A stretch of DNA of 64,000 nt from Eledone cirrhosa. Lineage: Eukaryota. The DNA lies in NCBI GenBank assembly GCA_964016885.1, contig OZ024742.1:147932001-147996000 (forward strand). The letters run 5' to 3'. The position numbers and the translations under genes were made by a program. Below are positions 1-64,000 of this stretch, piece by piece (within the stretch, counting starts at the first letter, position 1; every line of letters begins with the position of its first letter). A model generated the notes under the pieces. That model searched no databases. It saw nothing but the letters and a program-made list of their open reading frames with translations, and was not told the origin of the DNA.

Positions 1-940
1 ATATTTCTTAAAGCTTTAAATGGCCATTATCATCACTGCTTTACTTCTATTTTCCTTGCTTGCATGAGTTTGATGGGTTGTCACACGAGCCTAGACAGAC
101 AGGTCAGATGACTGTCTTGTTCACATGTTACCCGCTGACATGGTTTTTACAGCTGGATGCCCTTCCTAAAACCAACAACTTCATGACGTTTGCCAGGTTT
201 ATTTTCTCATGGCTCTACTATTTACCACCTGACAAGAAGGACTTGGTACCTTTTTTGGGCGACTAGTACTACCACTTTACCACTTATAATTCATACTCAT
301 AAAAGACACGCTAAGATTACATTACCTAGCATATTTTTTTCATTATCTATGACAGTATTGTGCATAAATATATATGATTTTAAAGATTAGACTAATTTAC
401 TATCCAAAAAACTTAAAGGTAAATTATGTGAGTCATTAGTGAAAAGAAATTGATGGATAAAAAAGTCTTTCTGCAGGGAACTTGTAAATTTATTTGGCAT
501 CAAGTATAAAATGCTATTTATAGCTTATTTTGATACAAGATATTTATTTTATTAGTCTTAAAAACTTGCAGTAGCTCTTCTAATGTACTTGCAATTAAAA
601 ACTATGTGAATTACACACAGAAAGACCATGTGATATATGTGGTCCAAGAAGCCTTTGAAATAAAACATGTAACTGGTTGGATTTGCTATCTCCTGCGAAA
701 ATAATGATTGCACGGATGTAGTTATGTATTTGAGTGTTTGTATGCATGCTCATTCATATGTGTGTGTTCATATGCGCACATATGCATGTGTCTGTGTGTG
801 TGTGCATCCATGTAAGTGTGCGTATTTTCATTAAGTTGTAGGCTAAATTCATTTTTACTAAAATTTAGGTTCAAGTATAGTTCTATTTATGTCAATAATA
901 AAATAGGTCAAGAAATAATAATACTCCCAAAATAGAAAAT

Positions 941-1682
941 TTGAATACTGTCAGCAGCGATTTGCGTTGGACAAAGCATGTCTCTAAGATTGTCAAGAAG
1001 GCCGAGGGTGTCTTGGCATCACTCAGCAAGACCTTTGTTAGCCACTCTCCAGCCATCTATTTAAAACTGTATACAGCTATGGTACGACCACACTTGGAAT
1101 TCGCATCATCAGTCTGGAACCCCTATCTTGCTCATAACATTGACCACCTGGAAACTGTTCAGAGACGTGCCACCAAGCGCATACCCTCCATCAGACACCT
1201 ACCATACTCTGAACGCCTTGCTTCCCTGGGCATGGATTCATTGAAGCTCCGACGTCTGGCAATGGACTTGGTAAATACCCACAAAGTTATTAACCATCTC
1301 GCCAGCAACAACCCTGAGCACCTTTTTGATTTCCATGTGTCTAACACATGTGGACATGCCTACAAAATCAGAAAACAGCACAGCTCCCATGATTTTCCTA
1401 AACATTTTTTCACGCTCAGAGTTGCTGAAGCATGGAACAAACTGCCTGCGTCAGTTGTTAGCTGCCGAGACACTGCATCCTTTAAGACACTCATGCTTCC
1501 CGAAATACGCCAAAACTACACCTGATGTACCCCTTCCATACACATGCACACATGTGTATATCATGACTCATGCACTGTTCATTTTCCTGACGTTTGTACA
1601 TTACCCTATGTACTATACATACACTTTTTGATGAGTTGTAGTGCACCTGAGCACTGTACACAATATTTTATTATATTATATT
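941..1682 (+). mobile_element. 5'-truncated CR1-group LINE 3' end (post-RT region plus 3' UTR)
   Basis: ORF 941-1525 has YTAMVRPHLEFASSVWNPY...LETVQRRATKRIP...PYSERL...FFTLRVAEAWNKLP, typical of the CR1 ORF2 C-terminus, and ends in a (TTATA)-like tail. Confidence 0.85.
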
Positions 1683-2886
1683 AACTTGATATGCAGACTA
1701 TATATATATCATCATCATCATCACCATTTAATGAGTATTTTCCATGTTTTTTTCCAAACTGTTACATGCTAAGACCTGACTAGTCAGGTGTCCATGTCCT
1801 GCTCACACATTCCATTTTGACTTAGTTTCTACAACTGGATGTCCTTCCTAATGCCAACCACTTTACAGTGTGTTCTGGGAGCATTTTATCATGACTCCAG
1901 CACTACCATCTCACAGGGTGGATAGAGTGCATTCCGGCACCAACACAACCACTTACATGATAGATTGGGTGCTTTCTGTTGAGACACCAGCACTACTACT
2001 TTACAGAGTTAGCTGGAGTTCTGGACAAAGACTAAGAAGTGAAATACAGGAATTTCTGATAAGTGGCAAATATTTCTGCCGCCAGTCAATACTCCTGTTA
2101 ATATCTCATGGTAGTGCTTCTTTACCAAAATGACCTTTGCCATGGAAAGCTGTCTGACAGTGTTTTATGAATGAAACGTTGCTTGCTCTGATCGATCGAC
2201 AAGATCCCAGACCTGATTCGCTTGCCAAGTCGGGTGGACCTAATCAAATTGGACCAAGGAAACAATGTTTCCATTGATCTTTCCATTGCTGATACTATCT
2301 ACTGGTCACAACTCCTGGCAGAAAGAGCACCATGAAATAAAGTATCTTGTTCAAGGACACAACTCATCGCCTGGTTCGAGAATTGAACTCACAACCTCAT
2401 GATTAAGAATCCAACTCTCTAACCACTAAGCCACGTGCCTTCACATGAATGAAACATGATTTAGATTAATGCTTCAAGTCCTAATATTACCATCCACTGG
2501 TATTGGCTGGGTTTTACAGTTGCAGGATGCTTTTCCTAGCACCAATCATGTTTACAGCATGTGGTTCTGTTATGAGGCAAGTCAAGCCAGTTGGATGTGC
2601 CATACCTTGCTTATAGTGGGACCATGTTTTGGCTGGGTTTTTGTGTTTGCTGGGTGCCCTCCCTTGCACCAACCACGTTTACAGCATGCAACTGGATGGT
2701 CCCATTATGAGGCAAGTCTGGTCAGTTGACCATGCTATAGCTTGCTCATAGCAGGACCCTATTTTGGTTGGGTTTATACAACTGCTGGATGCTCTTCCGA
2801 TGCCTCAACTGACAACCAGATCATGTGACAGGTTGTACTGGGTTACATATTAATAGTAATAATTGAGAGCGACCTGGCATATGATT

Positions 2887-3243
2887 CATCATCATCATCA
2901 TCATCATCACCATCATCATCATTTTACGTCCGCTTTTCCCTGCTTGCAAGGGTGGGACGGGAATTGATTCTGGCTTGATTTCTACAGCTGGATGCCCTTC
3001 CTAACACCAACCTCATTTACAGTGAGTGCTGGGTGCTTTTTTGCCGTGGCACCTCCACGACCACTTTGCAGTGGAATGATAGGGACCCCAGTCTCTATCA
3101 TCTCATTTCTACAGCTGAGTAAACTGGAGCAATGTGAAATAAAGTGTCTTGCTCAAGGAAACAACACATCACCCGGTCTGAGAATTGAACTTATAACCTT
3201 TCGATTGCAATGCCAATGCTCTAACCACTAAGCCATGTGCCTC
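2887..3243 (-). mobile_element. tRNA-derived SINE with an RTE-type 3' tail ending in (ATG)n
   Basis: A/B-box-like head at about 3170-3243 on the minus strand. The last ~45 nt match the RTE ends at 3630-3690 and 19118-19170. Confidence 0.75.
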
Positions 3244-3271
3244 CATATATATATATCATCATCATCATCAT

Positions 3272-3690
3272 CAGAGGAGGAGGAGGATATGCGATGGCTG
3301 GAGAGAAATGAGGCAAGCATGCTCCGTTGGATGTGCAATGTCTATGTGCGTGAACGACCCAGCATGGATGTGTTGAGAGAGAAACTGTGTCTGAGAGGCA
3401 TAGAATTTAGTGTGCGAGAGAGGGGACTGCGGTGGTATGGACATGTGATGTCGCATGGAGGATGGCCGATGGGTGAAGAAGTGCCAGGAAATGCCAGTTG
3501 AAGGAAGACGTGGTAGTGGTAGACCACGAAAAACATGGGCGGAGGTGGTGAGAACAGACCTCAGATCGCTGAAGCTCACGGTGGAGATGACGAAGGACCG
3601 TGACAAGTGGAGAGATGCTGTGCTGAATAAGACCCGTCCCACCCTTGCAAGCAGGGAAAATCGGATGTAAAATGATGATGATGATGATGA
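3272..3690 (+). mobile_element. 5'-truncated RTE LINE 3' end
   Basis: LERNEASMLRWMC...LRWYGHV, then after a frameshift GRRGSGRPRKTW...DRDKWR; (ATG)n tail. Confidence 0.85.
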
Positions 3691-4421
3691 TATATAATGC
3701 CCAACCCTTGCTAGCAGGGAAAATGGATATTGAAAGATGATGATAATAATGGACTGAATAGGCATAAATTGACACTAAGTGGATAATTGCAATGTCAGTT
3801 TGTGAAGTATGAATATTAAGCTTATCAGAAAAAAAAATACTAGTTGATATCTATTGTGTGTGAAGTAAGTACAAGATTCATAAAAGGCTTATTTGTATAG
3901 AAATTATCGACATTTATCTGGTTTAAAATAGGTATCCCATATTCTTGTATGTTATATGAAACGATTAAAAGGGCTAGTATCATGAAGGGCATTCAGTAGT
4001 AAAAAACTGCCTGAAGAATTGTATGATATGTATGAAGACTCTTGTAGGGATTGCATCACTTCCCTCTGTTTAGCTGGAATAATGGCCTTAAAACGTTTGT
4101 TGTTGTGTTGTTATATACTGTCAGTTAACTTTAAATTTTGGGATAATTTAACTGCGTAAAGTTCTTTAAATCTTAATTATTCCTATAGATAATCAACAGT
4201 TTTAAATAAGTTTACCAAATAATTAAATTTAAACTACTAATTTCTATCTAAATAAATGACTAGCATTCTTATTTATAAAGATGGGATTTCCATTCCTGTC
4301 TATCGAGAATAATATTAAAGGAAAAGAGATAGGTGCAATACAAGGACTTTCCTATTATCAAGGATTGATCCTTACAGAAGTGAAACAAGAATGAATGTTA
4401 TTTCTTAGTATATATACTAAC

Positions 4422-4582
4422 CTTTTGCGTAATGTAGGAGGATCCTTAGTTCCATGTTTCCTGATGGGGACTGCTAACTTTTTCCTATAATTTGCTTGAG
4501 AAAACACGTTCGAGCCATATCCACACATCTGAGGGCCATACAGTGCTTGGTAGCATTGATTACAGTAAGGACGACCTTTGTG
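4422..4582 (-). CDS. Next coding exon (161 bp) of the same LIM protein; not in the ORF track
   Basis: Minus strand reads cttttgtag|CAC AAA GGT...CGC AAA AG|gttagt and translates to HKGRPYCNQCYQALYGPQMCGYGSNVFSQANYRKKLAVPIRKHGTKDPPTLRK. It completes the LIM domain (PYC..CY) and the frame stays open past the donor. Confidence 0.88.
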
Positions 4583-5079
4583 CTACAAAAGAACGATATG
4601 AACCAATTAGATTCATTATATATATAAAAAAAAAGATAGTGAATTGGCAGAGTTGTTAGAATGTTGGATAGAATGCTTTGCAGTATTCATTTCAACTCTC
4701 CATACCCTCTAAATTCAAATCCTACCAAGGTCAAATTTGCTTTTCATTCTTTCAAGATCAATTCTTTCTCTATATCTTTTTCTCACTACTTTTCTCTCAC
4801 TTTCTTTCTCCTTCTCTGAAAGAAATTGGTTGTGTTCAGACCTGGAAAGAGGATGGGCTCTACCAAGTTTAAAGTGCCCAAGACAGTGCCCTAATAACTC
4901 CACCAGGAGTTACAGGTACCTACATACATATATAAAAAAACAACAACAACAGAACAGAACATTTCAGAATATTGTAGGTTTGTTAGGAAAAAAGAAATAC
5001 CTTGTAAAACAATAAACCTTACTCAATTCAATTTAACACAAAATATCAATATGTCTTAGATTGAATATTTTACTAGTTC

Positions 5080-6130
5080 TTTATTCTATCAACTCTGGAA
5101 AGATGAAAGCAATGGCAGAATTTGAACTCAAAATGTAAAGACCTGGAACAAATGCTGCAAAACACTTTGATGCTCTAATGATTCAGTCAAACCATCACCC
5201 ATAATCTACCTATAATATTAATAATAATGATTTCTGATTTAGGCATACGGCCATCAAATCTTTGGAGAAAGGGAAAACTCAATTGGTACATATTCTATTG
5301 ATCCTGAAAGGAAAAATAAAGATCGCCTCAGTGGGATATGAATCAGAACAAATATTGTAATGGCATTTTATCTGTTGGTTTACCAAATCTGCCAATCCAC
5401 TATCCTACAATAATAATTGTTTCTATTTTAAGCACAAGGCCAGCAATTTGAAGGGGAGAGGAAAGTCGATTAAATCGACCCCAGTGTAATACTGGTGCTT
5501 TATTTCATTGACCCCATAAGAATGAAAGGCAAAGCTAACCGCGGCCAGATTTGAATTCAGAACGCAAAGGGCCGTAACTCTATGCTGCAAAGCATGTTGT
5601 CCGACGCCCTATCAATAATGCCAATCCTACCAATAATAATAATAATGATTTCTAACTTATAGACACAAGGCTATAAGTTGTGCAGATGCATATGGTTGGT
5701 CAATTAATGCAACCTCAGTATTTGACTGGTACTTTATTATATCAGCCCCAGAGAGATGAAAGGCAAAGTTGATCACATCAGAGTTTAAATTTGAATTATA
5801 AAGATACCTATTTAAATATCCAAGGGAAATTGTCAAATACTCAACTCTAGTAACAGTTAAACAACAATCCAGTAATAAGGGTTATTGATCATGATATTAA
5901 TTGATTTACTTAGTCAATAGAATACACAGATTGAAGTAATAAACAATTAAGTATTCTAAATGGCGATAATGGTAGCAGGTGTTTTTAATACAGCAGTTGG
6001 GAGGAGGAGAAAGTCGAATATACCAACCCTAGTACTTGATGGTACTCTATTTTAACAACACCTGAAAGATGAAAGGAAAAGTTGACCTCAGGCAGAATTT
6101 TAATTTAGAATATAAAGGTATATACCTATA
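5080..6130 (-). mobile_element. Cluster of degenerate tRNA-SINE copies
   Basis: Repeated 'tactggtactttatttt..accc..gatgaaaggcaaagt.gacc...atttgaactcagaa' core; the best-preserved copy is about 5420-5630. Confidence 0.7.
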
Positions 6131-6303
6131 TAGCTCAGGGAATTTTGTCAAATATTTGACTCTAGTGGCAGGCAAATAACAAGTAAGGTATATAGATTTA
6201 TAGATCATGGTAGTAATTGACCTACCTAATCAATAAAATATACAAGCAAAAGTCATAAATACTTATGGGTTCTAAATAGTAATAGTGGTAGCAGGTGTTT
6301 TAA
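5700..6303. repeat. Old tandem duplication of about 300 bp (5700-5990 vs 6015-6303)
   Basis: Both copies share the SINE part and unique downstream sequence ending 'ggtagcaggtgttttaa'. Confidence 0.6.
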
Positions 6304-6618
6304 ATTAAAAAAATAAAATAAAACAAACTAAAAAATGTTATTGTAAATCTGGGAAACCACTAAATTATGTGTAACTACAAATGTATTCAATGTTCTATAA
6401 AAACCAACATCGAATACACATATGGCAGAAATAGACTTATGAATAAAGAAGTCTTCTTTATCCAGTTCTATTTTGGTTTAGTTTTCTCCTATATTTCTTC
6501 CCTATTTTTCTCCTCATATCTTAATAATTTACCCATTTTATCTCATGTTTCCACCAATCATTTATTTTGATTTTCATGGTAGCTATATATCTAGTTTCTT
6601 TACTTTCTACTATCTAGG

Positions 6619-6829
6619 TTAACATTAGTCTATATTTACTCTTATATTTCCATAGTAAAGGCTTTATCTCAAATAATTAGTTCACATATTGAATCTCGAG
6701 ATTTTGATGTTATTTATTTCGAGAACAATACCTTAACGTCAGTATGAGCAGTTGGTTACAGCCAGTTTGAACAGAAAGAAATGAGAGAATTTTGGCCGGA
6801 TATGGCCAGTTTAAATGTTAAAGGGTTAA
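6619..6829. mobile_element. piggyBac-type MITE (family also at 11370-11598, 31155-31375 and 35439-35667)
   Basis: Shared ~225 bp body. Family termini are ttaa|ccctttagcattta...taaatgctaaaggg|ttaa, i.e. CCC/GGG ends with TTAA sites. Confidence 0.7.
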
Positions 6830-7038
6830 GTTGAACAAGGAGATATAAAATGGACCATGTGCACATAAATACAAGGTGAACAAATCCTGATGAATCCATA
6901 AATAACAGTGAAACCAATCTGCTCGATCAGCATTTCAAGCCGTAGAAAAGACATCAAGTCTAATTTCATAATAAGAACTAAATACATGAGTGAATGAGTA
7001 AGTGAATAAGTGAGCGAGAAAGTGGGTATGCATGCATG

Positions 7039-7070
<32 letters not shown>

Positions 7071-7104
7071 CACATACATGTATACACACACACACTTATA
7101 TATA

Positions 7105-7372
7105 TCATCATCATCATCATCATTTCATTTTACGTCCGCTTTTCCCTGCTTGCAAGGGTGGGACGGGAACTGATTCTGGCATGATTTCTACAGCTGGATG
7201 CCCTTCCTAACACCAACCTCATTTACAGTGAGTGCTGGGTGCTTTTTTGCCGTGGCACCTCCACGACCACTTTTCAGTGGAATGATAGGGACTGGGGTCC
7301 CTATCATCTCATTTCTACAGCTGAGTAAACTGGAGCAATGTGAAATAAAGTCTCTTGCTCAAGGAAACAACA
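7105..7372 (-). mobile_element. 5'-truncated copy of the RTE-tailed SINE at 2887-3243
   Basis: Near-identical to 2910-3170. Confidence 0.75.
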
Positions 7373-8479
7373 TATATATATATTTATATATATATATCCA
7401 TTGGGACCCGTGGACAAGGCAGACCCAGGAAGACATGGGATGAGGTTGTAAGGACTGATCTTAGAAAGCTAAATCTTACAACAGAAATGACTAACAGGAA
7501 AACTGTGCAAAGGTTTGTTTCTTTTATGTGTATGGTGTGGAGTAGAGTGATGTGATGAGGTGTGGTATGCATCATGTCAAATTTCATTATCACCATCATC
7601 ATCATTTAATGTTCATTTTTTTTCTGTTAGCAAGGGTTAGGTGTGTCATCACAGACCAGTCAGTATTCAAATGGAACCACTGACCTCCAGGTGGGCCAAG
7701 GGCCCAGCATAGGATCCCGCACTCTACCAAGTGCATTTCATCATGATACCAATACTAGGGAAGTTGTCATGTCCTTGACACAACTGAAGATTCCTCCTGG
7801 AAGGTTTTGTATGGCTGGATGCCTTTCCTATCACCAAGCACTTTACAGAGTATCCTGGCTGCATTATTTGAGTAGGTCACCAGCACTAGAGAAGTTGGTG
7901 TGCCTCTGACACAACTAATGAGTCCTCTTGACCTTTTTGTTATAGTTTATACAGTGGGTTGCACTTCCTATCACCAACCACCTTACAGGGTGTACTGGGT
8001 GCAATTTGTGGCATGAACAGTCAAACAAAAATATATTGTCATATTTCAATCTGTAATGGTTGTTTGAAGACAAGAAATTGGCAGAGTTGTTAAAACGTCG
8101 GATTAAGATTAACTTCGCCTTTCATCTTTTTGAGGTCAATAAATAAAGTACCAGTCACCTACTGAGGCCAATTATTCCTCTATATCACTTTCTCACTCAT
8201 TTCTCTCTCTGTGTGGAAAATGATCAGCTGTGTTGAGACATGTTGAGTGATGGGCATTACCAGTTTTAAATACTACAGCAACCCCACAACTTAATCAGAA
8301 GTTAAGGGCCCATAGCTTGGTTCCAGTTGCCTCCCTTTATACTTTTCCTCTCCCTTTTCTTTCTCCTTCTCCAAGGTAGATGGAATACGAATGAAGAGAA
8401 AGAGACAAGGAGGAGGAGGAGGAGGAGGAGGAGGAGGAGAGAGATTGTGTAATAATAGAGATATTGTAAAACAACAAAC

Positions 8480-9075
8480 ATCATCATCATCATCATCATC
8501 ATCACCGTTTTACGTCCGTTCTTCCACGCTAGCATGGGTTAGACGGGGTGTCCTGTTGTGGGCAGTGTCTGGTCGGCTGACCATGCCTTGCTCATACAGG
8601 AACTGATTTGGCTTGATTTCTACAGCTGGATGCCCTTCCTAACACCAACCTCATTTACAGTGAGTGCTGGGTGCTTTTTCTGTGGCGCCTACACGTCCAC
8701 TTTACAGTGTGGGCTGGGTGCTTTTTTGCTGTGGCACCTCCACGACCACCTTGCAGTGGGGGGCGTGGGGGCATATTGTCTATATGCTTCAGCTTGTACC
8801 CATGGGAGGTCGGGCACTCTGTATTACTGCATGACGCCAGAGGTCACGGTCGTGTGTCATCGCCTTTGAGAGGTGTAATTGGGTAAGGTCGGCTTTTATC
8901 ACCTCATCCCAGGTCATCTTGGGTCTCCCCATTCCGCGGTTTCCATCGACTTCTAGTGCTCTGCACCTTTTTATGCAGCTGTCATCCTTCATACGCATCA
9001 CATGTCCATACCAATGCAACCGCCTCTCCTGCACACAGCATTTGATTCCTCTTATGCTCAGTCTCTCTCTCAATT
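8480..9075 (-). mobile_element. RTE LINE 3' fragment with a long 3' UTR
   Basis: ORF 8789-9073 RRLHWYGHVMRM...GRPKMTW...DRDLWR, then about 300 bp of UTR to an (ATG)n tail. Confidence 0.8.
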
Positions 9076-9399
9076 CATTTATTTGGATACATAGAATTCT
9101 ACCACATAAAAAAGAAATATTCTCACACCAGATGTTTATCTTTATAAAACTGGTTTATTTTTCTTGTTGCTATTTTACTATGTTGTTGTCCTAACATTGG
9201 CACCAACTTAGCAATTTAGGGGAAGGGGAAAGTTGATTATATTGATCCTGTACTCTCCATCCGGAAAAATGAAAAATAAGTTGACCACAGCAAGATTTAA
9301 ACTTAGAATATAGAGAGTTGTAAACAATAATAGCCTTAACATTTGAAATGTTTGAAACCTTGGTAATCAAAATAGAAAAAAAAAATGTTTTGATGCTAA

Positions 9400-9538
9400 A
9401 ATCATATGGATGTGTGTGTGATGAGAGAAAGTGAACAAATTTGAGAGAGAGAAGGAGGAAGAAGGAAAAGGAGAGAAAGTGAAAGAAACAGAGAGGGAGG
9501 GAGCATGGGTAAGAGAAAGTAAAAACGCTTGAGGAAGA

Positions 9539-9571
<33 letters not shown>

Positions 9572-9877
9572 GTAAGGCAAAAATGTATGAGCCAGTGTGT
9601 GTGACAGAGAGAGAAAAGGCAAAGATGCATGAAGAATGTGGCAGCGAGGGAGAGAGAAAGAGAGAAAGAGAGAGAGAGAGGGGGGAAACGGGAAGAAAGA
9701 CAGAGAGAGAGAGAGTTATGGTGAGAGCATGTGTGAAGGTAAGAGAAGGTAAAAAAACATGAAGAATGCAACAGAGGGGAAAGAGAGAGAGAGAGGGAGA
9801 GAGGAAGAGGGAAGGTAAAAGAAGGCAAAAATGCATGAAGAAGAGTGACAGAATGATAAATAGATAAAGAATGAGAG

Positions 9878-9910
<33 letters not shown>
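9400..9910. repeat. Degenerate (GA)-rich purine tract
   Basis: Seen directly; it produces spurious SL/ER-rich ORFs. Confidence 0.85.
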
Positions 9911-9912
<2 letters not shown>

Positions 9913-10305
9913 AACAAAATAATGTGTAACATTCAATTTTCTAAAGAAAAGAAAAGAAAAAATGTAATCAATTCAATCAAGATGAAGAATTCTAAGAAGT
10001 TGAAAAAATTATCATAGATTATCTTGATCAAGTTTAACTAGGTGTAGAGCAAGACAACAATAATCTACTACAAAGCCATTTGAATAACCAATTTGAGTGG
10101 TTTTTTAGGGAGGGGGAGGGGGCTTTGCTAGAGTCAACAGCAATACAACACAACCACGTGTTGCTACCCACAAGAAAAAAATAAAATGAGACCAATGAAG
10201 GAGATTGTATTATAGTCATGGTGTTTCACATGGAACCTTATAGATACAATACACAGAAGTATACAAACTGAAAAAAGACAACATATAATCTAATAAGAAG
10301 GTTAA

Positions 10306-10377
10306 AGAAAAGAAAAGAAAAGAAAAGAAAAGAAAAGAAAAGAAAAGAAAAGAAAAGAAAAGAAAAGAAAAGAAAAA
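10306..10377. repeat. (AAAAG)n microsatellite
   Basis: Perfect pentamer run. Confidence 0.95.
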
Positions 10378-11369
10378 AATAACTGAAAAAATACAGAAAG
10401 TTGAAAGGAAAAGGGAGAAAAGAATAACTGGAATAATTATTCTACAAAGTGTCCTGTCTTATTTAGAAAGTGTTTTCTATGTTGGCCAGCTAAAATTTTT
10501 CCTTACTGAACTGAATCCAATTCGTTTGATGTTAGTGTGATCTTCATTTAATATCAATTGTTTTGTTGTCCTACACAAAAGACTAATGTGTAATGCTGAA
10601 CTATTTGATTTAAATGGTAACATTGTTTGAACCTTTTCCTCTTAAGAATTTATTAACAACAAACAAACATTGCTGCGTGGTTAAGAAGATTGTTTTGCAG
10701 CCATAGGGTCACTTGATTTCTGTCTTATCTGCAACATTATTGTTGTTAAGATAAAAAATAAATAAAACAGCTAATGTAATAATAACAATGACTGTGTAGT
10801 TAGGGAGCTCACTTTGCAAACTTTATGGCTCTGGGTTCAATCACCCTGCTGAATGGCCCCTTGTGTGTCTTCTAATATAACCTCAGATTGACCAATGCCT
10901 TATGAGATGAAACCTGGCAGTAAAACATAGCTGAAGCCTTCACGTGGTTGTTTGACCTGTGAAAAATAGCAGCCAAACCTCTCTTCAATTATGACTTATC
11001 ATCTTAACCCTTTTATTACCATAATTCTAATGAAATACATAGCATATCAACTGCAATAATTTTGAAAATAATCACGAATTTAAAGGAATTTTGTAATATA
11101 ACTTTCTCATTATTAAGCTGGTGTTTGGAATATATCTTAACAAAGTTTCTTACATAGAATTATAATGGAACATTTAAATTTAAGCATGAATATTTTCAAA
11201 CAAACAGTTTCTGCATACAACCAGAAGCAGTTTCAGGCTGGTCGGTATCAAAAGAATTAAATAAGGAAAGGCACATAGAATATTGTAGTCCTTGATACTT
11301 TAACATACAAGATAGCTACTGCTGAAATGTCTTTTGATACAGATCAGCTTGATCGAGGTTGACTTAGGG

Positions 11370-11598
11370 TTAACCTTTTAGCATTTAGACTGGCCATATC
11401 CGGCCAGAATTCTCTCACATCATTCTGTTCAAGCTGGCTGTAACTAGCCACTCACATTGATGTTAAGGTAGTGTTCTCGAAATGAATAATATCAAAATCA
11501 CATAAATTCGATATTATGTGAGATAATTATGTGAAGTAAAGCCTTTACTGAGAAAATATAATAGTAAATATAGAGTAATGTAAATGGTAAAGGGTAAA
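11370..11598. mobile_element. piggyBac-type MITE
   Basis: ttaaccttttagcattta...taaatggtaaagggtaaa termini; body shared with the other copies. Confidence 0.7.
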
Positions 11599-11664
11599 AT
11601 AACTACTATGACTGATGATGTTGAGAGTAATGACTGAGCTTGTGATGGTAAGTAATGATAATAA

Positions 11665-11850
11665 TTGTTTCTACTTTTGGCACAAGGCCAGCAATTATCC
11701 AGTGCATTACTGGTACTTTATTTTATCGACCCCCGTAAGGATGAAAGGCAAAGTTAACCTCGGCGGTATTTGAACTCAGACCATAAAGGGACGGGACGTA
11801 ACTATGCTGGAACGCATGGTGTCCGACCCTCTACCGATTCTGCCAGAAGA
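11665..11850 (-). mobile_element. Young tRNA-derived SINE (abundant ~185 bp family)
   Basis: Reverse complement of the family consensus 'tggcagtatcggtagagggtcggac...gagttcaaatcc...gcctttcatccttacggggtcgataaaataaagtacc...gtagaaacaatt'. Confidence 0.8.
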
Positions 11851-12378
11851 CTACTTGTGATGAAGTTTTTGATGCTGATGCTGATAAGGCTTGTGATGAT
11901 TGTCAATAATGATGATGATCATGATGATGATAATGATGACAATGATGACGACTAGAGCTGGAATTTTAAACAATAGCTTTATCTTTCAACTAGATTTGCC
12001 TTGCTTGTTAGATAAATGTATTTGCTCTAGTTAGATAAATGTATTTACAAAAAAACAATTAACATTTTAATTTGCTAAACTTATATGAAATAATATACAC
12101 ATAGCTGTCAGTAATGAACTTTTAGCTTCACGATCATCATCATCATCATCATGATCATTTAACCGCTATCTTCCACGCTAACATACACAGTAAAAAGCAC
12201 CCAGCACACACTGTAAATGTGGTTGGTGCTAGGAAGGGCATCCAATGGTAGAAAACCAGCCAGAAACTGCCCTATATGAGCGAGACACGGTCACCTGACC
12301 CAACTTGCCTTTAAATGGGACACACCAGTCTAACCCATGCTAGAGTGGAAGATGGACGTTAAACGACGATGATGATGA

Positions 12379-12422
<44 letters not shown>

Positions 12423-12424
12423 TG

Positions 12425-12735
12425 AAGGTGCATGACTTAGAGGTTAGAGTGTTAGGCTTACAATCTTGAGGTTGTGAGTTTGAATCCCAGACCAGGTTGT
12501 GTGTTGTGTTCTTGAGCAAGATACTTTATTTCATTTTACTCAGCTGCAGAAATAAATTGTGATGTCACTGGTGCCAAGCTGTATCACCCTTAGCGTTTTT
12601 TTTGTACAACATCAGTGATGTGAAGAGGGGAGGCTGGTATACATGGGCATACAACCAACCACAAACAACCTTGCCCGGAATAATGCAAATCCCATGGTCA
12701 CTCGTGACTGAAGGGAGTCTTTACCCTTACCCTTT
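12425..12735 (+). mobile_element. tRNA-derived SINE of a different family, inserted in (TA)n
   Basis: A box 'tgacttagaggttag', B box 'gagtttgaatcc', then 'cttgagcaag.cactttatttca'; tail 'tttacccttacccttt'. Confidence 0.65.
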
Positions 12736-13114
12736 ATATATATATATATAAACATACACACAAATAGTGATGAAGCAAAGCTAAGCCTTTCATTTTGATT
12801 TATTACTTTCTTTTCAGTCAGTTATTAATGTTCATAGCTAATATCTAAAATATCTTTATTGCTACAATAAATCTGATGCTCAACTGTCACAATATTGTAC
12901 TTTCCCACCCCTTACAACCACATATGCTTAATGACAGCTCACTGTGTGGATAGTAACTAGGCTGAGGATGGCTTTTCAGCACACCCCCACCTTGGTATAT
13001 AAACACACACATATATAAATACACACACACATATATACATACATACACATGTATGTACATATACACACATAATATTATATATAAATACTTTTCTCGTATT
13101 ATTTATATACCTAT

Positions 13115-13301
13115 GGCGGTGGATTGGCAGTAACGGTAGAGGGTTGGATGCCATGCTTTGATGCATAGTTACGGACCTTGCGATTCTGAGTTCAAATCCT
13201 GCCCAGGTTAACTTTGCCTTTCATCCTTACGGGGGTCGATAAAATAAAGTACCAGTAATGTACTGGGTTATTGCTGGCCTTGTGCCAAAAGTAGAAACAA
13301 T
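13115..13301 (+). mobile_element. Young tRNA-derived SINE (other + copies at 17221-17408, 33400-33560, 38108-38288, 44348-44533, 51705-52092, 52862-53080 and 61458-61650)
   Basis: Full consensus from ggcggtggattggcag to gtagaaacaatt, with Pol III A/B boxes. Confidence 0.8.
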
Positions 13302-13979
13302 TATTTATATACCTTTCTATATTATTATTATTTACATCTACATGAGACCACCATGTGAAATTCTCAGAATAGACCAACCACAAAAACTATATCTGATTGA
13401 CCCTTTAATCCACTAAATGACAAGGTTGCTGGGAAAGACTTAAACAGGAGCCATAAAATATATGATGACCCAACAACACTTTACAACATAAGCATATATC
13501 AAACTGGAAGTCAAACAAATGAAACAAACACCTACTACTGACAGATACTAATGAACTAATCCCTAAGAACACTAAGTATAAGCCTTGCCCAGTGACACTG
13601 ACAAGTAACAAAATACTACTAATACTAACCTCATATTTTAGAACAGAGGTTCTCAAACTTTTGAAGCCACCACCCGCCTCACAGCCACGTAATACTCTCA
13701 GCGGCCCCAAACCCTATTTCCAGAGAGGCCTTCCTACACGCAAATTGTAAATAATTGTGTCTACTTTTGGCTCAAGGCCAGCAATTACACTGGTGCATTA
13801 CTGGTGCTTTATTTTATTGACCCCGTAAGCACGAGGGGCAAAGTTAATCTCAGCGGGATTTGAACTCAGAACGTAAAGGGTCATAACTCTATGCTGCAAA
13901 GCATGGTGTCTGACACTCTACCGATACTGTCAATCCACCGCATAATATATAATAAATTAAATCATTAATTTATATATAA

Positions 13980-14865
13980 TCTATAGATATAAAACTGAGG
14001 ATGTCTGTGTGTGTCCCTAAAACTCGAGAACCACCCAACCGACTGTTTTCAAACTTTACACATGTAATACTCATGTATCAGGGAGTGTTCTGAGCAAAAA
14101 TGTCAAATTTTCAATGTCCTAGGGACCGCATTAGGCGATTTAGCGATCTCTCTTTATAATTCTTAGTCTTTCTCTTTTTAGATAGATACATACATATAAC
14201 GTTGCGCCCTTATAATATCTGTCTGTATGTCTGGCTGTCTGCATTACCTCACTTCCCTGAGGATGTCTGTGTGTGTGTGTGTGTCTGTGAGTTTGAATCC
14301 CTAAAACTCGAGAAGTACCCAACCGACCTTTTTCAAACTTTACATGTGAATTACTTATGTTTCAACTTTTACATGTGTATTATGTTTCAACTTTTTGATC
14401 CCCTAAGAACCGCATTAGTTGAAAAACTGCGTTTTTTTTCAGGTTTTTAGGGGTCTTTTGAGTCGTTACGTCAGACTGATTTCCTTGAAATTGTAACTAT
14501 GTATTAGTCAGTCTCTTCATACCATGAGCAAAAGAAAATCCAACTTTTGTATGGCCTAAGGCCCGCATTAGGTGAAAAACTTCATTTTTTTGAGGCATTA
14601 CGTCTAGCCGATTTTCCCGAAATTTCAAGACATATTATGCACATAAAAAAAATTCCTTTTCTTGATCCCCTAGGGCCCACATTAGGTGAAAACCTGCATT
14701 TTTCCTGCTTCATCAAGGAAAATCTTAAAGATTATCCAGCCATCAGAGTATTCGGTTTATTTTCTTTACATATTGTCCATGCATGCAGTTTTTCCACGAT
14801 TAGGTCTGTTGGCAGCTCACATTCCAAAATACCTTATCCCGTGCAACGCCAGGTACCACTGCTAG
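13980..14865 (+). mobile_element. Non-autonomous Helitron
   Basis: A|TC start 'tctatagatataaaactg'; 3' hairpin cccgtgcaacgccagg then ctag|T. Confidence 0.75.
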
Positions 14866-14927
14866 TAAATAATATGATATATTCTATGTATAAATGAATA
14901 TTATATATTTTTTATTTTACTACATCT

Positions 14928-16142
14928 ATCTAAACTATAATAAAGAAAGGGCTGCAGGACTGCATACGGTTTATTTCTTTTAATCCAGTTTGTAAAATAA
15001 GTTGGATTACTTTGAATAAATAATGAATGAATATTACATAATTTATGTGCTAAATTTCGTAAACAAATAATTTCGGAGAAATAAATAATCTAAAATTGAC
15101 TTCTTTTCAAAGTTGCACTTCCGGTATATCGTCGCCATCACCACCACTTCAACTACCATATATATAGAAAGAGAGAGTGTGTGATGAGAGAGAGATAGAG
15201 AGATTATGATTTTCTACACACTGACACGTATGAGTGTGCACATACATACATCTATATGCATGAGTATATAACTATAATCGCGCAAACACAAACTTATAAA
15301 AATACACACTCACGGACATAATTCACACAAATACACATACATACATTCACACATATACATTTACACAAACACACACATACAGTCATGATAGCATTCGTTT
15401 TAATTGGAAATGGGAGGGTAAAACAAGTATAACATTTTATTTATTTGTTAACTCTTTTTTTAAAACTCATTTAATATAACTAGGAGAAAAACCAGCCGAA
15501 GGGTGGTTTTCTGCTAGCTTGTGTAGTGTGTATATTGATATTATACGCAAGTATATATGCATGTAGATATGATACATCAAATAAAACCGTAATTGACAAT
15601 ATACACAGAAAGTAAACGACGACTGTGTTACACTGTCTTCTGTAATCAGTAACATAATCCATGATACATTAAAAAAAGACAATATTATATATCTGCTAGC
15701 ATGTGTAGTGTGTATATTGATATTATACGCAAGTATATATGCATGTAGATATAATCAAATAAAATCGTAATTGACAATATACACAGAAATTGAACGCAGA
15801 CTGTGTTACACTGTCTTATGTAATCAGTAACTTAATACATGATACATTAAAAATAGACGATATTATATATAAACTGCATTAGGAGAAAATTAGTGACAGA
15901 AATATATGAATATTTATTTAAATGATCGCTAACCGGAAGTGTTGACATTTGAAAATTTTAAAGAAGTGAATCTTTAAATAAGTAATAAAATATATTTAAT
16001 GAACAGCCACGAAATTTAGTAGATAAATTATGTAATATTCATTCATTATTTATTCAAAGTAATCCAACTTATTTTACTAAGGGGATAAAAAATGATAAAC
16101 AGTACGCAGTCCCGCGCTTCTTACTTTATTATAGTTTAGATT
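14928..16142. repeat. Inverted repeat pair (about 14928-15130 vs 15925-16142)
   Basis: 'gtaaaataagttggattactttgaataaataatgaatgaatattacataatttat' at about 14992 is the exact reverse complement of sequence at about 16024-16078, and imperfect similarity extends on both sides. Confidence 0.8.
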
Positions 16143-16413
16143 AAGTACTGTTCTACGCCCATTGATTAGATATATATATATAAATGTAATAGCATATAAA
16201 TTATGTCTGATGCAGACACACACATGCATATATATATATATATATATATACATATACACACACAAATCGTCTTCCGAAGTTAGTGAAGCTATTATTAATC
16301 CTCCCCGGGTGAAGTAACTTGCAAATTCTTCGTAATTCATGAAATGCAATAATACATCTAACGGACACACACACACACAAATATATCTATTCATACATAG
16401 ACATATATAGGCA

Positions 16414-16575
16414 AAGTCTGGTCCGAAGTGCGCATGCGCGAAGTCTGGTCCGAAGTGCGCATGCGCAAAGGCTGGTCCATACTGCGCATGCGCGAAGGCT
16501 GGTCCGTACTGCACATGCGCGAATGCTGGTCCGTACTGCGCATGCGTGAAGGCCGGTCCAAACTGCGCATGCGCG
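16414..16575. repeat. Minisatellite, 6 x 27 bp, each unit carrying a TGCGCATGCGC-like palindrome
   Basis: Unit aaggctggtccgtactgcgcatgcgcg; flanked by ~115 bp direct repeats (16258-16375 and 16613-16725). Confidence 0.9.
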
Positions 16576-16758
16576 AATATATATATACATATATAGACAC
16601 ACATACATACCGCACACAAATCGTCTTCCGAGGTTAGTGAAGCTGTTATTAATCCTCCCCGGATAAAGTAACTTGCAAATTCTTCGTAATTCTTGAAATG
16701 CAATTATACATCTAACGAACACACTCTCTAGAATAGATATATTTGTGTATGTGTGTGT

Positions 16759-16768
16759 GAGAGAGCGG

Positions 16769-16802
<34 letters not shown>

Positions 16803-16820
16803 GAGAGGGAGAGAGAGAGA

Positions 16821-16888
<68 letters not shown>
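16759..16888. repeat. (GA)n microsatellite
   Basis: Seen directly. Confidence 0.95.
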
Positions 16889-16890
<2 letters not shown>

Positions 16891-17462
16891 GATAGACAGG
16901 TAGGTTGGCAGGTAGATAGATCGATAGATCGATACGTATATGTAATTCATTCATTCATATCAGCAGCATCTATTTTCAATTTCACTACTTGAAGCTTCCC
17001 TTCGACATTCTCAAGTGAAGATTCATGAACATTTTCCTTCAACAGTTTCCTCGCTTCTCCATCACCATTATCGCCTTTTTTTCGCCTTTTTTTTAAATGG
17101 ATTACTTTACTGATTACAGAAGTAAGTGTAACACAGTCTTTGTTCGGTTTATGTGCATATTGTCAATTTACGTATTATATCTATGTGCATATATATTTGC
17201 GTATATTAATATACACACAGGGTGGTGGATTGGCAGTATGGGTAGAGGGTCGGACGCCATGCTTTCTAGCATAGTTACGTCCCTTTACAGACTGAGTTCA
17301 AATCCCACCGAGGTTAACTTTGCCTTTCATCCTTACGGGGTCGATAAAATAAAGTACCAGTAATGTACTGGAAAATTGCTGGCCTTGTGCCAAATGTAGA
17401 AACAATTAATATACACACTATGTATGCTAGCAGAAAACCGCCCGAAGCGGTTCTTCTGCTAG

Positions 17463-17858
17463 TCTATATTAATAAAGCTGACGGTCGTATGTATGTATCT
17501 ATGTATGTAACAAACTTTTGGCCAAACGGCTAGACCAAACGGCACCAAATTTGCACCATAGATGTAACTTTTTCCAAGGAAGTAAGTGAGACGTCCGAGA
17601 GATGAGCAACGACTCGATTTATGAAAAACCACGGCAATAAAGTATATTCGAAAAGGGGAAGCAATTAGAATAGCGGAGTTACCTCCCTTGCATTATGCCA
17701 GTGCAACTGTTTCAACATACAGACACACTCGTACAGCAGAATCGAAACAGTTTTGTAATACTTACACTTCCAAGTACATATATATATATATATATATTTT
17801 TTTAACCTGTCTTCTCTTATCGTCTGTTTATCCAAGCGAAGCTAGGTATGTCAGCTAT
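17463..17858 (+). mobile_element. Non-autonomous Helitron directly after another Helitron-like 3' end (17427-17462)
   Basis: TC start 'tctatattaataaagctg'; degenerate end 'ccaagcgaagctaggtatgtcagcta'. Confidence 0.6.
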
Positions 17859-19117
17859 ATATATATACTAGCTGGCCTGTCTGGCTGGCGCCCGGCTAGG
17901 TATACCGGCATTTTATCTTTTCAGGAAGCACCCGTTCCACTCCAGTGCAAAGATACCGCACATCCTCTTGAGTCACATTGTCGTTTCGAGTATGTATCAA
18001 GGGGGGGGGGGGGGGATCTATTGTGGTGACTCATTTCTGACGCGTGAAAAATACCACCACCACCACTGGAATGCTCAATGACCATAATCACTTGATTCCA
18101 TGGTAAAAGTTACAACTGTGGAGTTGGACCATTAGTTTTGCCAGAATCCTGCTATTGTCACACTGGTTGTGATGGCTTTCTAAAAGATCTGATGCAGGCC
18201 TACTGCCAGGTGCTATCTGGCTGGTATGTATATATTTACCACTCTTATACACATTTAAATAAACTTTCCTAAATTACAGATATGAGTAAATAAATTCTTC
18301 ATTCATTCCTAAACCAATGGTAAATTTATTATTTTATTTTATTTTATTTTATTTTATTTTATTTGTGTTTTTTAAAATAGCCTTCACATTTTGTTTGAAT
18401 TTCAGAGGTTCTGATTGTGCAAAAAAAAAAAAGGGATAAATAAAATCTAAAATTATTTTTTTGTGTCATGCCCTTTTCACTGACAACATAACTAATGATT
18501 CTTACAAGTGCAAAGCATTATATATGCTTAATGTAATAGGGAGCAGTATTAAAAAAATCACCACTAGACAAAACTAATATTTTTATCTACATGATTTGCT
18601 TTAAAGAAACGGCAATAAAGATTCTGCTATAATTCCTACTTTAGTTAAAATTCAGCAATCATATTTCAATGGTCAAATATTGAAACTTTAATAAAATAGC
18701 GGTGAATTACCGGGTACCTCAGCTAGTATCATTTGATATTTAATATACTATTATATCACCTTTACCCCCCCCCCCCCCAGTACCCACTGCCCATTAGGCA
18801 CCAGCGGGAGGGGGGGGGGGGGTAACACCCACTTTGAGAACCTCTGTGTTAGAACAGCACCAAACATAGCATATAAGCCAATTCTCTGTTCAACGTTTCC
18901 AATATTATTTTATTTCTATATTTATTTGTAGCTTGTTGTCTGATGAATGATTGTTTGTCTGGCATGCATAATCAAACAATAGACAGATCCAAAAATGTAC
19001 ATTACAATAGTTTATTGAATTCATTAAACTCGGTTCTGTATGAGCATGACATAGTCACCTGACCTGGCATTGCTTACATCAGAATAACTCATCTAACACA
19101 TGCCAGCATGGAAAATC

Positions 19118-20418
19118 ATCATCATCATCATTTTACGTCCGCTTTTCCCTGCTTGCAAGGGTGGGACGGGTATTATTCAGCACAGCATCTCTCCACTTGT
19201 CACAGTCCTTCGTCATCTCCACCGTGAGTTTCAGCGATCTGAGGTCTGTTCTCACCACCTCCGCCCATGTTTTTCGTGGTCTACCTCTACCACGTCTTCC
19301 TTCAACTGGCATTTCCTGGCACTTCTTCACCCATCGGTCATCCTCCATGCGCATCACATGTCCATACCACAACAGTCTCCTCTCTCGCACACTACATTCT
19401 ATCCCTCTCAGACATAGTTTCTCTCTCAACACATTCATGCTGGGTCGTTCACGCACATTGACATTACACATCCAACAGAGCATGCTTGCCTCATTTCTCT
19501 CCAACCATCGCATATCCTCTGCAGTTGCTGCCCATGTCTCACTACCATGCAGCATCGCGCTCCTCACACAGGCATCATATAACCAGTCTTTCGTACGCAG
19601 GCAGAAACCCTTCTTCATCAGCAGAGGAAGCAGCTCCCTAAACTTCTTCCTACCCATCCTTATTCTAGATACTATGGCCTCGGAACACCCCCCCTCCCAT
19701 GCTAATCTGATCTCCTAGGTACCGGAAGCTATCCACCACTTCTATAGCACCCGTCTGCATTTGAAAAATGTGTCTATCAATGCGACTTCTACTGTCTAAT
19801 TTCCCTGTACATCTACTGCATACGTATTTCTCCCTACCTGTTAGTTTGCCTGCTATCCCACTACATCTCTTGTGTACCCAGGATCTGCATTGTGTGCATT
19901 TTATAGAATTTATGCCAGTTCCTTTTCTGCATATCGAACATGGCCATTTCCCTGACGGAATCAGAGTTTTGTCCTCTTTTCTACTCATCAACACTTTTGT
20001 CTTAGCTAGGTTCACTCTCAGTCCTCTTGCTTCCAACTGCTGGTTCTATAGCCAACATTTATTATCTAGCTCCTCTACTGATTCTGCTATAAGAACCAGA
20101 TCATCAGCGTAGAGAAGTTCCCATGGACAGCCAGTCTTAAACTCCTCTGTTATGGCTTGGAGGACTATAATGAACAAGAGTGGGCTGAGGACCGAACCTT
20201 GATGTACTCCTATTTGTATCTGGAATTCCTCACTAAACTCCATTCCTACCCTGACTTTACTGGCAGCACCTCTGTACAAAGTTTTCACTGTCCTCACAAG
20301 CCACTCCTCAACACCTAGTTTCCTTAGGGACCACCAGATAACAGATCGGGGTACCCTATCAAAGGCCTTCTCTAGGTCAACAAAGGCTAAGTATAGTGGC
20401 TTATTTTTCTCTAAGAAC
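19118..20418 (-). mobile_element. 5'-truncated RTE LINE (RT C-terminal half, Cys-rich insert, 3' end)
   Basis: GVHQGSVLSPLLF...LLYADDL; C..C...C..C..WVHKRC...C..C insert; SAMLHGSETW; GRPRKTW; (ATG)n tail. Several frameshifts. Confidence 0.92.
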
Positions 20419-20644
20419 CATCATTATCATTTAACATCTATCTTCCATGCTAGCATGGGTTAGAAAGGTTTGTCCCACATGAGGCAAGATCGGTTGGGTG
20501 ACCGTGTCTTGCTCGTATAGAACTGTTTCTGGCTGGTTTACTATGGCTGGATGCCCTTCCTAACGCCAAAGATGTTAAACGGTGATGATGATGATGAAAA
20601 GATAGCATCCTGTTTTCGTAATTATTCACACACACACATATATA

Positions 20645-23341
20645 TGTAGTGACCTACATTCCGCGGGCTCACATACATTCTCTGTGCGTGATTTGGCTCA
20701 GTTCAGCCAATCAGCGCCAGTAGAAGAGGATGTATCACTATGCGCCCTGAGGAAGAAATTCCCCGCGAAGATTTGAAGAATCTCTCTCTTGTACCGGAAA
20801 CTTCAAGCCAGCAACACGCATAATAGTGTAACAGTGAGATATTGCACCCCTAGCCTCGCCGGCTTAACGGTGCAATGGCACATTCCCTTTTGTAACCTCT
20901 TTTTATCTGTAACTTCAACCATATAAATAAACAAACATTTCATCTCTAATTACTGCGGTTGAGGTCGTTATTATGTTACCCGTGTCTCAATAACATCTTT
21001 AATCCGTGCTGCTGGAATTGGCGACCTGACGAAAGGAATATTGTAAATAGATGGTAAATAGATCGAGGGACCTTCCCTCACGTCTATGTCAACAAGATAA
21101 TCCAACGAGGATACTATCACTTACCACACTGGCAACTAACGACCACTGATTCTACCACCCTGCTAAAGTGGCGATAACATCTATAACTAATTACTGCTAA
21201 AGTGGTGACTGACGTAAGAATATCACGCAGCCCTTCTTATTCATTCAGTTTAACTTTTATTGCCACGTCGCAACTTGCGAAAATCCAGAATATTCCTTTT
21301 AAGATTTTTGAAAAATTAGCAGTATTTCAAAAACCTTTTTCGCCACGAAAAAATTTCAAGATGGCTACCGACATGTCATGGCTACACTTGACAACAACAA
21401 TGACAGCAGCAGCGACAGCGTTGTTTAACCACTGACCAATACAGGGAACAGTGAGTGGCAGCTTCATTACCTTACCAACGCCAACCACCACACATCGGAA
21501 ATTTCAAAACGGCTTGTAACTTTACCGACGCAACCACCATACCTTCTGTCTTGTTACCACAGGGATGCGAGAAATTGAGACAGTAGTTTTCTCACCATTA
21601 TGGCGTCAGACGTGACTGCCATATTTGGTGACTCCTACTCTACAGAAGATTCTTTGACTTTGCTTTAACAATAAGCAACAAAACCTTCGGGACGGTAAAA
21701 TGGCCACAAAATCTCACAAAAACACCATACATCTAACCCCTAACGGCATTAACAAACTTCTTTTTCAGTTTTCAGATAGAACTAGTGTCTGTACACTGGT
21801 GATGTGTGAACTATTTGACTTTGAAAAACTTTGAACTTATTGAGCAATTTCTCTGCTCCCTTAGATTGACTTTGAATTATCAGTTTGTTACATTCACATA
21901 TTTCTTTGTAGAATGCATTTACTTGTTTTGTGCTCTTTTGCTATTTGTTTGCTCATGGTTTTTGTTCATTCACATTCTTTGCTGTTTTACATGCCTGCAT
22001 ATGCACACATTCTTTTTATCACACACCAACATGTAGTTCTTGCTATATGTTCTTCAAACGTAATATTCTGCGAGCCCCTTTTCACCTGGTTGAGATACTG
22101 TCACATGCTAGCAGCTCACAGAGCTTAATCCACTGGATTCAAACAGACATCGCAACACGAGAATACTAATTGCAGCTGAACTCAAACAGCTTCGCATCTC
22201 GTTGCACACTGATCGTCCATGACGGCCATCCGTCTTGTTGTTTTTGCCCAACTCGCTGGGAAAGCAACAAATTGAACTGGACTTGTCAGTATTTCAGCCA
22301 CTTCTGTGGATTCGCCCAAATTATGGAATTTACACTGCAACCCACCTACAGATTAAACTTGCCTTTTTTTCTTTACAAAGCAACCAGCCATTTTTTCCTG
22401 GCTCCACAGCACATTCGACAATACATCTGGAGGCCATCATTTTCTCGCCAGCACTGGTAAACTACCATAATAGCTTCGTTCACAGCTACTGGTACAACGC
22501 TTACCATTAACATTTAATGCAAGAACAGCAACTTCGCCCATGTCAGACTTTATCCGTTTATTGTTAGACCTTTGGCGGTCACGTATAAACAACAAAACAA
22601 TTGGTCATTTGACACAGCGGCTCAACACGGCCCGTAGCGCCTCATTTTTTGTTCTTGCATGCAACCTTCTGCTCAATTATTTTTTCACTGATGTGCTCTT
22701 TCAGCATTTGTTCTTGCTGATTTAATAATATGTGGGCCCTTGGTTTCTTCGTTATCGATTTTCGGTTGAAAATCTGGTCGGAGGTGATGTAGTGACCTAC
22801 ATTCCGCGGGCTCACATACATTCTCTGTGCGTGATTTGGCTCAGTTCAGCCAATCAGCGCCAGTAGAAGAGGATGTATCACTACGCGCCCTGAGGAAGAA
22901 ATTCCCCGCGAAGATTTGAAGAATCTCTCTCTTGTACCGGAAACTTCAAGCCAGCAACACGCATAATGTAACAGTGAGATATTGCACCCCTAGCCTCGCC
23001 GTTAAGCCGGCGCAATGGCACATTCCCTTTTGTAACCTCTTTTTATCTGTAACTTCAACCATATAAATAAACAAACATTTCATCTCTAATTACTGCGGTT
23101 GAGGTCGTTATTATGTTACTCGTGTCTCAATAACATTTTTAATCCGTGCTGCTGGAATTGGCGACCTGACGAAAGGAATATTGTAAATAGATGGTAAATA
23201 GATCGAGGGACCTTCCCTCACGTCTATGTCAACAAGATAATCCAATGAGGATACTATCACTTACCACACTGGCAACTAACGACCACTGATTCTACCACCC
23301 TGCTAAAGTGGCGATAACATCTATAACTAATTACTGCTAAA
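20645..23341 (+). mobile_element. Non-autonomous LTR retrotransposon; LTRs 20645-21201 and 22788-23341
   Basis: About 555 bp direct repeats with only a few differences, termini TGTAG...CTAAA, and TATA on both flanks (4-bp TSD). PBS-like TGGTGACTGACG follows the 5' LTR and a weak purine tract precedes the 3' LTR. The LTR has CCAAT and AATAAA; no gag/pol ORF is recognisable. Confidence 0.85.
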
Positions 23342-25247
23342 TATACATATAAACAGGCTTCCTTACAGTTTCTGCCTACTAAATTCACTCATAAGGTAAG
23401 GCTAAGTGGTTGCTAGGTGAACTTCTTAAACACACAGCCATGCCAGGGTTTATATCTAATTTATATATAGAATTTATAAATACATTAATTTCTGTATGAA
23501 AGACAGAATGCAAGTGATTAAGAAAGCAGTTGGATATCAGCAGATGTGAGCAGGAAAACTGGCTGTGTTGGTATGAACATATACCATAGATAGATGACAA
23601 GTGCTGAGTAAAAAAAAGCAACATTTATTGACAAGAGAATATGATAACACTGGAAGAGGAGGAAGTGATGAGATCAGATCTTAAAATATTTGGCTTAAAA
23701 AACTCTAGGACACAGAATAGTGAGGAGTGGCAATATTTCAGATCTGTCCAACCCATGTCAGTTAGGTAAAATAGACATTATAGCAATGATAGTGATGATG
23801 GTGGTGATGGATATGATGATAGTAATGGTGGTAGTGGTGGAGCTGATGTGTAATGATGAAAATTTATTCATTCACTATATGGTATATTTTATAGAAATCT
23901 TGTATTGTTTTTTTGTGTGTCTAATCAAATCTACGCTAGAATAAGATTTCCCAAAATATTGTTGGTTTGTTGATTATAACTGAGAGAATTTGAGATATTA
24001 AAAACACTGAATCTTATGATAACTAGTTTATTGAATTCATTAAACTTAAAAAAGGATCATGGGCATTGTCCTTCCCCATTGGCTAAACAGTAAAGAAAAA
24101 TATCTTTGCTGCAGCAAGACTAAAGAGATTTTTTTTACATAGTATTTGTTTATTAATTTCTTATATGGTATCAGCTATGGTTATCAAATCTTAGGTTGTA
24201 TGACTGATAGTAGTATCATTGCTAATATATTGGTGGGATACATATGAATTAATTAGACAGGCATCAAACAAATCAGCTGTAATGTGCAAAAGAGAAGACT
24301 ACACTGGTACAAATATGTGATGTGTATGAAGGATGACAGTTAGATGAAAAAATATCAGGCAATCCATGTGGAAGGAGCTGATAAAAGAGGAAAACTTAGT
24401 TGTGGGAAATAGAGGTGAAGTTTGATCTCAGGATGATAAACTTCACGTAGGAGATGACAAAAGTTTCCAACAAGAAGTAAGATAATTATTTGGAAGAGAC
24501 CTGTTCAAATAATGACACCATGGAAAAAGTAAATGTAAACTGATGATAATGATGAATAAGGTTACATTTCTACTCCATTCTACCAAAACTTAGTTGTGTA
24601 AAATCTTATTTACTAAATTGTCTGTTAATTATAACATTTCAGAAGAGTCCACATTTGGGGAAGAAGTATTAGGCAAAGTATTTATAGGGAGAGATGGATG
24701 CATCAAGTGATACAGGGGTTTTTGAATATTGATATTTTAACTTCTTTTAATCATAACGCACATATTTTGGTGAATAAATGTGAATGACATACAAAAACAT
24801 AGTCACCAGTATTTGACAAATTTCTTGAAGAAATCTTATTTTGAAGATAATTATTCATGAAGGGGATGAAGCAAACTTTTTAGTGCTGGTACCATAATAA
24901 ATGCACCCAGTACACTCTGTAAAGTGGTTGATAATTGAACAAAAACAACATAGAGAAAAAAGGACTCTTTACTCTTGTCAAAGATATAACACTTTTTTAA
25001 TGTTGGTGCCATGATAAATGCACCCAGTTCACTATATAAAATGGTTGGGGCTAGGAAGACCATCCAGCTGTAGAAACCATGCCAAAAATGGAATGTACAA
25101 GCAAGGTGAGGTCTTTTGAAGCATCTATGAGGGCAATAACTTTAAATATCAACTGACTCAAGCCATAATAACCACCCAACCCATGCTAACATGGAAGACA
25201 TATAAAATTGATGAAGAATTGATGAAGATTAAATTCTTAAAACTTAC

Positions 25248-25342
25248 TTCAGCATGTTGACCTGGTGCTAAAACTTTATCACATTTGTCACAACGTAGAC
25301 ATCTGGGATGCCATTCTTTCCCAAGAGAAGTTTTGCGCTCAG
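25248..25342 (-). CDS. Internal coding exon (95 bp) of a LIM-domain protein, probably invertebrate RASSF (LIM-RA-SARAH type); a CRIP-like gene is the alternative
   Basis: Minus strand reads tttcag|CT GAG CGC...GCT GAA|gtaagt and translates to (A)[31 protein letters not shown], a LIM zinc-finger segment (WH..C..C..C). The phase-0 donor matches the 4422-4582 exon. Confidence 0.9.
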
Positions 25343-25555
25343 CTGAAATAAAAAAAAAATGAAAATTCATTTTCAAAATTATTTGGAGGAAACCTGTTCA
25401 AATATTGAAACCATGGAAAAAGTAAATATAAAATGTAAGCTGGTCTCGCTTAGGGATCCAAGTGGATCAATGGAAGATGGTTGCTTTTGACAGGACCTAC
25501 AGGAGTGTTTGAGGACGCCCCCACAGCCCTCCTAGGTATAAGTGGGAGGAGGATG

Positions 25556-25601
<46 letters not shown>

Positions 25602-26700
25602 TTTCATTTATTAGCCACCAGGACCGACATGTAGAGGACAATACAAAGACAGGGACAGTGGGGGTTTACAATAAGGTGGAGTAAAAGTGCACAATGGCAA
25701 GACTAATTTAACAATGAAAATATAAAAATATAAAATAAACTATGCATAAATATAACAAAATAAATTCCCCGATAGGGGTGTACGACCCTGGGGTGGTTCA
25801 AGTACCCCACCAATCCTGAACCACCCTGCGCTTCTAGGGCACCCAGGGAGAGCACCCCTCTGCTCAAGTTAGCTAGCCTATAGGCGCATGGTCAGAGTAG
25901 GCCCATTCACACAAGCCATTCTCGCCACATTCACCCACCTTTTAGCAAATGTACTGGGGGGCAGCACTTCTCTCTCCACCCTCACCTTCCTTTCCAGGTG
26001 AAACTTGAAGAAGTTGATGAGGGATTGGCCGAAGAGAAAAGTGTCTGTCTTCAGTCCTTTCAACCTGTTCCACCATATAATCTCTTTCGCAACTGCCACC
26101 AGACAGGAAAATTTCCTGCTCTTCCTGACCTAAGGAAGGCGGTGGATCGATCTTCACTATGGACTCGGCCGATAGCCGGATTTGTTCCACACGCGACAGT
26201 AGCTGTTCGACATAACTCCACAAGTCAGTAATGCACGGACATTGGACAAGTCCGTGCAGAACGGTTTCGTCGTTCTGTGCGCATCTTGGGCAGGTCCGTC
26301 TGACAGCACTTCCGTGCCTGTAGAGTTTATCCCGAACCGGCAGTGCCGCCCGGTAGCACTGCCAAGCGAGGGATTTCTGGAAATTGTCCATCGTCCCCGG
26401 CTCAAAAGTCCTCCGGTACAGACTGGTCAGTTCGACTTCGTCGAGGCCCAAAGCTTCTCCGAGTGCATCATCGCACTTGCCTACCACTAATCCTCTATAG
26501 AACTCGAGAGTGGAAGTTCCACTGATCGCATTGCCCGCTTGGTAGAGGGCAGTGAGTGCCTGGCAACATTCCAGGTGCCAGTCACCCAGTCACCCAGAAT
26601 AATAAAAGTTAGTCCAGCCCCGCTTTTTGGAACACTTCAAAAGGCATGCTTGCTGGGAACAGCAAGAACCCTCCGATACGTCCTGAATATCTGAGGCTGC
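25556..26700 (-). mobile_element. L1/Tx1-clade LINE 3' fragment with a (TTA)n tail
   Basis: WQCYRAALPVRDKL...CPRC...ETVLHGLVQC, the zf-RVT-like C-terminal motif; frameshifted. Confidence 0.8.
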
Positions 26701-26769
26701 AGGTAGCGACTTGATATTCATTTCAACAAACTTTCCAGTTAAATAACATCAATGAATGAGACTCAAAGA

Positions 26770-27355
26770 ATAATAATAATAATAATGATTTCTTTATTGG
26801 CCACAAGGGCTGACATCAAGAAAAACATTACAGACGGCACAGGACAGTATGATGTGGGTTTTGTGCGTGTAAATATTTTTATTATTTATATAAGAAAAGA
26901 AAAAAAAGACATAGAAACATATATATATATAAACAATAAAAATGAAAATTGAAACAATGAAAAATTCCCCAATAGGGAGGAAACCTCCGAGGGTTACTCG
27001 TGGCGAAAACCACACAAAAGACCACGGCTACCTTGACCACCAGGGCAAGTGCCCTCTCTCAATTTTTCCATTTATCAAACTACAGACGTATATTCAGAGC
27101 GGTCCCGTTCACTCGGACCATTCTCGTTACATTCACCCACCTTTCAACAAACTTGCTAGAAAGCAGCACTTGCCTCTCCACCCTGATTTTCCTCTTCAAG
27201 TGAAACTTGAAAAAGTTAATTAGGGATTCGCCGAAGAGGAAAGTGTCTTTCTTTAACCCTTTCAACCTTGTCCACCACACAATCTCTTTTGCCATGGCCA
27301 CCAGGCAGATGAAAACTGCCTGGCCTTCCTCCTCGAAGGAAGACGGCGGGACCAA
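26770..27355 (-). mobile_element. Second, diverged L1/Tx1 3' fragment with a (TTA)n tail
   Basis: ORF 27080-27355 is homologous to 25878-26099 (AKEI.WW.RLKGLK.DTFLFG.SLINFFKFHL). Confidence 0.8.
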
Positions 27356-28384
27356 GGTACAAGGCCAGCAATTTGAAGTGATTGGGAAAGTTGATTAAAT
27401 CAACCTCAGTACTTACTGGTGCTTTATTTTATTGACCCCATAAGAATGAAAGGCAAAGCTAATCTCAGCAGGATTTGAACTCAGAACATAAAGGACTATA
27501 ACTCTTTGCCGTGAAGCATGCTCTCCCGATACAGTCAATAATAATAATAATAATAATGCTGGTACTTAATAAGTAAAATGAAGATGATTATGATTATCTG
27601 ACACAAAAACTTGAATTTCCAAAACACATGATGATGACAGCCACTGCACTTGCTATTAACTAAAATGTGTGCACTCTGAACAATGGGTTGCAGTTTCAAT
27701 ACTGCAATTGTATAGATTCATTGAGTGGGTGACTCATGGCCGGAGATTGATGAAATAATATCAACGATTTTTGTAAACTTTGTGTATATTATAGTAGTAA
27801 CTTTAGTCATATTCATCACAATGTCAAACTGTTAGATATATTTCCTGGAAGCATGTCACTAAAAGCAAGATAATATTTGTTCCACTTTCTGTATATCTAG
27901 TTGAAAATTGGCATCACTCCTATCTTAGATTACATGGTTAATATTAGCAAAAGCATGCAACTTTCTAAAGAAATATCATAAAAATACCTAAAATTTCAGA
28001 ATTGTTTCTACCCACATGCTAGCTTCAAATAATGGATATAAAACTCTAATAAAATAAATACAACCTAAAAATAAAAATATTAGCAAGATGAATTTTATAA
28101 TAATTCTTTGAGTGCCAAAAACATACAGGTAGTCTTTTACCTCATAGCCATTGTGTGCCAAAGATGTACAAGTATATTTTAGTTTAGTTTATGAAGTACA
28201 GGTACAGTCAAACTAAATAAAGCAAATTTGATCAAAATATCTTTCTTATTTTATTCATAATGATTTCGGGAAAAATGCAATAATTTACAAGTAAAGCTAG
28301 CCTGGGGCAGAAAACTATGAAAAGTGGCACTGGCACTCAAAGAGTTAACAGGAAATTAGATTTAGTAATAACAATAATAGTCTA

Positions 28385-28665
28385 AAGTCTGTCTTAAGAC
28401 AGAAGGCTCGTTAGGTTGGTGCTTATCCTGGTTTCATGACATGAAGCAACTGAGAGTACAAACCTCCCCTGGACAGGCATCCTGTCTGTCCATTGCAGGG
28501 TTAAATCCCCAACTATTACTGGTACTTATTCTCAGCTGAGTATACTGGAGCAATGTAAAATGAAGTGTTTTGCTCAAGAACACAACACACAACCCAGCCC
28601 AGGAATTGAACCCACAACATTATGATCGTAAGACTAACACCCTTACCACTAAGCCATGCACCTCC
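28385..28665 (-). mobile_element. tRNA-SINE of a third type (related copies at 37170-37440 +, 58105-58345 + and 62370-62610 -)
   Basis: A/B-box head, 'cttgagcaaaacacttcattt', then a 'gcaatggac..gc..cctgtccag' domain. Confidence 0.6.
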
Positions 28666-29009
28666 ACATTGGACTTTGGCTCTATGCACGATGATGCTTT
28701 GGGATTGTTGACTTAGGATGACCCCGGCCTCATTGAGCAAGAGTAAGAAGAGAAGAAGAGAGAAGAGAATAACAATAATAAGGATTATTGAGATAACTGA
28801 GAATTGTTGACATGGATTATGAATGCTAATGGAATACCTTCTCAAGATTATTAACATTCTTTCTTTCTGGTTTCATTCATTAGACTTCTGCCATGCTGGA
28901 GCATAGCCATGAATAAATTTACTCAATTATACAGATTCCAGTAAATATTTTTTGAAGTCTGGATATCTTTTTGTTGCACCATTAAATTACAGCTCCACAC
29001 CATATATTC

Positions 29010-30384
29010 TCTCTATATATAAAACGGAAGATGTCTGTCTGTGTGTGTGTGTATGATTTTTATGCATTTCCACATTTCTCTACCGATTTTGATATTTTTT
29101 CCAATGTGCTCCAAATTTACCAACGATGGTCAACTCGTAATAAACTTTGCCAAAAATTTCCTGCTTCTATGAAAAAAATTGATAAAACTAAATACATGCT
29201 GTAACCCTCTCTTACACGCTTAATGCCTCTCTCTACTACCCTCAGGAATGCGACATAAACTTTGAAAACTAAGCAACACATCAATTTATACAACAAACAT
29301 AGCTTTACTCTCTCCGTTGCTCTTCCCTCTCTCTATAATATATTATTCCCCCTCTCTATAATTTAACTGCTTTACTCTCTTCATGCTTTGAGGTTTAACA
29401 CACCTCCCTATAGTTTCTTAGCTTTACTCTCTCTGTCGCTCTTCCCTCTCTCTATAATAGATCATTCCCCCTCTCTATAATTTAACTGCTTTACTCTCTC
29501 TGTCGCGCTTCACTATAGTTTCTTAGCTTTACTATCCCCGTCGCTCTTCCTTCTCTTTATAATAGATTATGCCCCCTCTCTATAATTTAACTGCTGGGGG
29601 AGTCATTGGAATTCCGTATTGACATACGGCTTTTCTGGGGAATTTTAAATCGGCTTATTGCAAATAACCTGCAAAATAACACTTCATATAACAGATTAAT
29701 GCTTTAGACATATGAATCGGAATGTTTAAATTATTTATTTTTTACAACTTTAATTGGTTAAATATTAATATGCCAACACCCATAGTGTTGTACTTCTGGC
29801 AATTCTGCCGAATACACTGCCAAGGATGAACCTTTTCCCCTCGGCGTCAGATATACCATTCGATTTCTGGTAATCCCAATTCCCGGTGAGACCATGTTTT
29901 GCCATGTCCATTAACAAGTCACAAGGGCAAACATTGTCGGTGGCAGGCATCCATTTGGGAGAGCCATGCTTCTCCCATGGCCAACTTTATGTTGCCTGTT
30001 CCTGCGTAGGGAGCAGGAATGGACTTTTTGCTTACACTCCTCAAGGGATGACATGCAAGAGGTGCTATAAATGTTGGTGCAGGTGTTGGAGCTATGCTGT
30101 CTGGAAAACTATTTCCTGGTAGGGTCACCCATGGCGGACAGATCTGAGACCCAGCGGCATCAGGGCCACCATCTTGCAACTTTGGTCTGTTAAATTCGCT
30201 ATTGGAAGATTATTAACCCATCATTGATTGTCCAAAATGCTAATTGGTTCATAACTTTTAATAACCGGTTCAACTGCTTTATGCACTTAATTGATAAGCT
30301 TATTCGCTTTCAAGCCACGTATACCTGTGTGTAACTTTTCATAGCAAATGAACAAACTCGAGCAACGCCGGGCTAAACTGCTAG
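29010..30384 (+). mobile_element. Internally deleted Helitron with a PIF1-like helicase remnant (about 29815-30060) and internal tandem subrepeats (29300-29595)
   Basis: TC start; LPRMNL...[20 protein letters not shown]...[11 protein letters not shown] (PIF1 motifs V-VI); end ctcgagcaacgccggg...ctag|T. Confidence 0.85.
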
Positions 30385-31667
30385 TATACATATGTGTGTG
30401 TTTCTGTATGTGTGACTGCATGCTGGAAAAAACCAGTTCAACTCATGCAAGCATAGAAAAGTGGATGTGAAATGATGATGATGATATATAATGGGCTACC
30501 AGTTTCCATCTACAAAATTTTCTCTTACAAGGCATTGATCAACCAAAAGATATAGAAGATGCTTGCTCAAGGCACCTCACAGTGACACCGAACTTGACAC
30601 AAAGCACTCTACAGAAAGAACCAGGTGCGTTTTATTATAGCATCAGTACTAGGGAATTTGTCATGTCTTTGACACAGCTGAAGTGTCTGCTCAACTTTTT
30701 GTTGACAAGTTTTCTATGGCAGGATTACCTTCATATCACCAACCACTTTACAGAGTGTATTGGGTAAATTTATCATGTAGATCACCAATACTAGAGAAGT
30801 TGTCATCCCTTGAGACAAAGATTCTAGGATTCTGTGTGATATGTCTTTTAGTAAAATTTAATAATTTTTTTATATGAATAAATTCTCTCTCTAAAACAAT
30901 TTTTGTTCCACATAATGTCATTAAAACTAGGGTGGTGGGGATTCTCTGTAAAATATATCAGCAATTTTTAGAAAATTGTATAAGGGTTCCATGACAAAAT
31001 GGGTTTGGGAACCACTGCTGTAGAGCACTGGAGATCTGTGTAAAATAAGGATTGGGAAATTCAATTTCAATCTAAGCACATTATCATCATTTTACATCCG
31101 TTTTTCTGTGTTAACATTATAGATTGAGTTAGTATTTAATCAGAGCTATTGATACTTTAGCCTTTAAACTGGCCATACCCGGCCAAAATTCTATCACCTC
31201 TTTCTGTTCAAATCGGCTGTAACTGGCCACTCATACTGATATTAAGGTATTGTTTTCAAAATAAATAATATCAAAATTTCATAGATTCCATATTATGAGA
31301 TAATTATGTGAGGTAAAGCCTTTATCGCGAAAATAGAATAGTAAATATAGAGTAATGTAAATGCTAAAGGGTTAAACCAGTTAGAAGCAACACCTTGCTT
31401 ACATACATTCCAGTGTTGTCATAGTTTCTACAATACAACAGGATGTTCTTCTTTATGTCAATCCCTTTACAATCTACATAATCATGAATATAGCATTTAA
31501 CATTTTAGAAAACTCAGGAGATGACATTGAATATAAGAAAAGCTAATTTCAGCTATAGTTGAGAAGTAAAGAGTTATGTTTTTATTTTTCCTTATTTAGT
31601 CTATATTTAGGGGCGATAGTTACTGAAATGCTGAAAGCATCTGGAACGGTGGGACACACTATGGTCA

Positions 31668-33177
31668 GACAGAGTCCTCGTGCCATTATCTGGTGAGCCC
31701 TTAGAAAACTAGGGGTTGATGAATGGCTTGTGAGAGCTATACAAGCCATGTATAAAGAAACAGTCAGCAAGGTTAGAATTAACAACGAATATAGTGAAGA
31801 ATTTAGCGTAAAAGTTGGTGTTCATCAGGGCTCTGTCCTTAGCCTCCTCCTATTTATTATTGCTCTTCAGGCTATAACAGAGGAGTTCAAGATCGGCTGC
31901 CCATGGGAACTTCTCTATGCAGATGATCTAACCCTCATAGCTGAATCAATGGCTAAACTAGAGAAGAAATTCCAAACATGGAAGCATGGCCTAGAATAAA
32001 AAAGCCTTAAAGATAACTTGTCTAAGACTAAAGTTCTAGTATGTAGGAAGGAAAATAGGGCACAGGTCCCCACTGGGAAATGGCCATGCTCAGTGTGTAG
32101 GAAAGGAGTAGGCAGAAATTCTATTTTATGTCCCAAATGCAAAGTATGGGTGCATAAAAGATGTAGTGGGATCACAGGTAAGCTATCTAAGAACATAGAT
32201 TTTATATGTGGCCGGTGCTCAGGTGCAATAAGTAGCAATTGCCCACAAGATACTAACAGTGGTGGAGGGTGCTCAGAAAGTACAGTAGCCAGAGTCAGAA
32301 CGGGGATGGAAAAAGTTCAGAGAGCTTACACCACTATTGGCCACTAAAGGTTTCTCTCTAAAAATGAAAGGCAGACTGTATGATGCCTGCATACAAACAG
32401 CTATGTTACATGGCAGTGAGACATGGGCATTGTGTGTAGAGGATCTGTGCAGACTGGAGAGGAACGATGTGTAATAGTAATATACGTGAACAGCAAAGCA
32501 TAAATGAACTAAGTGAGAAATTAGGTATAAGAGGAATCAGATGCTGTTTACTCGAGAGAAGACTACATTGGTATGGTCACGTGATGTGTATGAAAGACGA
32601 CAGCTTTATAAAAAAGTGCAGGGTGATCAAAATTGACAGAAGTTACGGAGTAGGCAGACCCAGAAAAACCTGGGATGATTTGATGAATTCCGACCTTACA
32701 CACTTACACCTCTCTAAGACAATGTCACTGGACCGAGATCTTTGGCGCTACGCAGTAATACAGAAAACCCGCCGTTCCAAAGTACAAAGCGAAACCTACA
32801 GTCAGTAGGCACCTCTTAATCAAATATACACCCCATCCCACTACCCCCCCCCCCCCCACACACACACCTCCATCAACACCACCCCTTTCTCTGTAAAGTT
32901 ATGTTGGTACCACAGCATCCAGTCCTAAATAAATGAGGTCGTGTAGGTGTCACAACAAAAAAACACACAGTCCACGCTGTAATGTGGCTGTGTAGGTAAC
33001 ACGGTAAAAACCTCCCAGTCCACACTGTAAACGTGGTTGGTGTTAGGAAAGGCATCCAGCCGTAGAAAACCTGCCAGACAGTCCTATATGAGTGAGACGA
33101 CCAATCTTGCCTCAAGTGGGACAATTCCCGTCTAAACCCATGCTAGCGTGGAAGATAGACATTAAACGATGATGATG
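31668..33177 (+). mobile_element. 5'-truncated RTE LINE with a long 3' UTR
   Basis: GVHQGSVLS...LLYADDL, Cys-rich insert, GRPRKTW, about 370 bp UTR and (ATG)n tail. The 3' part is homologous to 46357-46923. Confidence 0.9.
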
Positions 33178-34897
33178 AATGGATTGGTAGAATCATTAGA
33201 GCCTTCGGATAAAAAGCTTTGCGGTATTTATTCCAGCCCTTTATGTTCTGAGTTTAAATCCCACCGAGATCAATTTTGCCATTCATCCATAAGGGGTTGA
33301 TAAAATAAAATACCAGTCAAGTATTGTGATTGATACAATTGACTTAACATTCCCTCAAAATTGTTGATATTATGCCTCAATTAGAAACTATTATTATTTT
33401 GGACGCTATGCTTTGACGTATAGAGTTACGGCCCTTGCCATTCTGAGTTCAAATCCCGCCAAGGTTAACTTTGCCTTTCATCCTTATGGGGTCGATAAAA
33501 TAAAGTACCAGTAATGCTCTGGGTAATTGCTGGCCTTGTGCCAAAAGTAGAAACAATTATTATTTTCTCTCAATATTTGAGTAGAATTAGATTACTTCAG
33601 AATTTTTTTAGGGGAAAAGGAAGTTGATTATATTGACTTCAGTACTTGACCGGTACTTTATTTTATCAACCTCAAAAGGATGAAAATAAAAGTTGACCTC
33701 GGAGGGATTTGAATCCAGAATGTAAAGAGCCACAACTAAATGCCACAAAGCCTTTTATCCAATGCTATAATGATTCGGCCAATTCCCCATCCTATACAAG
33801 GGCACATAAATAATAATGGTTTCAAGTTTAATAACAAGGCCAGTAAATTTGGAGGAAGGGGAACGTTGATTGGTATTATATTTTATCGGCTCCTAAGCGA
33901 ATGAATGACATAGTTAAATGTGGTAGGATTTGAATTCAGAACATAATGAGTTGTCACTTAATGCTGTAAGTAATGGTTTCTAATTTAGGTACACAACCTG
34001 CAATTCTTAAGGGAAGGGGAAGTTGATTATATCAACCCCAGTTTCCTGACTGATACTTTATTTTATCCCCCCCCCCCCCCCATGAGGATAAAAGACATAA
34101 TTGACATAATTGATGTTGGTGGAATTTGAACTGCAAACATAGAGACTTGAAACAGATGCAGCAAAGCTCTTTGTTCGACACTAATGATTCTGCCAATCTA
34201 ACACCTCATTTTATTACTAATAATAAATTCTTTATTAATAATTATTTCTGCTTTTGACACAGGGCCAGCAATTTAAAGGGAAGGGGAAAGTCAATTAAAT
34301 CAATCCCAATACATTACTGGTATTTTATTTTAATGACCCTGTAAAGATGAAAGACAAAGCTAACCTCGGCAGGATTTGAACATAAAGGGTCATAATTATA
34401 TGCCGCAAAGCATGTTGTTTAATGCTCTACCAATACTGCCAAGCCACCGCCCGATTAATAATAATGATTTCTACTTAAGGCACAAGGCCAGTAATTTTGT
34501 GGGGGAGGGGAAAGTTGATTAAATCGGCCCCGTAAGGATGAAAGGCAAAGCTAACCTCGGTAGGAATTAATAAGAGGAAAAATAGTGATAGTTGCAAATA
34601 TTAAAATAAAAAAAAGATAGTTAATGTATTTCATTATTTAAATTAATCCCGCTGAGCTTAACTTTGCCTTTCATCCTTACGGGGTCGATAAATTAAAGTA
34701 CCAGTAATGCACTGGGTAATTGCTAGCCTTGTGCCAAAAGTAGAAACAATTATTTAAATTACAGGTTCTTATTTTATTTTCATCTCTATCTTTATCCCCT
34801 CTCCATCCCACCACCATTTCCATAACATGTTAGACATTTTCCATTTAAAGAATTTTGGTACATCAATAGTGTTTTCACAAGCATATATAGATACATA

Positions 34898-35120
34898 ACT
34901 GCCTATTTTTATGTACCTACAGGAAAAAAAATGAAAACATATGGAATATTACATATGTCTTTGTTGTGTGGTGTGTGTGTATGTATGTATAAATATGTAT
35001 GTGTGTGTGAGTGTATAGAGAGAAGGGGAAAGGATGTGTATATATATATGTATTTATAGACGCATGCACACGCCATATGTTTTCATTTTTTTTCTGTAGG
35101 TATGATAAAAATAAGCAGTT
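34898..35120. repeat. Short inverted repeat (~48 bp arms) around a microsatellite spacer, MITE-like
   Basis: aactgcctattttt..cctacaggaaaaaaaatgaaaacatatgg vs ccatatgttttcattttttttctgtagg..aaaaataagcagtt. Confidence 0.7.
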
Positions 35121-38100
35121 CTCTTTCTATAAATGTTTGAGCATTTAAGAATTTTAAATGTATTTTATACATGGAAACATGCATAAAATAATGAATATGT
35201 TCACATAAATTACCAAATTCATATTGCACAGAATCTCAGCACACTCCTTAACCCTTTTGATACCAAAGCACCAGAAACTGCTCCTAGTTATACAATACAA
35301 AACTGTTTATTTTAAAGTATTTATCATCATCATCATTTTATGCCTGTTTTTCCAAGCAGGCATTTTGGACAGGTTATCACAAACCATGTCAGTACTAGAG
35401 TTACTATCCTCCCAGATTGGCCAAAGGCCATGCCTTGCTTAACCCTTTAGTATTTACATTACTCTATATATACTATTGAATTTTTTTGGTAAAGGCTTTA
35501 CCTCACATACTTATCTCACATAATATTGAATCTACGAGATTTTTATATTATTTATTTTGAGAACCATACCTTAACATCAGTATGAACGGCCGGTTACAGC
35601 CCATTTGAACAGAAAGAGGTGAGAGAATTCTGGCCAGATACAACCAGTTTAAATGCTAAAAGGTTAATTATAATCTGGTTTTGGCATGGTTTATACAGCT
35701 GGATGCCCTTTTTATCACTGACCACTTTACACAGTGTACTGGGATCATTTTATCATGGCACCATCACTAAAAACCTTCCATCATAATTTTATTTAAGAGC
35801 CTTTGTTAAGTTGTGTTCCAAATACCACTTTGATAATGAAAATGTTAATTACATTACTTAATCACACCAAATTCTCAAATATATCCAAAAGATTTGAAAA
35901 TTATAGGCAGTATCTTTCAATAGAAAGGTATTAAGGAAAGAGATAAATTTCCATTTCTTTGAGTTTGAATACTTTTATTGGTTTATATATGTCTCCTGGT
36001 TTTTAGAATAAAAATACTATGTCGTAAGAGGTGACTAAAGGGGTTGGCATCAGGAGGGTTGTAAAACATTGTCTCAAAACATCCTGTCCAACCCATACCA
36101 ACATGGAAAACAATGGTGATGATGATGATATGTATATTGCTAAAATAGATTGATGATGATGATATGTATATTGTAAAATAGATTGATGATGATGATATAT
36201 TGCTAAAATAGATAAAATGTCAGATAATAGGCCACTAGGTTGTAACATGGCTAAAGGTATTTGATTTCACATTTTTTCTAAATGACAATACAATCCTTGA
36301 AATATTACGGTGCTCTTTCTTAATGTTATAAGAATTGCAATGCAAGCCTAAGAAGTTTTTTTTTTTTTTTTGGCAATTATACAGCCCAAGAACTCTATAA
36401 AACGCAAGCCTGGATATATATATATCATTGTGGCATATAGTTATTTTCTATTTAAACAGATGGAAATGTGTGTGGGGGCGTGGGTATCATCATCATGTTG
36501 GTTGGTAGATGTAACATGGGTGGTAGAATTAATCCATTGCTCAGTTTTAACACCACCACCTGGTCCTCCAGTGTATTTAATGGAGTCCACCCTCTTGCAA
36601 GTATTTGGACTAAGTCTCTGATTTGAAGATAAATTTCTCTGCTCGTCCTCACAATTCTTGGAGGCCCTGAAATGGGAATGCGTCTTCTTTGACTAAAGTA
36701 AAAAAAATACTAAAACAATGTTGCAGTGATTATCTGCAAATGTATATGTAACTAAGGCACAGCCATCTCCAGTTATCAATGGAAATAAATTGGAAATTTA
36801 TTATTCTGTTATTTTTTAGCTCTAATTGAATTTGTGGATGACAATTGTTTTTGTTGCTATGGCTCATACTGGAGCAGGTTTAGCTAGCTTCCTATGAGTT
36901 TGTATTTCATGGGATGTTTCTAGGGTTTTTAGGAGCCCTAATCCTATCCTATTACAATTTCCCCACCGATCTACGGCCTTGGACAGCTACTTTATTTATT
37001 AAACTTGTATGAATGAAAGGTAAAGGTGACCTTGGTGTGATTTGAACTCAGAGCAGAGAGCTAGAGCAAATACTGCAAGGGATTCTTTTGGACAGAAGTG
37101 ACCGACACTGAATAAAATTAGGTGTCAACTCCACTCATGAAGTTATCAAATATAGTTTTTGAAAAGTCAGGATGCATGGCCCAGTGGATAGGGTATTAGA
37201 CCTATGATTGTAACATCATGGGTTCAATATTTGGAGCAGGTGGTGTGCTGTGTTTTTAAGTAAAAGACTTTATTTCATGTTTCTCCAGTCCACTCAGTTG
37301 AAAAATGAATATCAGCAGTAACTGACAATTAACCTTGCAATGGACTGGTGTCCTGTCCTGTCTTGTACTCTCAGAAGCTTAATACTACAGAAACCAGGAT
37401 AAGTTCTGATCTAATGACTTGGGACAAACTTTAACTTTTTTTAAAAACTTTATAGCTTAGAAGAGTAGGCACCCAAAAATTCCCTAACTTTTTGATATTT
37501 GGAAATTCTTCTTTTTCTTTTTTGCATATAAGACAGCAATTACATGACGCCTCCCCCCAGGCACAGCAACCAGCTCATGGTAGTGAGATTAAGGAACATG
37601 AGGTCCACAGTCTTAGGCGAGCGAAGATCCAGGCACTCACTTAGTATATGTTCAGCAATCTGCTCTAGCGAGCCACACTGGCAAGTTGCATTGAATCAGT
37701 TGACACCTGTGCATAGCCAATTCAGGGAAACCCACTCTCTCCAAGAGGTTAGCACCTGGGGAGAGGGCTGTATTGGGGATGACATTAAGTTGGATTTTTT
37801 CAAGATCTGAATAGTATACAATGTTGTGACGTGACTTAAGTTCATTTATTCTGTGGGTGTTGTGTTGGACCTCTGTTATTTCCAACGAGTGTTCCAATTG
37901 ATTTGATCAATGGAACAGCTTGCTTGTTAAATTAACATGTAAGTGGCTGAGCTTATACTTAATTGAAAGACCAGAATTCAAATTTAAGGATAATAGAAAA
38001 CTTCACCTACAGCCCAGGAAACCTAATCTATGTGACTACATACTGTGGATGTCTTCAAAATTACATAGAACAGATGAGAATATCATTATGCAAAAGAATT

Positions 38101-41100
38101 ACCATTAGATTGGCAGTATCGGTAAGGGTCGGACGCCATGCTTTGAAGCATAGTTACCTCCCTTTATGATCTGAGTTCAAATCCCACCGAGGTTAACTTT
38201 GCCTTTCATCCTTACGGGGTCGATAAAATAAAGTACCAGTAATGCACTGGGATAATTGCTGGCCTTGTGCCAAAAGTAGAAACAATTAATGTCCATTTTC
38301 CATGCGAGCATGGATTAAACAAATTATATATATATATACACACACACAAGTGCATATATATTGTGGAAGTAAATATAGTGGAGAGTTCAGACAGGTTAAT
38401 ACCTGTATAAATAAGTATACAGAGTGACACTCAAGTCACACGATTTGAAATTAAGACATAAACCTACATAACTAAAAACTACAAAACAATTTGTCCAACA
38501 CTGCCATTTCTGCCAATTTGCTGCCCCATGTAATAATAAAAATTATGATTTCTGATTTAGACACAAGTCCAACAATTTTTGGGGATGGGAAAGTCGATTA
38601 AATTGATCCAGTGCATTACTGGTATTTTCTATAGTCGATCCCAGAAGAATGAAAGGCAAAGCTGACCTTGACTGGATTTGAATTCAGAAAGTTTTAAAAC
38701 TATAAAATGAGCTAAAGGTAAAAATTAGATGGCAGGATGTTATAATATAATATGAAAAAATACATTTAAAAAGTATTGTCAGCATAAAAAAAAAATTTTA
38801 TATGAAAAAAAACAAAACAACAGACTTCTAAGTAACTAACTATTCTAGATTATTATAAAATACCATGTAACACCCAAAATATAAAACCTAAGAGAAAATC
38901 TATTATTCAATTTCTAATCTTATTAATATAAATTGTGATGAAAGCAAGTAAATTAGAAATAACGTTAAATTAACAGGTAAAACTGAAAAATGAAAATAAA
39001 ATTTAAAATAACAATAAATAAAACACTAAATAGAATAAGTACAGTAAAATAAACAAATGCCAGTAGTAAATTAGCAGATTATTCCATCTGTTGTTGACTA
39101 ATATCAATATAAAATGAGTGACAGATTAAAGTGATTAAGGATTAGTGGACCACAATGAAAAATCTATATAGAATTGAATTTTATGTAATGATAATTATTA
39201 TGCAAACAAAAGGACAATTAAAGAAGCTTATTAACCTCTTAATGTCCTGTACAACATAAAAGCTGCATTAGTAAGAAATTCTTAAGAACAAAACACCACT
39301 GTGGCTGCATCACATTAATAATTAAAGTCTTTCTAATACTGCAAATGTTCACGACAAGCTGTTCACTAGTAAAGATTCTATAAACATTTGAATTGACAAA
39401 CACTTTTTAGATATTTTCTGTTAAATCATTAAAGGGTGTTAGATGGTTGTAAGTACACACTTGCATGTCTTTTAGAATTAAAAAAAATAATAATAATTTA
39501 TGCCCAAATAACCACATGATATTTGAAAGAAAATTTCTCATTCATTAAATGTCAAAATTACTGCATTAATTTCTTTTTTTTTTAAACATGAATTTCTTAA
39601 TTTTTTTTCCCTCACCTGAAACTCTAATTAAGTTGCATAGAAGATTATTTTATCAGCAAGAAGTTGAAAACAATTTGGAAATTAATACAAGCATTTCAAA
39701 TCCATTTTTCTGTACTAAAGTAGGGGTTAATCTTGTGGATCCCATGTCAGATTTGATCATGCTAATCATGGGGGCTTTCTTGAAGTAACATTTTATGGCC
39801 AGATGCCCTTCCTGGCACCAACCCTTTTAGCCACCTCTTATGATATGCAGAGATACAATGTTCCTATTCTAAACCAAATGCACACACTGAATTTGGAAAT
39901 TAATAGATATTAAAAATTATAGTTTTGAATCTAAATGTGACATCTTTTATGTTAATAAAAAGAAACAAGCTGAAAACAATTTGGAAAATTAGAAAATTAA
40001 TAGAAATTATAAATTATGTTTTAAATTAACCCTTTTAATACCAAACTGCCCATTTTAAATCTTCATATTTAAATTAAAATCTTCCAACATACTTTGATGT
40101 AAGAAACTATTAAGTTACGTTACAAATAATTACTTAATATTAATTACTTAGTAATGACATGATTAATAATTTTAGTAAATTCCTCCTAGTTTGTCCATAA
40201 TTAATTGAAATACAATGTATCACATTAGAAATACAATCACAAAAGGGTTTTAAAAGCGATATATTTTATGACAGTACCTAAAAGAAAGAATCAAACAGAC
40301 ACACATAATTCAAAGAATACAAAATAACGATGATGATGAAAATGATGATGATGAATATACTGCTGTGTTATATACATACACTTTGGATATTTGTTACGTC
40401 TTCCCAAACAGTTTAACAGTGACAACATCAACTAAGTCCAAGAAGTACCACCACAAGAGAAACTACTAATGGATGATACAGCTGTGTGCAATGCTAACAA
40501 CACAAGTGCCTCCTGTACCCAACAAACCTACTATTTCAGCTGTAGACGATCTAATAATAAAGAGATAATGCTGGTTATCTACTTAGATATAGTTAGGTGT
40601 GTAAACCTAACACATTTCAGGTTTCCATTGATTGAAATAGATTTTTTTTTAATTATAACTTGTAATAATAATGAAGTTGAGATAAACATATAATACCAAG
40701 TTTTTATAAAAATTAGCTCCATTGATTAATAGCTTATTTTTTATATTTAATAAATATTTTTGGGCCATCATTTCACTATATATGTGACTACTCTGGATTT
40801 GTGTATGTTTGTGATAGATATCATGTTAGCACAGTTTTCTAAATTAAGAATATATTATCAGTGCTCCACGGGTATATATGTAGTTGTTTTTTTAAGCTAT
40901 ATATTATGATAGAAAGTGTGTTTAGACATTTTTAATATAAGCTATCTGGGTTTCTTAGTGGGAGGTGATATACTTTCTCTTTGGTGATTCACAAAACCGT
41001 ACAAAACAAAACAAAAAAAAAAAAAACAGGGCATCAACTGCTTATGAATTTGTTTCTAGTACTCAAAGAGATAGCACTAATTCTATTATGGAATTGAAGA

Positions 41101-41513
41101 TAAAGAAGAAAGATGAGATTAAAATTTTGTTGCTATAAAACAACATAGTAAAAATAAAGCAAACAAATCAATATTAAAATAAAATACCAGTAATGCACTG
41201 GGATCGATTTAATCGATGTTCCCCTTCCCACAGACTGTTGGCCTTGTATCTAAATCAGAAAGCATTATTTGTTGACTTTGCCTTTCATCCTTACGGGGTC
41301 GATAAAATAAAGTACCAGTAATGCACTGGGTGATTGCTGGCCTTGTGCCTAAATCAGAAAGCATTATTTGTAAAAGACACTTTAGAAAGAAATACAATAT
41401 TATAATATACTAAATTTTGATTCATGACAATAATTTTACATGGTGGTGGAAAAAAAAATGTATCTATTGGATTTTTATCATGGTGCACTAGTAGAGAGGT
41501 TGTCATATCTTTG

Positions 41514-41552
<39 letters not shown>

Positions 41553-41663
41553 CAATCTCAGAGATGCAGCACTTAATATTTATTGTAATAAAGTTAAATC
41601 AACTTAAAAGGTTTCTTTTAGTTTTTCTTGACAGGCCTACCTATCCCAATTAAAGAACCACGT

Positions 41664-43170
41664 TATTATTATCTGCTTGTCGAACAGCATTTGTTGCTGG
41701 TGATGTAATACTGGTGTCAGCTGTCCACAACCAGTGGACTTAGGTGGTACCTTCAATTGTCAAACACTTTTCTAAGTATTCTAGCAGTTCCAAGAAATGT
41801 TGTTTTCTGTAAGGGCACTACTCTGATTTTGGCCCCAATTTTTTAAAAATAGTTATAGTACCAAACACCCTGTCTACAACTAGGACCACCTCAACCTTTT
41901 TCAATTGCCTACAAATGTTTTATCTCCTATACTAGTGATTCACTCAATCTTCTTCAATTCTTTGTCACAAACCTTATTGTCATGAGACAAGCCACATCCA
42001 GAATCAAACATTGTTTGTTAACTTTGTTCATCACTACAGTATCTGGTTTGTGATGTTCAATTTCACAGGCACATTGGAATATAAAGTCCCATAGAATCTT
42101 GACATGATCATTTTCTACAACACCTGGTTTATGCTCATACTACTAACTTACTCTTTTGAGACCTTATTTTCCACAACTGCCAATGAATGATTTTTACTAT
42201 GTTATCATGATGCCACTTCTATCTGTGCCAGCTTTGTGCACTGGTTGGTGATATGCCATACAGTTTCTGCCTTTATTTTACACATCCTACATTTTTGTTT
42301 CACCTAAGTTGTCAATTTTGTGCTTAACATAATTGCTCCTTGGGGTTTGCTCTTTGCTGCACAAACTAAAGTTTCTGTTACTGGTTTAAGGTCACTTTTC
42401 TGCATCCATAGACACATCTTCTCCAAATTGGTTTTGGCTTCTGTGTCCCTGTAAAATTGCTCATACATCCTCTTTTATTTCTATCTCCTTTCAGTTTCAA
42501 TTCGCTTCTCCTTCTTGAATTCAGTTTTTTTTTTGCAATCCCAAATTTTCATTACATTTGACTTATTATAATTTCTTGCTGCCTCAGATATATAGTGGCT
42601 CCCTTCAGATCTTTTACTCATTCAGCCTCTTTTCTTTTACTCCCCAACTGTTTACATTCCTGTTCATTTGGGACCAACATTTTTACTACTAATCCTCCAT
42701 TAATTTCCTGATAGAACTTCTTTTGTTCCTTCTGAAGAGCTTGTTTTGTTGGAATTGTTTAATTCACTGCTCACATCTGAATACCATTGCTTTCTTTGCA
42801 ATCACATATTTCAATTCTTCTAAGACAATCAAGAACCCCTTTCTATGTCATGTTTTCTCTCCAGTCTATCATATTTCTGCTAATTTGTAAGTTTGTCTTT
42901 GATTTTTTTATCTAATACTGAAATGTCTTTCACAAGTGTTTTAATACTTTGCTGCATGTGTCACATCATAAGCAACTTCTTTTTCAGTTCCTTTGTTTGT
43001 CATATTTCCAGCTTCTTCAGACTTCATTCTTCATGTCAAAAACCCTTCTGCTGATAAACTCAAGCTCTATATCAGTTAGCCACCCATTCTTTCTAATCGC
43101 ACTAACTTGGTCAAATATTTTCTGTTCAGTTGTTTCAAACCTTCCCCTTTCCCGCCATTGTCTGTATCCT
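41664..43170 (-). mobile_element. Old, internally deleted R4/Dong-clade LINE
   Basis: N-terminal motif GYRQW..F..TEQKIFDQV.AIRKNGWL..ELE (43017-43170); RLE-region remnant VKILWDF.FQC..EIEHHKPD..V..K....C.ILDVAC near 41990-42105; short (TAA) tail at 41664. Confidence 0.7.
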
Positions 43171-45069
43171 ATTGGTTTTCCATTATTGTCAATGGTAGAG
43201 CATCGGACACCATGCTTCACAGCATATAGTTATGGCCCTTTATGTACTGAGTTCAAATCCTGCCAAGGTTAACCTTGCATTTCATCCTTATGGGGTCGAT
43301 AAAATAAAGCACTGGGGTCGATGTAATCGATTTTTCCCTCCCCTAAAAATTGTTGGACTTGTGCCTGTTTCTACTTTAGGTACAAGGCCAGCAATTACCC
43401 AGTACATTACTGGTACTTTATTTTATCGACCCAGTAAGGATGAAAGGCAACCTCAAATCCCGCCGAGGTTAACTATGCCTTTCATCCTTACGGGGTCGAT
43501 AAAATAAAGTACCAGTAAGGCACTGGGTAATTGCTGGCCTTGTGCCTAAAGTAGAAACAATTATTAATAATAATAATGATTTTTTTTTACTCTTATTGTA
43601 ATTTATATTTTTCAAATAATAATAACTGACAGAATCATTAGAGCATCAGACAAATGTGCAGTAGTATTTATTCCGGTTCTTTATGTTCTGAGTTCAAATC
43701 CCACTGAGGTCAACTTTACCTTTCATCCTTTCAGGGTTGACAAAATAAAGTACTGGGGTCAATTTATTTGACTTCCCCTCCCCCAAATTACTGGCCTTGT
43801 ACCAAAATTAAAAACAACTATTTAAATCCCATGGAGGTTAATTTTGCCTTTCATCCTTCTGGAGTTGATAAAATAAAGTACTAATCGCACACTGAGGTTG
43901 ATGTAATCAACTTTCCCCTCCCCAGAAATTGTAGGTCTTGCACCTAAATTAGAAATCATTATCATTATTATTATGAAGGCAGTGGGTTGGTAGAATCATT
44001 AGTGTTGGAGAAAATGCTTTGCAATGTTTAGTTTCATTATGAGTTCAAATACTGTAGAGGTCAACCTTGCCTTACATCCTTCTTGACTTTTTTTAATCTC
44101 TTTCCAACACATTCACCTCCGACCTTCATTATATTTCCTGGTTAGTTGGGATGGTGATGTATAAATATAGGCATATTTAACTACATTGAAAATTAGACTA
44201 AACATACATAGTACAGGAGTCAATGATCTATTTAATCTTTTAGTGATGAATTTTAGGATTGTATCTTATAAAAAATAAAGGGACCTCCATCAGTTTCAAT
44301 GATGAGTGTTTCAGCTGTTTAGTCAATGGAATAACCTACTCATTATTGGATTGGCAGTATCGGTAGAGGGTCGGACGCCATGCTTTGCAGCAAAGAGTTA
44401 CGGTCCCTTATGGTCTGAGTTCAAATCACGCCGAGGTTAACTTTGCCTTTCATCCTTACTGGGTCGATAAAATAAAGCACCAGTAATACACTGGGATAAT
44501 TGCTGGCTTTGTGCCAAAAGTAGAAACAATTATATTAATGTGTAAGTGGTTGAGTATTCCACAGATACGTGTACACTTCACATAATTCTTAGGTAGTTCA
44601 AGCTTGACACAGTGTGTGACAAGGATACTCTTCAATTTACATGTACAGTCCATTGATGAACTTCCAAACAGTTTCTGTCTACACAATTTCATTCACAAGG
44701 TTTCGGTTGACTCAAGTCTCGGGTAACAAACTTTGCTCAAGATGCCACACAAGAGGAACCTCATTAGCACTGGATTTCATCCTTTTGAGGCTATAAGCAC
44801 TTAAAATATTATGGTGCCTCCCTCTCTTGATATATAAAATCAGCAAAAAAAACTTTTTTAATGACAAATACATCTAATTTGAATAGGATGATGTCCCTCT
44901 TCCCTTGATGTCCTAAACATGTGTTTATTTTGTTTACTTTTAATCCAGCCCTGAACCTCATGGTTGTGAAGCAAAGTTCTTAACCATTCACTCATGTTGC
45001 ATCTATCATAAAGGAACATGAAATGCCTATAGGACAGCGAATTTTCAAGACTAATCACATTTTAGCCAC

Positions 45070-45310
45070 TTAACCCTTTTGACACCAAACTGCCTCAGAT
45101 TCTATGATACTACACTGTTTATGTTGAAGTGCATATATTTATATAAAAATCTTCCATCATAATTTTATGTAAAAAACCTCTAGGTTATGTTTCAATTATT
45201 AATAATATTAGCTATACTACTAAATCCCTCCAAATTCTTGATTATTTTCAAAATTATTTGAAAACCATAGGCAGTGTCCTTCACTAGAAATATAGAAACA
45301 GAAGGGTTAA
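45070..45310. mobile_element. piggyBac-type MITE of a second family (relatives at 11004-11260, 40026-40250 and 35248 onward)
   Basis: ttaa|cccttt...gaaggg|ttaa termini and shared internal 'aaaatcttcca.cat..ttt.atgt'. Confidence 0.55.
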
Positions 45311-46356
45311 TCTACATTAATGCAATAGCAGTCTCTAAGTGGTTGCCAAACATTTTATTCTTGGCACACTTTAAAGCAGGTATCCCCAGTGGGTGAATTA
45401 CTTGCTCAGGGGGTAAATTTGTTGATTTTGCAGTTGTACATATTTTTTTTTTCAATGTTTAAGAACAATAAAATTGAGAAGAAAATTTGAAGTAGGTTTA
45501 ATTTATTTATTATCATTATCCTTGTTATTTTACGTACCCTTTCCATGCTGGCATAAACTAGACCAGACAAGTTGGAGAGACCAATCTTGCTCATTATGTT
45601 TCATATTTGACATGGTTTCTATGACGGGATGCCCTTCTAACACTAACCACTTTACAAGGTGCACTGGGAGCATTTTTCATGACATCAGCATTGGGTATGT
45701 TTTTCATGATACCAGCAAAACCACGTTACAGTGGACTGGGTGCATTTTATTGTGGTACCAGCACTAGCACTTTACAGGGTGTTTATTAAAATACTAATTT
45801 GTTTTCTTTCTACCATTTTGGACTTTGATTGACGTCTTCACATTAACTGACTGTACATGATCATCGTACCAGTATATGTTCATTAGTTATTCATATTGGC
45901 TGATTGTATTTGGTCCCAGTACTGGTATCAGTTCATAATTAGTTATTCTTAGGTAAGTGAAATAACATTTTGTACTATTATAGTCATTTGAACCTAAAAT
46001 AATAATGTTGAAAACAGTATTATATAATTTGCTTTTTGTCCATTACTATCAGCTCTATTAAGTAGATCTATAAGATGAGAGTAGCCATTCAGCACTTCCA
46101 ACATATACTAATTCTTAATCACTACTTACAGCACTTATTCTGAACATGGGGCTAGAGAACAATTTGAAGATTGGGAGGGAGGGTATTTTTTAAAAATTGT
46201 ATATTTTTAACATCAAACATATTTTTATATTGCGTAGAGCATCAACATTTTTATAGCATCACAGTAGGACAAACAAAAAGTTTTAGAACTACTGGGTATG
46301 TTTCTGCTATTTATTTATTTACTAGGGATCAGATGCAGGGCGATCAAAATTGATGG

Positions 46357-46884
46357 AAGTTACGGAGTAGGTAGACCCAGAAAAACCTGGGACGATTTGA
46401 TAAATTCGGCCTTACATACTTGCACCTCTCTAAGATGATGTTACTGTACCGAGAACTTTGGTGCCATGCAGTAATACACAAGTCCTGCCTTGCCTATATA
46501 CAAAGTGAAACCTACAGTCAGTAGACACCTCTTAACCAAATATACACCCCAACCCACTACCCCTACTCCATTCTCCCACTCCTACCAACACCACCCTTTC
46601 TCTGTAAAGTTATGTTGGTACCACAACAACCAGTCCAAACTAATGAGGTTGTGTAGATGTCACGACAAAAAAACACAGTCCACGCTGTAATGTGGCCATG
46701 TAGGTAACACGGTAAAAAGCTCCCAGTCCACACTGTAAATATGGTTGGTGTTAGGAAGGGCATCCAGCCATAGAAAACCTGCCAGATAGTTCTATACAAG
46801 CGAGACATGGTCACCCGACCAATCTTGCCTCAAGAGGGACAATTCCCGTTTAACCCATGCTAGCGTGGAAGATAGACGTTAAAC

Positions 46885-46923
<39 letters not shown>
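46357..46923 (+). mobile_element. RTE 3' end with a long UTR and (ATG)n tail
   Basis: Colinear with 32641-33177. Confidence 0.8.
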
Positions 46924-49900
46924 ACTTAAATATAAGCTGATACAAATATAAGCCAACAACACTATTTTATGCCTGAGAAATGGGCAAAAATCCATATCCC
47001 ATGTACAAGCTGAGAAAGCTAATCAACACAATGTTTAAATGGTGTGGTTTTTAAAATTCTCATGAATGGAGAATATATTTATGGAGTTTTAATATTTTGA
47101 TATTTAAAATGTTTTAAATATCAGTTAGACTATAAATTTTGTTTTAGAACTCCATTATGTAATGATTATTTTACAAATTTCCGACTGTTCTGAAGGCTTT
47201 ATTTGTTCACACACATAAAAAAAACAATAGGAAAAATGAATTTCATGTTGAAAATGAAACCAGTGTAATATTCTCTGCCAAAGTGAACATATCAATCAAT
47301 GAGACACATACAGATAGACCAAAATAGCAGAAAAAAATAAACAAACAAACAAACAAATTAGTCACAATAAAAAAATAAAAAAAAATATTTCAAATTTTCT
47401 TTTCAACTTCAGATTGTTTTTGTATTATATTTTTTATTATAATAGAAACATTTTTTTCCAAATCCAGAATTAGCAAATTTACTCTCTGAGAAGGTGAAAT
47501 TTTTCCTGAGGGTAAATTTACCCAAGGCTGAGAATTCATGCTGTATATAGTTAACCTATTACACAGCTATTACCAGATGTTTAAGTTTAACATGCTAGAT
47601 TTAGATATAGATTAGGACTTATTGTATGAAATTAATTACACAATGAAAAAGAAAAAAACAAAAACAATGGGGATTTATTATAGGAGAATTCTAGTTGTAT
47701 TAATACATTAATCATCATTATCATCATCTCCATCATCATTTCACGTCCATTTCTATGATGGCATGGGCTGGACAAGTTGTCACAGACCAAGTCAGTACTT
47801 AATCAGAGCTACTGACCTCTCAAATGAGCTGAGGGCCCATATATTGTTTAATGTGCCAGCATTTTACAGAGTGTATTGGGTGCATTCTTTAATGACACCA
47901 GCTCTTGGAAGGTAGTTGTGCCCATGACACAAATGAAAAGATATAGATATATAAATACTTTCTTGCTGACAGAAATATATTCAAATTACACTATCTACAC
48001 TTTAAAAAAAACACAAAAAAAGACATTACTGTATTTGATGGCATGTAAAATACTTGAAAATATAAAACCTCCTCCCCACTTTAGCCTACTAGATACCTCA
48101 ACTTCACATATAAGATCTAGGAAACATTTAAAAAAATCCATTTTTAGGGTTTGTATGACATCAAATATAGTATATAAGCAACATGCAAATTTATTTCTTC
48201 ACAAACTACAGTGACCAAGAATGAGAAGCAAATAATCAGTACAGTAGGATGATAGTCTATCTTTGTAAAGTTTTTCCAGCACATCTGGTAGCTATTATCT
48301 CCAGTTAGTTTTTTGTTCAGAGATACAATTAACATGAAGTGGATATAAACATTTGAATAAGGAGTTTTGTAGTTCAAATTTCTGGTAGATTTAATCTACT
48401 GTTCTGTTTAACATCGCACCTGGTCTTTGGGAGCTTTTAGTAGAGTCCACTTCATTGCAAGCATTCAAGCTAGAACACGGGTTGGAGAATAACTTTCTTT
48501 CCTTCTAAGAAGTTGGTTTGAAGACTAGAAAATGTTATTGGCATTGCCATTCCTCCTCTGATTAAGCAATGAAAAAATTAAATACTACAGCATTAACTTA
48601 ACTATTGTATTTCATGAAGATGGTGTACATTCATGTACAATATTGTACATTTACTTGATTAAACCCTTGTTATCACTTTGACGAGTACAGTGAAGTTTAT
48701 TCATAGTTGAAGAGGTCTAAGACTGAAACATATTCTGAGTTGTCTCCTACTCTTGCCCCAAATTAGTAGAATAATATTACTCATTGAAATATTGTTAATT
48801 ATTTCTGATTAGGTTTTTTTAAAATGCTCACTACATATTTTTTATGCTACATATCTTTTTTTAAAATACCTTAGAGTGTCTAGGAATACACAATCAGATC
48901 CTGGGGAGCTAAAGAAAGGCCCACAAATATCAAATATTCTCCCATGCACTCAAAAACGCCTCTTTACCTCCTTGAATTTTAAGAAGAGCTCTCCTCTTCT
49001 AAAACCTGAAAGCAGTTTTGTTTTACCTTGCAAAATTCATCTTGGAGGCCTTGTGAACCATTATAGTTTCAGCAGAAGCATAGTTTTTTTTTGTGTGTGT
49101 GTGTGATCTTTATTGATTTGAAGTTGTATATCAGAGATATATAACATCTATCAATTGTGTAATACTATCAAATATATAACTTCAAGACACCAAGATCAGA
49201 GAATAATTACTTTTTCAATAAATGCTAACACTGCAATATTTAGTACAGCTTTCATTATTTAAAAACATAGGCAGGTGGTAGCCTGGCAAATCATTAAGAA
49301 CGTTGGACAAAATGCATTTAGTTACAACTTGCTCAAATCCCATTGAGGTTAACTTTGCCTTTCATCATTCCAAGGTCGATAAAGTAAAGTACCAGTAAAG
49401 TATTGGGGTTGGTATAATTAACTTTCCTTCTCCTGTAAAACTGTTAGGCTTGTATTCAAATTAGAAACTATTATATAAAAGCATATCGATTTTATTAATG
49501 GAATTTGTCAGGGTTTTTACTTCAATTTGACCTTTTAGTTGATTACTCATAGCCAACTATTAAGATCATAAATTCTTGGTCAATGTTTTCATTTGTATTG
49601 GTGTACATTTTCCTCAAAACATTTCTTACAGAAATCAATAATGCAAAAAACAAAAAAAGGGAATGAAAATCAATATATCATACTATATAATCGCTTTATT
49701 TCAGATACTTGGTGTGATAATTAAATGTCAAAACTGAAGTTGAACATATGAACTATCAGCAGGTAGTTCAGTATGCTATACACTCACCCATTTAACTTTT
49801 ACAACTATCATCACATGCAGTATCGAGTTTCATTTCTATGTTCTGAGTTCAAATCCTGCCAATGTCAACTTTGTCTTTCATTTTTCTGGGGTCAATATAG

Positions 49901-50352
49901 TATGTAAATGGTAAAAGATGAAAGGCAAAATTGACTTTGATGAGATTTGAACTTAAAGCGTAACCAAGGCATTTTTAATTTGATGCACTAATAACTTTGC
50001 CAATTTGCTGCCTTAATAAAGTATGTACCAGTAATATACTGTAATTGGTTTATCAACTGTGTCTTTATTTAAAATTTTATTTTTATAAATAATTTATATT
50101 CTAGCTATGGTGCTTCATGGCAAGATGCCTTTCCATCAGTAATCTACAAGGCTCAAGTAAGAGTCATGCTGTAGTATTACTCACAAATATGTGACAGTGA
50201 TATTCTAGATGATATCCAAATGATAGGCAGTGAATTGGTAGTCATTAGAGCATTGGCAAAAATGCCTTACAGTATTTGTTCCAGTTTTATACATTTTGAT
50301 TAAAATCTTGCTGAAGTTAACTTTACCTTTCATCCTTTTGAAGTTTATAATA

Positions 50353-50529
50353 CAGGTAAAATTCCATTATAATAAATGTCATTATAACAAATTTTTCGGT
50401 ATAACGAAATGTTTTTCAATCCCCAGCCACATGCTTGATGTGTTAGGTCGATTTCATTATAAAGAATTTTTCATAACAACATTTTTTTTTTTTATACCCA
50501 GTGAATTTCGTTATAATGGAATTTCACTG
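50353..50529. mobile_element. Tc1/mariner (Tigger-like) MITE inserted into a SINE
   Basis: TA|caggtaaaattccattataa...ttataatggaatttcactg|TA. Confidence 0.7.
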
Positions 50530-52099
50530 TATAATGTATTGGTCTAGGGCAGTGGATTGACAGAATTGTTAGAAAATCAAATGAGATGCCTTGTGGTATT
50601 TGTTCTGGCTTTTTGCATTCTGAGTTCAAATACCACTGTGGACGTACTTCAATGGTAGGTTTAATTTGGTTTAACTGGTTTAATTTGGGTACCTTTAGCA
50701 GAGTTCACTCTGTGGCAAGCATTTAGACTATGTCTTTGGTTTGAACATACCTCCTCCTCCCAGTATCAGAAGTCCTGAAAAGGACGAGGACACTATTCTT
50801 CTCACTCTGTATTGATTCCAACCCCTCCCTGAAAATGTGTAGCTTTGCATTGATGTTAGAAATCAATATAACTATTGCTTGTGATAAATCAATACAATGA
50901 CATAAATGTTGGAAATCAATATATTCATTATTGGTAAAAGCAGTGGATAGCAGAGAGACAGACAAAATGATTTAAGATATTTAGTTATGTCAGTGGTTCT
51001 TAAACTATTTTGCTCCACAACACCTTGAAAAGTTTGATGCTTCTCAATATAAAAATGTTTGGTGTTAAAAAGATATAAAACTTTGATGTGAAATTACCAC
51101 TACACCCTTCTGGAGGAAGGGAGGGGAGGGAGGGAGCATGTTTATCACATTCAGAATCACTGAGTCGAAATCCTTTCAAAGTTAATAAAAATACTAAAGT
51201 GAAATATTGCGTTGATTAAATTGACTATACTCCCCCAAAAATATGAGGCCTTTGGAGGTGGACTGCAGAAAGGCTGTCAGCTGCACAAAATGCTTTGGAG
51301 TATCACAGTTAAATGTTGTAATCACAGGTCAACTCAAATGGAACCGACCTATGATCAAAGGTATTCTAACAGTGACTACCCTGTCTTTGCTTTTATGTAT
51401 GGTATAATCTAGAATGACATTACTGAATGTGTTTTTCCTTTATATTTTAAGTTAGTCAGGACTGATTTGAGGGAAAATTGGCTAATATTTCACAAAACTA
51501 TGATTACCCTGTACAGCAAAGCCTTTCAAACTTTTCACATTGGTGAGACACTTTTTAAAAATAAAATTTTCATGACATTCAGTTTTGTTAGTGAAGTTAA
51601 AATAAATAACTCAAAATATATATAAAAAGAAAAAAATTCGATAGGATACATAAGTTTGTATGCAAAATTGTCATCATTATTATTTGATTTTGGCGTGGAT
51701 TGAAGGTGGTGGATTGGCAGTATCGGTAGAGGGTCGGACGCCATGCTTTGACACATAGAGTTACGGCCTTTGCCATTCTGAGTTCAAATCCCGCCGAGGT
51801 TAACTTTGCTTTCATCCTTACGTGGTCGATAAAATAAAGTACCAGTAATGCTGGTAATGCTGGTAATTGCTGGCCTTGTGCCAAACGTAGAAACAATTAT
51901 TATTTGATTTTGGCAGTATCGGTAGAGGGTCAGATGCCATGCTTTGCAGCACAGTTACGTCCGTTTACGAACTGAGTTCAAATCCTGCCGAGGTTAACTT
52001 TGCCTTTCATCCTTACGGGGGTCGATAAAATAAAGTACCAGTAATGTACTGGGTAATTGCTGGCCTTGTGCCAAAAGTAGAAACAATTATTATTTTTTA

Positions 52100-52585
52100 T
52101 CTTCTTTTCCAATGGTTTGGACAGGTCCTCTCCAACACAGCATCTTGCCATTCATTACATTCCCTCATCATCCTTACTAGATTAGTTCTCACCAACTCTT
52201 CCTAGATCTTCCTCTATTGTCACTACATTCCACTGGGATTTCTTGGCACTTATCTATCCAATGCTCATCATCCATACACATCACATGTCCATACTGGTGC
52301 AGTCTTCTCTTTAGCACACTACATCTGGTTCTTTTTATACCCAGTTTTTCTCTCAGTTCATCCATATTCTGTTGTTCATATACACTAACATTACATATCC
52401 AGTGGAGCAAGCTTACTTAATTTCTCTCCAGCTTTCACATACCCTCTGTATTCACTGCCCATGTCTCACTACCATGCAACATCACACATTGCACAGAGGC
52501 CAGCCTTTCATTTGCAAAGAGAAACCTTTTGTTTTCATCAGAGACAGTAGTTGTTTAAAGTTTTTCCATCCTGTTCATATTCTAG
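52100..52585 (-). mobile_element. Degenerate RTE 3' fragment
   Basis: LREKLGI...RRLHQYGHVM...RGRSRKSW. Confidence 0.75.
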
Positions 52586-54502
52586 CTCAGAAATATTTAT
52601 ACAAATTGATTAGATTTGACTTAATTTTGTAATACACCTAAAGGTTATCAGCAACACACTAAAGAAGGGATACCCAGACTTTGTTAGGCTATCAACTCTT
52701 TTAAAGAATCCTTGATCCCTCATTGATCCCAAGCAAGTACACAAATAAATAAGTAAATAATAAATCAATAAAGAAAATATAAAATAAACAGACAATAAAT
52801 TACATATACATCAGAAACCTATATACTAAGTTGTATTTTATTGTATTATTTATGCATTTTAAGGGCAGTGGATTGGCAGTATTGGTAGAGCGTGGGACAC
52901 CCTGCTGCGCAGCATAGAGTTACGTCCCTTTATGTTCTAGGTTCAAATCCCGCTGACGTAGCTTTGCCTTTCATCCTTATGGGGCTGATAAAATAACGTA
53001 CCAGTCATGCACAGGAGTCGATTTAATCGACTTTCCCCGCCCCCCCAATTGCTAGCCTTGTACTAAATGTAGAAACAATTATTTTATACATTTTCATTTC
53101 TTATACAAATGTCAGGTTTTGGCTCATGAGTTCAACTGATCTCTGGAGGAAGGAGGAAGGCTATATCGACCACATTGAGTATCCCAGCATTAAAGTGTCT
53201 TAACATACAAATTGGAAATCGCTGATGTAGAGACTTCCTCATTAGCCCATTTATTTCTGATTTCTCACAAAGGCTATCCTGTAAACAACATTTGTGATTT
53301 AAATATGACATGTAAAGAAATGCTTTGTGCCACTCTCCCCTATCTTTTTCTCATGGAAACTATGAATCAATGATTAAATTAGTGCAAAAATAATTTCAGG
53401 AAACATTTTCTGTACCGCCTGAGAATCTACTTTAAGCTTATTGTTTACCATTATTTATCACTAATAATGTGAACAATTGATAATAAATGACAGAAAATGT
53501 TTAATGTATGCACATATATGCAAATAACTATGTGTTATTTGTGTCATGCTTGAATAGTCAATGAGGTAAAATTGTTACCTATGTTAACTATGGGAACTGA
53601 AAAACTATCCAAAATAACAAATTGCATATATAATTACTACAGTCCCAACATAAGCTGGGTTATGAATAAAGATAAGGACTCATATTTAGTTTTGCTGTAG
53701 AATTAAGCCCCACGGGAGCCTTTTTGGCAGCTTAGGATCAGGATTGAATTAACCAGTTTCATTGTTATTTATCAGTTTATCAGGATAATCTCTTCCTATC
53801 AGTATTGGGTGTCCTGGAATAGACAAGCACCCTCACAAGCATTACACAGCTATGCCAAATGCCACAGACTGAAAAATGTAGTTTATCAATAAATCATGGT
53901 TTTTCAATAACTAGGATTTTTTTCAACACGCTGACGCATACAAGTATATATGTGTGCGTGTGTATTTGTGTATATGCATACATTTATATGTATGACTATA
54001 TAAATATAAACGCTCAAACACAGACACACTTACAAACATACATTCACACAAACACACATATATTTATACACAAACATACACATACGCTGTCACACAGCGT
54101 AGCAAATGGAACGCCAGCCACTGTTTTGCTATAGTTTTTTCACCATATCCTGCCTCCCTTTTACACACACATTATGTGACGGACGGACGAAAGTCGCTCA
54201 AATTTATATATAGATAGATAGTTTCCATTCAGCATTCAGTTATGGATGTATTTACCTTCACCTACACTACAGCTTCTTAATGTCCTGTTTTACATGAAAC
54301 CGCACCAACCCAATCTAGGGGAGAAAACTTTATCTCCTACTGCTATTATTCATTTCTTGAGTTTTCTCAACCTCCAGAGAAAAATGATGTTATGCTTCCT
54401 CGTAGACATCAATGAACAGATACTTATAAGAGTCTTGAACGTACATGGGTTTTGAATAATGCAGGAGGTTGGGGAACCAATTAACCACGTAAGTTGTAGG
54501 CA

Positions 54503-54554
54503 GACAGGCAGAATGAGTTGGGGTTCAGAACCCAACGAAACTTGAGTACCTGTT
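54503..54554 (+). ncRNA. Type-I hammerhead ribozyme-like motif with a mutated core
   Basis: gacagg-CAGAAUGA-guuggg(loop)cccaac-GAAA-c uuga g-UA^ccuguu; stems I, II and III all pair. Confidence 0.55.
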
Positions 54555-54608
54555 TATGTCACTGTTGTAATTATACTAAACTCGTCCTATGGACTGAGTG
54601 CTCTTACC

Positions 54609-54682
<74 letters not shown>

Positions 54683-55071
54683 GAGTAAATCGAAGAGGTG
54701 GTGATAGAATTCTTGGCATATGCACGTTTAATAAAAACAATATATGTATAAGTTGTTTGAAAGAAATCTTCGTAAAGAGCAAACAAACAAATGATGTATA
54801 TGTTTGAAGATGTGGTATTAACTGCACTATCACTTTGAAAGCAAAAAGTTTCCATTAAAAATATTGAAATTGATTTATAGATCTACTGGACTTTATTTCA
54901 AGTATACTTCCAAAATAACAGTACACTATAAATTCACCAAAAGATTATTTAAAAATTCAACTATAACATTCTGTATATTTGGTATTACTGAAAATTGCCA
55001 GTAATATGCACAGTACATGTCGCATTTTAAAAGGGTACGTCAAAGCTTATTTGTAAAACTGTTATATATTG

Positions 55072-55136
55072 TATTTTGTCTGATGAAGGCATACCATAAT
55101 TTAATTTGGTAACCCTGAAATATGTATAATGAAATA
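55072..55136 (+). ncRNA. Type-I hammerhead ribozyme-like motif (Penelope pLTR type)
   Basis: uauuuugu-CUGAUGA-agg..uacca..uggua..ccu-GAAA-uaugua-UA^augaaaua. Canonical core, 8-bp stem I with two G-U pairs, overlapping a downstream AATAAA. Confidence 0.6.
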
Positions 55137-55175
55137 AATATGGTTTTATAAATATAGTTTCCATTTATTAATATC

Positions 55176-55215
<40 letters not shown>

Positions 55216-55258
55216 TCAGTCCATAGGACGAGTTTAGTATAATTCCAACAGTGACATA

Positions 55259-55310
55259 AACAGGTACTCAAATTTCGTTGGGTTCTGGACCCCAACTCAT
55301 TCAGCCTGTC
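55259..55310 (-). ncRNA. Type-I hammerhead ribozyme-like motif (inverted copy)
   Basis: Minus strand reads gacagg-CUGAAUGA-guuggg guccagaa cccaac-GAAA-u uuga g-UA^ccuguu. Confidence 0.6.
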
Positions 55311-55362
55311 TGCCTACAACTTACGTGGTTAATTGGTTCCCCAACCTCCTGCATTATTTAAA

Positions 55363-55410
<48 letters not shown>

Positions 55411-56121
55411 GCAATTTTTAATCGAGATATGCGGCAAGCGCTCAATGGACTAAAAGAAGACCAGAGCAACTAACATACTTTATAGAGGCCAAACAAACTG
55501 AAAACGGCGGTCATGAAGCTATCATCCACCGGAGACAAAAAAAAACGAAGCAAGCCCCCCCCCCCCATATATATATATATACATACACACACACACACAC
55601 ACATATATATACGTAGTGTGTCTTTAAAATACCATAGTATTTAAAACATTCAAACATTACTTGAATTAACACTCAATACAGTAGAACAGTGACCGTTTCA
55701 GCTTGATCACTTCATCACCATATGTGTGTGTGTTGTATGTAAGAGTATCTGATTCTGTTAACTAGGTGGCTTTAGTACACACATTATAGGCTCAGTGACA
55801 CTTCCATGTAGACAAATAATTTAAAAAGTGAGCTACGTTTAAAAATGAAATTAACTGTGACTGACCAATATCCACAATAAGCTCTACAAGAATGAACAAT
55901 TCTAATAATCGAATGTGCTCAAAGTCAACATAACAATTACTCATTATACAACTAGTACAAGTACTGTTAAGATACAATGAATTAAAAGAAAAACAAACAG
56001 AACGCACACATAAGGTAGTTTGGTTCTAATACGATAGTTTTATGGTTATGTCGATATAGCAAACATAACAAAAGCTCATTAACACATGATAAAAGAAAAA
56101 CATGCTAACTGTGTGTGTGTG

Positions 56122-56166
<45 letters not shown>

Positions 56167-56705
56167 GGAAAAAAATCTCTAGTCAGGTTTCTCGTGAACA
56201 AGATTCTTTAGAGAAACGGATGTAGTGCTTGCTAAATTGACCCACTTGTCCAGTAATCTCACCCCTCCTTTCTTCTGACTTTAATCTCATCACTGTAGTA
56301 ACGGTAGTATATGATATGAATCATGTACTGCCGTCCATCATATCGATTAAACACCTTTTAAAAGTTCCACTCCTTTGGTGAAATTAGACCTTTATGCATA
56401 AACTAATTCATTAATTAGACATCGCGCGCGCGCATGTGTGTGTCTAAGCGTGTTGTTTAGTCACTTGTCAGTAATGATTAAGCAAATTTATGGTCAAAGG
56501 CATTTCCTCCATAGCCATTCACACAGAGATAGAGCACGAGCAAGATGGTTGGATAGCATCCATGAGCTCTTTTAGCATATCGAGCAACTGAATACATGGA
56601 GGGTTCTTGTGTGTGTTTCATATGTATTCATTGTATCAACAAAAACAAAAGCGAGATATGTCACACTTTCCGTATTCCGTTTTTCAGTCCTTTGTATATT
56701 GATTT

Positions 56706-59413
56706 CATGTACCATTTCCTATTCAATCTTGTCACTGGTATCAATTCATTCATTATATTTATTATATTTGACTGTTTGATTTTTGTCAACCGAAATTTGT
56801 ATATGCCTAGAGTGTGGTTGTTTAAATATATTTGCTTTACTGCTTTGTAAATATGTTCATGTTTGTACACGAATCTTGGTGTCTCCGACTGAATGTCGGT
56901 AGGGTTTCTTTCTCGCTGTGCGTATATATTATGTATAAATGAGAGTTCTTGATTCTGTGTGCCTGTCTAAAACCCGGAAACTAGCGAATGGACACCCACA
57001 AAATTACATATATATATTCACGAGACAAATAATATTTCCGTATGCATATTGAAAAACTCGACCATTTTGTTTTATCTTTCTCCATTCTGTAGAGAAAGAG
57101 CGAGAGGGGGTGGGAGAGTTAAAATAAAAGAAAAGAGAAATGACGGGAGAGCGAGAGGGGATGGGAGAAAGAAAGAAAGAAAGAAAAGAGAAAAAACATG
57201 AGAGAGATGCGTTCGATAAAATTGAGAGGAAGAAAATGAGATGTAACAGGGAATGGCCGTGCTGATAAAGTGGCTATGGCTGAGTAAACAAACAATTGAA
57301 GCTGGGACAAATGTCTTCCGTTGGTATATATATATATATTTTTTTTTTCACTCACTCTTTAACTTACCCCTTTCTCCATATATACAGTCTGTTCGTTTTT
57401 TATGCGAATTCGCTTTAACGCCCCTTGGAAAAATATTATTAAATATTCACTTTGCGCGAGTAACGCGCTATAACGCGTGTGGTTTTTATTTTTTATTTTT
57501 TTCTGTTTATCAGAAATATGCGACTTGAATTACGCGAATTTGCTTTACGCGCAGAGTTCACGAATGCATCTTCGCGTAAAAAGCGAACACATTGTCTGTG
57601 TGCGTGTGTTTGTGTGCGTATGTGTGCGCGTGCATGTGTGTGTGTGTGTCCGCGTTCTTTACTTCTATCTCTCTCGCTTAAGTTAAATAAAGCAGACGAT
57701 GTTTATTTTATTACAATCAGCGTTATGAGTTAGAAACACCGATCATCTCTTCATTTAAACTACTGGCAAAATCATAGTTTTTGTTTATTATTTATCAAGT
57801 AAATTACACTTCATAATGTTGGCTATTAAAAACTATAGATATATTTTGTTTTATCTTTTAGTGTGCGGGGGTTTTTTGTCCGGTTGGGGGTTTGCCAATT
57901 TATATGTGGGTTACAGGTATATACTTGTGCATGTAGAGTATATGATACACTTATAAATGACAGAACCAGCGATGGAAATGGCGGTGCACGCAGAGAGACG
58001 ACGTTTCTTTATTTTTCAGTGTCTTAAGTTTAGGACCTACTGCTATGATATATTAGTAATAATCTGATTCATTCAATGGATCATACGAGGAAAATAATAA
58101 AGCTCAAGTGTTGTGGGTTCAATTCTTGAACTGGGTGGCGCATTGTGTTCTTGAGCAAAACACTTCATTTCACATTACATCAATCCACTTAGTTGAAGAT
58201 GAGTACCAACTGTAGCTAGGGGGTCAACCCTTCGATGGACTGGCCTCCTGTCCAGAGAGTTTCATATTCCCAGCCGCTTAACGCCAATGAACCAGGATGA
58301 GCAGCCTGACGAGCATCCGGGCTTTGGACAGGACAGGTATTTTTAACTGTATGAGGAGTTTATAGAAAAAAGAACTAGAAGTACAAACCTATAACTTAGT
58401 ATCCAATAAAAATAAAGTAAGTTTGCCCATTTGCCATTGTCATTTAATTTGCTTATTGTGATTTGTAGAAAATGAAAAGCTGTATAATACTAGCATCAGT
58501 TTAGTTTCAGTGATAGAAAGGGATTCGAGGTGCCTGGATGTTTAGGATTCTAGGCTAGCTCTATAATGTGCGACTCATTCTACCAAATGAAATAATTTCA
58601 ACTACCAAATGCTCCTCTGTGGGATCTGCGCCCTAGGTGACAACCTAGTTGGCCATAATAGTAGCGACAGCCCTGGATGCGCTAAGGTTCGTGGGAACGA
58701 GGTTGAGTAGAGCCACCACCACCACCATCATCCTGGAAACTGGAAACTGAAATGTAAGGGAACGCCATCCCCCTGCCACTGATGCCCTCGTTTCCATCAC
58801 CGATAGTAAGAAAACATTTACTGCTTGTGCTATATTCTTGTTACTAGGTTAGTGTGGCACTACATATGTGTATACACAAGCACATGTGATTGTGTAAGTT
58901 TTTTTTTTTTTAATCCACCAGTTTGAGGAAAGAGAGAGAAAGAGAGTGTGTGTGTGTGTGTGCGCGCACGCAGACCTGCCAACCTCTAAAACCCAAACGG
59001 GGAGTACCATGAAAAAGAGTGCCCCCAAACGGGGAGAAATGAGGCAAAATGAGGAGATTTTTACATAATTGTGTCTACTTTTGGCACAAGGCCAGCAATT
59101 ACCCAGTACATTACTGGTACTTTATTTTATCGACTCCATAAGGATGAAAGGTAAAGTTAACCTGGGCGGGATGTGAACTCAGTCCGTAAAGGGACTGCTT
59201 TTCAGCATAGTTATGTTGCAAAGCATAGCGTCCGACCCTCTACCGATACTGCCAATTACATAATGAAAGCTATACCCATTTTCACAAAAGAAGACGTCTT
59301 CATCCACCCCAACGTGGGTGGGAGATCCCCCCGGTGGTGCGTATGTGTGTGTGACACATGATGATTTTTCCTCACCGCGTTTATATTAATTCTCATAAAT
59401 TTTGAATCTGAAT
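56706..59413. repeat. Left arm of a large inverted duplication (partner 61302-64000, running off the window)
   Basis: Colinear reverse-complement match over 2.7 kb wherever checked, with scattered substitutions and small indels. Confidence 0.95.
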
Positions 59414-59496
59414 AATAGCTTTCACCTGGTCCAGGAATCGAACTCACAACCTTACGATTGCGAATCCAATTTTCTAACCACTCAGCCACACGCCTT

Positions 59497-59530
<34 letters not shown>

Positions 59531-59569
59531 TGTATGCATGCATGCATGCATGCATGTATGTATGTATGT

Positions 59570-60580
59570 TTTCTCTTTCTCTTAATTTCGAGTATATTTT
59601 TTTTGACCGGTCACCTTCCTGGTGGCAAGGTTGTAAAAGAAAAGAAATTGTCATCCCTTGAATCGCAAGAATGTTTTGCAAATTTTGAAGGTGCCAGCTA
59701 TCGCAGCCATTTGTAGACTATGAATTAGGGAGCTGCGCTTTTTGTCCGCAAATCCAAGTTCAGTCAAACTTTGGTCCAAGCGGGTTGGTATATAACCCGT
59801 AGCACCAATAATGATGGGTATGAAGCTAAAGGTGTATCTTGGATACTGGATTTGTAAACTCCTCATCAATGGTCCGTAGATGTCCTCCTTCTCCTGTATT
59901 TTTCTGACAACGTTTACTTCAAGTGGGCAGCTGATCTCCACAACGGAACACGTTTTCAATGTGTGGTCCCAAACTACAATATCAGGCCGGTTGTGCTTTA
60001 ATTTGGTGGCAGTTTTTATTTTCAGGTTCCACCAGTATTCCTTCGTGCCATCTGTCTCAATATATTCTTCCTCGTTTGTTGTTAATTTTGTTTTCCGAAG
60101 TGCGTTCCAGATGGTTCTAGCTATCCCATCGTGTCTCATGGGGGGGGGGGGGGGGGGTAGTAGCGAGATGACATTCTTTCGCAGCTGGCAACAATGTGGC
60201 TTACATCCTCGATCTTTGTTTTACATAGCCTACATTTATTGTCAGCTGCTGGCCCTCCTCTTTTGTGCAGCAGATATTTGGTAGGGAGTTCTTGTTCCTG
60301 TATTGCATAGAGATATCCCTCAAGGTGTGATGTCATAAACTTGTCGGAACTCCATGCCAGGCTTTTTGAGTCGTTTATCCCCTCTATGGTCTGTGTTTTA
60401 CGCCTCAAGTATCCATGCACAATTTTTTCTGTAAATTGGTCAATTTTTTTATCTTGTTTGAACATTGAATAGGATCTTCCGATTTCTCTGGGTGAGAGAT
60501 TTATATCAGGCTTTATTCCATATCTCTCCTCCAGATCAGTCGCTATTCTAATGATATTTCTTTTTTCATGGTCATAAACC
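59570..60580 (-). mobile_element. 5'-truncated R4-clade (Dong-like) LINE with CCHC knuckle and restriction-like endonuclease
   Basis: EGYLYAIQEQELPT...CRLC....EDVSHIVASC...RHD...HNRPDIVV...VVEISCP...EKEDIY...IPIIIGATG; frame broken at a homopolymer run (about 60140-60157). Confidence 0.88.
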
Positions 60581-61299
60581 TATGTATGTATGTATGTATG
60601 TATGTATGTATGTATGTATGTATGTATGTATGTATGTATGTATGTATGTATGTATGTATGTATGTATGTATGTATGTATGTATGTATGTATGTATGTATG
60701 TATGTATGTATGTATGTATGTATGTATGTATGTATGTATGTATGTATGTATGTATGTATGTATGTATGTATGTATGTATGTATGTATGTATGTATGTATG
60801 TATGTATGTATGTATGTATGTATGTATGTATGTATGTATGTATGTATGTATGTATGTATGTATGTATGTATGTATGTATGTATGTATGTATGTATGTATG
60901 TATGTATGTATGTATGTATGTATGTATGTATGTATGTATGTATGTATGTATGTATGTATGTATGTATGTATGTATGTATGTATGTATGTATGTATGTATG
61001 TATGTATGTATGTATGTATGTATGTATGTATGTATGTATGTATGTATGTATGTATGTATGTATGTATGTATGTATGTATGTATGTATGTATGTATGTATG
61101 TATGTATGTATGTATGTATGTATGTATGTATGTATGTATGTATGTATGTATGTATGTATGTATGTATGTATGTATGTATGTATGTATGTATGTATGTATG
61201 TATGTATGTATGTATGTATGTATGTATGTATGTATGTATGTATGTATGTATGTATGTATGTATGTATGTATGTATGTATGTATGTATGTATGTATGTAT
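60581..61299. repeat. (TATG)n microsatellite, about 180 perfect units
   Basis: Seen directly; a shorter (TATG)n lies at about 59501-59569. Confidence 0.97.
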
Positions 61300-61301
61300 T
61301 C

Positions 61302-64000
61302 ATTCAGATTCACAATTTATGAGAATTAATATAAACGCGGTGAGGAAAAATCATCATGTGTCACACACACATACGCACCACCGGGGGGATCTCCCACCCA
61401 CGTTGGGATGGATGAAGACGTCTTCTTTTGTGAAAATGGGTATAGCTTTCATTATGTAATTGGCAGTATCGGTAGAGGGTCGGACGCTATGCTTTGCAAC
61501 ATAACTATGCTGAAAAGCAGTCCCTTTACGGACTGAGTTCACATCCCGCCCAGGTTAACTTTACCTTTCATCCTTATGGAGTCGATAAAATAAAGTACCA
61601 GTAATGTACTGGGTAATTGCTGGCCTTGTGCCAAAAGTAGACACAATTATGTAAAAATCTCCTCATTTTGCCTCATTTCTCCCCGTTTGGGGGCACTCTT
61701 TTTCATGGTACTCCCCGTTTGGGTTTTAGAGGTTGGCAGGTCTGCGTGCGCGCACACACACACACACTCTCTTTCTCTCTCTTTCCTCAAACTGGTGGAT
61801 TAAAAAAAAAAAAACTTACACAATCACATGTGCTTGTGTATACACATATGTAGTGCCACACTAACCTAGTAACAAGAATATAGCACAAGCAGTAAATGTT
61901 TTCTTACTATCGGTGATGGAAACGAGGGCATCAGTGGCAGGGGGATGGCGTTCCCTTACATTTCAGTTTCCAGTTTCCAGGATGATGGTGGTGGTGGTGG
62001 CTCTACTCAACCTCGTTCCCACGAACCTTAACGTATCCAGGGCTGTCGCTACTATTATGGCCAACTAGGTTGTCACCTTGGGCGCAGATCCCACAGAGGA
62101 GCATTTGGTAGTTGAAATTATTTCATTTGGTAGAATGAGTCGCACATTATAGAGCTAGCCTAGAATCCTAAACATCCAGGCACCTCGAATCCCTTTCTAT
62201 CACTGAAACTAAACTGATGCTAGTATTATACAGCTTTTCATTTTCTACAAATCACAATAAGCAAATTAAATGACGATGGCAAATGGGCAAACTTACTTTA
62301 TTTTTATTGGATACTAAGTTATAGGTTTGTACTTCTAGTTCTTTTTTCTATAAACTCCTCATACAGTTAAAAATACCTGTCCTGTCCAAAGCCCGGATGA
62401 TCGTCAGGCTGCTCATCCTGGTTCATTGGCGTTAAGCGGCTGGGAATATGAAACTCTCTGGACAGGAGGCCAGTCCATCGAAGGGTTGACCCCCAGCTAC
62501 AGTTGGTACTCATCTTCAACTAAGTGGATTGATGTAATGTGAAATGAAGTGTTTTGCTCAAGAACACAATGCGCCACCCAGTTCAAGAATTGAACCCACA
62601 ACACTTGAGCTTTATTATTTTCCTCGTATGATCCATTGAATGAATCAGATTATTACTAATATATCATAGCAGTAGGTCCTAAACTTAAGACACTGAAAAA
62701 TAAAGAAACGTCGTCTCTCTGCGTGCACCGCCATTTCCATCGCTGGTTCTGTCATTTATAAGTGTATCATATACTCTACATGCACAAGTATATACCTGTA
62801 ACCCACATATAAATTGGCAAACCCCCAACCGGACAAAAAAACCCCGCACACTAAAAGATAAAACAAAATATATCTATAGTTTTTAATAGCCAACATTATG
62901 AAGTGTAATTTACTTGATAAATAATAAACAAAAACTATGATTTTGCCAGTAGTTTAAATGAAGAGATGATCGGTGTTTCTAACTCATAAAGCTGATTGTA
63001 ATAAAATAAACATCGTCTGCCTTATTTAACTTAAGCGAGAGAGATAGAAGTAAAGAATGCGGACACACACACACATGCACGCGCACACATACGCACACAC
63101 ACACACATACAATGTGTTCGCTTTTTACGCGAAGATGCATTCGTGAACTCTGCGCGTAAAGCAAATTCGCGTAATTCAAGTCGCATATTTCTGATAAACA
63201 GAAAAAAATAAAAAATAAAAACCGCACGCGTTATAGCGCGTTACTCGCGCAAAGTGAATATTTAATAATATTTTTCCAAGGGGCGTTAAAGTGAATTCGC
63301 ATAAAAAACGAACAGACTGTATATATGGAGAAAGGGGTAAGTTAAAGAGTGAGTGAAAAAAAAAATATATATATATATATACCAACGGAAGACATTTGTC
63401 CCAGCTTCAATTGTTTGTTTACTCAGCCATAGCCACTTTATCAGCACGGCCATTCCCTGTTACATCTCATTTTCTTCCTCTCAATTTTATCGAACGCATC
63501 TCTCTCATGTTTTTTCTCTTTTCTTTCTTTCTTTCTTTCTCCCATCCCCTCTCGCTCTCCCGTCATTTCTCTTTTCTTTTATTTTAACTCTCCCACCCCC
63601 TCTCGCTCTTTCTCCACAGCATGGAGAAAGATAAAACAAAATGGTCGAGTTTTTCAATATGCATACGGAAATATTATTTGTCTCGTGAATATATATATGT
63701 AATTTTGTGGGTGTCCATTCGCTAGTTTCCGAGTTTTAGACAGGCACACAGAATCAAGAACTCTCATTTATACATAATATATACGCACAGCGAGAAAGAA
63801 ACCCTACCGACATTCAATCGGAGACACCAAGATTCGTGTACAAACATGAACATATTTACAAAGCAGTAAAGCAAATATATTTAAACAACCACACTCTAGG
63901 CATATACAAATTTCGGTTGACAAAAATCAAACAGTCAAATATAATAAATATAATGAATGAATTGATACCAGTGACAAGATTGAATAGGAAATGGTACATG
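61302..64000. repeat. Right arm of the large inverted duplication
   Basis: Reverse complement of 56706-59413. Confidence 0.95.

What the first reader, a model, noticed from the sequence alone, without database searches (positions are those of the whole stretch)
54450..55363. Cassette with three hammerhead ribozyme-like motifs: two in inverted arms and one in the spacer
Seen: each ~152 bp arm folds by eye into a type-I hammerhead (6-bp stem I, 6-bp stem II, minimal stem III, GUA triplet), so a motif is present on both strands. The spacer holds an unrelated hammerhead with a canonical CUGAUGA/GAAA core. Known: Penelope-like elements and retrozymes carry minimal type-I hammerheads with palindromic stem III that work as dimers, and Penelope often forms inverted pLTR arrangements. 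Inference: the stem III sequences look like CpG-decayed palindromes (ACTCGAGT, ATACGTAT). This could be nested pLTR remnants of two families or a composite non-autonomous self-cleaving unit. A plus-strand transcript cut at both sites would release about 580 nt.
Basis: partly seen in the sequence, partly recalled or inferred. Interest (0 to 1): 0.75.

Follow-up and report, generated by a model that had tools for sequence, protein, structure and literature searches.

The report
Pile-up of Penelope retroelement stubs
The three hammerhead-like motifs are the cut-short ends of two common Penelope-type jumping genes that landed beside TA repeats, and the mirror-image arms are one stub plus its flanking DNA, likely copied backwards once by a local DNA accident, so this is probably not a working self-cutting unit.

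Summary
The 152-bp inverted arms (5 mismatches) and three hammerhead-like motifs are real, but they are not one unit. The spacer motif is the 5'-truncated end of a young Hydra-clade Penelope-like family (B) with full-length 743-746-aa copies elsewhere. The arm motif is the end of an older, decayed relative (A). Each arm also holds 53 bp of an unrelated older repeat; that junction was found nowhere else in the genome. The arms point tail-to-tail, while 18 of 18 other neighbouring A pairs point head-to-head. So arm 2 is a one-off local inverted copy, not a pLTR pair or TIR; a 3.25-kb inverted duplication lies 0.8 kb away. Release of a 580-nt RNA is unlikely: arm 1 has a core mutation, the two stem IIIs do not pair, and the arms would pair with each other. 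CpG decay is not supported (TG 52 : CA 1). One oddity: family A spread with an 8-nt core (CUGAAUGA), matching a described low-activity insertion type, and a sub-lineage has the canonical register. The scan found Hydra-clade stubs before on other DNA of this genome. Cleavage is untested; arm 2 lacks independent read support.

The parts
54275..54502 (.). Old dispersed repeat D (host flank); its last 53 bp form the outer part of arm 1
   Evidence: 70-76% identity to other copies over 54275-54496; 7 other matches among 9 candidates, all scored
54450..54601 (+). Left arm (original): 53 bp of D plus 99 bp of PLE family A
   Evidence: continues naturally into D on the left and into the A tail on the right; junction bridged by run contigs (records 9 and 17)
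54503..54614 (+). 5'-truncated 3' end (pLTR plus internally deleted tail) of PLE family A
   Evidence: 1975 candidates, 40 scored, 90-93% identity; long copies carry decayed RT/EN coding sequence upstream
54503..54554 (+). Hammerhead motif 1; core CAGAAUGA (U4A on top of the family's 8-nt core); putative cut after 54548; likely inactive
   Evidence: T at this position in 67 of 68 aligned copies, this arm being the exception
54580..54599 (+). Bulged tail hairpin of family A, also in arm 2 and in sister family A2
54615..54683 (.). (TA)n(CA)n tract, target of the A insertion
54688..55018 (.). Fragment of old repeat C, cut at both ends; resident at this locus
   Evidence: 259 candidates, 40 scored; best long match 77%
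55019..55175 (+). 5'-truncated 3' end (short end, no tail) of young Hydra-clade PLE family B
   Evidence: 99% identical to many copies; one change from family copy L032, at 55112; parent ORF 743-746 aa between pLTRs
55072..55136 (+). Hammerhead motif 2; canonical core, AUA triplet, putative cut after 55128; private change at 55112 weakens stem II
55176..55211 (.). (TA)n tract shared by the 3' ends of B and arm 2
55212..55363 (-). Right arm: local inverted copy of the D|A junction segment, inside a (TA)n tract
   Evidence: not independently verified by run contigs
55259..55310 (-). Hammerhead motif 3; family 8-nt core CUGAAUGA; stem III weakened by a private change; putative cut at 55265
   Evidence: self-duplex -1.2 versus -5.8 kcal/mol
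55360..55410 (.). A-run plus (TA)n at the outer end of arm 2
55411..55557 (-). 5'-truncated 3' end of a further (TA)n-ended repeat family E, outside the reported cassette; no canonical hammerhead seen by eye
   Evidence: 1405 candidates, 40 scored, 90-96%; variable 5' ends, shared 3' ends

Best explanation
The cassette is a pile-up of truncated 3' ends of two Penelope-like retrotransposon families beside TA repeats, and its right arm is likely a one-off inverted copy of the left stub with 53 bp of its flank, so it is predicted to be inert rather than a self-cleaving unit. Steps. (1) Shown: family B is an ORF-bearing PLE with Hydra-clade motifs and its hammerhead in the pLTR; family A is a decayed relative. 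(2) From the literature plus the pattern of copies: such elements are reverse-transcribed from internal start sites at nicks in AT-rich DNA, leaving 5'-truncated stubs with a short or a tailed 3' end at (TA)n. (3) Shown: an A stub is joined to old repeat D, and a B stub to a fragment of old repeat C. (4) Shown: the D|A junction segment is present twice, inverted, and only here. (5) Inferred: the second copy was laid into the (TA)n tract about 600 bp away by template switching during repair of a break at the microsatellite. (6) Predicted: none of the three motifs cuts efficiently here, because they need a matching stem III partner, arm 1 lost U4, and the arms would form a long RNA duplex.
For: B parent: 108 scored matches at 91-100% aa, many without stops; pLTR-ORF-pLTR copies L164 and L166; AlphaFold model (mean pLDDT 81) matches telomerase RT best (Foldseek ranks 1-8; VIA Z 15.7, rmsd 4.7, 288 aligned, tied with other RTs); RWR, DKT, CxCx5C, CxxC, CxH, YRDD and GIY-YIG-like motifs match the Hydra description. 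A parent: long copies are 40-68% aa identical to intact sister A2, which is 34% identical to B. Junction: only the two arms span it among 9 of 9 candidates and among all fetched loci. Orientation: of 19 neighbouring A pairs, 18 are head-to-head and only the window's is tail-to-tail. Arm 2's 3' end is not at either family end. Both arms share a 4-nt deletion seen in only 3 other copies. Each arm has its own changes (2 in arm 1, 3 in arm 2). Other local inverted duplications of host DNA: 3.25 kb at 98.8% from 56171, ends at microsatellites, and about 400 bp of flank at L140. Folding.
Against: Arm 2 lacks the 13 bases that separate arm 1's copied part from its own (TA)n, so a simple TA-to-TA fold-back needs an extra deletion, and there is no microhomology at that junction. 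Run contigs verify arm 1's junction but none listed is specific to arm 2. Pfam gave no RT or GIY-YIG hit for the ORF; the endonuclease rests on motifs only, and no tree with published Hydra proteins was built. Tail-to-tail neighbours do arise for B (7 of 50 pairs). No RNA data, no cleavage assay.
Confidence: 0.8

Rival explanations
1. Same pile-up, but arm 2 is a local retrocopy: a PLE protein bound a read-through RNA from D into A, started just behind the tail hairpin, copied through the uncut hammerhead into 53 nt of flank, and inserted at the nearest (TA)n (a 5' transduction).
For: Arm 2 begins 2 nt past the tail hairpin and abuts (TA)n like PLE 3' ends; it sits between two (TA)n tracts. 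PLE RT starts internally without homology to the target and uses uncut RNA (PMC11167929). Arm 1's distal tail is deleted, which could shift the start.
Against: No other of 91 aligned A ends abuts (TA)n at this position. Landing within about 600 bp of the donor needs an unknown cis preference. A non-PLE inverted duplication lies next door. No RNA evidence for read-through.
Confidence: 0.1
2. Arm 2 is an assembly or haplotype artefact, and the locus holds only one A stub and one B stub.
For: No listed run contig is specific to arm 2's junction; in two of three runs the arm-1 contig passes the shared 55 bp unbranched. PLE inverted structures trouble assemblies (PMC8557442).
Against: The arms differ at 5 positions in both directions; arm 2 keeps the family base at 2 positions where arm 1 is changed, and has 3 changes of its own. 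In run X1 the contig ends exactly before the first arm difference, as a branch would cause. The runs are shallow, filtered, and may be another individual.
Confidence: 0.05
3. The cassette is a composite non-autonomous, self-cleaving mobile unit (retrozyme-like) that releases about 580 nt of RNA, or a TIR-bounded DNA element.
For: Two sense-strand hammerhead-like motifs 580 nt apart; clean 152-bp arms.
Against: Single copy; the left arm runs on into host repeat D with no boundary; U4A in arm 1; unmatched stem IIIs; arm-arm pairing gives probability 0.0 for arm 1's stems I and II; retrozymes are tandem same-family units (bioRxiv 2026.07.22.740005).
Confidence: 0.03

Closest known systems
Hydra clade of C-terminal EN+ Penelope-like elements (Craig et al. 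2021, PMC8557442; Hydra-1_Obim, Hydra-2_Amil, Penelope-13_HM)
   Same: Single ORF of about 740 aa with RW[RK], DKT, CxCx5C, CxxC and CxH motifs; hammerhead near the 3' end with self-complementary stem III; (TA)n targets; 5' truncation; inverted copy at the 5' end in sister copies.
   Different: Families A and B are not Hydra-1_Obim (different hammerhead). Tails are about 65 bp (A) and 90 bp (B), not 30-40 bp. Family A has an 8-nt core; all 26 Hydra rows of File S2 have CUGANGA. The window's arms are tail-to-tail and include host flank.
Minimal type-I PLE hammerheads (Cervera and de la Pena 2014, PMC4209133)
   Same: Small palindromic helix III, dimer-type architecture, mostly solo truncated copies; opposite-strand pairs 100-700 bp apart were already noted in Schistosoma.
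   Different: Here the opposite-strand pair comes from a duplicated junction; the family A core has an extra nucleotide between A6 and G8.
A6a core-insertion hammerhead (Perreault et al. 2011, PMC3088659)
   Same: One extra nucleotide after A6; reported there as natural, with low activity.
   Different: There a rare variant; here the majority state of a family with at least 571 exact-match sites. I did not see the figure, so the inserted base and context were not compared.
Templated inverted insertions at double-strand breaks (PMC11724301, abstract only)
   Same: Short inverted copy of nearby DNA placed at a break by template switching.
   Different: Yeast local fold-backs are mostly 5-34 bp and next to the break; here 152 bp from about 600 bp away, mechanism inferred.
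Animal non-LTR retrozymes (bioRxiv 10.64898/2026.07.22.740005)
   Same: Type-I hammerhead, PLE-related, non-coding.
   Different: Retrozymes are head-to-tail tandem units of one family; this is a single-copy mixture of two families.

Membership tests
Hydra-clade PLE (parent of spacer motif, family B) | Single ORF with telomerase-like RT, element about 3 kb | tested here: met
   743-746 aa ORFs between pLTRs; TERT best fold match
Hydra-clade PLE (parent of spacer motif, family B) | C-terminal GIY-YIG endonuclease | tested here: inconclusive
   GIY-YIG-like motif at 621-637, conserved in homologues; no Pfam hit; domain not folded alone
Hydra-clade PLE (parent of spacer motif, family B) | RWK-type motif, DKT, CxCx5C linker, CxxC and CxH | tested here: met
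   RIRWR (R for K), DKT, CxCx5C at 601, CxxC at 699, CxH at 726 against the description
Hydra-clade PLE (parent of spacer motif, family B) | Hammerhead in pLTR; insertion in (TA)n | tested here: met
   stem II covaries across 20 related motifs, 7 of 7 pairs with two-sided changes
Hydra-clade PLE (parent of spacer motif, family B) | Phylogenetic placement with published Hydra proteins | not tested
   Published sequences were seen only as text in a supplement
Hydra-clade PLE (parent of arm motif, family A) | Linked RT-EN coding sequence with Hydra motifs | tested here: met
   Decayed long copies 40-68% aa to sister A2, which has LRWR, DKT, CxCx5C, YRDD; no intact A ORF found
PLE inverted-pLTR insertion | Inverted 5'-truncated copy next to the 5' end (head-to-head), element sequence only | tested here: not met
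   Window arms are tail-to-tail and include 53 bp of host repeat; 18 of 18 other A pairs are head-to-head
Minimal type-I hammerhead | Stems I and II, self-complementary stem III, NUH triplet | tested here: met
   All three motifs
Minimal type-I hammerhead | Conserved CUGANGA core | tested here: not met
   Met for the spacer motif only; arm 2 has an 8-nt core, arm 1 has U4A as well
Minimal type-I hammerhead | Self-cleavage as a dimer | not testable with these tools
   Needs an in vitro assay
Non-LTR retrozyme | Two or more tandem same-family units with complete hammerheads | tested here: not met
DNA transposon or MITE with TIRs | Several copies of the whole unit; termini at the arm ends | tested here: not met
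   No second copy among scored candidates; the left arm boundary lies inside repeat D

The most novel reading that the evidence does not exclude
Family A is a Penelope lineage that spread to hundreds or thousands of copies with an extra nucleotide in the hammerhead core (CUGAAUGA), kept its stem III self-complementary through UA, UG and CG states, and later regained a canonical core register (CUGAAGA plus A) through a two-step path seen in the genome. It would be a natural series in which ribozyme speed was tuned down and up while dimer pairing stayed under selection.
Probability: 0.3. Interest if true: 0.45.

Novelty: new member of a known kind. Interest (0 to 1): 0.2.

Why it matters
The cassette matters little: it is retroelement debris plus a local duplication, and it warns that hammerhead clusters and inverted arms in this genome mostly come from (TA)n-targeting PLEs. 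The useful by-product is family A: three natural core states and three stem III states in one lineage offer a ready test of whether PLE hammerheads need to cut at all, an open question (PMC8557442, PMC11167929). Family B has near-intact young copies suited to studying Hydra-clade transposition.

Tried and rejected
Rfam scan: no hammerhead match; this says little for minimal motifs. Pfam and PDB sequence searches did not recognise the ORF; the ESM Atlas gave no result. GIY-YIG folds were not listed, where the RT domain filled the lists. No RNA holder listed, which is no evidence on expression. Run contigs do not span the cassette and show no arm-2-specific piece; a hole proves nothing. Rejected: arms as TIRs or pLTR pair; the 53 bp as part of family A (it is repeat D); C as a recently captured piece (best long match 77%); CpG decay (first 100 of 537 sites: TG 52, TA 45, CG 2, CA 1; counted by hand from the listing). 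tblastn of two PLE ORFs against the window found nothing. Literature: 'hammerhead' with 'CUGAAUGA' gave 0 papers; CTGAATGA in the Craig supplement occurred only outside the hammerhead table. Lunse et al. 2017 (title seen in a reference list) is not held and may describe this core. The family A tree is weakly resolved and unrooted.

Full report
Observation. The arms 54450-54601 and 55212-55363 are 152 nt with 5 mismatches and 610 nt between them. A relaxed type-I scan of the 64-kb window gave exactly three motifs, with cuts after 54548 (+), after 55128 (+) and at 55265 (-). Arm 1's core is CAGAAUGA, arm 2's is CUGAAUGA, and the spacer's is canonical CUGAUGA with an AUA triplet. Rfam found no hammerhead. 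The motif class is far above chance: 171 motifs in 819 kb of fetched loci (81 family B, 27 A, 5 A2, 58 others not searched for) against 2 in 2.46 Mb of shuffled sequence.

Anatomy. The host is a 3.0-Gb animal genome. Searching it with the arm gave 1975 candidates (40 scored); apart from the two arms, matches start at arm position 53-56 or later. The first 53 bp belong to an older repeat D that runs on leftwards to 54275. The spacer is (TA)n(CA)n, a 331-bp fragment of old repeat C (best long match 77%), and a 157-bp end of family B that is 99% identical to many copies. Outside arm 2 lie an A-run, (TA)n and the end of a further repeat family E.

What the families are. Walking upstream from B copies led to pLTR-ORF-pLTR elements with 743-746-aa frames. 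Pfam does not recognise them, but the predicted fold matches telomerase RT best. The protein has RWR, DKT, CxCx5C, CxxC, CxH, YRDD and a GIY-YIG-like motif, the diagnostic set of the Hydra clade (PMC8557442 section 11). Family A's long copies are decayed (78-87% DNA identity to each other; stops in most close hits) but are 40-68% identical in protein to an intact sister family A2, which is 34% identical to B. Both families show PLE hallmarks: variable 5' truncation, (TA)n at the 3' end, and two fixed 3' ends, short and tailed (for A, 36 of 91 aligned ends near the short end and 43 in the distal tail). Two internal RT start sites explain such tails in the anole PLE (PMC11167929, parts 1-2 of 4). 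Across 20 B-like motifs, 95.5% of cells pair, all 7 stem II pairs show two-sided changes, and 0 of 500 shuffles reach the score; the sequences are related, so this is not a probability.

Why the arms are not a pLTR pair. Of 19 neighbouring A pairs in the loci then held, 18 are head-to-head and only the window's is tail-to-tail; for B, 35 of 50 are head-to-head, 8 tandem and 7 tail-to-tail. Both arms carry the D|A junction, found nowhere else among 9 of 9 candidates or in any other fetched locus, and a 4-nt deletion seen in only 3 other copies. Arm 1 has natural continuations on both sides. Arm 2 has new junctions on both sides, inside (TA)n, and ends where no other aligned A copy abuts (TA)n. 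So arm 2 was copied from arm 1; since then arm 1 gained 2 changes and arm 2 has 3. How it was copied is inferred. I favour DNA template switching at a microsatellite break, because a 3.25-kb, 98.8% inverted duplication of host DNA with ends at (TA)n and (TATG)n starts at 56171, and locus L140 also duplicates flank DNA. Templated inverted insertions at breaks are described in yeast (PMC11724301, abstract only). A local PLE retrocopy remains possible. Contigs from three runs of one sample confirm arm 1's junction but show nothing specific to arm 2, so an artefact is not fully excluded.

Would it cut? Minimal PLE hammerheads are inactive as monomers and weak as dimers (PMC4209133, parts 1-2 of 4). 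In the folded + strand, 148 of 152 arm-1 bases pair with arm 2 and arm 1's stems I and II have probability 0.0; the A and B stem IIIs pair at only 5 of 8 positions; arm 1 has U4A; B's change at 55112 weakens stem II; arm 2's stem III self-duplex falls from -5.8 to -1.2 kcal/mol. A 580-nt product is therefore unlikely. This is prediction, not assay.

Stem III and core variation. Among the first 100 of 537 exact sites the centre of A's stem III is TG 52, TA 45, CG 2, CA 1. Strand-symmetric CpG decay would give TG and CA about equally, so TG and TA are source-lineage states; both stay self-complementary (UG by wobble) while CA would not. B-like motifs show ATATGTAT 94, ATATATAT 22, ATGCGCAT 7 and 4 singletons of 127. 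Among the first 100 of 571 sites, A's core is the 8-nt form in 70, the canonical register CUGAAGA plus A in 24, other in 6 (counted by hand). In 27 copies chosen by upstream sequence or protein, 21 had the 8-nt core. An insertion after A6 is known as a natural low-activity variant (PMC3088659, passages); none of 26 Hydra rows in Craig's File S2 has it. Canonical-register copies are slightly closer to their majority (0.960, n=4) than the others (0.933-0.951, n=6-12) and group with support 0.90 (41 of 93 copies, those with tails). That hints they are derived, but samples are small and selected by exact-match patterns.

Papers seen: PMC8557442 (passages, section 11, supplement part 2 of 59 and search hits); PMC11167929 and PMC4209133 (parts 1-2 of 4); bioRxiv 2026.07.22.740005 (part 1 of 5); PMC3088659, PMC6765202, PMC6155905 (passages); PMC11724301 (abstract); Lunse 2017 (title only). 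Figures and unread supplements of these may bear on the core variant. Hammerhead position numbering and the importance of U4 are recalled, with partial support.

Verdict. Real but ordinary: stubs of two further Hydra-clade families plus a one-off local duplication. Earlier notes of this scan report the same kind of stub elsewhere in this genome; none was found for this stretch or for the 8-nt core. Interest 0.2.

Noticed in passing
window 56171-59417 and 61297-64535 (runs past the window end into L147): 3.25-kb inverted duplication at 98.8% identity, starting after a (TA)n and ending at a 719-bp (TATG)n array; the spacer holds a decayed non-LTR-like coding fragment (about 59650-60580).
   Followed up: partly
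window 55411-55557 (-); loci L188-L211: Repeat family E: 5'-truncated, (TA)n-ended, partial tandems, no canonical hammerhead seen; may be a PLE or a non-autonomous derivative. Not tested for the scrambled hammerhead noted elsewhere in this genome.
   Followed up: partly
L177:1837-4002 (+), L178-L181: Sister family A2: long open frames, hammerhead with canonical core and a stem II of only about 2 bp, and the same tail hairpin as family A.
   Followed up: partly
L140:634-2550 and 4564-6505: Family B head-to-head pair whose inverted repeat extends about 400 bp into identical 3' flank on both sides.
   Followed up: partly
L164, L165, L166: Near-intact family B elements (743-746 aa) with pLTRs on both sides; the hammerhead lies about 170 nt upstream of the start codon; tail about 90 bp.
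   Followed up: yes
many loci: 58 untargeted hammerhead motifs of several other families with varied palindromic stem III, including long-stem-II forms.
   Followed up: no
window 54275-54502; L063-L069: Repeat D ends a few bases after the junction in other copies, one directly before (TA)n; its end looks like a DNA-transposon terminus (recalled, untested).
   Followed up: no
window 52000-52093, 52964-53083 and many other places: Abundant SINE-like repeat of about 190-270 bp throughout the window; RTE/LINE-like coding fragments at about 19100-20400 and 32000-32800.
   Followed up: no
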